A stretch of 63,849 bases of DNA, the filler included, from Reticulomyxa filosa (Eukaryota; Protista; Foraminifera), in assembly GCA_000512085.1 (NCBI GenBank). It is 27 parts of 27 records of this genome, joined end to end, with 100 filler letters (N's around TTAATTAATTAA, not from the genome) between each part and the next. Parts side by side here need not be neighbours in the genome. Positions count along the whole stretch, not along the records: positions 40,793 to 42,257 come from ASPP01018109.1; 26 more parts are not named here. The stretch is one strand, 5' to 3'. Below the pieces are notes generated by a model that was given only the letters and a program-made list of their open reading frames with translations, did not search any database and was not told where the DNA came from. A program made the translations under genes and the position numbers. Each line of letters begins with the position of its first letter. Positions within the stretch are counted from its first letter, which is position 1. This document shows positions 1 through 63,849 of this stretch, piece after piece.

Positions 1-1089
1 AAAAAGAGGAAGAAGAAAAGCAAGACACTGAAGTTTGTTGTTTGTTTGTTTGTTTTTTTTTCTCCCCCACCTATCTTATCTATTTTATCTTTTTCCCCCC
101 CCCCCCCCCCTTCTCTCTTTCTTATTGTCAAAAATACACACAGAGACTTGGAAAGCAGCGATATGTGCAAAAGAAGTTGTTCCAATGGTTTGTGGAGCAA
201 AAATTTGGACTGCCCAAATATTTGGAAAAGTTTGAAAAAGCTGAAGTGTTTGAGGTTGAAATGCTGCTTTTCATTGACGAAGATTTTTTGGAAAAAAAAG
301 TTGAAATGGATAACCCCGTTCATAGAAGAAAGCTGTTCCGAAAAATTGAAGAATTCCAAATTGAATCCAACAAAGTTTTTTTTTTTTTTTTTTTTTTCCC
401 CCCCCTCCTCTAATTTTCGTTTATCCCTTAATCTATCATCCTTTTATGCATATACATATATATTTATATATATATATATGTATGTATATATGTGAATGGA
501 ACAGTTTTTGAATTTCATTGAAAACAATGAAGTGCCACCATTGCATGGAGTGTCGCATGTGTTAAGGGCCAATGGGTTTTTGTCGTGGGAGTTGCTCGGA
601 CATATCATTCATGTGCAAAAAGACTTGTACACGGTGTTGGATATCACAAACAAAGAGATTGTCGAATGTCTGTGGGCGCACTTGGAACAATATAAAAAAG
701 ATATGACCATTCCTTTGCCTATCAAAACGTCGTCCACTCCTTATATGATGACCTCGGCTCATCATTATCATCATGATCACAATCACAATAATAATAATAA
801 TAATAATAATCATCTTTTGCATCATCCCAAGAAAAGTCAGGCGTCGAGCTCTGCAAATGACACGTTCCCTCCTCCTGTCGCTTTCAAAGTATCTCCTCTT
901 GAACCTGCTCTCAACTCGACCTCGTCATCTCTTCCCACACCCAGCGCTCCTGAGTTGCCAAATAACAAAGGCACGGACGAAACTGACAACAGCGACAGCA
1001 ACAACAACAACAAATCACACTCACATCCTTTGGAAGAGGAAGAGTTTGAAGGATTTTATCCCATTGAAGGTGCCACCACTTTTCAATGA
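1..1089 (+). CDS. SAM-domain protein, 5'-partial, spliced (exons ~1-32, 144-374, 505-1089)
   Basis: WFVEQKFGLPKYLEKFEKAEVFEVEMLLFIDEDFLEKKVEMDNPVHRRKLFRKI fits the SAM consensus, and a second SAM-like helical segment follows. GT..AG introns 33-143 and 375-504 are both phase 0 and keep the frame. Confidence 0.7.
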
Positions 1090-2503
1090 GATATTACTTT
1101 AGTGCTGTCTTTTTGTTTTTTTTTTTTTTTTGGTTCAAATGTTTCTTGCGATCAATCTTTTTTTTGTGAGAGTGTTTCAATTCTTTTGGCTTGCAAAAGC
1201 CCCACTCAATGTCAATCCCTTTGGATCTTTCCAATTTTTTACTGGTTTGTTTTTTGCCTTTTTTTTTGGTTCTTTTGGAGGGTGGGACTGTTTTCGAAAT
1301 TTTAACTTCAAAAAACGCAGAGTGAGCCAGCTATTTGGCACTTAGAAATAAAGAAAGTTAGTGCTCAACTTTTTTAATCATTCAACAAAAAAATTATGCC
1401 AAGTATATCTAACTTTTTTTGCATATACTATCTATCACTCTTTACAAAAAGTAATAAAAGAACGGAAAAAAGGAAAATTAAAAAAAAAAGTTTGTGTCAG
1501 GAGGCACATCTTTCGCTTTTTTCATTTCATTTTTCGCTCTTTCCCTTATTTTTGATTAGTATTAGCTTTTCATCAAATTTTGGCTTTATTTTATTTTTTA
1601 ATTAATTTATGTTTATTTGAAAGTAAACTTTTTTATTTTGATGATAAACTTTAGTTTATGCTTACTAACTGCTTTATATAATGTGCTGATATTTTAATAA
1701 GTGTGATATCTCTAGATTTCTTTGGCATTTATTTGAAAGAAATTATTTATTGTTAAATTTAGTTATTATTACAGTTTAGACATTAAAATTACACTATCTT
1801 CAGCTACTTTTGCAAAAATAAAACATTGATGAAAAAACTATAATGTTTTGTCGGCAAGTTCTTTGAAATTCCTGACAGTTTACTCCTCAAAAAGACTATG
1901 CAGATTTACAAAAACTTGATTGTATTTTTCAAGAAACTTTAAAAATTATTATGGCACATTTGAATTTTCGTTTTATGTTTCATATATCGTAATGAAAGAA
2001 GATATGACAAGGCAAACGATTTTTCGAACAAACATCAGTAATTGTGCCGCATTTATTTCAAAATAAAATGTGATAAATATTTTGGATAATTTTCTTCACA
2101 AACACAACCATCTCTCTTATTTTATTCTTTCTTTGTCTTGTTGTAATTATTTGTTATTATTTACTTTCTTTTTACTGAACTTGTATTCAGAACTAAGTCC
2201 CTTTCGTATTACACTTAGTCTTATTCAATGTTTCCACAATCACGGATAGTGTATCAGTTGTAAACGGCATAAGGATACAACAGAAAAAAAAAAGCACTAA
2301 AAACTTGACTCATTGAATTTTGTGAAAATGAAACTCTTAATTGCTGTAATTTTGATTATTTTGCTGCACATAATACGCTTTTACTGCAGACACAAAAAAA
2401 TATGTCAATAAAGTGCAGAAAAGGGGACATGATGTGATAAAAAAACTATACCAACAGATGTTGTTTTGCATCATTGTTTGAATGAAGACTTATATATTTC
2501 TTC

Positions 2504-2745
2504 ATACCTTCTCGGCCTTTTGGCTAAGATCAAGTGTAGTATCAGTTCTTCTCAGCCTGATCTCTGAGATTAGGAACTATTTGTTTCTAAACAGTTGATT
2601 AGGATGATTTCTTGAGCCAAACTTCACTGTGATCTACATACAAAAGGGCTTGCTCTTTTGTAGATTTACAACTCAAATAAATTTCGATTTGTTTGGGCTA
2701 GTTGAAGTGGTGATCTTAGTATTGCAGTATCTCTAGGTATCGCCG
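2504..2745 (+). ncRNA. U2: U2 spliceosomal snRNA (expanded 3' half)
   Basis: 5' ATACCTTCTCGGCCTTTTGGCTAAGATCAAGTGTAGTATC matches the U2 consensus, including the GUAGUA branch-site recognition sequence (2536-2541). Also present: stem IIa TCTCAG/CTGAGA, stem IIb, Sm-like AUUUCUUG (2607-2614), stem III loop GCTTGC and stem IV loop ATTGCAGTA (2721-2729). The 3' end is approximate. Confidence 0.95.
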
Positions 2746-3167
2746 GTGAATTTTTATTCACCACACTAATTATTTGTTTCAATCATAAAGATTATTTTTT
2801 TGATAGTTCTAAATGTAGAGCATTTATTTTCTTTCATTTTTGCATTTTTACTAAATATAGATAATTGTGGGAAATTTATTCTGTAGAAAATAAGTCAAGA
2901 AGGTTTATGTAAATACATTACTTTCGTAAATATAGTTCTCGATTGGTTAATTCAAGAGAATAGTATATTCGAGATTAAAGTTATTTCAATCAATGCGAAA
3001 ATACAGTAGAATAAAAAAGAAAGTTGAAAATTTCTTTTGAAAAATATATACAAATCGAATTTTTAAATCATTTTTTTTATTTTATCTTTCGAAATTTTTT
3101 CAAAAATTTGAAATTTAAGTATTTTGTAAAATACAATGCAAAAATTTTTTTTTGTGGAAAAACAAGA

Positions 3168-4526
3168 CTAACCCCAAATACGAATAAAACCACTGAATGA
3201 ACCATAGCATAAATTAACACTACAGTCAATGCCATGATGTCTTTTCTTTTTTAACTGCAGAAATTTGAGACAAGATATTCCACCATCTTCTCTTTTTTCA
3301 TTGAATCACATACAATTCATTCTTATTTGATCGAATATCCCAAAAGCGAATTGTTTTATCGCTGATCCAGAACATATCACATTTGAATAAATACCAGCTT
3401 CAATATTGTTTACTACAAATGGCGAATATTCAACAGCATACACATTACTTGTATGTCCATTGAACATTTGAATTTGTTGACCAGATCGAATATCCCATAA
3501 ACGAACACTTTTATCATCTGATCCGGATAATATCGTATTTTTTGATTTGCTTGACTCATATTTTACACTATTTACTGTTTTTTCATGTCCATTGAGTAAA
3601 TTCAATTGTTTGGTTGTTTCAATATCCCATATTCGAATGGTATTATCCCATGACCCAGAACAAATTGTATACCCATTACCACCAATCACACCAATATTAT
3701 TACTTTTATTATCATTTTTGTTATTATTTTGTACTGGAGAAATATCAACACATCGAACACTACTCGCATGCCCATAGAAAACATGTAATGCTTTTGATGT
3801 TTCAACATCCCATAAACGAATAGCAGTGTCAATAGATCCAGAACACAAGTATCTACCACCATTAAAGGGTGAAAATTCAATACAATAAACACCATAAATA
3901 TGTTGATCGAATAATTGCAATTGTTGGTTATTTTTGATATCCCAAAAACGAATGGTTTTGTCCCATGATGAAGAGCAAACGACATTAAGACGATGATTAT
4001 GATAATGATATTGTGAAAATTTTACACAATTCACACAATCTGAATGTTCACTGAATGATCGTATTTGTTTTTTTGTGTCTACATTCCATACACAAACTGT
4101 ATTATCATTTGATGCAGAACAAATAAATTGGCTTCCATCAAATGTTGAATAATCAATACTATTTACACACATAGTGTACCCACCGAATGTCTTAAGTAAT
4201 TTAGATGAGGAACGAAACGTATCAAATATGAAAAGAGTTTTTGCCTGTGTTAAAAAATATTTGAACATTTGATTGATATTAAATGAGAATAAAAAAAAAA
4301 CATACATAATTGATAACCAATTTGTCAAATTCATGGATCCATCCTAATTGAATGTTTAATATTCGAATCCAATGTTGAATAATTATCTTAATTTCTTTTT
4401 CTGCTGACAGATTTATCTTAAATCACAATTACATTTTAAAGAACATTAGTTCTGAAGGATAGTGTTGATTGAACTTACCACTGGCAGTTGTGTTGAAGTC
4501 ACTTTTTTACTGATATAATTTCCCAT
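3168..4526 (-). CDS. WD40-repeat protein (expanded family), spliced, with a frameshift near 3360 (pseudogene or sequencing error)
   Basis: Multiple GH..SxDxTIRLWD repeats in ORF 3306-4334. Upstream exons read MGNYISKK.. and IIIQHWIRILNIQLGWIHEFDKLV. The family C-terminus NLCYGS..IRIWG* lies in another frame and ends at 3168. Confidence 0.85.
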
Positions 4527-5415
4527 TATCTTCAGTTATCTTTTCTCTTGAGTTTCTCTCTTAGATGACAAGGAAACCGGGGCTTGTCAAAAACTACAAC
4601 GTTCTGTAAAGACTTGGTACAATTTTTTAGTTTGTGGTCGCAATCTCTCTTGAAAGCCATTGTCTTTTAAGTGGAAATTTAATCTTGCATGTCATGCGCT
4701 TCTCAATGTAAAATAGAAAATAAATTATTTTTTCATTATTGAGGAAGAAAAAATGAGAATACGAGCCAGCTGTTACAATAAAAGCTAAGTTTATGAGAAT
4801 TTGTTATAAAAAAACACTTTGTTATTATAATGCTTTCCAATTATCCGATGTTCAATAAATAACTATAAGCATCTCAATGGACGTTCCTTTATTACGTGTT
4901 ATACATCTGATAGATAAATTACAATCTACAATATTCTGTTGAAAAAGATATTTATACATGGTTCCTATACTTTTTTCATAATTGTGGCAAAGGATTAAAT
5001 ATAAGAAACTTGATGTCAGTACAACTTTGAGTAATTTTTAATACAACGAGTAGATAGAAATTTACAAAGAATAGACATATTTAAAGATGATATCACTTAT
5101 ATTTAATTGCGCTTTTTAATGGATGTATATAATTATCTTATTCACTCAATATTGCAACACAATCATGCAATGAACAGGGTAAAGTGTTTTGAAATGTCAT
5201 CCATTTATTTTCTCGAATTGAATACCCCTTTTAAAAAATGAAAGAGATATTTTACATTGACATTTTTTATTTGTGATAAAACACAAAAAAAATTGAACAT
5301 AATTTGAGCAATGGAAATTGAAATGCATAAAAAGTTAAATTATTGTATCGAAACTTTCAGTGAAAAAGTAATATCATTTACTAAACATTGTTATCTATAA
5401 ACTAACACTGAGTTT

Positions 5416-5943
5416 TGTAAAAATATTATTCAATAACCAAGTTTTTTTTGGTGCTTTGGAAAGAGTAACAAATGGGCTGCTCGAAATGATTTACAGATCC
5501 TTGTGATTCTCAATAGTCACTAAGGAGAAGTCATTTTTCCGTAAGGCTTCGTTATAAGATAAACTTTATTTGGAAAAACACTGATTGCGGTCTAACTTTG
5601 TCATACAGCAGCATTTTTTCACCGGAATTTCACCAAACAATAGACAATAGTTTGTACTAACGTCCTGAATTGGTTTGGACACTTCATTTTATTTTTTATT
5701 TTTAGACTTTGAAATTAGTGGTCATTTTACGTGATTTTTGATAGTACCCAAGCATTCTCTTTCCAATGTGAAAATACTATTCCATAACCAAGTTTTTTTT
5801 TGGTGCTTGAAAAAAATAAAAGGGAAAGAAAAAGAAGGAAAACCAAAAAGAAATAGTTTGTTCTAGGTGGCGCCAATGGGCGCCGCCTATTAAACTTTTT
5901 CTTTTTCGATTTTCCTTCTTTTTCTTTCCTTTTTATTTTTTTA
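5416..5943. repeat. Dispersed non-coding element: one ~350-bp unit, a repeated unit start and a long GC-core hairpin
   Basis: TAACCAAGTTTTTTTT(T)GGTGCTT occurs at ~5435 and ~5785. Boxes ACTGATTGCGGTCTAACT (5580) and TTTCACCGGAATTTCAC (5617). Inverted repeat 5810-5942. Homologous to 10108-10362 and 40793-42029. Confidence 0.85.
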
Positions 5944-6697
5944 ATGTGATCTGTTATATTTTGATAGTGTTAATGTGTGCCGTTAAAAATTTATTTTGCT
6001 ATTATTAATTTTTTTGGAATAGATTTGTATGTTGTATTTGAATATTTTGAACAATTTTTATTTTGACAAAATTTATTAGACTTTTAGTTTTTTATTTTTT
6101 TTACTCATTTGATATTGCTTTGATTTCAGTTTGAATCAAAACTTTTTTTTTGCATTGTCCAAGCTTACACGATTTGGACGTCGAATCGAATATAATATAA
6201 TTTTAAAAAAACTTCAATTTTTTTTTTCATTTTACAACTGAGCTTTGGCAGCAGAACATAAAAAATTGAGGAATAAATCTTGTCATTAATGAATTCACAA
6301 AATAAATTGAATAATTCCTTTATCAAAATGTATAGTTGTTACACAAACGCTTTTTAAAGACATTACTTTGCCAAAAACGAATATCAACAATACTCAGCGG
6401 CTCAAATGCGATTACTCTTGCAAGACGTTCCGTTCACCTTCTTTATTTTTTGATTCTGTCACTGGCTTTGTTGCTCAAACTAAATTAACATCTATTTTAA
6501 AATTACCTTTCGCTTTGTCGTTCAATTTGACTAAACATTAGCAATGATGCTTTACACTCTCAAATACCTCAAGCTATACTGTTTCCACGCGAAAAGACTA
6601 CAAATTTTTAATTTAAAAAACATTTTCATGTTTCATTTAGAATGCTGACGCCAAATTCAAAACAAAGTGAGTCAATTGAACCACAATATAAAACTCA

Positions 6698-6797
6698 NNN
6701 NNNNNNNNNNNNNNNNNNNNNNNNNNNNNNNNNNNNNNNNNTTAATTAATTAANNNNNNNNNNNNNNNNNNNNNNNNNNNNNNNNNNNNNNNNNNNN
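6698..6797. other. Artificial contig linker N44-TTAATTAATTAA-N44. First of 26; the others start at 8876, 10363, 17804, 22096, 23544, 24849, 28013, 30004, 31271, 32745, 34547, 37920, 40693, 42258, 44105, 45335, 46921, 48128, 50231, 52783, 54951, 56843, 58096, 59853, 62518
   Basis: Identical 100-bp block with a palindromic core giving stops in all six frames. Gene content and GC change abruptly across each linker. Confidence 0.98.
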
Positions 6798-6912
6798 ATA
6801 TATATAGTATAATATAATGTATATTATATGTAATATATATATACATATATATTTGTATCCATGTTTATGTGTGCCTGCATAAATACATGTACTTTAGTAA
6901 CGCTACGTGTGA

Positions 6913-7590
6913 AAGGCAAAAAAGAATTGTCGTCGACCACTACTTCAACTACCAAGTCACAACACTCCAAACCTTTGGCTCGGGAACCCAGAGCCCAAAG
7001 TGACGTCCCCAAAAGCAAAGCCAAAGGTGAAGCGCCCAACTCTCTTGTCAATCCTGGCGCTATTCGCAACTCCGATCTGGAAGGCATTCATCACCAAATA
7101 GCAAATCAACATACAAAGGTGAAAATGATGATGATGATGATGACGATGAAGAAGATAATCTGGATGGGGAGAATCGGCTCGACAAAAGTCCAAGTCTTTC
7201 CCAGGAAAAGTCATCCCAAAAAGCGTCCATGAGAAAACAACCAAATTCGCAAAACTGCTCATCAATCCCCTGCTGTTCAACTCAGCAGTGCTCAAAGAAA
7301 AGCGCCATCGCCACCGGTCAAAGCCAAGAGTTCAAAATATATATATATAATATCGCTCTCTTTCTTTCTTTCTTTCTACTTACCACATTATTGTTTCCAT
7401 ATTTGTACACAATAAAGGCGAAACTGACAACACCGCCGATGACGATGTCATGGATGAAATGTTGCATGAAACTCCGGGAGAGACTGCCAGTGGACCTCAA
7501 GTCGAGTTCAATCAGCTCAGAGGACAAAGGGGTCAAACCTTGGCCGAAAATGAACGCGATGTTAATGTTGATGATTTGTACGATAGTTGA
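6913..7590 (+). CDS. Hypothetical low-complexity acidic protein, 3' part (exons ~6913-7316 and ~7418-7590; frameshift near 7117)
   Basis: Coding-like composition between AT-rich introns. Reads ..GENDDDDDDDEEDNLDGE.. and ..GETDNTADDDVMDEMLHETPG..DDLYDS*. No family recognised. Confidence 0.45.
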
Positions 7591-7856
7591 AACAGTCTTT
7601 TTTTTTTTTTTTTTTTTTAAAAAAAAAAGGGTTTGGTTTGGATTAAGCAAGAAATTTAATTTTTTACTTTTGTTTTTTTTTTTGTTTATTCCCACAGACG
7701 TCTGTGGTAGTGTAAAAAGTTTTTTTGTCGGCAGAGAAGTCTGCAAAACAAAAAGAATACAATCATTGCTGTACATAAATCGACCTTTTTCGTCACCAAA
7801 AAAAAAAATTTTGCTCCACTCCCTTTTCTCATCTTCGTTCATCAATTCCCGATATT

Positions 7857-8875
7857 ATGGATCCAAAACAAAATTTCGAGCAACTAAAAAATCTACATAA
7901 TTTAGATGATGGATCATTGACTGTGTGGGAAATAATAGAATCATTAGTGCCACATAAATCGGAAGACGGTTTGGTGTGGGTGTACAACGACTCGATGCTG
8001 ATACTGTTGTGGTACGTAATCTTTATTATATCGCCATTGCTACTCCCAACATCTCCTCACCAGTCATTGTCGCAAATATCATTTCCATCGTTGTTGGTGT
8101 TGAGCTTTCGACACACATTTCCCTTTGTGCTCGTATTGGTGGCCAATGTGATTCCATGGTATTTGCAAGCGCCATTGTTCCGAGGCGTGTACGGTTTGGT
8201 CAGCATCACACACACATTACGATTGATCCAGTTACGAAATATGTTATGGCCATCGCCATTTTTGGATATTTTTGCTTCGCAATCACGCATACCCACAATA
8301 GGTAGTGGCGAAGCGACCAAATTGTGTGCGAAATCGCACTTTGCAAATCATCATAGCACTAACATTAATCATAGTGACAATAATAATAATAACAACAATA
8401 ATAATAATAATAATAATAATAACAATAAAATAATGAATAATGGGATATTGTCAGTCGAATCGGATGACGAAGGAACGGAACAACAGCACTTATTACGTAC
8501 ACATGGCCATCATGGAACGGATATAGGAAATGCTAAAAATGGACATCCCATTTCTTCTGCTTCTGCTGCTTCTTCTTCTTCTTCTTCTTCTTCTTCTTCT
8601 TCTTCTGCTGCTGTTTCTCCTTTGGTGACTGGTGCGAGCCCATCTCCAGCGTTCAATGAACAACTGTTTTCAAAGAAATACGGACTGTGGATGCGAATTG
8701 CGTTTGTGCATTTCTTCCACGATTTACGGAATGCCTTTCCACGACATCGCAATTATCTGTTCTTGGAACTCTTGAGAAACGTGTCTCTGAACGCGAGTAT
8801 TATTTGCATCGTCAGCATTTTGTCCAGTATCGTTACTGTTCAATCCATCAATGTTTTTTCGTCATCATCATCATC
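7857..8875 (+). CDS. Polytopic membrane protein, 3'-truncated by contig end
   Basis: Long open ORF with several hydrophobic segments and poly-N/poly-S linkers. No family motif recognised with confidence. Confidence 0.6.
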
Positions 8876-9420
8876 NNNNNNNNNNNNNNNNNNNNNNNNN
8901 NNNNNNNNNNNNNNNNNNNTTAATTAATTAANNNNNNNNNNNNNNNNNNNNNNNNNNNNNNNNNNNNNNNNNNNNTGTTGACATTTTTTTTAATAAATAA
9001 AATAGTAAGTTGTTTTTGAGCACTTGCAAACTGACCCGTCCATATCACAATATATCCCCGCGCGAAGCAGGCAACTCAAGGTCAGCAACATGTCGAGCAA
9101 TCCCAGATATCGGTCGCTGACAATCTACTTACAAGAACCTTTTTCCAAACAACAGGTATCGTAAAACCACAGACTATCACTGACTCAATAGAAATTATCA
9201 ACAGCAAAGAAAGAGTAGTGGACCCAAGTGTATCATGTACTTTGTATAAAGCTAATGCTACTAGTGACATCACTAGTTCTTTCGCACCAAAGAAACTCTG
9301 GCAACCAATCGTCACAATTATGACGCATTTGCAAGAAACAGCATCAGATCACAAGTCAACTTTGAATATGAATTGTTTTGGTGTTTGCTCCGACAGTAAA
9401 CTTACATCTTCGTCATGGTC

Positions 9421-9790
9421 GTGATGCAATAGGGCATCCCCTTCAAGACATATGCACTAATTGAGAATATTAATTTAAGTGGAACAAGGAAACAGTACAT
9501 CAAAATCTCCAACAATATATTATCCACAAGATCCGGAACCACACTACGAGCAGGCGACCACTACATCTTTGATAAGGCCTTCGGCCCATCGGCAGACCTC
9601 AAAGAAGCTATTCCACAAATTAACGGTCCAACAGTTGCAATAGCTCTAGATAATAACTCCGCATGGTCTGCATATATGGTAAACCATTTGCACCGGGCCT
9701 GCCACCGATAAGATATATCTTTACTCCGACAACACAAGCCATAGTGGGTGAATTGTTCAGAAGCACTCGAGCACTAACCATTTTGTTAAA
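9421..9790 (+). pseudogene. Degenerate kinesin-motor-like fragment
   Basis: Translation YIFDKAFGPSADLKEAIPQINGPTVAIALDNNS / (frameshift) MVCIYG resembles the kinesin FxFDxVF..pLV..vL.GyN.tifAYG segment. The P-loop GKT is absent, and there are stops and frameshifts. Confidence 0.3.
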
Positions 9791-10107
9791 TATCACGACA
9801 ATCAAATTTTACAACACAAATGTAACAAAAAAATTTGCATACGACTATTAAACGATGCTAACATCAACACAATCTCCAACAATAAAAAAAAAGCCACTAG
9901 TCAATCAACCAATTAAAGCCATCCAAAAAAAGTATTGATAATATCACAGACTTTGAAAAAGCACTTGTAGATATTAAAAAAATTTCATTACCAACTCCAA
10001 TTTCAACATCGGAACACTCGCCACCATCAGGCCATACAATATTCAAATGTCAATCTGTCAAAACTTCGTTGACAATAACCATAGATCTCTCAAATTCAAA
10101 ATACTTT

Positions 10108-10362
10108 CATTCTCTTTCCGAGGTGAAAAGGATATTTACCACCCAACTTTTTTTAAGGTGTTTTGGAAGGAACAATAGATAGGCTGTTAGAAATGCTTCG
10201 TAACTCCTTGGGATTCTCAATAGCGCCATATGAGAAGTCATTTTTCCAAAATGCTTCTTTAAAGTACACTTTTTATTGCAAAAATACTGATCGCAGTCTA
10301 ACTTTTTCAAAAATCAAAGTTATTTCACCGGAATTTCACCAATCGATTGGCAAATGTTTGTT
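10108..10362. repeat. Partial copy of the ~350-bp boxed repeat unit, cut by contig end
   Basis: CATTCTCTTTCC (shared with ~5753), GATTCTCAATAG, GAGAAGTCATTTTTCC, ACTGATCGCAGTCTAACT (10286) and TTTCACCGGAATTTCAC (10323) are collinear with 5416-5680. Confidence 0.85.
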
Positions 10363-10462
10363 NNNNNNNNNNNNNNNNNNNNNNNNNNNNNNNNNNNNNN
10401 NNNNNNTTAATTAATTAANNNNNNNNNNNNNNNNNNNNNNNNNNNNNNNNNNNNNNNNNNNN

Positions 10463-12385
10463 TCATCATCATCATCATCCTCATCCTCATCATCATCTTC
10501 ATCGTACTCATCAACGTTGGGAAACCGTGTCGACATTGATTATGTGAGCATTGATTTGAATACATTATGTCAACGCTGTTGGGACGACTTGTCCTCCGTC
10601 TTTGCGCTGTCTTCGTATGTGAAATGGAAGCCAGGAGATGCGAATGGAGAGCAGGCCACATCGACGAAAATGATGCATACATTGGAGCGATGCAAAAGTG
10701 ATGCTCCTGCCTTGGACTACTTGCTGCCGCAATTGAATATGCAGCACTCGATAAACGGGACGATCAAGTTGATTAGCAGCATCGGTTTGCAAGCCAATCA
10801 CAACTTCGAAGAGTGTATCAACGCAATCTATTCGACCATGTCTGACGAAATCCAACGCTTGTTCCTTGAGTCGCAAAAACATCAAAATAAGGCTGAGAAA
10901 CATAAAGAAACTGTCGCTGTCATTTTGCAAAAATTAAAAATATACATTTCCATTATGGTACCTAGATTTTTTTTTGTCATCAATCATCATCTTCAAAAGA
11001 ACGACTTTGAATCAATCTCGAAACCAATACCTTCTTTGCTTCACATAAAATTCCCTTGCATCAATTCTTGCTCGATTACCAAACCCACTTTGGCGACATG
11101 TTGGTATTCCCTTCGCATTGGCACGTGCAAGAACGAAACCCTCGCTACTACTTGAACAGCATAGACCCGCTACGCGTGGATACCATTTCGAGCAGCTCGT
11201 TGTTGGCGACGATTCTCAAAGGCTTGGGCTGTCCCGTCCGAGTCACCAAGACTGAGAACTACCGTCCCAACGTTTGGAAAGTCGAACCGACCATTCGTCT
11301 CACGTCTTCATTCTTTCGTTTGAGAGACACCATCCGCAAGTCAGGTGAGTTTTCAACTTTTTTTTTTGTCTGTCTATGTGTGTATGTGATGTGTTCTTAC
11401 TTGACTCCTTTTTATATAGATACATATATAAATATATATATATATATATTTATATATTTATATATTTACATATTTATATATTTATATATTTATATGTAAA
11501 GGATGGAGCCATGACATTGAAAAAGACTTAGGATTGACCCACTTCCGAACGAAGGTACTCGACACGATAAGTCAGTATTACAACGGAGCCAGTGTGGAAA
11601 AGGACGATTTGAGCGAATCGACTCACAAAGGTGATAGAAGATGGGCGAGAAAGTCGGAGGGACCAAATGTGATGAATTTGTCAGGCCCGCCTTTGTATAA
11701 CCGCCAATTCGCGCAGACCGTGCAAGGCATAGTCAATGATCAAATCAATGATCCCGTGGCGATTGAAGACCGGTTTCGACAATTGCTTTCGCGCCCTGTT
11801 TTCGCCGTGTGGGGAGTCCTCAAAATCTTTGAGTCACTCTCGCAAGAACAAATCGACAACATTCCTGATTATATCCTTCGGCACATTTGTGAAAACTTTT
11901 ATTTACGAGGGTATGCATACATACACATATACGTATACATACATATATGTACACACATTCACATAAACACACGTTTCGCATCTGCCTCTTGTTCTTTGCT
12001 ACTATAAACTGTTTACAGCATACGTGTACATAATATCAGGAATTATTGTTGGAATTGATTCAAACACATATACAATAGCGAAAAAAGCTATGTCCACAAG
12101 TTGCTCATGGTTTGGATGCCACAAAAATTGTCGAAACGCTTTGATCTGTACTCCCTTCTTTGCACCGTCCATGTTCAGGCGCAAGATTCGAAAAATGCCG
12201 TGGAAGTATACCGACATATGCTGCAATTGCTGAGTCCGGACAAAAGAAATGAGTTTGGAGATATACCCGAACATCTCATCCCTCACGTCCATAACAATTT
12301 CAATTCGTTGGTCTCTTTGCTTGTTGAATCCGGGCAATTCACGCTTTTTGAAAGCGTCTTAGAAGAAGTTTATTATTTATTATTA

Positions 12386-12426
<41 letters not shown>

Positions 12427-13844
12427 GTTTTTTAATAAAAAGAAAAAGATATATACATATAAATATTATAATAATTAGACAATACAATTATTCGGCGTAA
12501 ACTCTTTTTCATCGGACTTGGTATTATCTCCTGACATAGTGTCCAAGATGTGGAAGTCGTTTTTTAAAGACCAGTCTTTTGTGAAGTTACTTGCGGTTGC
12601 AGAAATGATTCAAAGAGCACTGGCTCGCAAAGAGTTGCAAAAAAAGTCGCTCTATCATTTCAGTGAAAAACAGCATGTCGGCTGTCGAATGGCCTCCAAA
12701 CTTCGAAAAATGATTTTCTGGAGGTTCTGTGCGCTGCCATTGACAATAAAAACGAAGAGCTGTTCGACATTGTGTTGGCTATTACCTCTCGTCAATTGCC
12801 TGGAGAAGAAAAAGAGGCTCTGGACACGAACTGTATCGACTATTGTCTGAAACAGGACAGTGGCAGTGTATTGATGTGGACAATCGAGCGGCCCGATTTC
12901 AAATGGCATTGTAGTATTGCACAAATGAATACCATTCTTACAAAGTGCAAGCATTGGCATTTGGGACTCGATCATTGGAAAATCTTGTTCCAATGTCTCA
13001 CTCGCTATATTTCCTGGAAATTTTCTCAGCCGAAGAATTCTTTCTTTGACTCTTCCATGTCTGAATTGTTTCAGCGCTTGTGCCAACAATGGATTACCGA
13101 GGAGGCAACGAGCTGCTTTCAAGACAAAAACATTGGCCTTTTACGCGATTGGGTAGATTTTACCTTTCAAATGATCGCTTTTTTCGATAAGACATACCCC
13201 GATTTTCAAAATAGAGTACTAAAAGAAAGCAACTTGGGTGTATTGTGGACTTTGCAATTGACTGCTAAGGCTCAATATTTATCTCGTTTGATTAAGTTAG
13301 GTTAGGTAACTTTTCTTGCACTACTATCACACTTTTTTTTTTCTTACTTTCCCTTTCCGATAGACTTGTAAATATATTGAGTAATGAGTTGATGGAAGCA
13401 TGGTGTGAATCTGTTTTGGACCACTTATTTTTTCCAAATTGTACCGTGTTCACAAAACTCTCAATGACTACAAAACAGAAAGAAGAAACTTTGGCGCCCA
13501 ATCTGGACCTGCCTGTTTTGAAAGAGGAAGCAATACTGGTCGCCGTTGGACGCATGATTGCAACCTTGGAAGAATTGAACACTTTCGGAATCATCAACCA
13601 AGGATGGCGTTCGCAACAGTTTAAATATTATGAAAACTTGGAAACCAAAATTCGTTCGTACGCTAGTAAATATCCAAGTGTTATTCATGATATATTGAAC
13701 GCAAATACCTCGATGCAAGTCGAGCATGCCTTGAATCCAACAATCCGTTTGAGTTATCCCGACGCAACAAATATAAAAACTAAAAATCAAAATCAAGTTG
13801 ATGACTGGTCAGAAGCTCTGTCAGATCTGGCTTTTAAACGATGA
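10463..13844 (+). CDS. Large multi-exon hypothetical helical protein, 5'-partial, with apparent frameshifts
   Basis: Successive same-strand ORFs (10517, 11056, 11534, 12101, 12518, 12772, 13377) separated by GT..AG AT/TA-microsatellite introns, ending at a stop at 13844. No domain recognised. Confidence 0.6.
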
Positions 13845-15916
13845 GTACATCCGTTTTCACTATTATTTGTCTAAAATTTTGCCAACATGTTGCATTAACG
13901 TTCTTCCTACTGCAATTGATTAAAAAATAAACAAAAATGCACAAGCCACTAAGTTTTTACTTAGAGGAAAAAAATGCTGAAACATTTGAATTAGAACAAT
14001 CCTTGATAAAATCAATGACACAGAACTGTGCTATTTATCAGGAAACCATAAAAAATTGTACTACAACAAATTTAACAATTGAACTGATTTATCTTGTTGA
14101 TTTTCTTTTTGAATTTAAGCAAACAACTTTCGAAATTGAAAAAATGTTATTGTTTCGGAATTAAGGAAACAATCTTTTTTGTGAAGATTTTGTTGAAATT
14201 GTTTATCAGCAAATAATTTTATGTGAAAATTCTTGACAATTAGGAGAAACCTCCAAACCCAATTTTACACTAAAAAACCACACAATTTTATCACATTTAT
14301 CAAAAATTTGCGTTCAATTTTGCGCGTGCACCTATTATTTTAAAAATAAACAAACAAAACTTTCAAAACAAATCTAAAAAAAGGATTTGATTAATATTTA
14401 AAAAAAGAATATCAGAGAGATTCCCATCTTTTTTTTAAAATCACTGACACTCATTATTTAAAAAAAGTTGTTTCATCTTTTTAAACAAAAAAAACAAATT
14501 CATTTAATACCTTATCATTCTTTTTTGCAATTTGGAATAACAAAATCCAAAGTTGGTCATTTTTCTATTTTTCACTTTTTCGCACTTAGTATTTTTGATG
14601 CGAAAAGTAGGTGCAGCCAGTTTTTTTTAAAACCTGTTTAAACACTTTGCAATCAACCAGCTCGCAGTGAGCTGTCTGAAAGATTTTTAAAACAAATGAA
14701 TATGTCAAAGGCTTGCTCCATCAACAAATCAAGTTTGTAACTGAAAAAACTTAGCATACAATTTTTTTGAAGCAGCCCCCAACAGTTTTTTTTATTAAGT
14801 CACAGGAAATATACAGTATTTTTCACTTAGAATTGATTCAATAGAAGTTGAATGACGTTCTTTTACTCTTTTTTACAAGCATCAATTGTGTTTATCATTA
14901 AAGTGGCTGAATTCAATTATGATTCCAATAAAAACTAAAAATGATTTTGGGTACATTCAACAGAGGCGTCGAAAGTGTAGTACTAATCATTGTCAGAAAT
15001 CCAAGTGAACCTCAGAACTCCATTTATTCTGGTTCACACTCACTTAACTCAGTTTTGTGTTCTTCTTGCTTTTGCTTGTTTGTTTTAGATTATTAAAAAA
15101 TTATATTTCTGTATAGTACAATTTTGTCCTTTTTGTTGAAATTGTACAATTACCGATACCTCATTGATGTCTTGTTTAGATATCGTGCATGTTGCATGTA
15201 ACAAGCATTTGTTAAATATTGATTGATGCACATCCTGTCAAAAAGGATGATGCACCACAACAGCGATTTTCGTGTGAAAAATAAACATTGTTCAACATAT
15301 TTTACATATACCATATGCTTTGAAATTCACAAAAACAACATTTAAAAATGTCATTTTGTTTTAATCTTAGAAATTGATAGAACTAATAAAATGTCTTTTA
15401 TAAGGAATTGAAATGTGCGTACTACAGTTCAAAGTTGTGACATTGGAATATAAATTTTAAAAACACTTTTGATACTTTTTATAATGTGTGATTTTTTTAA
15501 ATTTCTTTTGAAATGCTGTATAATATGGAAACGGTTTGTAACTTGAGGTATTTTCCGCATTTTGCTGCATCTAAAAAGATGTGACAGAGTCTATCTCCTT
15601 TTTTTAATGGAGTTTTTTCCATCCATCCAAAGAAGATAATTTGTATTGTACATTATTGGCCATTTCCTTTTTAAAAACTATCCTTGCACCGTGCTGATAG
15701 TCTGGCGATACCATTTCCAAATACAGTAAGGGAAAGTGCTGCCAATTGTTGTACGATGAGAAATGTCAAACACAAGAAAAGTTCAAACACTCAAAGAAGA
15801 TGGAAAAACAGTGTAAAGTTGATTTTGTGTAAATTTTTACTTCCAGAAGGGAATATGAAGGTTTTCTGAAAAAAAAAAAAAGTGCTTATTAGTTCACAAA
15901 TCACACAACAGTCTTC

Positions 15917-17684
15917 TTAAAACTCTCCAACCAAGGAATGGGATGTGTGGGTATGGCCACTCCAGTGCCCAAGAGATGGAGATTCGACATCAGGTTCAAG
16001 TTCAGGCTGAGCCTGATGTTCATCATCTTCCAGTTGCATGGAAATGGCAATGAGGCGAGTGGAGGAGTCATCTCCAGCATTTTGAATAGGTTGGTTGTGT
16101 TCTAAAGAATCGTCATATGGGCCAGGTATAGCAGTAGTGGCGTTTATTTTTGAGAGAGAGGATTGTTGTTGTTTCGGCTGTGAGTGTAAAGACGATTTTG
16201 AATCATTTGAGTTGGCATTGGCATTGTCACTGTCGTTATCATTGTTATTGTTATTACTGTCTCCATTATTCGTATCGCTTTCATTGTCGTTATCGTTATC
16301 ATTGTCATTGTCATTGTCATTATCATTGTCATTATCATTATCATTATCATTGTCATTGTCATTGCCATTGTCATTATCATTGGATGTGACAAGATTATTA
16401 GACAATTGATTATCAATTTCTTGAGCTTTGGCAAAATATTGCTTTTGCTTTTCTTGTTTTTGCAAGGCATCAATCATAAAGACATACAGTTCCACTTGCA
16501 AAGAAGGTTCAATAAAGTCAATATCCAATTCCATTTCCTCTTCCCCACACATGTCATCCCCGACAAGAGAGCGCAGTTTATCGACCACTTTTTCCAAGTA
16601 ATCGGCGTCAAGCATCTGAACCCCTCTTTCCAATTCCAACTTTTGGATCATCGACAGTTCCGACAACTCGGTGTAGTCATTCGCACATTTGCGCATGACA
16701 CGAGCATGGACAACCTTTTCTTGTTCGCTGTCGCTCAAATCGTCAAATGGTTCCGAATCTCCAATGAAGCGCCCATCTTTCAAATATACTCCATAAGTGG
16801 ATGCAGCCGAAGTGTTCGAATCTGCAGCGCCGTCGCTTTTATTGGAGCCCAAAGGAAGAGCAGAAGAATTCGCACTAGCAGAAGAAGAAGAAGAAATAAT
16901 ATTTGCATTAGCATTCCCAGTATTGGAATTAGTAGTATTCGCAGCAATGGTAGTAACAGCAGAAGTAGAAGTAGAAGTAGAATTAGAAGTAGAAGCAGAA
17001 GGATGAGAAGATTGTGCGACGGCCGAGTCTTTGGACGGCCCGAGTTCATTGCGCCCATGATGAACATTCTTTCCCAAATGCAGTTTCGTGTTGTGATGTG
17101 AGGTCGTGGAATCTCCATCCGTCAGCTTGTCGTTGCCATTGTTGGAGTCGGCAGTGACGGCGACGTGGTCATGAGTTTTTTTTTTCGTGTTTTTATGTTC
17201 GTAGTCATTTGCGTGTACCGTGTGATTTGCGTCGGCCTCGTATTCATTCTGTGTGTCGTCGTCGTCGCTGTGTGAAATGGTCAGTGGGAATTGGCACGTG
17301 TGTGGTCCCAACGACTCGCCCCTTTGAAGAGCCGTCCATTCGGCGGGACAGTGTCGCTCGAACAGTTTATCGCAGTATGCGTGCAGCGATTCCGCGCTTT
17401 TGTGAATGGAGTTGTCGCTGGGGTTGTACGTCATCGCGTTGCTCCAAATCAGCCGTAGGTCCTTCATAAAGTCGGAAAAGTGCACATATGTGTGAATGCG
17501 ATTGGCGATTATCGACATATCCATCGGATGCGTTATTATCTCAAAGTAATCCGGAATCTGCAATTTCTCGGGATTCACTGCCAAGAAAAAGTCGACCGCG
17601 TCATTACGCTTGTACAAATCACGCATCACACGACTTAACCTCTTTGTAAATTCGTTCATTTCATTTTCATTCACAACTTTCAAT
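15917..17684 (-). CDS. Bromodomain + extra-terminal (ET/NET) domain protein (BET/GTE-like), 5'-partial
   Basis: Bromodomain: FFLAVNPEKLQIPDYFEIITHPMDMSII...DLRLIWSNAMTYNPSDNSIH. ET domain: QKLELERGVQML..EEEMELDIDFIEPSLQVELYVFM. DN-rich tail. Splice acceptor TAG just upstream. Confidence 0.88.
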
Positions 17685-17961
17685 CTACAACAGCAACAAA
17701 AAAAGGGGTTAAGGGAAGGGCCACTTTACAACTTTTTTTTTTTTAAAAAAAAAAAAAAAAACTAAACCCCACTGCACCAAGTTCACCGACCCTAATTTTA
17801 AACNNNNNNNNNNNNNNNNNNNNNNNNNNNNNNNNNNNNNNNNNNNNTTAATTAATTAANNNNNNNNNNNNNNNNNNNNNNNNNNNNNNNNNNNNNNNNN
17901 NNNTAAACCCTTAACTTGACGCGTATGCTTCAGAAAACACCCTCTTAAAATAAGCTAATAT

Positions 17962-19210
17962 TTATATTTTTGGAAAAGTTAAAGTGAACTCAGTGAATTT
18001 ACCTAACTTAGATTGGCAGATAATTGAACCATGAATATCATCCATAACCATTTTACAAAAAGCTAATCCTATTCCTGTACCAGTTCTGCCTTTAGTATAA
18101 AATCTATCAAAAATTAATGGTATATCTTCAGAAGATATGCCAACACCATTGTCGCGGAAATATATTTTATTATCATCCACGGTGATGGTGATTGTTACTT
18201 TACTTCCTCCATATTTATACGAATTCTTAAGTAAATTAATTATTACATGTTTTAAATAATGCTTGGAGCCAAAAAATGTAAAATCATTAACGACTTTCAA
18301 GTTGATCTTTTTGGAGTGATCCATATGCATATTAAAATCTTTTAGTGCTGCCAATATACATTCATTTGCTGAGTATTTACTTTTATCATCTGCAATTATA
18401 CTGATTTTTAGAGTTGTTAATAAGCTGTTAACGGTCTCAATACCTTGTCGAGAAACTTTGTTTAAATCTTTACCTAATTCACGCAAATATTCATAATCTT
18501 CTCGAGATATATTTTTATGGGATGAATTTTTAGCAGCAGAATCGGTAAATTTTTCTAAGATATGTTCAACAGTTTGAGCAACCATATTCAGTGTAGCTAA
18601 GGGACTTTTCACTTCATGCGCCATCGCTCCTCCAACCAGTTGCATTACTTCAATCTTTTCATTATGCTCTTTTTCTCTTTTCCTGAAGAAGAATAAAGCT
18701 ACCATTAATAAAAATAGATAAATATATCCTATGTGCCCTACATCAGATATAATTTCAGTGTTTTCAAGTGGATCGATTTTGAAAAATATATAACCCGCGC
18801 TAGAACCTAAAAGATGTAAGATAAAGAATCGCACTGAGTCCACAAAAAAGAACAGAGAAAATGCTGCCAGCACTCCGTTGATTACCCAGAAATCATCACC
18901 TGTGCTGGTAAATAACATGTAGCTTGAAATAAAGGGTAAGCAGAACGTTAAAGTAAAATACCAATAATAAATCAAATACTTATTTTGAAAACTTATTGGA
19001 AAAATAAATTCTCTCATCAGCAAAATAAAACATAATAGGTAGCCAACAATTAAGAAGTTAACAAATTTAGCGTGCGCAGGGTGAGAAGTAAGGTTTAAGG
19101 TGTATATGATATAATAAGCTAAGGTAAAAATAGCAAAGCTTCTGATTTTGCTTTGATAATTATGTGGGGTTTTATAAAAATATTTCCATCCCCTTTTTAA
19201 ATAATATGAA
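17962..19210 (-). CDS. Sensor histidine kinase module (TM helices + HisKA + HATPase_c). C-terminal half of a symporter-kinase fusion; bacterial
   Basis: H-box AMAHEVKSPL, N-box INLLKNSYKY, G1 DNGVGI, F-box IFDRFYT, G2 GTGIGLAFCK. The frame stays open upstream of 19023 to ~19210, overlapping the end of the symporter ORF. Confidence 0.88.
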
Positions 19211-20624
19211 TTTTAAATGATTTTTTAGAAACTTTAAATTGAGGAGAATATCTAAAGCTACCTAACATATTAGTTCCAAATAAACCAAAAAAGCTTCCAA
19301 TGATACCACTAATTAATGATAATACAGAAAATTCACCTAATAAGATTTTAACTATAATCGTTGTAATGGAAGCAAGAGCAAAGCTCATTATAAATGATTT
19401 TTGGCTGAATTTAAAACCAAAGAATCCTGCGGCGATTGGCACTAATAATATCGGCACATAAAAGTTGGATGCTAACAATATTAAACCAATAATATCCTGG
19501 TAGATATAAGCTATAATAATTGAAGCAGCTGTGATGATAAAAATGGTTAATCTTAACATTAACAATTGAGTTCTATCTGTTAAATTTTTAAACCATACGT
19601 TGATGACATCATTTACAATAATAACGCTGATAGCGCTTAATTTAGCTTCTGCATTTGACATTATAATAGCGAATAATCCCGCGATCATGAACCCTTTTAA
19701 GCCTACAGGCAAAAGATTTGCAACAAAAAATAAAAATACTTCTTGAGGTGGAATTCCAGGCGCTTCAGCTCTAACAATATAGGCAATTAAACAAATTGAT
19801 AAAACAAAAGGGAATGAAATAAGCGCAACAGTTTTTAAACTTTGTGACAACTGTTTTGAGTTTTTTGCAACTAAATATCGCTGGATATATGGTGCTTCAA
19901 ATTCAGGTAATATTGAATAAAAAACTAAACTAACAAGCATCAATATCGTGTCAGTATTTATTTCAATGTTGGTATGTGAAGGTGGCAAAAGTTCTAAAAC
20001 TTTCATCAAGCCACCAAAGTCTTTAATTGCAATCGTATATGAGATAGGGATTATTAAAAAAAAGATACTAAATTTTAAAATTTCAGTGATAATTACAGCG
20101 CGGATACCTCCGAAAGCTGAGTAAATACTCAGAACAGAATATCCAACTAACATCCCATAGAGCTTATCGATTCCTAGAAAATAATTAAAGGCAAAACCTA
20201 ATGCCAAAGCTTGAGCTGCTACCATCCCTATACTTGTAATAACAGAGCTTAAATTTGTTATCCATCTTCCCCAATTACCATACAATTTATACATGATCTC
20301 ACTAATTGAAAGGCAATCATGGAACCTTTCAATATTTTTGGAAAATATTTTTGCTGTAATTAACCATCCAATTGGTACAAATAAATAGCGGATAACAAAA
20401 ATTATACCAAAAAGATATAATTCTTTGCTAGCACCTATAACACTACCTGCACCAATAGAAGAGGCAAAAATTGTGCACACTAACAGGGAGACAGTTATAT
20501 TCTTATATCCAGTTGCAAACTGCCTTAAATTTTTAACCTGCGAAGCTTTATGCAATCCTAATAAAAGACATACTATAAAATATGCGATTACAATTGCTAA
20601 ATCTAAATAATGCAGATTATTCAT
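19197..20624 (-). CDS. Na+/solute symporter (SSS/PutP-like, SLC5) domain. N-terminal half of an SSS-histidine kinase fusion; bacterial
   Basis: About 13 TM helices and SSS motifs YSAFGGIRAVIITE, YIQRYLVAK, GLKGFMIAGLFAIIMS. Intronless and AT-rich. Confidence 0.88.
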   Translation of the reverse strand: MNNLHYLDLAIVIAYFIVCLLLGLHKASQVKNLRQFATGYKNITVSLLVCTIFASSIGAGSVIGASKELYLFGIIFVIRYLFVPIGWLITAKIFSKNIERFHDCLSISEIMYKLYGNWGRWITNLSSVITSIGMVAAQALALGFAFNYFLGIDKLYGMLVGYSVLSIYSAFGGIRAVIITEILKFSIFFLIIPISYTIAIKDFGGLMKVLELLPPSHTNIEINTDTILMLVSLVFYSILPEFEAPYIQRYLVAKNSKQLSQSLKTVALISFPFVLSICLIAYIVRAEAPGIPPQEVFLFFVANLLPVGLKGFMIAGLFAIIMSNAEAKLSAISVIIVNDVINVWFKNLTDRTQLLMLRLTIFIITAASIIIAYIYQDIIGLILLASNFYVPILLVPIAAGFFGFKFSQKSFIMSFALASITTIIVKILLGEFSVLSLISGIIGSFFGLFGTNMLGSFRYSPQFKVSKKSFKIHII

Positions 20625-20858
20625 GTTTTTAATCGATTTTAATTAATTATAAATTAAATGATGCTAATCTGTAAAGATAATTTTTAAAATCTATTAAAAA
20701 AACGGATATACGATTAACTTATATGAAAGTTTGATGTAATCGTAGGTTGTAAAATTCTTAGCATAACTTTAACAAATATATAATTGAATATATAATTGAT
20801 ATATCAATTTGTTTGGATTAATTACTTTTAGTACCAACATTAATAAATAGGAGTTAAC

Positions 20859-20996
20859 ATGTTTAATAAATCAATCTTTGCAATGGCAGCTTTAGCATTA
20901 GCATTAAGTTTAGGCAGTGCAGATAAAGGTGAACAATCTTTCTCATTATTAAATAAACTTAATACAGTAACCTTCTATTCAATAGGTTCTAATTAA
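20859..20996 (+). CDS. 45-aa small protein with Sec-type signal peptide (MFNKSIFAMAALALALSLGSA-DKGEQSFSLLNKLNTVTFYSIGSN)
   Basis: Shine-Dalgarno AGGAG a few nt before ATG 20859 and a classic n/h/c signal-peptide layout. Too short to appear in the ORF track. Confidence 0.55.
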   Translation: MFNKSIFAMAALALALSLGSADKGEQSFSLLNKLNTVTFYSIGSN

Positions 20997-21053
20997 TTAG
21001 TTATAAACACTTATAATTAAGTAATTAAAAAAACGGATTGGTCACTTAATGGG

Positions 21054-21083
21054 TTGACATTTTAAATCAACCAGTTATATTGT
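21054..21083 (+). promoter_or_regulatory. Putative sigma70 promoter of the transposase
   Basis: Perfect TTGACA (21054) with TATATT/TATTGT 16-18 nt downstream, overlapped by a short GGTTGA..TCAACC dyad, ~30 nt before the ATG. Confidence 0.45.
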
Positions 21084-21112
21084 TGTTATTCACTCAATAA
21101 TATAGATATTCT

Positions 21113-22006
21113 ATGAACATTATTACTATTTTCAAGCAATTTCCCGATCAAGAATCTTGCATTAAATACCTTGAACAAAAACGCTGGAATAACAAACCAA
21201 TCTGTCCTTATTGCCAATCAGACAATACTAATCCTTTAAAATCAGAAAATAGATTTAGACATCATTGCAACGGTTGCCGCAAGTCTTTTAGCGTAACTAT
21301 CGGCACAATCTTTCACGATTCTCGTCTTCCTCTTCAAAAATGGTTTCTTGCCATCGCACTAATTCTTAATGCTAAAAAAGGTATTAGCTCAAGACAAATG
21401 GCACGAGACCTTGATTTGCCAGTGAAAACAGCATGGTCAATTAATCACAGAATTAGAAAAGCTATGATGCAAGATACTGGTTTGTTGAGCGGTATTATTG
21501 AGATGGATGAGACTTATGTTGGCGATAAACCACGCAAAGAAGCAAAGAAAAAAGATAAAGATGGGAATGATGATGATAAAGGAAATACACGTGGCAGGGC
21601 TACTAAGAAAGAGTGTGTTGTTGGAATGATTGAAAGAGGTGGCAAGGTTAAGGCTGAAACTGTAAAGAAAATTGATAGCTTTAAATTGTGCGAATTGGTT
21701 AGAAAGAATGCTGATCGCAACAGCTCAACCTTAATGACTGACGAATTCCGAGGTTATAATTTGATGAGATATTTATTGAATCATTTAAAGATTAATTACC
21801 AAGAAGCCTTTGCAGTTGGTGAAATTCACACCAACACAATTGAGAATTTTTGGGCTATTTTAAAGCGGGGAATGATTGGGCAGTTTCACAAAGTAAGTAA
21901 GAAATATCTTAATGCCTATATTGATGAGTTTTGTTGGAGATTTAATGAAAGGAAAAATGGAAATGCGTTTGATAAATTAGTTGGTAATATACTAAAAGTT
22001 TGTTAA
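21113..22006 (+). mobile_element. IS1595-family (ISXO2-like) DDE transposase
   Basis: N-terminal zinc ribbon CPYC..CNGC, HTH (GISSRQMARDL), catalytic IEMDETY, TDEFRGY, HTNTIENFWAILKRG, FHKVSKKYLNAYIDEFCWRFN. TIRs not confidently located. Confidence 0.92.
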
Positions 22007-22195
22007 CACTCATTTTCCAAAAATAATAGCGGATAATTAAAGTTATGGCAAAAAATAATAGACTTCTTTCGAAACTAAAAGAAATAGATTAAAAANNNNN
22101 NNNNNNNNNNNNNNNNNNNNNNNNNNNNNNNNNNNNNNNTTAATTAATTAANNNNNNNNNNNNNNNNNNNNNNNNNNNNNNNNNNNNNNNNNNNN

Positions 22196-23467
22196 ATATA
22201 TTGCACTACTATCCCTCTTTTTTTTTTTTTTTTTTTTGGATTAACTGGATAGTGTTTACGCCGGTAGGGCGTAATGGATTGCGCGACGCTGGGGTCGTGT
22301 CGTGGATTAACAATAGGTGCAACGACGTGGAAGGGGTAATATGGAAATTCGATATGAATTTGCACTCCAAGCAGATCCTCTTCGTTTTCGGCGAATTCAG
22401 CTTGGTTCTCGGAGGCGAACACGTGGTTGATTTTGATCTGATGACTTTTGCGGGAGCTCTTTTTCTTTTGGCTTTTCAAGTCTTTGCTTCGTTGCTTTTC
22501 GCGCTCCCTGTACACTTGCGTGGCGTGTTCGCTTAGCTTGGGCTGCGCAGTGGTGCCAAATTTCTTCCAAAACCCGGTGGTGTATGGGTCCACTTTGGGA
22601 CCTCCTTTTACGTACGTCCAAACGGGGACATCCCACAGGCGCAGCTTTGCTTTCCCATCTCGAATTTTGTGCTGTTCGTCGATCAACGGCAATCGACACC
22701 ACGCCAAGGGTTCTGAATGCCACTTTAACGAGTTGAGAGCCAATTCGAGCTTCGCCTTTTTTTTTTTTTTTTAATAATAATAAAATTAAAATTCAATATT
22801 ACATATGCATATACAAACAGGATAATACAAAGCAAAAAAAAAAAGAAAAGGGGGGTGTTGTTGTTGCGATGGCATTCGCTTACCTCATATTCTTCGGTTT
22901 CTGAAAAGGGCACAATGTCTTCCAAGTCATCAATGACCATGCGTTCGGTATCATCGTTTGCATAGGCGCAGGTGATATTGGTGACCACCGAGGCGGTGTC
23001 CATTGTGCCCAAAGACGTGGTTGATTTGTTATCGTCGTCATTGCTGATCGAAGGGGTACGGAATGCGCTGAATCCAGCTCCGCTGACGGTTGAATCGTTA
23101 CTGTCGCCGTTTCCTATCCCCAAAAATTCCGAGTTGAACATTTGCGGTTTGTTCTTTGTCTTGCTCTCACGCTTGCCCTTCTCCTCTTTGATCTTGTGCG
23201 ACCGCTCTTCCACGCCGTATATTGTGAAGCACCAACAAGCCTCCACTGGTAACTCGGAGTAAAATATCTCAGAGCTCAACGTCGAAAATGTGGACGACTC
23301 GGGTGGCAGGACGATCGTCTCGGACATGGTATTTCCTGGGATTCGAATATCCCAAGCCGCGTCTTCATATCGCGCTGTGCCAACAAATAATTCCATGCGT
23401 AATACTAAAAAGTCAAAGGTTTTGCGGAAACGAGAACACTGATGAATATTGCGAATTCCATTGATCT
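22196..23467 (-). CDS. Phosphatidylinositol 3-kinase C2-domain region, internal fragment (exons ~23467-22884 and 22755-~22230)
   Basis: SELPVEACWCFTIYG..PLAWCRLPLIDEQHKIRDGKAKLRLW..IHIEFP matches the PI3K-type C2 domain. Phase-0 intron 22883-22756 joins the two ORFs. Confidence 0.75.
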
Positions 23468-23643
23468 GTATACATTCATATATGTATACATATATATTTA
23501 TATATATGTATACATAATTTTTTTTTTTTTTTTTTTTTTTTTTNNNNNNNNNNNNNNNNNNNNNNNNNNNNNNNNNNNNNNNNNNNNTTAATTAATTAAN
23601 NNNNNNNNNNNNNNNNNNNNNNNNNNNNNNNNNNNNNNNNNNN

Positions 23644-23900
23644 CACCATTTGTAATAAAGAATAGCAATGGTAATTCAAATGTGATAAGTTCTGGATCAT
23701 TGGATAGTACAATTCGTTTTTGGGATATTCGATCAAATAAGGAAGAATTATATGTGATCGAAAGAGATGAGAAAGAAAATTATGGAATATTGTGTCTTAA
23801 ATTTATTGCATTAAAAAAGAAAGATAAGACAAAGGATGTTACATATGATTGGAATTTGTGTTATGGTTCAGGCAAAGGTCACATTTGTACCTGGGGATAA
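23644..23900 (+). CDS. WD40-repeat protein, C-terminal fragment
   Basis: SGSLDSTIRFWDIRSNK..LCYGSGKGHICTWG*. Paralogous to the copies at 3168-4526, 47021-47488 and 56450-56842. Confidence 0.85.
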
Positions 23901-24594
23901 TTTCCTTTTTTGTCGAATAAGACATAAAAGAGTTTTTTTTTGAAAAGTTTGATTAAAAGTAAGTATGGTGATATTAAATTTGTTTGATTTGATTGAATGC
24001 AAGCATTAAAAGATTTATTTTATCTTATTTTGTTGTTTAAAAAATTGAAAAAGCTGCGTTCAATGTTTTTTGAAGAATTGAAGATCCAAATATCAAAATA
24101 AATTGCAAAAGATTTTATCATTGAAAATTTTTGAAAACAATATGTTGAAAAAATATTTTTCTAAGAATCCTTTTACATTTATTCCTTATTTTTTGGTAAC
24201 AAGATATTTTAAAGGAGGAAAAAAAAAATGATAAATCAAAAAGCTTTATTCATCCACAAACATAAATTGTGTTTTTGATTGAACCATCTTTTTTTGATTT
24301 TTTTTTCAATTGTTCAATTTCAGTAAGATGATATCCTAATAATGATGTTCATTCATATTTTTATTTTTCTTTAAAACACATATTACAATCACGCTCAATA
24401 TGTTAGTTTTTTTTATTTCTTCCAATTATTTCCAAATTTTTGATGAAAGTGTCTTTGACATATGACAGTTTATTAATTGTTTGAGTTGTTTTTACTTTAA
24501 CAGTTGTTAGCAATTGTTTTAGACAATTCTCTCGTGCAATCAGTGCTGCATTCATATCTTTGTTTTGTCATTTTTGGAGATTGATTACATATCT

Positions 24595-24740
24595 TTCAAT
24601 TCTTGTTTAAATAATTTTTTGAAATTTGTAACATCCGTTTCTTTCATATTTTTAAGATTTCCCGCATTCTATTGTCATTTTATTCATTGATAGCAATCGT
24701 TATCACACATGCATTTTTATTGTTTTTGTTTTCCCAAGTA
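24595..24740 (-). pseudogene. Caspase/metacaspase-like N-terminal strand relic
   Basis: KNACVITIAINE*NDN../NLKNMKETDVTNFKKLFKQE resembles the ALVIIIG..Y...L....D...L..LF start of the caspase p20 fold. Contains an in-frame stop and a frameshift. Confidence 0.3.
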
Positions 24741-24990
24741 TTACTGTTCTTTATATTAATCAATTGCAGCTCTACATTTCATTGTTGATTTTTTGGATTT
24801 TGAATGTCTGTAAAAGGAATCCATTGATTATAATTGCTTGATTTGTTTNNNNNNNNNNNNNNNNNNNNNNNNNNNNNNNNNNNNNNNNNNNNTTAATTAA
24901 TTAANNNNNNNNNNNNNNNNNNNNNNNNNNNNNNNNNNNNNNNNNNNNCAACATAATAACAATAACAATAATAATAATAATAATAATAAT

Positions 24991-26790
24991 GTGAGTAACA
25001 ATGAGGAAAAAAAAGAAGAAAAACAAGCTGAACAATACACATGGCTTGGAGGAGATATCGGCTCTTCTTCGAATTCACATCAAACGGATCAATGCATTGC
25101 TCAGACGCAATTGGACAAAGATAAAGATAAAAGAAATTCGGCTCCGATGGACAGCGTCTCGATGGCATACGATATCGAGACGACCACGCTGTCGGAACAC
25201 ACGGACAACATATCCACCACTGCCGTGCATCGTTCCACTCCCATGAAGATCGTCATCGAAAACGAACACAAAGAAACGACCGTGTTCGCCACGGACGAGT
25301 CGAAAAACAGCAACCCGCCGCTTTCTCCCAATCTGTCTTTGAACGACGGCAGCAACGCGACGCAGCATCACAGTCATCATAGCAGTGGCGGCATGGATCC
25401 TTTGCAAGATGACGACAGTCGACCGTTTTTGCAAGTCCCGGCCAAGAAAAGCCATCGCAAGAAAGGTATACTTGCATCAAAGTGCAAACGAATGTTCTTT
25501 TTTATTTTACTGCGCAGCAAAAAAAAAAAAAAAAAAAACATATATGTACACATATGTATATTTATTACTAACTTATATAAAAGTTCGGTATTACAAAACG
25601 TGGAAAGGGCTCGCTCAAAAATCGCATTTTGATAAGGACCGTCCTAGTCACCACTGTTCGTGGGAAGACGAAGCAGACGAGTACATACTGTTTGGGACAG
25701 CTCCATCAACCACTTGGCTCGCGTCGGGTAAAAAATCAGGTGTGAACAGTCCCAATGGCGCCAATCGACAGCAAGGACACGACGCGTCGTCCTCCACTGT
25801 TCCGTGCTGTCCCAAGCGCGAAAAGTCCTATCTGCATGAACGCAGAAGGCTCGAGTGGAAACACTACACCGGACCCAATCCGACCAAAGGCTTGTACGCC
25901 AGAGTTGTTGGCTATGGTTGTGGTTTGCAAGGCGTATCCACAAAAACTGAAAAGTTTTTCTTTAAAAAAAAAAAAAAGGGAGAAGATAAGAAGGGCAAGA
26001 AGAAAGGGGGCCAAAAAAAAAACTCACACAAGTTGGAGGGACATTAAAAAAAAAAAAAAAAAAAGGAAGAAGAAATCGAATGAGACAACAGCACATCGGA
26101 CAGGCAGTAAGTCAAAGATGAATAAAGCGAAAAATAAAGAGAAAGATACAAAATCGTTAGATGCAAATAGCAAATCTTCTTTTGGGGTCAATGATAGAAA
26201 CGGTGGAATCACTGCCAAATCAGAAAAGTTGGATGGTAATATTTATAAATTTTTACTTACTTTGCTTACATTTTTAAAAAAAGTAAGCAAACAAAAATGT
26301 GCCAAGCTTATTTGTATTGCTTTTTTTTTTAAATAATAAAAAAAAAAAAGATGAAGATGAAAGCTTGGCAGAAATGTCCAAAAATTCCAATAGCAATAAT
26401 CACAGCTTGGCGAATTATTTCTCCGCAAATGCGGACAATACTCGTATTCCCAGCTGCGCTTGCACTCGTAAAAAAGATGACACGAACATTTTGTTGTTTT
26501 TGAAGTACTTTGATGTGTATCACCAATCCATGAGTGTGATTGGAAGTACGATAATTTCAAAAGATGCCTCGATTGTCGAAATTACTCAACTGATACGCAA
26601 AATTGCCAATTGGAGTAGTGAACGCGAAGTATTGCTCTGGGAGGAAGAAGATTGCGAAAATGGAAAAATTCAGCCTTTGGAAGAGTACAGTTTTATCAAT
26701 GATTGTCAACTAGTTGATGGTGATATTATCATTTTTCAAGAAAAATCCACTCTGTTGCCATTGATGCATTTACCAGATGCCAAAGTTTTT
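24991..26790 (+). CDS. Multi-exon protein with C-terminal USP7/UBP12-type ubiquitin-like domain, partial
   Basis: ILLFLKYFDVYHQSMSVIG..LIRKIANW..VLLWEEE..QLVDGDIIIFQEK parallels the USP7 Ubl motif (MLFLKMYDP..LILYEEV..ELMDGDIIVFQK). Introns 25934-25978 and 26236-26350 keep the frame. The catalytic domain is not seen. Confidence 0.65.
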
Positions 26791-27325
26791 TAACTCTATT
26801 ATTACTTTAATTTTTTTTTTTTTTAATTGTTGGATATTGTTTGTTATTGGTGAATAGAGCTTCCTTAGTTCCTTGGCAAAACCAAAGTAACAATGCTCCA
26901 TTTATTGTTCTAGCGTTTTTTTTTTTATTATTATTGTATTTAGTTATTCAATCAACATTTTTTTGTCTCTCGTTTTTCATATGTGAGGTAATTTGACCAT
27001 TGGTTGAATTGTACTTACCGAACTCAACCGTTTTAATTGACAATGCCTTTGAAAATGTTGAACATTTGAGCCTTGTGCCTTTCTTCAAAGTTAGCATAAA
27101 TTCCTTTTCTAAAATTTCTTTGGTTTGGATTCTGATAGAAATCTTTTATTCTCTTTTTAATGCTCAGGCCATTGAATAAAAACCAGCATAACTAAGTATA
27201 TTAATTTTTTAGTGCAACTTTTTTTTGGAAATGGTATCTCCGTACGTTTTTTTTTTAGATTTTTTTTTTCTTTCCCGCTTGGGACGTTTTCTCCAATTCG
27301 TTGTTTTTTTGTCGTTAAAAAACAA

Positions 27326-27985
27326 ATGAAGACTGCAAATGAAAAGCAGACAAAATTGTTGGCGGATGAGGGCACTCATCAGCCAGCACGTGAATGTGGC
27401 TGGAAGGGAGCTTTGATGGTTTCCTTCTCATGCGCGGTGATATTCACGATGACATTTATTTTGCAACATGACTCCAAGCCAAAACCACAACCACAACAAC
27501 AAGTTTCACAATTTGGGAGTCTAATTTTTGACGAGGAGTTCAATACCTTCAATTTATCCCGTTGGAAACATGTCATCTCAGCATTTGGAGGTGCTCATAA
27601 AAACAGTCTCTATATATATACGTTGATATGTCTTTTTTTTTTGCCTAAGACTTATGCATCCTCAAAAAAAAAAAAGGTGGAAATTGGGAATTTGAATATT
27701 ACACAAATAATCGATCGAACAGTTATGTGAAAAATGGTACATTGTATTTGAAGCCAACACTGACAAATAATACTTTCACTGCGCCCAACTATTTATTCAG
27801 TGGTGAGTTGAACTTGTGGGGGACCAACCCTGCCGACATTTGCACCACAAACTATGACTATGGATGCTATCGCTCGGGGACAAGCAGCAACCCTATCAAT
27901 CCTGTTCAAAGCGCTCGTATACAAACAACAGAATCCTTTTCATTTACTTATGGCCGAGTTGAAATTCGTGCTCAATTACCACAAG
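27326..27985 (+). CDS. GH16 beta-1,3-glucanase / beta-glucan-recognition-protein-like, N-terminal TM anchor, 3'-partial (intron 27591-27676)
   Basis: LIFDEEFNTFNLSRWKH..GGGNWEFEYYTNNRSNSYVKNGTLYLKPTLT..GCYRSG..INPVQSARIQT..FSFTYGRVEIRAQLPQG is typical of the GH16 beta-GRP/laminarinase group. Confidence 0.9.
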
Positions 27986-30900
27986 GTTCTAATTTTTTTT
28001 TTTTTTTTTTTTNNNNNNNNNNNNNNNNNNNNNNNNNNNNNNNNNNNNNNNNNNNNTTAATTAATTAANNNNNNNNNNNNNNNNNNNNNNNNNNNNNNNN
28101 NNNNNNNNNNNNGGGGGGTACACATTATATAACAGATAGAATATACATATATTTTATAAATTATACATGATAAACATGTATACAACTAATAAGTTTACAC
28201 AAAAAAATAATGAGACATAACCCATGCGTCTGATGAATGTCGCGAATGTTCATATGCATAATTGTTCATTAACAAAATCAGTGCTACGATACACCCGCTT
28301 GGCAGTGTCTCGATGTATTCATTGACATTTGCCTCTGTTTGGTGTTGTGATCCCGGCCAAAGGGTCACATTTTTTCTTTTTTTTTTGTTGTTTGTCACGA
28401 TGTAATGTACACACTTTATTCCTTTTTTTTTTTTAACCTCACACTTCTCCCTACTTTTTTCTTCCTCTCCCTCCTTCCCAGCTCTTTCTCCATCGCAATT
28501 GGAAATTGTTGCTTTTTGGAAACTCTTTAAATGAATAACAAAACAGAAAATAATTCAGTCAAACTGAAAAGTCAGGTTCAAAACAGTTTTGAACAAGTGA
28601 ACGTGGTACGAATCAAACCTCGTCAAAGACGCGGTTTCAGAAGCACTACACAGGGCCATCAACCTCACCATTCTTTTTTGTTGTTGTTGGTCTTTTGTCC
28701 TTTCTATATTTTTTTGATTTTTTTTTTTGGTGCAATTATTGAAATAAATTTTGCTCAATCAAAAAAAGTCCCGAACTCCCAATCCAAAGGACTTTTTAGA
28801 GGAAAGCAGCTTTTGTTTTTTTGAAAAACAATGTGACACTTGACCCAGCTGGTTGGAAAAAAAGACCAAGTCTTGAAAAACAGAAGCACTTCATTTTCAC
28901 GTTTGCAATTGACGCAGAGATCATTTTTTTGCCTCATTTTATCCTCTTGCTTCATTGCGTGTATTATAAAGAAAGAGTTTTTGCACGTTATCCAATACAA
29001 AAATACTAAAGGTTGAAATGTTTAGTTTCGTCCATTTTCATTTAGAATATAATGCTTGAAAAATTTTTTTTTCAAAACAGAAACACGGAGACCAAAAACG
29101 CAAAACAGAGTGACACAAAGATAGATTGCAGAAAGAAAAAAAATATTTTAGGAAAATCGTGCTTTAAGTTAGTTTAGGGAAAAAAGAAAAAGTTCTGCAT
29201 ATTGAACTGCTACAACAATTCATAGAGCAATCCATGTTTCCGCAGAGTACTAAACTGCTTTGTAAAAACAAAAAAAAGAGGAACAAGGTAAGCAAACGAG
29301 AAAAAAAGCTTTATCTTACAAAAAGCTGTGAAGAGAAAGGAAGATAATGATATGGAAATTATGCTAACCTACTTTCTAAGCTAGTAATGAACGCTATACA
29401 TATAAAAAAATTAAGTAATACTGATCGATCCAGTAAACAACGTGCAAAACGTATAGTACACAAGATTTACTGTACGTTTTGGAGATGCAAGTTACTAAGC
29501 ATAAATGAAATTATCTGCAAACAACAAAAATTGCTTATATCCAAGATTGTTACAATCTTTTCAATAGATATTAAGATCTTTAACATACGAGTTAATGTTT
29601 GTTCCATATTACTTGCTGGTATTTACATTGTCATTGGTTCATGAATTTATAATTATCTTTTTTGATGTTAAACATTTAAAACTCGTGAAAGTATGATCAA
29701 TTGCTTTTTTTTTCTGAAAAAATATCATTCGTCCGGAAACACAAAAATTACAACGATCTAAGCAAAGTAAAAATTACATGCGAGAAAGCATGAAAAACTT
29801 AAATATAAGCAAAAAAGAATAAACATATTTTTAACTAATTTTCTTTCAATTTTTATTTGCTTGAATAAAATGTTTAATGATTTTCTTAATGAAAAAATAC
29901 TTGAGTTTGACTAGTATTTTTTTAATATTCGTTGATATGCATTTGTATCTGCCATTGGGTTTACTCGCTCTGAACACCTTTCATGTTGTCATTTCCATTA
30001 TCGNNNNNNNNNNNNNNNNNNNNNNNNNNNNNNNNNNNNNNNNNNNNTTAATTAATTAANNNNNNNNNNNNNNNNNNNNNNNNNNNNNNNNNNNNNNNNN
30101 NNNTTTTTTTTTATTTTTTTATTTTCAAATTTTTTGAATTGAAATGGTTTTTACTTTTGCCAGTTTCAAATTATTTTTTAATTTGAATAGAATTTACTTT
30201 CAATGCTAACTTTTAGTTCAAATAGCATTCTCTCCACAGGAATAGCATCAAATTTTGTAAGATATTTGTTTTTTCTTTATTCCATTGTAGCAACATATTT
30301 TAAATTTTTTCTCTTTTTGATCATCCTTTAGTTAGTAAAATCTTGGGAGGAGATCACAGTTGATTGAAGTAAATTAGGATTTTCTCAACAAAGTAATAAT
30401 TGACATACAAGTATTTGAATTGGATCAAGCAAAATTGTTTGAAGAAGCTGGCCAGAAGGTAAACCTATACCATGCATACTGTATTAACTTGACACACGCT
30501 CCTTGTGACCAATTTCAATTGTGTTTTTTCATTACATCATTTTTAAACCTTGCTTGTTATTTTTGGAAGACTTGTTGCTGTCGAAAGAATTATCACCTTT
30601 GTGATGTACTCTGGTATTGATCTTTATTTGTTGGTTGGATGTGACAGATACTCTAACTTGGATATCTAAATGAAAAAAAACTAGTTTAAGACATAACTGT
30701 GAAATCCAAATTCATTATATATGTATATGTATATTATTGTTGTTATCAATTAATGATAGCAATCTTTTTTTTTTTTAATAACAACTTCTTCACAAATTAA
30801 TATTTCTAAATTATATCTTATGTGTTGTTGATCTTGAAAAATTGGAAAGATAAATAGCTAATTTGTTGGTCATTTGGTGAACTCACTATCTTATATATTT

Positions 30901-31370
30901 GAAAGTGGAAGTAGGAACAATCCAGCATAAAACAGTGGATAAAATTTGTTTCTTCTAATAATTCTTCCAGCCATAGCGTTATCTTTTTTCATTTGTCCTA
31001 TTGCTTTTTTTCTTCATTTGCATTTAAGCATTTCTATCATTTTTCCATTGTTAAGAAATTACATTAAAACTTATTAAATATGTTCCTTATTTTTTCTTTT
31101 TTGTCAATGAAATCATATTTTATTCAAAAACAAATTGAAGATTTTTGTTAAAATTAGAATGACTTTAATATACAAACAACACAATTGTGTGAATGGATAA
31201 TTGGACCATGTTGTGTTCTTAATATTCTCATCATTTTGAATCAAGTTGTTATTTTTAAATTTTCTTTTCANNNNNNNNNNNNNNNNNNNNNNNNNNNNNN
31301 NNNNNNNNNNNNNNTTAATTAATTAANNNNNNNNNNNNNNNNNNNNNNNNNNNNNNNNNNNNNNNNNNNN

Positions 31371-32309
31371 GCGAAAATGTAACACCTCGTATGACGTATT
31401 GGAAGTCGAAACGTACGCTGATATCAATCCTGGAACTAGCCAAAGCAGACGTATACCACTTTTTTGTCGGACGAGAAGCCAGTCAACACGGCTGGTCCTT
31501 GGAAAAGCCGGCTGTCAGAGAAGCTTTTGCGCGTATGGTGGTGACCAACGCCGTTCAAGGACTGAAGCAAATGCACGATAAAGGCTACTTACACTGCGAT
31601 TTGAAGTCGTTGAACCTGCTGCTTTACATCTATCGAAGTCAAACATCAAGGCGTCAAGGAGGAGTTTTTATGAAAGCCAAACTCACCGATTTTGGCCATT
31701 CATCCAAAGGAAAGTACCGTACCGCTGAAGCCACCTTTCGAAATGGTTTTTTTTTTTTTTTATTCTATAAATTATATACACATATGAGCCATATACGTAT
31801 ATACTCGAGAGGTCTACAATAAGTAATAATAATAATAATAATAATGGATAATTATTTACACCATATATGAAATAGGCATGGCTCGCGTTGGTACAGCTGG
31901 ACACGTGGCACCAGAATTGTTTCAAGAAGGGACAGCTTGTGACTACAAAATAGACATTTGGTCATTGGGCATTGTAATGTTCAGTATGCTTGTTCCAGGC
32001 AGATTGCTGTTCGGAGAATACACAGACTTAGAAAATCTGAAAAAAGCCTACGACGCATTGAACAAAATGAACCCCTGGAGCAATCAACAAAGACCAAAGT
32101 GGTGGACTGATTTCGAAAGACTGTCCCCGGAAGCTCGCGACTTGATTTTGTGGATGACACGCTTCAATCCTGAAGAAAGGCCTACCGCGGACCAAATCTT
32201 GAAACATCCGTGGTTCCAAATTTCCATGGGCAATCTCAAGCCAGGACAATACCGACCCAAGTTAAAGTTTGTTGACATGCTGTGTTCTTCTTCCATTGCC
32301 CAAGAATAA
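31371..32309 (+). CDS. Ser/Thr protein kinase, 5'-partial (intron 31746-31875)
   Basis: HCDLKSLN catalytic loop, DFG, GTAGHVAPE, DIWSLG, RPTADQILKHPWF. The phase-1 intron restores the frame. Confidence 0.9.
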
Positions 32310-32844
32310 TTTACTTTACCACTTTTGAAAGAAAGAAGACTGAGTTAGAGATATAAATAGAGAGAGGAAGAATATATTTCAGTCAAGACAGTTCATTACA
32401 GTTTCTTATCTTTCTTTCTTAGTTTTGTCTTGTTTTGTTTGTTCTGATTTGATTTTTTTTTTTTTTCTTTTAAATATTTTTAGGATTTTTTTTTTTCTCA
32501 CTATTTCTCTCCATCAAAATTGTTCAAGTTTTTTTCATAATTTTTTTTCCCCCCTTTGTCTAATTTCGGTGGTATTTGTTCATTTGCACACTCCACAATA
32601 AACACAAATAAATTTACAAAGTTCAAAACTTGGGAAAAAAAAAAAAAAAAAAAAGTACTGTTCTTTTTTTAAATTTCTTTTGCTTGTTTTGTTGTTTGTT
32701 CCCCTCTCCATCTTTACACTCCCTTTTTTTTTTTTTTTTTTTTTNNNNNNNNNNNNNNNNNNNNNNNNNNNNNNNNNNNNNNNNNNNNTTAATTAATTAA
32801 NNNNNNNNNNNNNNNNNNNNNNNNNNNNNNNNNNNNNNNNNNNN

Positions 32845-34445
32845 AATATATAACATTGTTAATATCAAGGACCCCTTCCCAGATCGAATCTCGCTTGCTG
32901 TACATGCGTTTGTGAACAACGAGGTTATCATTTGCATCAGCTTTGTTGTCATCAACAGTGAACATGACGCGATTTGTGTTGTCTTGAGTGCGTTCGTTGT
33001 TAGCGCGCTTTTCCGTGCCGGACGTGGATGCATTGGTGGCGGTTGGGGCTAAAATGTCTTCTAGAGCACTGGTCCCTGCAACCAAAGGTCTGGACGCGAG
33101 CACATTGGCCAGTCCGGGGCGATTGTAAAACACGGCGGAGCTGTTGGGGGAGTGGCGACTGAACGCAATGCTGGTGGCCAACATGGCCAAGTTGCCAAAC
33201 GAAGGCGCGCGAATGCGTTCTTGGTACGACTGGATGCTCGAGAAGCTGCTCACACTGTCGTGATGGCGTGGCAAGTCCTCGTGGCCATCAGGCACGGTCG
33301 ACGTTTTCCTGTGTTTGTTGCCTGCTGTACTTCCACTGTCTGTGTTTGCAATTTGCTCATCAAAATCGACATGGACAAACGCAGTCTCTGAGATCCATCC
33401 GTGTTCATTATATCGGTTGTATGTGTTTCAACATCCGTTCATTCATTTCATTTCATTTATATTTATTTATTTATTTTTTTAAAATTTGATAAGTGTGAAC
33501 TAACATTGTAATCTCCTCCCCCTTTTTTTTTTTTTTTTTTTTCCCTCCCAATAAAGTCAATCATTAAAAAAAAAAAGGGGGACAAAAAGGGGTAGCATAA
33601 AAAAAAAAAAAAAAATTGCACAATGTGCAATATGCCAAAGAACAAAAAGGTAACTTTGAAAAAAAAAAATAAATAATAAATAAATAAATTGCAAACCTGA
33701 CTTTTTGGAATTGTTTGTATTTGTAGAGGCGGTGGCACTGACATTGGTGGACGTGGCGGTAGCAGTGACGTTAGTAGTAGTGGAAGGATTAGACTGCTTC
33801 TGCTTAGGGGACTTGGCGCCACTGCTCTTTTTATGCTTCCCCCCTTTTGGCGATTTTTGGTTGGCGACGGCGGCGGCAGCGGTGACGGCGGCAGAGGCGG
33901 TGTTCATTTGGTTGAACTTGGTCAGTTGAGAGGCAGTCAATGGCTGCGACGATGGTTGCTGATAGGCTTGAATCCTTTGACGCACTGTCACGTCACTTTG
34001 ACGAACGGACTTTTTTCGCGGCGCAAAATATGATATCACTTGCTTGCGGTGGTGGCTGTTTGCTCCAAGATGCGATGGAGACATGCTTTGCTGATGCTGA
34101 TGCTGATGCTGCGTATTGCTTTCAGTCGAAGATGACGTAGATGTTTTCTTTGTTCCATCCGCCAGCGGGGAATTACTTGCTTGCACGCCACCTTTGGCCG
34201 TCTCGGTGCGTGATTGCGGCACTGTTGGAATCACTTGCTCGTTCGTTTCCGTGTCTGGATGCATCACCACGACCTCTTCGTTTTCCAATTCTTGCAACAC
34301 GTCGTCCAACTGATTCAGTGGCACTTCGTCCATCACGCCGTCCGAGTGCATCACAAATGCCGTTGGTGGGGACAATGTCAACACATTCGCCCATTGAGAT
34401 AAAATCGTTTGCTCCGACGATGTCATTGCTTGACTTTTTGAATCT
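32845..34445 (-). CDS. Hypothetical Ser/Thr/Gln-rich protein, internal exons (~34444-33697 and ~33387-32860)
   Basis: Two long GC-richer minus-strand ORFs separated by an AT-homopolymer intron. No domain recognised. Confidence 0.55.
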
Positions 34446-34658
34446 TTTTTTTTTTTTTTTTTGTTCACCCCCCCCCCTTGTCTCCCTTCTTTCTTAGTCT
34501 CTCATCCGTTCGTGTTTATATTATAAAAAAAAAAAAAAAAAAAAAANNNNNNNNNNNNNNNNNNNNNNNNNNNNNNNNNNNNNNNNNNNNTTAATTAATT
34601 AANNNNNNNNNNNNNNNNNNNNNNNNNNNNNNNNNNNNNNNNNNNNAAAAAAAAAAAG

Positions 34659-36909
34659 GTTATCAAAACCTTGGGACGGATGCTGGATTGGAAGGAATAT
34701 ACTCATTGGAAGATTTGAAAAATTTGGGACGGACAAAAAAATGGTGTCCCTATTTTTTGGCTCGGCATTTGATAACAATAGCGAATATCGTCGTGTATAA
34801 CTATCAATATATGTTGGATCCCAAAATTTCCAATTTGGTTAGCAGAGACTTGGCCAAAGACTGCATTGTGGTATTTGACGAAGCTCACAACATTGACAAC
34901 ATTTGCATTGAAGCGCTGAGCGTACGATTGGATCGACGGAGGTTGCACACTGCAATGCAAAACTTAAGTACTTTGAATAATATGGTATTGAACATGGAAC
35001 AAAATGACGTCGACCGACTCAACGATGAGTATAAAGCACTTGTGCAAGGATTGATCAATAGCAATACAAGTGCAAGTACGAATACAAATGTAAATGCGAA
35101 TGCAAGTCAATCTCGACCGTCATTGGGAATTGATATGAGTGCATTCACAGATACCTTATTGGCCAATCCGGTATTGTCTGATGATATATTGCAGCAAGCA
35201 ATTCCAGGGAATATTCGAAAGTCAAAACATTTTTTGAATTTTTTAAAGACATTGATTGAATACTTAAAACAAAAAATGAGTGTGGAAAAAGTGATTCAAG
35301 AAGAGACTCTTACGTTTATTAGTGACTTTCAGAAAACAACTGGTATGCACGAAAATCAATTACTGGCCTTGCGCTTTTGCCATGATCGACTGCACTCCTT
35401 GTTTCGCACACTTATGCTCACCGATTTGGACGTATACACACCTCTGGTTAAAGTCACCACATTGGCTTCCCTAGTGGGTACATACAGCCAAGGCTTCAAG
35501 ATTTTGATTGAACCTTACGACACTCGTACACCCACTATCAAAGATCCTATTTTGCAGCTGTGTTGCTTAGATGCTTCCATTGCCATGCAACCTGTTCTCA
35601 AAAAATTTCGAAATGTCATTATCACTAGTGGTTGCGTTTATTTTTAGATTCAAATCAAAACAAAATATTTTTTTTTTTAAAAAAAAAAAGAGAGGAAACA
35701 ACCCCTTGAAAACACTTTGAGTGTTTTGTATGACTCATCAAAACAAGCACAACAATTTTAAAAAAACATTTTTTAAAATAAAAAAAGGAACGCTGTCGCC
35801 AATGGACTTTTATCCAAAGATCTTAAGATTTGACCCAAAAATTGTTCGCTCATTTGACATGACGTTGTCTCGCCCTTGTATTTGTCCATTGATAATAACC
35901 AAGGGGAATGACCAAATCCCTCTGACTAGTAAGTATGAGTCTCGTCGTGACTTGTCGGTAGTGAAGAATTATGGCGAATTGTTATTTGAAATGGCGCAGG
36001 TGATTCCAGATGGGATCGTGTGTTTTTTCACTAGTTATGCGTATATGGAGGAAATTGTAAGTGAATGGAGCAAGATGGGGATGCTGCAAGAAATAATGAA
36101 AGCAAAGCTTATTTTTATCGAAACAAAAGATATCGTGGAGACTTCGTTGGCACTCAATTCATTCAAAAAAGCCTGTGATTGTGGACGCGGTGCTATTTTT
36201 CTAAGTGTAGCACGAGGCAAGGTCGCTGAAGGAGTCGACTTCGATAGACACTATGGCCGATGTGTCATTCTTTTTGGTATTTTCATTGTTTTTTTTATTC
36301 GCTTGCTCATTTGTTTTGCAAACACATATCCACATCCTCCTTTTTCTTTTTTTGGTGTTGTGTTTATGTACACATAAAAAAAAAAAAGGAATCCCATTTC
36401 AATATTCTTTGTCAAGAGTACTTCGCGCTCGCTTGGATTACTTGAAAGAAAAGTTTGACATTAGTGAGGATAATTTTTTGGCGTTTGATGCTTTGCGACA
36501 GGCGGCACAATGCGTGGGTCGTGTCATTCGTAGCAAATTGGATTACGGACTTATGATTTTTGCAGATTATCGATACACTCGTGCGGACAAACGCAAGAAG
36601 TTGCCGCAATGGATTAGCAACCACTTGCGCTCTGAGTATGCCAGTGTGTCCACAGATGTTGCTGTCGAAATTGCTGCTCAATTTGTTAAAAAAATGGGAC
36701 AACCCCACTCAAAAAAAGATGAAATTGGAAAATCGCTGCTGTCTGAAACTGATTTGCATCAAAAGCTTAAATTACTTTATGCACAAAAACAGCTTCTTCA
36801 CCCGGCAGATACCAATCACAATGACAATGAAATGCTTAAACAGACTACAGACATTAACAAAATTGATATTGACTTTGACACTAATCCACAAAAAATGGAG
36901 ATTGATTAA
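34659..36909 (+). CDS. ERCC2: TFIIH helicase XPD/Rad3, 5'-partial (exons 34659-35630, 35788-36276, 36389-36909)
   Basis: WCPYFLAR, VVFDEAHNIDN (DEAH box), ITSGTLSP, SVARGKVAEGVDFD, RQAAQCVGRVIRSKLDYGLMIFAD, KLPQWI. Both phase-1 introns keep the frame. Confidence 0.96.
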
Positions 36910-38204
36910 TTTTTTTTAACTTGAATCAACTATCTTAATAGCCTATACAATCCTGCAATCTTCGTTACTTTTTTTTTTCAGTATAGAGATGCGGATTGAT
37001 AACTTCAAATTTCAAACAAAGTGTTTTCAAGTTCAACCTCGCCGAAATGAACACTAGCACTTACAAAAACAAAAATAAGAACAATAGAACAATATTTAAC
37101 CACAATCTTTCAAGTAACATATCGTAGTGAGCACTTCATCAAAAAGTGTTCAACTGGTTCTATGCCACACTATTTACAAAATAACTGTCATATTTTTTGA
37201 TTTTATGTAAATACAATCCAACCTTTCCAGTCTTTGCAGATTTGTGTTAAGAAGTTTCAATCATTTATTTATCCAGTGTCGATTGCATGACGCTGTGAAT
37301 GACTTGTTTGATATCATTTATGAATGATACTGTTTTTGTTTCTAGTTTGATTTAAATCAAGCTGTTCTATTTTTGCAGTTCTTATTGCCCTTTTTGCAAT
37401 AATGTCCACTATGTTGTTTAATTGTCAAAATCTTGTTGGAGTTAAGCGAACGAAATTTTGATTGCAACATTTGTATTCCATTCATACATAGAATCCAAAT
37501 TCTTTACAAAGTGAATTTTACAAAATACAAAAAAGTATCAAAACAATTTCGAAGAAATCTTACAAGAAAAACATGTGTTCGTTGCTTTATGAACATTCTT
37601 TTCATTTATCTGGAAATCATCCGCAAATGACTAGATATTTCTGTAAAAACTGCAGAACAATATTGACTTTGATTATGACACTATAATTCAACAAAACAGA
37701 TTTCTTCAGATCGATTTGATTTGCTTGAAAATAATCTTTAAGTAGAATGTATATCACTTCAATAAGATATTTATGTTTTCATTTCAATCTAATTATAATT
37801 GAATATTACTTCTTTTTTTCTGGTTATTTTAATTTTAAGTTTTTCATTAATATAGTAGACTGAAAAAAAAACTGACACACCTAAATGGCACTATATGAAG
37901 AGAATTGATTTTCTCCATGNNNNNNNNNNNNNNNNNNNNNNNNNNNNNNNNNNNNNNNNNNNNTTAATTAATTAANNNNNNNNNNNNNNNNNNNNNNNNN
38001 NNNNNNNNNNNNNNNNNNNTTAAATTCGCTTGGTTTTACAATCGCGCTGTTTATTTGTATTTCATTGTGCAGTGGATACAAATGTTACAAAAAAAATAAA
38101 ATAAAAAATAAAAATAAATAAATAAGCCACTTAGGAGAGTGAAGGAGGGGGGGGGGAGAGAAGGAAACAAACCAAATAAAAATAAAAATAAAATGAAAAT
38201 AAAA

Positions 38205-39879
38205 ATGAAAGGTTCCAATGTGTATACGTGGCTCAAGGAGATGGCAAATACATTGGATACGTATTACGAAATGGAAATGTGGGTTCATCGTCTGCAGAGT
38301 GTTTTAATCGAAGCGAGGGAACGCACTTTTTTGCATTGTTTTCATTCTTTTTCATGATCTTTTTCTGGTTTACATCAACAATTATAATGGTATATAATGA
38401 CGCTGAAGTGCGACATCTGCGATCGGACCATCTTGACATTCGCTATCCTTTGGCTTTTTATGTTATTTTGCAACTGTTGCAATCCTTATTTGTAGTCACA
38501 GCAATGTTATATTCCGTCAATCATATGAGTGGTTCATTGGGATGGTGTTTAGTATTTTGTATTTTAATGTGGTTATGGCATTTCTTGTATCCTATATTTT
38601 CCAAATGGGCGACTACCGGTGCAAGACCAGATCCCAATCGTATTTATTCTTGCAGCTCGATCCCTCACTTTGTTGTTTTCCGATTGACTATGTATACCTT
38701 GCTTTTCTTTGTCACTGCAGTTCTTTGTGGATATTCCAATAACTCACACCTCTGGGGAACTCAACAGTTAGTTTGTTTTTTTTAAAATATATATATATAT
38801 ATATTTGTTGTTTGTAAAGCTAATCACATTTGGTCATTGTGACAACAAACAAACAAAAGAATTGGAAATTTGATTCTATTCGGCGGATTAATAATATTGT
38901 TGATCGGATTGATAATTGGACTAATTGTTCGCAAAGTAGCAATGAAACGTCATATCAAACGTATTCGTGAATCTGAGTTGACTCCGGCCTTAAATTCGTT
39001 AATGGAACTGTATGAAAACTCATCGAAGAAAGGGGCCTTAGGCAGTTGGTATGAGAGTGTTGGAAGGACTAAAATTGAGCAGTTGATGGATGAAAATTAT
39101 TATTCGAGTGATTTGGCCTCTCCTCAATCTTTGGTTTATCTATTGATCGAATTTGAGCGACATGTTGTCTTTGAGCGATTGGACCCTTCATTTTTAAATG
39201 AGCGAAATGATTGGATTGCCAATTTGCTGGAATGTCAACGTTTTGAAGATATCATTGTTTTCATTCGCAAATTGTCTTCAGCCATTCGAGAGCCACCATT
39301 TTTCACTTTGGCCATTAAGTTTGGTTTTTTCTTTCCCTTCCTCCTTTTCTTTTTAAAAAAAAGACTAATTCTTGTTGTTGGAAAACAGAGCGCTTTCAGA
39401 AGAATCAATGTTTAGTGAGGCTCCATTATCTTTATGCTTTTTGGTGATGGAATTTGTTACGGATGTAAGCAATGTCGCCGAATTATGTTCCACTGTGCTG
39501 CTGCACGACTCCAAATTGCCCGTTTTTGACCCGTTTCAGTCTCAGAAATTGATTCAAAAAATACTTTCTTTTAGTGACTCTACAAAATCCTTGGTCACTG
39601 ATTTTGCCGAGCAATTGGAGGACTTGACAAAACCTGCAAACAAGATAAGAACGAACAAAAAATGCAAGAAGAAGAACAAAAAGGAGAGAACACGCAAATG
39701 AAACAAAGAGAAGGTCGAAATGACACTGCTCTCTCTCCACAATCATATCAAGCCCCACAATTACTTTTCAATGGAACTGCTACAAGCCCTCTTATTCCTG
39801 GCGTATCATCTAATCAGGGCTACAATGAAACAGACTTTGTTGACACCGCTAACCCTCTTACGATACTCGAATTTGAATA
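38205..39879 (+). CDS. Multi-exon membrane protein (5-6 TM plus cytoplasmic tail), apparent frameshifts
   Basis: Successive same-strand ORFs 38228-38785 (hydrophobic), 38870-39415 and 39372-39880 with GT..AG introns. Family not recognised. Confidence 0.5.
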
Positions 39880-40792
39880 AGTAAGCTCGTGCAAATGTAT
39901 TTGAATGCGATTTGCAAAAGTAGATAATTAGATTTCGTTTTTTAGTTTTTGTTTTGATTTTCGTTTGTTTTTGTGAAAAAGACATACGCTCGAGTATTTT
40001 TAATTATTTTTGTCATGTTTTCGTTTGTTAAATATTTTTAATTATTTCTGTCGACAGTAAACATTCAAAAATTATTTCCATCAATTGTTGGAAATTTTTT
40101 TGGACAACTTCAATATTTTAAACAGTTGCAATACCATTAAAAATGCAATGTCTTTTCATTGATTAAAAAAAAGAATAAAATAATCGAAAAGAGAAGATTT
40201 TTTCTTAAAAAAAATTGAAGTACGATTGCAAATGTTACAGAAATACGAACAACAAAGGCATTTGTTTCTTTTGCGAAAGTATGGAACTTTTGTATAGCTA
40301 TGTTTCCAAATGCATTTGCAACGAATAAAAAAAAGCATAATCACTTAGAAAGTAAGAAAGATTGTTCTGAAAACACACTGTCTGAACAAAAACAATCATT
40401 TAAACACAATAATACGTCCGACAAATGCGAAATGTAAATTTTGGTAAAAATACTAAGTCAAATTTTGCGACTTTGGCACATCTTTGAATATTTCGACAAT
40501 TGAATTCCAGCTTGATGCTTGTTACTTCAACTATTTTTTATCCAACAACACAATTTATTTTATCTAATCTCAAGCAAAAAAAAAAAAAACAATTTCTAAA
40601 AACTCATATCGTTGATTTACTTGGTTCATAATGTTGTCAATGAAAAACGATCATCATTTAAAAAAGTTTCCATATCAAATTTGGAAAAGACCNNNNNNNN
40701 NNNNNNNNNNNNNNNNNNNNNNNNNNNNNNNNNNNNTTAATTAATTAANNNNNNNNNNNNNNNNNNNNNNNNNNNNNNNNNNNNNNNNNNNN

Positions 40793-41910
40793 TTATCAAC
40801 TCTAAATTCTTGAGTCATTGTCCATTAGAGTAATACAAAACTAAAAATCATATAATCCAACCAAGTGGCATTTTGGAAAGAGGAACACTTGGACAACTCA
40901 AATATACTTTTTAGTTTCTATAAATTTTAATACAATTTCACATAAGTCAATTTTCAGTTATAACTCACTTAAGGTCGAGTAACATAGTCAAAACTGATTG
41001 CGGTCTAACTTTTTACCACACCGAGCTTTTTTCACCGGAATTTCACAAATGTGTTTGCAATATATTGGTCTATCATCCCTGAATTGGTTTGGTAGTTTTA
41101 CGGTTTTTTACATATTTTAATGTCGTTATCAATACTTAGGTCCTTTTATACCCCTTAATTCTCCCTTCATCCCCCATTACAGTACTCCAAGGCTAAACAT
41201 CACATAACCCAACCAAGTGGCGTAAAAAAAAGAAGAGCATTTGGGCAACTCAAATATATATATAAGTTTGTATAATTATTAATACAATTTCATTATCAGT
41301 CAATTTACATTTATACTTAATTAAGGCCATTACAGTCCAATAAAAACTGATTGCGGTCCAACTCTGCGCCAAATCAATATTTTTTCACCGGAATTTCACC
41401 CCTGTGTTTGCAATTCATTTATCTATCGTCCCAGATTGGTTTTGTAATTTCGAATTTTTCAAATTTGTATTCATTTTTTTTTATCAACTCTAAATTCTTG
41501 AGTCATTGTTCATTACAGTAATACAAAACAAAACATCACATAATCCAACCAAGTGGCATTTTTGAAAGAGGAACACTTGGACTACTCAAATATACTTTTT
41601 AGTTTCTATCAATTTTAATACAATTTCACCATAAGTCCATTTTCAGTTATACTCACGTAAGGTCGAGTAACATAGCCAAAACTGATTGCGGTCTAACTTT
41701 TTACCACACCGAGATTTTTTCACCGGAATTTCACAAATGTGTTTGCAATATATTGGTCTATCATCCCAGATTGGTTTGGTTATTTTATGTTTTTTTACGT
41801 ATTTTAATGTTGTTATCAATACTTAGGTCCTTTTATACCCCGTAATTCTTCCTTCATCCCCCATTACAGTACTCCAAGGCTAAACATCACACAACCCAAC
41901 CAAGTGGCGT
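40793..41910. repeat. Tandem array of ~335-353-bp boxed units (A-B-A'), 688-bp higher-order period
   Basis: CAACCAAGTGGC at 40858, 41210, 41546 and 41897. TTTCACCGGAATTTCAC at 41030, 41383 and 41718. 40793-41220 is nearly identical to 41481-41910. Confidence 0.92.
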
Positions 41911-41915
41911 AAAAA

Positions 41916-42029
41916 AAAAAAAAGCAAATGAAGACAAAATCAAAAAGAAAGGATTGAATTGGGCGGCGCCTGAGGCGCCGCCTTATTCAATCCTTTCTTT
42001 TTCGATTTTCCCTTCATTTGCTTTTTTTT
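41916..42029. repeat. Long imperfect palindrome (~56-bp arms, GGCGGCGCC-TGA-GGCGCCGCC core) capping the array
   Basis: Left arm AAAAAAAAGCAAATGAAGACAAAATCAAAAAGAAAGGATTGAATTGGGCGGCGCC versus reverse complement of the right arm AAAAAAAAGCAAATGAAGGGAAAATCGAAAAAGAAAGGATTGAATAAGGCGGCGCC. Confidence 0.92.
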
Positions 42030-42384
42030 AAAATCTTGGCAATGTTCGAAGTTTTGAATTGTCATTTTTTTAAACTGATTGTGCTATTTTTAGCGCAAAT
42101 AGTATTTTGTTTTATTCATTTTTATAATATATTGCCCTTTTTTGACTTTAATATGAGACAATGAAATTATGTTCAAATTGTATTTAAATCAAATTCATTA
42201 GTTTTATTTTTTAAATATGCGATAGATAGAAACCTTTTTTTTATTAATTGTTGAGTANNNNNNNNNNNNNNNNNNNNNNNNNNNNNNNNNNNNNNNNNNN
42301 NTTAATTAATTAANNNNNNNNNNNNNNNNNNNNNNNNNNNNNNNNNNNNNNNNNNNNAAAAAAAAAAAAAAACAAAAAAAAAAC

Positions 42385-43012
42385 TGTATGATTGAGACCG
42401 AAAATGCTCCAATTGTTTATGTCTTTGCTGGTAAAAAACGGCAAAATAGTGCTGCAAGGATTCGAGAATCAGCACCAATTGCTTTCGTTTATTGTAAGCA
42501 AAAATGCCAGAGTTAACGGATGCCATGTACAACACTGTGCTTAGTGCACATGCGAATCCACTACAAATCATAGACACTACATACAGACGATATATGTGGC
42601 TTTTGTATGCGTAGGCCACATACAATTCAATCACTGCCAACACAATGCAACATATGCAGCTCACAAATATTCGAATGTTTGGCGTAAATAGTCCTCCTGT
42701 GTCCACAAAATCACTGTGCAACGCATTCACGTTTTGCTTCGCAGACGTTGACTTCTTCTTAAATAATAATGCGTTCCCAAATTGCAATGGTGCCAACACA
42801 AAGGTGCAAAATGTAAACGAAATCAAAATATACGCCAAAAATAACAAAATCGGATATTTTTCCAAGTTTGATTGGCAAAGCCAAGTCAAGTACACCACCG
42901 GACCCGTTATTGCTACCAAATTACACACCGATATTGCGCGTGACCGAACACAGTCATCCATATAATCCATGCATTTTAGCAAAGGTCGAAATAAACTGCT
43001 CCATCCTGCCAT
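42385..43012 (-). CDS. Hypothetical 4-TM membrane protein, first exon
   Basis: ATG-initiated ORF with four hydrophobic segments, ending in a T-rich intron at the contig end. Confidence 0.55.
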
Positions 43013-43415
43013 CAGAACAGATTAATGGTCCCGACCGTTTACCAAAAAAAACACATTGTACAAAAAAAGATTCGATATTAATGGATGATCAGCACTAATA
43101 ATTAATTAACTTTGCAAACCGTTACAAACAATATTTAAGAAAAAAATAAGATTCACAAGAAGCAAGTTTTTAAAATGATTGGCATTGTTTTATGAATCGA
43201 TTGAATCGGCAATTGAGCAAATTTAAATGTGGTTTCTCCATTTTGTTGTGCTTTTTTTTAATTAGTGTTTTCAGCGAATTTCGTTGTTGGATAACTTTTA
43301 CGTAACTTGTCATATTAAACTGTAGAGCCAAAAGAGACGTTTGTCAAGAGGTAAAAAAAGCTCCATCAATATTGCATTAACTATATCAGTGTGTAAACGT
43401 GCCGTCCGAGATTTT

Positions 43416-43990
43416 GATGTATCTTTCAAAATTAGATTTTTTGGGTGATTCTGACAGCGAATCGGACGAAAATGATCACATTACACTCTCTCCAAGTAAC
43501 CAAAGTCCACGGTCTTTAAGTCTGCACATTAGCGGGATTTCAAAGCCAGCACTACCAACTTTTTCGATGAAATTTTGTTTTTCAAAAAACGAAAAAACCG
43601 AAAATGATGAAATGACGAAAAGCCTCGAATCTAACGCTTCGAACAAAGTGAGCGGTGTTAATGGAGCAAATGTCGACGTGACGACCCCGTCGACAGTGGC
43701 ATCCAATTGTTCCAACGTGGTGATACTGGCTAACTCAGAGCCAAGGAAGCCACACAATGACGATTCAAATGAGGCAAAGTCATGTGGCCTGACTCTGTCG
43801 GTGACAACAGTCTGCGAGCAAGTCCCGGCGACTAATGACAACAGCTATCAAATACTAAAGCCGATTCATGGCCGAACAAAATACGACAGCAAAGATGAAA
43901 CAATCGATCACGTTCAAACCAATTGCTGTCAAGTCTATCAAGTTTGTGACAAAGAGGAAGTGCCATACGCAATGAAGGTTATTCCAGTTT
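43416..43990 (+). CDS. Probable protein kinase, first exon (disordered N-terminus plus start of the N-lobe)
   Basis: YQILKPI..CQVYQVCDKEEVPYAMKVIP resembles kinase subdomains I-II (AxK). The Gly loop is atypical and the rest is lost at the contig end. Confidence 0.4.
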
Positions 43991-44035
43991 AGTAGGTAGT
44001 ATGTACCAAGAGAGGTGCATTTTTTTTGCACAATT

Positions 44036-44036
<1 letters not shown>

Positions 44037-44103
<67 letters not shown>

Positions 44104-44104
44104 A
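44037..44104. repeat. (TAAA)n microsatellite
   Basis: About 17 perfect tandem TAAA units. Confidence 0.95.
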
Positions 44105-44204
44105 NNNNNNNNNNNNNNNNNNNNNNNNNNNNNNNNNNNNNNNNNNNNTTAATTAATTAANNNNNNNNNNNNNNNNNNNNNNNNNNNNNNNNNNNNNNNN
44201 NNNN

Positions 44205-44456
44205 CACATTACGCTCAGGTCATTGACGAACTGGTAGCCGCGTTCTGGCAAGTGCTTCCAGTCTTGAAGCTGATGTGCGCGCTAATCTTGCAAACGGTGG
44301 CAACATTGCTGCCGCAGTTGTGGTGGGCAAGGCAATCGCTGAAAAGCCAAGGCTGCAGGCGTTAGTCAAGTTGCATTTGATCGTTCCGGCTTCAAATACC
44401 ATGGTCGCATCAAGGCCCTGGCAGACGCTGCCCGTGAAAACGGTCTTGTATTCTAA
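44205..44456 (+). CDS. rplR: 50S ribosomal protein L18, 5'-partial with frameshift errors (betaproteobacterial)
   Basis: [66 protein letters not shown]. Directly upstream of rpsE. Confidence 0.9.
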
Positions 44457-44468
44457 TCGGAGTTAAGA

Positions 44469-44986
44469 ATGGCTAAGCACGAGATCGAAGATCGTGGCGA
44501 TGGTCTGATCGAGAAAATGATCGGCGTAAACCGTGTCACCAAAGTGGTGAAGGGTGGCCGTATCATGGCCTTCTCGGCTCTGACTGTCGTAGGTGATGGC
44601 GACGGTGGTATCGGCATGGGTAAGGGCCGTTCCAAGAAGTTCCTGCCGCTGTACAGAAGGGCATGGAACAGGCTCGTCGCAACATGATCAAAGTACCGCT
44701 GAAAAACGGTACCCTGCATCATGCAGTTGTAGGCAAGCACGGTGCTACCACCGTGTTCATGCAGCCCGCTAAAGACGGTGCCGGTGTTAAAGCCGGTGGT
44801 CCGATGCGTGCAATTTTCGAAGCGCTGGGCGTACACAACGTGTCCGCCAAGATCCACGGTTCCACCAACCCGTACAACGTGGTTCGTGCAACTCTGGACG
44901 GCCTGAGCAAGATCCATACTCCGGCCCAGATCGCTGCTAAGCGTGGTCTGACCGTGGAGCAAATCCTGGGGGCGGATCATGAGTGA
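44469..44986 (+). CDS. rpsE: 30S ribosomal protein S5 (single-base frameshift near 44635)
   Basis: [36 protein letters not shown] / [21 protein letters not shown]. spc operon order. Confidence 0.95.
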
Positions 44987-45164
44987 TATCAAAACCATCA
45001 AAGTGACTCTGGTGAAGAGCCTGATTGGTCGTATTGAATCGCACAAGGCTTGCGCACGTGGTCTCGGTCTGAAGAAAATCAATCAGACCGTTGAAGTTAT
45101 CGACACTGCAGCTAACCGTGGCATGATCAACAAGATCAGCTACCTGGTTAAGAGCGAGGGCTGA
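44979..45164 (+). CDS. rpmD: 50S ribosomal protein L30
   Basis: [47 protein letters not shown]. Lies between rpsE and rplO. Confidence 0.96.
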
Positions 45165-45167
45165 TAA

Positions 45168-45334
45168 ATGTTGCTGAATACCATTAAGCCGGGCGCAGGT
45201 GCCAAGCACGCTAAGCGTCGCGTTGGCCGTGGCATCGGTAGCGGCCTGGGTAAAACCGCTGGTCGTGGTCACAAAGGTCAGAAGAGCCGCGCTGGTGGCT
45301 TCCATAAAGTAGGCTTCGAAGGCGGTCAAATGCC
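45168..45334 (+). CDS. rplO: 50S ribosomal protein L15, 3'-partial
   Basis: [34 protein letters not shown]. Confidence 0.96.
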
Positions 45335-45434
45335 NNNNNNNNNNNNNNNNNNNNNNNNNNNNNNNNNNNNNNNNNNNNTTAATTAATTAANNNNNNNNNN
45401 NNNNNNNNNNNNNNNNNNNNNNNNNNNNNNNNNN

Positions 45435-45840
45435 ATGATTATGATAATGATATGATGAAAATTTCACACAAAACACACGGCTTAAATGTCCATTGAATGA
45501 TTGAACTTGTTTGTTTTTGTCAATATCCCATACACGAACTGTTTTATCACCTGATCCAGAACAAATGAATTGACAATAATCAAATGTTGAATAATCAATA
45601 CTATGCACCATATTAGTATGTCCAGTGAATGTATTGATTACTTTGGATGATGAACGAAATGTGTCAAACATGAAGAAGTTAGATGCCTATATAAATAAAT
45701 AATTATTTTGATTGATAAAATGAAAAGAAACAAATGGACTAACATAATGGACAACGAGTTTATCAAAATCTTTGATCCATCCTAGTTTAATGTTTAATGT
45801 TCGAATCCAATGATGAATAATTATTTGGATCTCTTCTTCT
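45435..45840 (-). CDS. WD40-repeat protein, N-terminal exons, partial
   Basis: IIIHHWIRTLNIKLGWIKDFDKLVVHY exon, then FDTFRSSSKVINTFTGHTNMVHSIDYS..DKTVRVWD. Paralogue of 3168-4526. Confidence 0.85.
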
Positions 45841-47020
45841 GACTTTTTCAATTACAGATTACAACGATAAGTAAAATAAAGAGTAAAAATTTAAAGACAA
45901 GCTGGACTCAACTTTGATTGATAAGTTTAAGTTCATTCTCGTAACTTTTTAAGTTTTCTCTTAAGATAATATTTGATGATGCAAGATGCTTGAACTTTTG
46001 TTGATAAAAGGAAAAACTGAACTAAGGTGTACACAAGAAACATTTTGAAATGAAAGATAAATGTTACAATTTGTGCATCACAATAATCAGTAACAACAAT
46101 TCTACAATGCAAAAATCTTCATTGAAGGGCAATATAATTTTACTTATTCTGTAAATTTTTTATTAGCTGAAATGCCTTTCTTTGAGCAATCAATTGTTCA
46201 AAAACAGAATAAATTGTAAGATAAGCATTGATATTTATGATTATTCATTTAATGTAATAATTTTTATATTTGATTGAAAATAGCTGTTAGACATTACACA
46301 CTTGTCTTCTTGTGATCAAGGTAATTAATTTAATCTATCGGATATTCCAAATATGTGAGACTTAGAAACAAAAATAACTTAACGCAAAATAAAAAACAAC
46401 AAAAGTCTAAATGAATCATTTGGACTTGACAACCTTTGTCATGCAATTACTCAACAATGAAAAATCGAATTCAAAAACAATTTGGTTATATTACCTGTTT
46501 TCAAATCTAAAAGCTGTTAAATAATTTTTTTGTTCAAGTCTCCTAAGATGATACCTCACATTTTGCTTCAAAGAACTTTATTTAATGTAAGAAAAATGGC
46601 GGAAAGTAAAGTGAATACAATTCCATTTTACAATGTTTTTTTGAAAAGCAATCAATTGCTCACTGATTGAACTTGTTGTTTCTTAATTGTACAAATGATA
46701 GTTTTGAAAATCAAATTTATTCAAGTAATGTAAAAGCAACCATTCATATCTCCGAATTGGTTTTTTGTTCAATGCTGTCTAAAGCCAGTTATAGTAATCA
46801 AGAAACTGAAATTATTCTAAACAATCAATGTCTTTACGCAAGAACATAATATAAAAATGATTAAAATTACCCTCGGCAGAGTGCACATTTTCTTTAGACA
46901 AGGGACACAAGATTTTTGAANNNNNNNNNNNNNNNNNNNNNNNNNNNNNNNNNNNNNNNNNNNNTTAATTAATTAANNNNNNNNNNNNNNNNNNNNNNNN
47001 NNNNNNNNNNNNNNNNNNNN

Positions 47021-47488
47021 ATTCGAATATGGGATATTGAAACAGCAAAACAATTGAATGTATTCAATGGACATGAACATCTCATTACTAGCGTAAAATA
47101 TGGATCAAATGAATTATTAAATATAATATTATCTGGATCATCTGATAAAAGTGTTCGTTTGTGGGATATCCGATCTGGCCAACAAATCCAAGTGTTTAAT
47201 GGACACACAAATACTGTATGGTGTGTTGAATATTCACCATTTGTAATAAAGAATATTAGTGGTAATTCGAATGTGATATGTTCTGGATCAAGTGATAATA
47301 CAATTCGATTTTGGGATAATCGATCAAATAAGAATGAATTGTATATGATAAAAGGAGATAATAAAGAAGATAATGGGATATGTTGTCTTAAATATATTTT
47401 ATTGAAAAAGAAAGGGAAAACAAATGTTACATATAATTTGAATTTGTGTTATGGTTCTTTGAAAGGTCCCATTCGTATTTGGGGATAA
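47021..47488 (+). CDS. WD40-repeat protein, C-terminal fragment
   Basis: GHEHLITSVKY..DKSVRLWDIRSG..DNTIRFWD..LCYGSLKGPIRIWG*. Confidence 0.88.
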   Translation: MRIWDIETAKQLNVFNGHEHLITSVKYGSNELLNIILSGSSDKSVRLWDIRSGQQIQVFNGHTNTVWCVEYSPFVIKNISGNSNVICSGSSDNTIRFWDNRSNKNELYMIKGDNKEDNGICCLKYILLKKKGKTNVTYNLNLCYGSLKGPIRIWG

Positions 47489-48656
47489 TTTACTTTTTTG
47501 TCGAATAAGAAACGAAAGTGTTTTTGTTTGAAAAGTTTGATTAAAATGAAAGTAAGATTATATTAAACTTGTTTGGTTTGATTGATTGCAAGCATTAAAA
47601 GATATTTTTGTCTTACTTTGTTGTTTAAAAAAATTGAAAAAGCTGCATTCAATGTTTTTTTAAAGAATTGAAAAGCATATAAGACTTTTATCAAATATTA
47701 AAATAAGTTGCAAAATATTTTAAGTATTGTGTTTTCTTCACTACTAATTTTTTTAATTGGTTTTTTTAATATCTATTTGCTGTTGTTTTTGTATGGTATC
47801 GAACATTCAAAACAGGATAAAATAAAAAGAACAGCATTGGGCGTTATCAAAAACAACATTTTCTCCTGAAGCAGGATATGAATGATCAATATTCAAAAGA
47901 ATGCAATCAGATAAAGATCCTTTTAATCTCAGGAATAGTTCATCTTAAGATATCTCCTGAGCTGTGGCTGTATGTAAAGCGAATAAATCTCCTTTTATCA
48001 CCTCATTGGATCTTCTTGAATTTTTTTGTGCTTATACGTAGAATGCAAAATAAAGTCGACACCTAAAACAACAATTTATAGATTGATTGATTTTTTACAT
48101 GAAAAAACAACATTCAGACCTAATTTTNNNNNNNNNNNNNNNNNNNNNNNNNNNNNNNNNNNNNNNNNNNNTTAATTAATTAANNNNNNNNNNNNNNNNN
48201 NNNNNNNNNNNNNNNNNNNNNNNNNNNCCCCAGTGGGCTAAAACTCATCAACTAACTTCACTTAATCTTTTGTTTTATTTTCTTCTTTTGTTGAGCCATT
48301 CATCTTTCTTTTATTTAATTCACTTTTGTTTTACCGAACACTAGTTTCCTGATTAAAACCCTTTTCGTATTACATTTAGTATACCTCTTCCAGCTGACGT
48401 CCCACAAATAAATGAAAATATTTAAAGTTGAAGAAAATGAAAAATTGAAAATTATAAAAGATATAAATTATTAAAATTGACAAAGAAAAATTCAAATTCA
48501 AATTTGAAAAAATTGAAATGAAATGAAATATATTAAAAATGAAAATTTAGTATAACTGTTATGTAAAGCTATCAATACGAAAAGTCTGTTAGTGATAAAA
48601 TACATTTGTTACAATCAACATAAATATTATTAATCTTTAATCTTATTCAAATACTA

Positions 48657-48726
48657 CAGTAGGTTGCAAAGAAAACTGAACGCATAAGATATGTTTTATG
48701 CGTTCAGTTTTCTTTGCAACATACTG
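48657..48726. mobile_element. 70-bp Tc1/mariner-type MITE (31-bp TIRs, TA target-site duplication)
   Basis: TA|CAGTAGGTTGCAAAGAAAACTGAACGCATAA-gatatgtt-TTATGCGTTCAGTTTTCTTTGCAACATACTG|TA. CAGT termini plus a TA TSD are typical of Tc1/pogo. Confidence 0.8.
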
Positions 48727-51700
48727 TACAAATTATAAAAAAAGATAGTAATACTGTTCCAGTCAATTAATATGTTGACTTTCTATCATTGTGGTATATT
48801 GCTCATATTAGTTTTTTTTTTTGTTTTACAGTTTGTTGGCCATTGATCAACACATGTTTGTTCTTATTTGCAGCTAGTTGGCTACTATTCACTGATGTTT
48901 AAATTTGATTCATTACATGATGGCCTTAACTTACTACATTATTTCTTGTTTCTGTATTGTAGCAAATTTTCTTGATTTACCCGCTCATACTGCATTTGCT
49001 ACTGTTGCACTTTTGGTTTACATTTTAGTTTATAATTGACACTTGGCCTTTGTACATTATAGTTATATTATTTGATCAAGTAATATCTTTGTACAATGAA
49101 TTTTCATATGTTGTACACATGATATGGTCTTTTTACATATTATATACTTTGTCCATTACAAATATGTATCTATTTTTTTTATTTCGCCTATTGTTGATTG
49201 AGGAACGGTCTTTATTTTTGGAACCTTTGATACAGTGATCGGTCTCCAAATAGTTGATATACACTATGATGTAAGAATACCATTTGTTAATTCTCCTTAT
49301 ATTTATATTGTCTTCCTTAACTTTGTACGAGTTGATCCAAGATATCTCCATTTCGATTTACTTTTTGTTGTCATATTGTGTATTTTTTTTATTGGTGTCT
49401 CGAATATTTGCTTGTTTGACGATTTTATCAAAGCGAATTTTCGTGTTACATTCACATATACACGAAATTGGATTTTTACAATATTCTTCATCTTCTCACC
49501 AAGTCTTTGCATCACTTCATATATGTATGTCTTCATATACTACCACAAATCTTTTGCCGAACAATATCAATTTATACACTGGTTTCTGGTTCTCCTTCGG
49601 AATCTCCCCCACTCGTATGCATTCTGCTCTTGTTTAGCATATATTTCATTCACTTGCTCTTGATTGATATTTTTATTTCTGTTTTCTGCTTCTTCTGACT
49701 TCTTCTTTAGATCATTTATTTCCATTTTCTCTTTATTGTTACAATCTAATTACTTTTTTCTTTTTACATCACTCGAAACGTCTTTTGCTTGATATCTTCA
49801 GTGCTCACCTTCCTACATGAAAATGATATTAAAGAAAAAAAAGTAATAAAATCAATGATATATGCTTGTCGAATTTGATCAATAATTAGAATCATGATCA
49901 AACAATTTATTATTAATTATTTTTATATTAAAAGTATTAAAATGGGTCAATGACTTGCATTTTAATTTGTAATGATAGAAAAAATGTTAATTTTATAGGG
50001 AAAGCAAATTAACAATTCCAAATACAGTTGATGATAATCAAATTCATAATAATGAAGGATTATTAATTGATACTAAAAATGAATATATAAAAATAATTGT
50101 TTAAAAGAAAACGATAAAACTTTATGAAAAGAAAAAGAATAAACATATATCAACCAAACAATTCTGATAGCGATTTTAAAGCAAATATATCCATTTGTTG
50201 CTACTCTCATTGTAAAGTTTGGATCTCAAANNNNNNNNNNNNNNNNNNNNNNNNNNNNNNNNNNNNNNNNNNNNTTAATTAATTAANNNNNNNNNNNNNN
50301 NNNNNNNNNNNNNNNNNNNNNNNNNNNNNNTCGTTACCTGTTGCAAATTAAACAAATGAAATGGTAATTGTCTTATGATAGATTATATTAAATTAAAAAT
50401 GAAAATTATAAAGTATGATATTGCAAATGGTAAATTATTATAATTACTCTTAAAAATGCAACTAAATCGAGAGCATGTAATGGCAAAGAGAGTATGAAAC
50501 ATTTGCGTTGTAGTGATAATAATAAATCATTTTTTCCTCCTTGTAAGGATAGTGAGTGAGATTAAGGAAGAGTTACAATGTATGATCGAGTTGTACACAA
50601 ATAATTTCAATGCATGTTCGTGCAAGGCTTAATCTATAATTTTTGTTTTTTTTTCTCTTTAAAATATTGTTAAAAGTAAAAAAATTAAAGTTCGCCTAAA
50701 AAGGAAAGTTCCATTAATAATCCGGCATTACTTTGATTAAAAGAATGTTATTTGCGTTGCTCTTCGTGTAGGTTTCCATTTTGGGGAAAAGTGCAGCACT
50801 ATGTAATTATGCTGTTGTGTTTGGGTAAGTGAAAGAGGTGCTCGAAACTTACAAGCAAGCTTATAGTGTACTTTATGAGTGGTTTGTATTAAGGAGAAGA
50901 GATTGTTTAAAAAAAAAACATAAAAAATAATGACTGTAATTAATTTGTGTTATAGTTCCTATTTTTTTTTAGGATCACAAAAACATTTTTTTTTGTGAAT
51001 TGTCTTTAATTTAATTTATAAATTGTTTTTTAAATTCAAAAAATAAAGATTTGACTTATCAAGATAATTGATTGTTTACAAGAATGTCTTTGGTATGAAC
51101 TTCTTTTTTTAAAACATCCCTTTTTCAGTTTGTGTAAAAGTTATAAGATTGAAAACGTGTATCTTTTTTTGTATTTTGGTTTTGCAACTTGAAGAAAAAA
51201 AGATGGCTAGCATTTAGTCTAGTTCAACTTCGCAACAGCAAAAACAGCAATAAGAAGTAGTACAAAAACAAGAGATAGCAATGCAACAAGTGTTATTAGA
51301 ACAAATTAATGATTGTTTCATAGTGATTCGAAGATATCTAAATGAAGTAATAAGATTAACACATTTGAAAAAAGCAGCAAAGAATATAGATACGAAAAGT
51401 TTGGAAATGTCAAATTTTGCAATGGCACAATCAGTCAATCTTTTACAAATTAGTTTAAAAGATTGTCATAATAAAAAAAAAGAAGCTATACAACTAGCTC
51501 AAACAAAATTAACAAGTTTTGATTTAGAGCTGAGTTCATTGGCAAGAAATTTAGAAGATGAAAAAGAAATTAAAAAAAGAGTGGCTCCAATTCGTATAAT
51601 TTAATTCGAATTGTAAAGAATGAATCAGTTGCATTAAATCCTGGACCAAAATTAAATGAAAAAACATTAAATGAAGATACTGTTGGAACTGTTTTTGGAA

Positions 51701-52882
51701 AAATTTTAGGTACTGGTCATGAAATAGAGATCGAGTTACAGAAGTAAATAAAGAATAAATTGTATAATGACCAAGAGAAAATGAAACAGAATGCAAAAGG
51801 TGCTGTCAATCAAATGTTATCAACAAAAACATATAATTTAAATAAAAGTTCAATGGTGTATGATATTAATCCTGATTATCTTGAGAATGAAAATTTTTTC
51901 CAGGAGAAAAAGAAGGGAATTCTAAACCAGATCGGAATTCACTTACTGAAAATGACTCCAAAAATCGTTCTACGAAAAGTAGTAAAATGGATACTGAAGA
52001 TAATAATACAACTCCAAACAAATATAATGATGATTTTGAAAATTCATTTTCGTGTGAATGAAAAATAATAACAGTGACTCCAGAAATACGAATAAGAGAA
52101 CCATAAAAAAAAGGAAAAGAATAAAAATATTTTATTTGACTTGAGTAAATTTATACGTATGAATATATACGTTTTCATTAATTTTTATGAAATAACTCTT
52201 TTTTTTTTATAATGTCGTCTACTTTAAATCAAATCTACAAATAAAATATGAAAAATGCTTATATATACAATATTGATCAGGAAAGATTGGAAGTGAAAGG
52301 TTAAATCCCTCTTCTTAATTTGATAATTTGTACAAAGTATAATACAAAAAAATATTGCTCTCTGAGCGATCGTTCAAGTAAACTAAATTAAAGATAATGA
52401 AAACAACAGCAAAACAAGAAGAGAAGTAAGTTGCTAGAGAAGTTTTTGTGAAAAGAGATTTCAAGATGTACAACATTTTTTTATTTAAAGAATAACTCTT
52501 TTGAAAAAAATGAGGAATTTTACAATCATTCATGCAGTGAATATGCAGAGAGTACCAAATGTAATACGAGAGTTGTTACTGAATAAGTATTCAAGAAAGA
52601 AACAAAAGTATTTAAGTAATAAAGAAAAGAGGTTAAAGAAGAGTGGAGTCCCCTCGTTCAGAGTGGAACTTCTCCTGTAACTAGTAGGTGTTGTCGTATA
52701 TCTATAATAATTAAATAATATTTGAAATATCTCATTTGGGAAAATTAAATATCTCTTTTGAAAAAAATGAATAATTTTACGANNNNNNNNNNNNNNNNNN
52801 NNNNNNNNNNNNNNNNNNNNNNNNNNTTAATTAATTAANNNNNNNNNNNNNNNNNNNNNNNNNNNNNNNNNNNNNNNNNNNN

Positions 52883-53239
52883 GCACCTGGTCATGCTCGT
52901 GTAGATTGGGAATGTATTCGTGCTTTAGCTGAATTTCTTCATATAAATTTACCTTATGATAATATTGAACAACTTAGACAACGATTATATCAAATTGCTC
53001 CTCATTTTGAAAAATTGGATTCTATTCAAACACCATTTTTGACTAAACCATTATCATTATCATCATTATCATCATCTTCTTCTTCATTATCATCTGATCT
53101 ATCTAAAGATGTACTTACTCAATCCTTCCCTCGATACTTTTCTTCCTACTTTGCTACTGATCATATCTCTCGCAGTTCCAAAGTATTAAAACGTGCTGCT
53201 AAAGATCTTCCTTTAAGCAATTGTAGTTGGTCCTTATAA
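52883..53239 (+). CDS. NDUFS1: NADH:ubiquinone oxidoreductase 75-kDa subunit (NDUFS1/Nad11/NuoG), C-terminal fragment
   Basis: APGHARVDWECIRALAEFLHINLPYDNIEQLRQRLYQIAP..SYFATDHISRSSKVL parallels NDUFS1 PPG.AREDW.IIRALSE..LPYD.L..R.RL..P..DFYMTDSISRAS. Confidence 0.85.
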   Translation, partial: APGHARVDWECIRALAEFLHINLPYDNIEQLRQRLYQIAPHFEKLDSIQTPFLTKPLSLSSLSSSSSSLSSDLSKDVLTQSFPRYFSSYFATDHISRSSKVLKRAAKDLPLSNCSWSL

Positions 53240-53581
53240 AAATCTTTTTTTTACTTTTGTTTTATAAATTCAAGGACTTTTTTGGTTAAAATTACATTTA
53301 AAAAAATGTTGTTTAAAACCAATTTTTATGTGAATAATTCAAACTTTCTTTTTTTTTCATCAAAAATATCAAAAATAATCATTAGATGCGAGATAACATA
53401 ATTATTATTTATTTTTTCTCTTCAACATTTATATCAAAGTATTCAAATTTAACACTCAATATCTTTTCCAAAAAAAATTGGACATTATGAATAGATAGGA
53501 TAAAGACACACAAATTATCCATGCACATTTTTGCTTCACGTGTTTTACATGAAAGAGATTCACACAAAACACCTTTTATAT

Positions 53582-54950
53582 CTACTGTTTGACAGTTTTC
53601 CCAGTCAGACACAATTCCCAAATAGAGGCGATATGTTGACTAAGATCTTCGCAGTCTTTCATTACATTATTGGAATGAGTAAGAAAGTCATCAAATATCT
53701 GTTGATTCGTGTAGTCTGGAAATAAAATTTCAAGTTCATGTTGTAATTCAACATCTTCATACTTTTGCTTTATACGGTTAATGTCATTGTTGCAATTTGT
53801 CGCCATATTTTTCAAGGTATTTACTTCGGACATGATTTTTTCTTTCCTTAATTCCCAAACGTTTCTATCGATACTCTTTGGCCCTTCTTTAAATAGAGAT
53901 TGATTTTCAAAAAACTTGGCAAGATCTTGAAGCATTTCATATTCATTCGGAATTGTTGTCCACCGATCTGTGCACACTACAAAAAAACAAAAATTATTGA
54001 GAAAAAAGAAGTATAATTCAAAAAGTGTGCCTTTTGATCTATTACCGTAAAGATATTTCAAATTTATCTTCTTTTTACGACACGCCCTTATTGTATCTCT
54101 CAAGATCATTTCTATATGTCTTGTCCATTTGGTAATAAATGTTCGCAATCCATGTAAGCGTCGTTGTTTCGATTCTTCAATTTCCGATTTTACTTCTGCT
54201 CTGTTTTTTTTTAATGTGTGTATACGTACGTATAAAAAAAAATTATTTTAGTTGCTTCAAAATACCGTAATTCCGCACATGAACTAGCAAGATTCTTCCA
54301 TTCATTTCTGAGGGGATCAATCTCATCAATTATGTCACTCCACTGAGACATTGGATTAATCAATTCTTTCATCTGTACTCCCCATCTAATGATCGCATCA
54401 AGTATTGTTTTCGTTTTACGATGAATTTTTTTTTTCTCTGCACCATTTTTTTGTTCTTCTTCAATTTGTTCACGCAATTTCCTCACATTGACTTGCAAAT
54501 TTCGGGTTTCCATATGTGCTTGATCAATCCTTGTTTTGTTCACTGACAATTCTTTTGCAAAGCGTGATTTCCATTCCAAAGTATTTTTCTTTACTTTGCT
54601 GAAGTCATTTTTTAGCTTTTCATGCTTTTTTCCGCGCTCTTTCTCCTTTGACGAGCTGCTCCAACTACATTCCAATTTATCAATTACTATCGTACATTTT
54701 CTTATCAATACGTCAAATGTGTCCCAATCTTTTTGTATTTCTTCCAAAATTTTAGGTGCATCTTCGATATCTTTGTTTTCACTCACGATATTCCTTAATT
54801 TATTAAAAGCATTCCACGTGTTTGTTTTGTCTCTTTCGACATCATAATCGTCATTATCTCTTTCGATATCATCATCTTTTTCAATGTCATCATCATCTCT
54901 TTCGATGTCATCATCATCTCTTTCGACGTCATCATCATCTCTTTCGACGT
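53582..54950 (-). CDS. Coiled-coil hypothetical protein, 3' part, multi-exon, with DVERDDD tandem repeats
   Basis: ORFs 54211-54786 and 53582-54148 are heptad-rich. An 18-21-bp tandem repeat spans 54830-54950. Confidence 0.6.
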
Positions 54951-55050
54951 NNNNNNNNNNNNNNNNNNNNNNNNNNNNNNNNNNNNNNNNNNNNTTAATT
55001 AATTAANNNNNNNNNNNNNNNNNNNNNNNNNNNNNNNNNNNNNNNNNNNN

Positions 55051-55251
55051 GTATTCGTTTTTAAGTATATGATAAGAATAACAAGCTTTTTGTTCAGTAC
55101 CTCCACAAATAAGGATTTCGTGTTTGTGTAGCACACATTGGGATTCAACAAGTGGAGTAGGTAAAGCTTTCAAATTTTGGAAGTGGTTAATAAGATATTG
55201 GCTTTGTTTAGTTTTTCTTTGAGGTTTTTGTGTTGTAGTTCGATTACCCAT
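55051..55251 (-). CDS. Kelch-type beta-propeller protein, N-terminal fragment
   Basis: MGN.. N-terminus, then FQNLKALPTPLVESQCVLHKHEILICGG..ACYSYH (Kelch GG..Y motif). Confidence 0.7.
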
Positions 55252-56070
55252 GTTGTTGAAATTTTCTTTGAAAAAAGGGGATGTGACGTGACCCTGTTGA
55301 AAAAAAACAAAAGATATTATATATTTTTTATTTGGTTATTAAAACGAAAAATACGCATAATTGAATAAAAGGACTAATCAGTCACATCACTTTGAAACGT
55401 AGACAACAAATATTCAATTATTGAATCAAGAATGTTCCACAAACTGTCATACAGAAGCATAGTCATATTACAACAAAAAGATTTTTAAAGATATTCGTTT
55501 ATTTATAATATAACATTTCAATCACTTGTTTGTATAAAAAACAATTTTCAAAGATAAAAGAATTGGATTAGATGAAATATCGAAATGGAAAGAATTAAAT
55601 AAAAAAGCATATGAAATGATCAATAATGGACAATAAGTAATTATTGTATAGTGGAAAAGATCAATTAAGCCTAATTTTTTTTTACTGTCTATCACTAAAA
55701 CATTACTTTCTTATCAATCTTATATCAAGATTTGATTTTATTTGTTTGAATAAATACAGCTGCGGTCAAAAGTGTTGAGATGTTGCGAATTTTCATTTAT
55801 TTTTTACTTAAAGGCAAATATCTCCATAATGAAAAAATATAATTTTCTGAAAATTTGAGAAGTTATATCTTACATTTATGCTATAGAAATATGCAATTTT
55901 TTGATTTTTTAGATTGATAATTTATAATCTATTTCATTTTCAAAATTATCAATTACGTACATACACTTTTGAATGTTTTATTAACATTTTAGTTCAATGT
56001 ATTTTTTTATTATTACTATGGTAAAAATCAATTAAAACTAAAATATTTATTTTTAATCTAGAATTATCAA

Positions 56071-56203
56071 ATGGGAAAAAGTGATATCATTTTTCAACAT
56101 GGCAATGACTGCAAAAAATAATATTAATGTTCTTCATTTGCCTTCACAGTCACCAGATATTAGTCCGATGGAACATTTGTGGAATGAATTAAAATGACGC
56201 ATT
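56071..56203 (+). pseudogene. Tc1-family transposase relic (DDE domain fragment)
   Basis: IIFQHGND.. / NINVLHLPSQSPDISPMEHLWNELK* matches Tc1 FQQDNxxxH...WPSQSPDLNPIEHLW..LK. Internally deleted and contains a stop. Confidence 0.75.
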
Positions 56204-56449
56204 AATATCTTAAAATTAACCATTTCTGAAATATTAAAAAATATCATATATGTTGTACTTTTTTGAACTATTGATTTATATCTTTCATTTATTATGCTTT
56301 TAAATTCTTTGAACGCAGCTTTTTCATTTTGTAAAAAAACAAAATAAATAAAACATATCTTTCAATACTTGCATTCAATCAAATTAAACAAGTTTAAGAT
56401 CAACTTTTTAAACAAAACACTTCATCTTTTATTGAACAAAAAAATTAAA

Positions 56450-56842
56450 TTATCCCAAAATACGAATGGGACCTTTCAATAAACCATAACACAAATTATA
56501 TTTGATATTCTTTGTCTTATCTTTCTTTTTCAATTCAATAAATTTTAAACATAGTATTCCATTATCTTTAATATTATCTCCTTTGATGATATACAATTGC
56601 TTCTTATTTGATCGAATATCCCAAAATCGAATTGTATTATCCTCTGATCCAGAGCATATCACATTTGAATTACCAATACTATTCTTTATTACAAATGGTG
56701 AATATTCAGCAGACGATACAGTATTTGTATGTCCATTGAACACTTGAATTTGTTGACCAGATCGAATATCCCACAAACAAACACTTTTATCATTTGATCC
56801 AGATAATATTGTATTTAATAATTCATTTGATCCATATTTTAC
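56450..56842 (-). CDS. WD40-repeat protein, C-terminal fragment
   Basis: LWDIRSGQQIQVFNGHTNTV..DNTIRFWDIRSNK..LCYGLLKGPIRILG*. Confidence 0.88.
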   Translation of the reverse strand, partial: VKYGSNELLNTILSGSNDKSVCLWDIRSGQQIQVFNGHTNTVSSAEYSPFVIKNSIGNSNVICSGSEDNTIRFWDIRSNKKQLYIIKGDNIKDNGILCLKFIELKKKDKTKNIKYNLCYGLLKGPIRILG

Positions 56843-56952
56843 NNNNNNNNNNNNNNNNNNNNNNNNNNNNNNNNNNNNNNNNNNNNTTAATTAATTAANN
56901 NNNNNNNNNNNNNNNNNNNNNNNNNNNNNNNNNNNNNNNNNNCAATTATCAT

Positions 56953-56997
56953 CATAAGATATCGTTTTAGGCGTTCAGTTTTCTTGGTAACCTACTG
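56953..56997. mobile_element. Right end of the same Tc1-type MITE family
   Basis: CATAAGATATCGTTTTAGGCGTTCAGTTTTCTTGGTAACCTACTG|TA aligns with 48683-48726 and ends in TA. Confidence 0.7.
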
Positions 56998-57499
56998 TAG
57001 AAGATCCAAATACCACTGAAGTAAATATTTTTGTTAACGTGGCTCAAGCTACGCTTCAATGAGTTTTTTTCTTCATAACAAATTTTAGATTGAATGAATT
57101 GAAATGAAAATTAAAACAAACTTTTGTCAATGTCTTTTCACTAAAAAAAAAAGATGATAAATCAACAAATTTCATTCACATATGTTTATCCACAAACATA
57201 AATTAAATAATCACTGTTTGATTTTCATTCGTTATCATTTACTTTTTTTTTCAATCCAATAAATGTAAGACATGTTACTTTCTCATCTATTTTCATCACA
57301 TGCAACTCATACTCATTTGATCGAATATCCCAAAAACAAACTGATCATATATCAGATTCATAGTTGACATATGCGGAATAATTTACTTTTTTGAAAATAG
57401 AAAGTCTTTTTTACTCAAATTTTGCTTTAAGAATTTTTGTTATGAATAATTCCATCAATCGTTTCTTTAGTTTTATTTGTTTATTTTTTTCTTTCACTT

Positions 57500-58035
57500 T
57501 TGTATTGTATTGGATTTTCAATGGATGGTGATATAATTGTTACATCGACAGATTTTAGAACAATTCAAATATGGAATGTGCGATCAGAGGAGAAATTCGG
57601 AATTTCAGAGGATATAACGACTTCATCGATTTTACAAAATTTTCATCATCTGATGGAATAATAAAATTATGTGATGTAAATACTATGAATACAAACGTTG
57701 ACTGATAATTCAGATCGCATAGAAAGTGTTCAATTTTCGCCATCGTATCAACATCTGTGAATACAATCAATTTTTGTAATGTAAAAACAGGTGAAAGACT
57801 AAAAGAAATAAAATTAGATGATGTAATACGCTCAAGATTTTCTTCAGATGGTCAATATATTGTTTCATCTTCATTAGATAACATAATTTGAATATTGGAT
57901 TTGAATCAGGAAAAGAAGTGAAACAATTAGAAGGACATTCAGATGTTATTAATGATGTGAAATATCTTCCAGATGGTCAAACCATTTTGTATTGCTCAAG
58001 TGATAAAACTATTCGTCTGTGAGACATAAAATTAG
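57500..58035 (+). pseudogene. WD40 (G-beta-like, FSxDG type) pseudogene
   Basis: FSSDGQYIVSSSLDN..GKEVKQLEGHSDVINDVKYLPDGQTI..SSDKTIRL*D with several stops and frameshifts. Confidence 0.7.
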
Positions 58036-60421
58036 GTAATTAGGTAATAACAAATAAAAAATAGAAGTTAACGACATAGTGTCGTGTATAGATATNNNNN
58101 NNNNNNNNNNNNNNNNNNNNNNNNNNNNNNNNNNNNNNNTTAATTAATTAANNNNNNNNNNNNNNNNNNNNNNNNNNNNNNNNNNNNNNNNNNNNATTCT
58201 AATTTTTATTTATATTGAAAAATTTGTGGTCCCACCAGAGCGACAACATTGGTTAAGTAAATTTCTTTTTGTGTTAGTGAATACAGCAGACTGTCAATTC
58301 GATACTAATTTTTATTTATATAGATCGATGTAATGAAGATATTGAAGTGTGGAGCTGACAAGAAGTGGACAATGCAAAAGATGCAATAGCCATGACGCAG
58401 TAACAGTGTCATCTTTTATTATATTTATTCAATCCAGCTGCTGTTTATTGCCTCTCACTCAACTGCAGACGTCAACACCTGGAATATATTAGTATGAACG
58501 TATTATTGCTTAAATATGGCTTCTATGGACGTGTAATTTCATCGGAACGAATTTCAAAAGCAGACAATGTGCTTTTAGCAACCTCTCGAACGGTGCTCTA
58601 AATAAAAGATTTTCCTGGAACAAGCATCGACTAAAAAAAAATCAACGGATCGCCTGTGAAAAAAGTCGCACTATTTACGCAATTGGTCCAAGAATTTATT
58701 TGAATATTCGTTTATCGAATAAAAATGTAAATGTGGACAACAAATTGTGATTCCAAACCATTGTCAATGCAGATTAAAGATTTTTTTTTTTCAACATCGT
58801 CGAGAGCATATGGAATCATTTTCAATTTGATTATCGATTGCATCTCATTTATCCAAGAGTTGAGTTTTATCTATCTTGAAAATCAGACAGACTCTGAAAA
58901 TTTGAACAAGTATAGCAAATTTTGAATACTTTTGAAATAGTATAAGCCAAGTTCCACACGCTCAAATCTCGCAATTAAAAGGAGAAAAATATCAGTCAAT
59001 CGAAGTGAATTTGGGTTAAGTATTTACTGGATTGAATACGTTCGTTTTTCTTCGATAATCTCCAATTGATGCGTTATTCCTGTGGATACAGATTGAAACA
59101 ACAAAAATGTTTTGCAAGTGAAAGTGTGGATATTATCAACAATGTATCATCAAACATAGCAACACAATATTGATACAATCTCGACTTGACGTTTTCTTGG
59201 CCTATCACAATCACAGCTCAAAGTGGATTGTTATGTAAGTGTACAATCAATCGATATCATACATACAATCGAAGAAAGGGAAATTGACCAGAGATATGAT
59301 AAATATTAATAGAGGGACAAAGAATAAATGGAATATTCAAGCATTAATCAAAAAGCGAAGGAAGGCAGCTTTATTTGAAGGTAAATGTTAATTTTGTCAT
59401 ATTTTCAGCTTTTGTGACGTATTTTAACCAAAACAATATGAAATGGACTATTCCACTGTAGAATGATTTGCCTTAGGTTTGGAATGAAAGAAGAGGAAGA
59501 AGAAGAATAAATTAAGAGAACGGAAAAAGAAATGTGAATGAAGGAGAGTTGACGCAATAATTTCTTAAAAGTGTTGGTATTCGTTTTTATCAAAGCTGTG
59601 AGTGGTTATGGATGATATTTAAAAAACGAAATAAGTGATAATGAATTATCATATTAGTATAATCACACAGCGGCACTTAGCTTAGCACGTAATACTTTCA
59701 TTCAACGTATTCCAATTCACCAATGTATCAAATTTGGTCAAATATCCATTACCGCCTTTTACATATATTCGTCTTGTGCTGCATGTTATCCTCCGATATT
59801 GGCGCATCAAAGATACATAGAAACATTTCCAAAATGCAATTGTTATAACTTTNNNNNNNNNNNNNNNNNNNNNNNNNNNNNNNNNNNNNNNNNNNNTTAA
59901 TTAATTAANNNNNNNNNNNNNNNNNNNNNNNNNNNNNNNNNNNNNNNNNNNNAGTGATATTGGAGAGTCGGTGCTTGTATCTGCTGCATGTGTTTTGGTC
60001 AAAACAATGAGTGTAGATCTCTTATCAACTGTAATTGATGGTGTCTATCAGTGTGCATTCAAACAACACATAATTATATAAATATATAACTAAAAATCAC
60101 TTTAACAAAGATATTACATTGTCTTGCAACCATAAAGTGACGGATTTGGAATTGACCATTTCGACAGTGGAAATAACTTCATTGATGACAATATTATGTA
60201 CAAATATCTTGTCACTGTTATTTAATAAATTGACAAAAACACGCAATCAACTTTAATTGTCTTGTAATTGTTTTGTTCATAATAAAATCGATACATTTTT
60301 GTAGCTGTGAATTCATTGTGTATGTCTTTTTGCCAAGGCTTCCAACATAGCTGTGTCGTTATTTTTGTTAAATACATTGATTCCCGAGTGATCAGTCAAT
60401 ATCAACACGGAATTTGCACGT

Positions 60422-61726
60422 TCATGAGTCGATAGATAATCGTTTTGGATGTCCAATGCTTGAAAGTGGATATATCAGTACCCCGTCTGAGTCAACATTG
60501 TGTAAAAGGATTGGGAGAAAAAAAAAATAAGAATGTGTTGCAATTTCACTACCCTTGCAAATGTGAAGCAAACCCAACTTTACAGCGTCTGACAAAATCT
60601 TCAATCCGTGGGCCCATAAATAAGCCTCTTGAGGAGACTTTGTAGCGACATTCAATTGATTTCTCTCATCGCCATAAATGGCAGTGAATGAAGTTTCATA
60701 AATGTATTGGTCTTTCACTAGTCTGACCACATCAATTCGAATTTCAACAATTGAACTTATTGGAATCTTTGTGTTAGCTTTTTCTTTCTTTTGTGAAAAC
60801 CAGACAAAATACTTGTGATCTTTGGACAATCAAAACGTATGATATTTGCCACTTCCAAATTTGCTATACTTGAGCTATCGACGATATTGCAATTATATAT
60901 TATATTTGCAAATGAGTACATTGACATTCAATAAACAAACAGATAAAAAATAAAAACACAAATGAAGCGAACTAGAGTCTTGCATTCTTTCATCTGAGAT
61001 ACACATAACAATTGTCTTTCGAAGTCAGGTCTAAATGTAGGCATGAGCATTTTCCAAAGACGCAGAATGAATGGAAGATAGTGTTGTTCTCGTGTGACAA
61101 GTTGTCATAATGCCACGTGTGGCCTGCAGCCAAAGATGTCGATCTCGAAAAACGCTTGTCTCGCTACCCATCACATCTTGCAGACATTTAAGGTTTCCTG
61201 ATCGTATGGGCTATCCTATATTTCTTATTCTATCTATTTTCTTTGATACTAAAAACCTGTCTAAGTAAAAGAAAATGTACTGCTTTGAAAACGACGCAAA
61301 AAGTGCACTTGAAGGAATCCACGATTTTCAATGTTTCTTTGTATTTTAGACCATAGATCCTTTGTCGTTCACTTTGTACATTCGAGATGCAATTTTCATC
61401 ACTGTCTTGGTCTTCTCTGCGTTTTGGATTGATGACACTATCGCATTTTTACCTCGGATGTCCATGATCACACTAAAGCCCAACGGACGCTCTGCAAACG
61501 TTATTTCATACATTTTCTGTATTCAATGCCACAAAACAAATAATATGCTTTTTTTTCCATTGTCTGAGAAAAAAAATATTATTTTCGCGTACCTCATCGA
61601 TATAGTATTGCTTCTGTCAATCCTTTTCGCTTTGCTAATCTCTTGTAAAACTTTTTCTCTGTCTTCTAACTGTTTTTTCTTATCGTCATTACTGACAAAA
61701 TTGTTTGGTATTTTAATATTCATTTC
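60422..61726 (-). pseudogene. PDZ + PH domain protein, disrupted
   Basis: PDZ-like YEITFAERPLGFSVIMDIRGKNAIVSSIQ..RMYKVNDK/RIYGLKYKETLKI (frameshift ~61360). PH-like KYSKFGSGKYHTF*LSKDHKYFVWFS..SFTAIYG..QEAYLWAHGLKIL with an in-frame TGA. Confidence 0.55.
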
Positions 61727-62617
61727 CACTATCAAGGGATAATAAAGAATAGATTTGTAAAAACTTTAATTAAAAGCCCTTTTAGCAAAAGAAAATTTCG
61801 TATCTTATTTTTTGCAATATTCCGAATTTCTGCAAGTAAAATTTGTTTCCAAAATTAGCATTAACGTATCAGTAAAACATAGTGACAATAATCAATTATA
61901 TATTGAAATTTTATACCAGATGACTAGAATCCAAAAATAACATTTTAACTCTTTTACATTATTACTTCTGATTGAAATAATATAGATTTATAAACACTTA
62001 CAAAAATATATCAACTATATATTACTTGTGTTTTAAAATCCAATCAAGTTTAAAACAAACTGAAAGTGGCTTTAATCTGTATTGTTTCTTATTTGAAATA
62101 ATTTTCTTTATTATTATTAGAAAAAAAAGTGTCAATCACAATACAAAAAAACATTGTCACTTTTTTTCTTAGAAGAGTATAGTAAAGTTTTATACTAAGT
62201 TTTTTTTTTAAAGGTTATAGCTTTCAAAAAAATAAGTGTTTGTTGGTTAAAAAAAAACATCAATTAGTGATTATGAATTCAATAAAGGTGTTAAATCTTT
62301 TTGACATGATTCAAATATCAAAAATGTCTATTTCAAAATGTGTTATTAACACAAAGACCACCACATTATGAAAGCGCCAGATTGAAGAATAATTAATGCC
62401 AAAAGAAATACTTTACAATATGTCAAATAACTTTTTTTTTGCTACTAAATAATACAATTTGCTAATTTTGATATTGATACTTGTTTTAATATCATGTAAT
62501 ATGTTTTTAAATGAATANNNNNNNNNNNNNNNNNNNNNNNNNNNNNNNNNNNNNNNNNNNNTTAATTAATTAANNNNNNNNNNNNNNNNNNNNNNNNNNN
62601 NNNNNNNNNNNNNNNNN

Positions 62618-62658
62618 TGCAAGCTGCGAACCAGGATCTCCGCGCCCGATATCTGCAT
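62618..62658 (-). CDS. ilvI: Acetolactate synthase large subunit, N-terminal 13 codons
   Basis: MQISGAEILVRSL preceded by a GAGG ribosome-binding site. Matches the AHAS large-subunit N-terminus, but the fragment is very short. Confidence 0.55.
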
Positions 62659-62874
62659 CTTTGCCTCTTCTAATGTCAGGTATTAATTTTTTGCCCGTGA
62701 CGGATGAACTTAGCCGAAGCACCAAAGTCGGTCAAGCGCTTTTGTGCAGGTGCAAAAAAAGGGCAAAAAACCAGCAAAAAACAGCCACTTTTTATGGGGG
62801 TAGGCGGCACACGGGGGCTTTTGGTAAGATGCCTAGTTGGCCGCAAGGCTGTTACCAGCTTTCATCCGTTCACC

Positions 62875-63390
62875 ATGACGCGCACCACCGCTTTCCCCGG
62901 CCTGGCCCGACGCCTGGCCAGCCTGCTGTACGAATCGCTGTTGGTTGGCACACTGTGGCTGCTGGCCGCCGCCGCCTTTACCCCCATCCTGGCCCTGGGC
63001 GACAACGCACCGCTACTGCAGGGGCTGTACCGTGTGTTTGTGGCCGCCGTGCTGTTCGGCTATTTCGGTTACTGCTGGGTCAAGAGCGGGCAGACGCCGG
63101 CGATGAAGCCGTGGCGGCTAACAGTGGCCATGCCCGATGGCCGCCGCCTGAACTGGCAGCAAGCCCTGCTGCGCTTTGCGGTGGCGCTGGTGCTGTTTGT
63201 CGGCGTGCCGGTGCTGTCTTACCTGGCGTGGCTGCCATCGCTGGGCAACCCCAAACTGGCGCTGGGCGCCGCACTGGCGTGGTGGCTGCTGCCGCTGCTG
63301 TGGGTGTACATCGACAACGACAAGCAGTTCCTGCACGACCGTCTGGCCGGCACCCGCATCCTGCTGCTGGCCAAGGGCGAAAAGGCCTGA
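62875..63390 (+). CDS. RDD-family membrane protein (betaproteobacterial)
   Basis: GLARRLASLLYESLL..YCWVKSGQTPAMKPWRL..DKQFLHDRLAGTRI. High-GC codon usage. Confidence 0.9.
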   Translation: MTRTTAFPGLARRLASLLYESLLVGTLWLLAAAAFTPILALGDNAPLLQGLYRVFVAAVLFGYFGYCWVKSGQTPAMKPWRLTVAMPDGRRLNWQQALLRFAVALVLFVGVPVLSYLAWLPSLGNPKLALGAALAWWLLPLLWVYIDNDKQFLHDRLAGTRILLLAKGEKA

Positions 63391-63413
63391 GCGCCCTTAC
63401 CCGCCACGCATGA

Positions 63414-63444
63414 AAAAACCGCCCTTGGGCGGTTTTTGTTTTTG
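63414..63444. terminator. Bidirectional intrinsic terminator
   Basis: AAAAACCGCC-CTTG-GGCGGTTTTT with T/A tails, between convergent genes. Confidence 0.85.
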
Positions 63445-63483
63445 CAGCAGTCAACGCGACCCACTGCGGCCAACGTTTGCCAT

Positions 63484-63849
63484 TCAGGGCCGGGCAGGCT
63501 GCCAGGCGGTACGGTTGAGGCTGGCGGGCGGCTGCCATTGCCAGTTGGCCTTCCAGGCGCCCACCACCAGGTTGGGGTACTCGGCACGGCCCAGGCTGCC
63601 GTTATGCGGCCCAGCGCACGGAACAGGTTGCCGCGTTCGATATCCAGGTAATGCCGCAAATGGTGCAGCCGTAACGCAGATTGGTGGTGAGGTCGAACAG
63701 GTTGTGGTCCGGCGTGCCGATGCTGCGCACCCAGAACGGCATCACCTGCATCAGGCCGCGCGCGCCCACCGGCGAAATGGCGTACTTCTTGAAGCCGCTT
63801 TCCACCTGGATCAGCCCCAGCACCATCTGCGGGTCCAGCCCGGCGCGGG
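63484..63849 (-). CDS. Lytic transglycosylase (SLT domain), 5'-partial, two frameshift errors
   Basis: LDPQMVLGLIQVESGFKKYAISPVGARGLMQVMP..NLRYGCTI/RHYLDIERGNLFRALGR/NGSLGRAEYP: ES, GLMQ and (Y)NG motifs. Confidence 0.88.

Follow-up and report, generated by a model that had tools for sequence, protein, structure and literature searches.

What kind of sequence is the tandem array that runs into a long GC-core hairpin between positions 40793 and 42257 of the window (the whole stretch of joined DNA, 63,849 nt in length): the end of a mobile element, an ordinary satellite, a protein-binding array or a structured RNA cassette? The analysis covered this 1465-bp piece only, which has a GC content of 31%, and did not include the fragments at 5416-5943 and 10108-10362, to which the earlier note had attributed the same architecture. 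The piece marks where a non-coding tandem array of satellite type ends on its 3' side, most likely in an AT-rich eukaryotic genome. The reading that we favour, with a confidence that falls a little short of probable, is that of a transposon-associated satellite, i.e., that the array represents the central-repeat part of a non-autonomous element of the HINE, DINE-1, pearl or DTC84 kind.

Positions 40793-41927 were found to form a head-to-tail array in which two unit types alternate in the order A, B, A, followed by the head of a further B unit:

40793-41144, + strand: unit A1 (352 bp), 94.3% identical to A2 and 72% identical to B1
41145-41480, + strand: unit B1 (336 bp), 72% identical to the A units, with a T9 run as its 3' end
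41481-41832, + strand: unit A2 (352 bp), from the repeat alignment with A1 and B1
41833 to ~41927, + strand: head of unit B2 (unit columns 1 to ~93), identical to B1 at 87 of 92 aligned bases and 65% identical to the A units

The tandem units, three full and a partial fourth, are non-coding and arranged head to tail, as in satellite DNA, while those that lie one period apart are far more alike than neighbours, as in higher-order repeats: A1 and A2 differ by 20 substitutions, and the first 93 columns of B1 are 94.6% identical to the B2 head. The locus had been described as at least three ~350-bp units plus a hairpin, and the count stands, yet the array is more than a series of such units, being a 688-bp dimeric higher-order repeat whose period is one A-B dimer, with successive dimers ~94% alike and A and B ~72% alike. 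The dimer was duplicated recently (~5.5% divergence), and an array of this type would be expected to grow by unequal exchange or replication slippage. Units end at their 3' side in runs of four to nine T residues. The array was missed by Tandem Repeats Finder, as both the 688-bp period and the A/B divergence lie outside the limits of that program.

In agreement with the earlier claim that the element encodes no protein, the longest ORF in 40793-42257 is 58 aa; neither an edge-running ORF of at least 30 aa nor a tRNA was detected in the same interval. A spurious 56-aa frame spans the conserved boxes described below; a word search with this frame and exact look-ups of the two ATG ORFs gave no match. 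Pol III A and B boxes, a CENP-B-like box and a yeast ACS were also considered, and were judged by eye to represent chance occurrences in AT-rich DNA.

Among known satellites of ~360 bp, the TCAST satellite of Tribolium castaneum consists of AT-rich monomers belonging to two interspersed subfamilies that are 70-80% alike and that possess a subfamily-specific region (PMC3411249). The present locus is likewise AT-rich, with a similar monomer size and two subfamilies of comparable divergence, although its units measure 352 and 336 bp as opposed to 377 and 362 bp in TCAST. Identity with Tribolium TCAST1 was rejected at primer level, the primers being without a match at three or fewer mismatches, and identity with Drosophila 1.688 was rejected at the level of a pan-family probe. 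Separately, 14 of the 16 positions in a segment at 40959-40974, which surrounds the palindromic motif AGTTATAACT, agree with a TCAST1 primer in reverse complement, a borderline resemblance (equalled in 1 of 300 shuffles) that is probably due to chance.

The array leads into a long palindrome with a GC-rich centre, which folds as follows:

41916-42029, no strand: imperfect palindrome of 114 nt, A-run at left and T-run at right, arms ~91% alike (DNA fold)
41961-41982, no strand: centre of the palindrome (GC core), where a 10-bp G+C stem encloses a 3-nt loop (fold)

The long GC-core hairpin proposed earlier is real, its two arms (41916-41971 and 41973-42029) giving a DNA fold of -53.7 kcal/mol (z = -12) that was equalled by none of 200 shuffles. 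The arms differ from each other by four mismatches and one indel, which points to a genomic palindrome of some age and not to an artefact of foldback or library origin. That the locus is an assembly or library artefact, i.e., a chimeric foldback or a collapsed repeat, is therefore exceedingly improbable, as an artefact would give perfect arms; the diagnostic differences between A and B units are also consistent from unit to unit. What such an explanation does accommodate is that the piece is a short contig, the left edge of which, at 40793, falls inside the array with the first A1/A2 difference 29 nt further on, as would be expected of a break in a k-mer graph. This edge is probably an assembly-graph (k-mer) break and not an element boundary, and on account of its position just before the first A1/A2 difference it would be uninformative regarding the 5' end of the element. 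Similarity between the palindrome arms and the unit sequence was not significant. Growth of the palindrome from a small unit stem, CCAAGTG..CACTTGG, was rejected as well, since this stem is not significant in the A units and is missing in B.

A transcript of the palindrome would form a long hairpin, which speaks for the suggestion that the locus is a structured ncRNA cassette, or for its variant of a long hairpin-RNA or small-RNA precursor locus. This explanation is nonetheless very unlikely, and the cassette proposal of the earlier note was not supported: on both strands the folds of the units are no more stable than those of dinucleotide shuffles (z = -0.61 and -0.71), the RNAalifold consensus of A1, A2 and B1 is a weak one, at -22 to -24 kcal/mol across 356 columns, and its covariation terms are unfavourable (positive), no match to an Rfam family approaches the gathering score, and promoter-like and terminator-like sites occur at chance frequency only. 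The best of the weak Rfam matches, on the palindrome, are to generic or MITE-like long-hairpin miRNA models.

Within the units, six blocks of 13, 11, 14, 16, 20 and 12 nt are identical in A1, A2 and B1, the longest of these being the following:

41715-41734, + strand: longest block common to all full units (20 nt, contains TTTCACCGGAATTTCAC), from the alignment

Its other copies lie at 41027-41046 and 41380-41399, and it contains a direct TTTCAC..TTTCAC repeat. The boxes listed in the earlier note are all present in every full unit, and the clustering of identity exceeds chance: mismatches between A and B are clustered, with 107 runs where 125.7 +/- 6.8 are expected (P = 0.005), while identical A/B runs of at least 10 take in 129 columns, compared to the 59 +/- 19 expected (P = 0.0002). 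The further claim that the boxes point to selection is not established here. In a test of low power, the 20 recent A1/A2 substitutions were examined for a tendency to fall outside regions of high A/B identity, and no depletion near the blocks was observed (local identity 0.748 compared to 0.751 overall, P = 0.46), and within this piece the identical blocks could equally represent gene-conversion tracts between subunits.

These observations bear on the possibility of a functional protein-binding array, such as a centromere-like satellite, a replication or amplification origin, rDNA-spacer subrepeats or a viral 'homologous region' (hr), in which proteins would bind to the boxes, and the palindrome would act as a cruciform or origin element. 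The concentration of A/B identity in discrete blocks, the direct repeat in the 20-nt block and the strong palindrome would all suit such a function, which we nevertheless regard as improbable. The recent substitutions carry no independent sign of constraint, conversion tracts can also yield identical blocks, no rRNA or other gene is found nearby and nothing similar was recovered from viral collections; moreover, a viral hr or iteron origin would be expected to have a palindrome in each unit, as in baculovirus-type hrs, and there is one for the whole array here.

The downstream boundary of the repeat proved to be less simple than an array that stops at a hairpin, and involves the following features:

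42036-42071, + strand: remnant of a B-unit tail (columns ~296-336) ending in T7, matching the B1 3' end at 31 of 41 columns
42072-42257, no strand: downstream DNA, very AT-rich, unalignable to the units except for one inverted fragment
42157-42189, - strand: inverted unit fragment (columns ~132-164), 33 nt, 82% complementary to 41612-41644

On the left, B2 remains homologous to B1 across the A-run and into the outer portion of the palindrome's left stem. On the right, 42036-42071 aligns with the tail of the B unit, not with those of the A units, and constitutes the last + strand repeat homology, which is closed by a T7 run at 42065-42071 (B1 closes with T9), 42 nt from the end of the palindrome. 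The alignment score of this tail is 39 compared to a null of 24.9 +/- 3.8, a value reached by 9 of 3000 dinucleotide shuffles; at roughly P = 0.02-0.03 after allowing for several inspections of the flank, the homology is suggestive. Going by these alignments, the palindrome appears to sit within the last B unit, with a B head before it and a B tail after it, and ~196 nt of the B-unit middle are replaced by ~107 nt unrelated to the units. The array had been said to run into the hairpin just after a new unit start, and a B2 head of ~93 columns does indeed precede it, but the B tail resumes beyond. By the same token, similarity does not end at the T-run of the hairpin, as had been stated, given the tail at 42036-42071 and the inverted fragment at 42157-42189.

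The 228 nt that follow the palindrome (42030-42257) have a GC content of 21.5%. An interpretation of the whole downstream flank as a decayed unit, inverted or direct, was rejected, as long gapped alignments score at chance level. The 33-nt inverted fragment, located ~130 nt downstream of the palindrome and spanning the TTAATACAATTTCA and AAGTC..TTTTC boxes, was by comparison with A2 found to be well beyond chance (z = 5.1, with none of 500 shuffles as good). Either a unit that was inverted and has decayed or a partner resembling a TIR, as in the TCAST transposon-like elements, could explain it. TCAST is known to occur in dispersed short arrays and in a transposon-like form, with non-satellite DNA between a monomer and an inverted fragment of one, a structure capable of folding back (PMC3411249), and the succession seen here, i.e., + strand units, a palindrome and then an inverted unit fragment, is similar, although the TIR of TCAST measures 269 bp as opposed to ~33 nt for the fragment. 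It was also observed that 42072-42084, immediately after the T7 run, reads AAACTGATTGTGC, which is identical to the unit box AAACTGATTGCGG at 11 of 13 positions but out of unit order; taken alone, this match is not significant.

A boundary of this nature could quite conceivably belong to an ordinary satellite, a dimeric higher-order repeat shaped by unequal crossing-over, at a decayed and rearranged edge, with a palindrome that is functionally unlinked to it and that arose by insertion of a MITE or foldback element or formed in place, provoking the ~196-nt deletion in the last B unit. The presence of B-unit sequence on both sides of the palindrome and that of an inverted unit fragment in the flank fit this explanation at least as well as they fit a transposon; the palindrome arms are unrelated to the units, the 94% identity between dimers is typical of satellite homogenisation, Helitron and Helentron hallmarks were not observed, and the weak Rfam matches are only to MITE-like long-hairpin miRNA families. 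At the borders of the palindrome, which consist of A13 on the left (41911-41923) and T8 followed by AAAA on the right (42022-42033), a TA or AAAA direct repeat can be read on both sides, as an insertion would leave, but within A/T homopolymer runs these putative target-site duplications are uninformative. The palindrome taken alone indeed resembles palindromic MITEs in its length of ~114 nt, its A/T-run termini, its possible TA or AAAA flanks and its terminal inverted repeats, the arms being complementary over their full length (~91%). It departs from them in that the target-site duplication is ambiguous and in that the insertion would have been accompanied by the loss of ~196 nt of the unit, which a simple insertion leaves unexplained; a random insertion would in addition have had to hit the final unit of the array.

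The earlier note had put forward a rolling-circle terminus as one of its hypotheses. The 3' end of a canonical Helitron shares with this locus a GC-rich palindrome of ~20 nt in an AT-rich, non-coding repeat, but a CTRR motif follows its 16-20-nt GC palindrome at ~11 nt, whereas here this motif is lacking at that distance and the GC core is the tip of a 114-nt palindrome. On the + strand no CTRR was found within ~90 nt 3' of the core, the loop excepted, the nearest being at 42075, 93 nt after the core. The canonical Helitron version of the proposal therefore falls, while its Helentron/HINE version fits in kind only. Paramecium Helitrons carry satellites between their terminal sequences, but their right terminal sequences are described as ending in a CCAA motif (PMC13085455).

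Satellite-like central repeats in non-autonomous Helentrons are well documented, examples being DINE-1/DINE-TR1, oyster Cg_HINE/pearl and clam DTC84, and the general layout of a HINE comprises a left flank (subTIR, inverted repeat and microsatellite), repeats in one orientation and a right flank of ~60 bp (PMC4067079, PMC7492417, PMC3879986, PMC10048060). The right flank contains a 3' subTIR, and its short palindrome is close to a 3' end rich in T, with insertion occurring within TT and leaving no target-site duplication; the stems measure 5-10 bp, the palindrome lies 8-35 bp from the 3' terminus, and subterminal inverted repeats of 11-13 bp are present at both ends, in addition to the 5' inverted repeat and microsatellite (PMC4067079). 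Ordered unit variants are described in such elements, as are regions of reduced variability within units, the latter being reported for the central repeats of DTC84 and Cg_HINE (PMC3879986, PMC7492417). HINEs and the present locus are both non-coding, and the locus fits the HINE kind in its tandem repeats of a single orientation, its palindrome close to the end and its T-runs. Compared by description, HINE repeats are typically 140-180 bp long as opposed to the dimeric units of ~340-350 bp found here, and their stems are about ten times shorter than the 57-nt arms of this palindrome, which lies 42 nt from the end of the repeat homology in place of 8-35 bp from the terminus, with repeat-unit sequence around it where HINEs have a distinct, non-repeat right flank of ~60 bp. 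Within 40793-42257 no subTIR candidate or partner was found, and no microsatellite or left flank is visible there. On the basis of this comparison, the locus would appear to match a Helentron/HINE-type end in outline and to depart from it in detail.

Returning to the transposon-associated satellite, the palindrome and its T-rich tail would on this reading constitute the 3'-terminal module of the element, the structure at which a rolling-circle (Helentron-type) or other structure-recognising transposase would end strand transfer. Such a role would account for the presence of a strong hairpin ~40 nt from the last repeat homology. The location of the palindrome in the final unit would be expected of a terminal module and would be a coincidence for an unrelated insertion, and we consider this to be the main argument for the transposon reading. 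It is further favoured by the single orientation of the tandem units with their ordered variants, by uneven variability with identical blocks of 11-20 nt, as in the central repeats of DTC84 and Cg_HINE, by the fact that palindrome and tail both end in T-runs, by the lack of coding capacity, of a tRNA and of an Rfam family, and by the absence of matches from the prokaryotic, viral, plasmid and metagenome collections scanned. The identical A/B blocks would then correspond to the reduced-variability regions of such central repeats, kept either by constraint or as gene-conversion tracts. Against this reading, the inverted unit fragment in the presumed host flank suits a rearranged satellite edge equally well, and substitutions between A1 and A2 are no scarcer around the conserved blocks (P = 0.46).

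It is also imaginable, although unlikely, that the locus represents a family of non-autonomous elements, so far undescribed and structure-dependent (rolling-circle-like), in which whole T-run-bounded units of ~345 bp would be concatenated head to tail and transfer would be terminated by a unit whose centre is replaced by the 114-nt GC-core palindrome. The 3' signal of such a family would be unlike that of Helitrons (short hairpin and CTRR) or that of Helentrons (subTIR and short stem-loop). The locus resembles the transposon-carried satellite DNAs already described in eukaryotes and is probably ordinary; it belongs to a known kind of repeat and is new at most in its unusually long terminal palindrome. 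If it is transposon-borne, the array would provide another case of mobile elements that seed and spread satellite DNA, one in which both the terminal palindrome and the dimeric central repeat are unusually long, and could help to define the structure that such transposases need at the 3' end; if it is merely a satellite edge with an inserted palindrome, it matters for the repeat annotation of its source genome only.

The collections scanned for relatives of the locus were prokaryotic, viral, plasmid and metagenomic in nature. In IMG/VR, exact-pattern scans yielded nothing beyond chance 18-22-mers in contigs that are unrelated, one of them GC-rich. No relative was found among the JGI metagenomes or the GTDB species genomes, which did not return the locus itself either, and no match was obtained by blastn against plasmids and phages. 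A second copy of the palindrome was likewise not found in IMG/VR or the JGI metagenomes. A non-coding stretch of this size, built of units of ~345 bp at 31% GC and missing from the prokaryotic and viral collections, most likely derives from an AT-rich eukaryote, and no sign of a human origin was seen. Literature searches with strings of the boxes and hairpin core yielded only unrelated primer matches, and those by unit size returned nothing comparable.

The recent substitutions within the array permit a minor observation regarding its host. Five of the 25 substitutions that distinguish A1 from A2 and B1 from B2 fall at CpG sites, which make up ~3.5% of bases, and three of these five are changes of CpG to TpG or CpA. 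The observed/expected ratio of CpG is 0.72, no lower than that of GpC (0.68). The CpG-site substitutions hint at CpG hypermutability (cytosine methylation) in the host.
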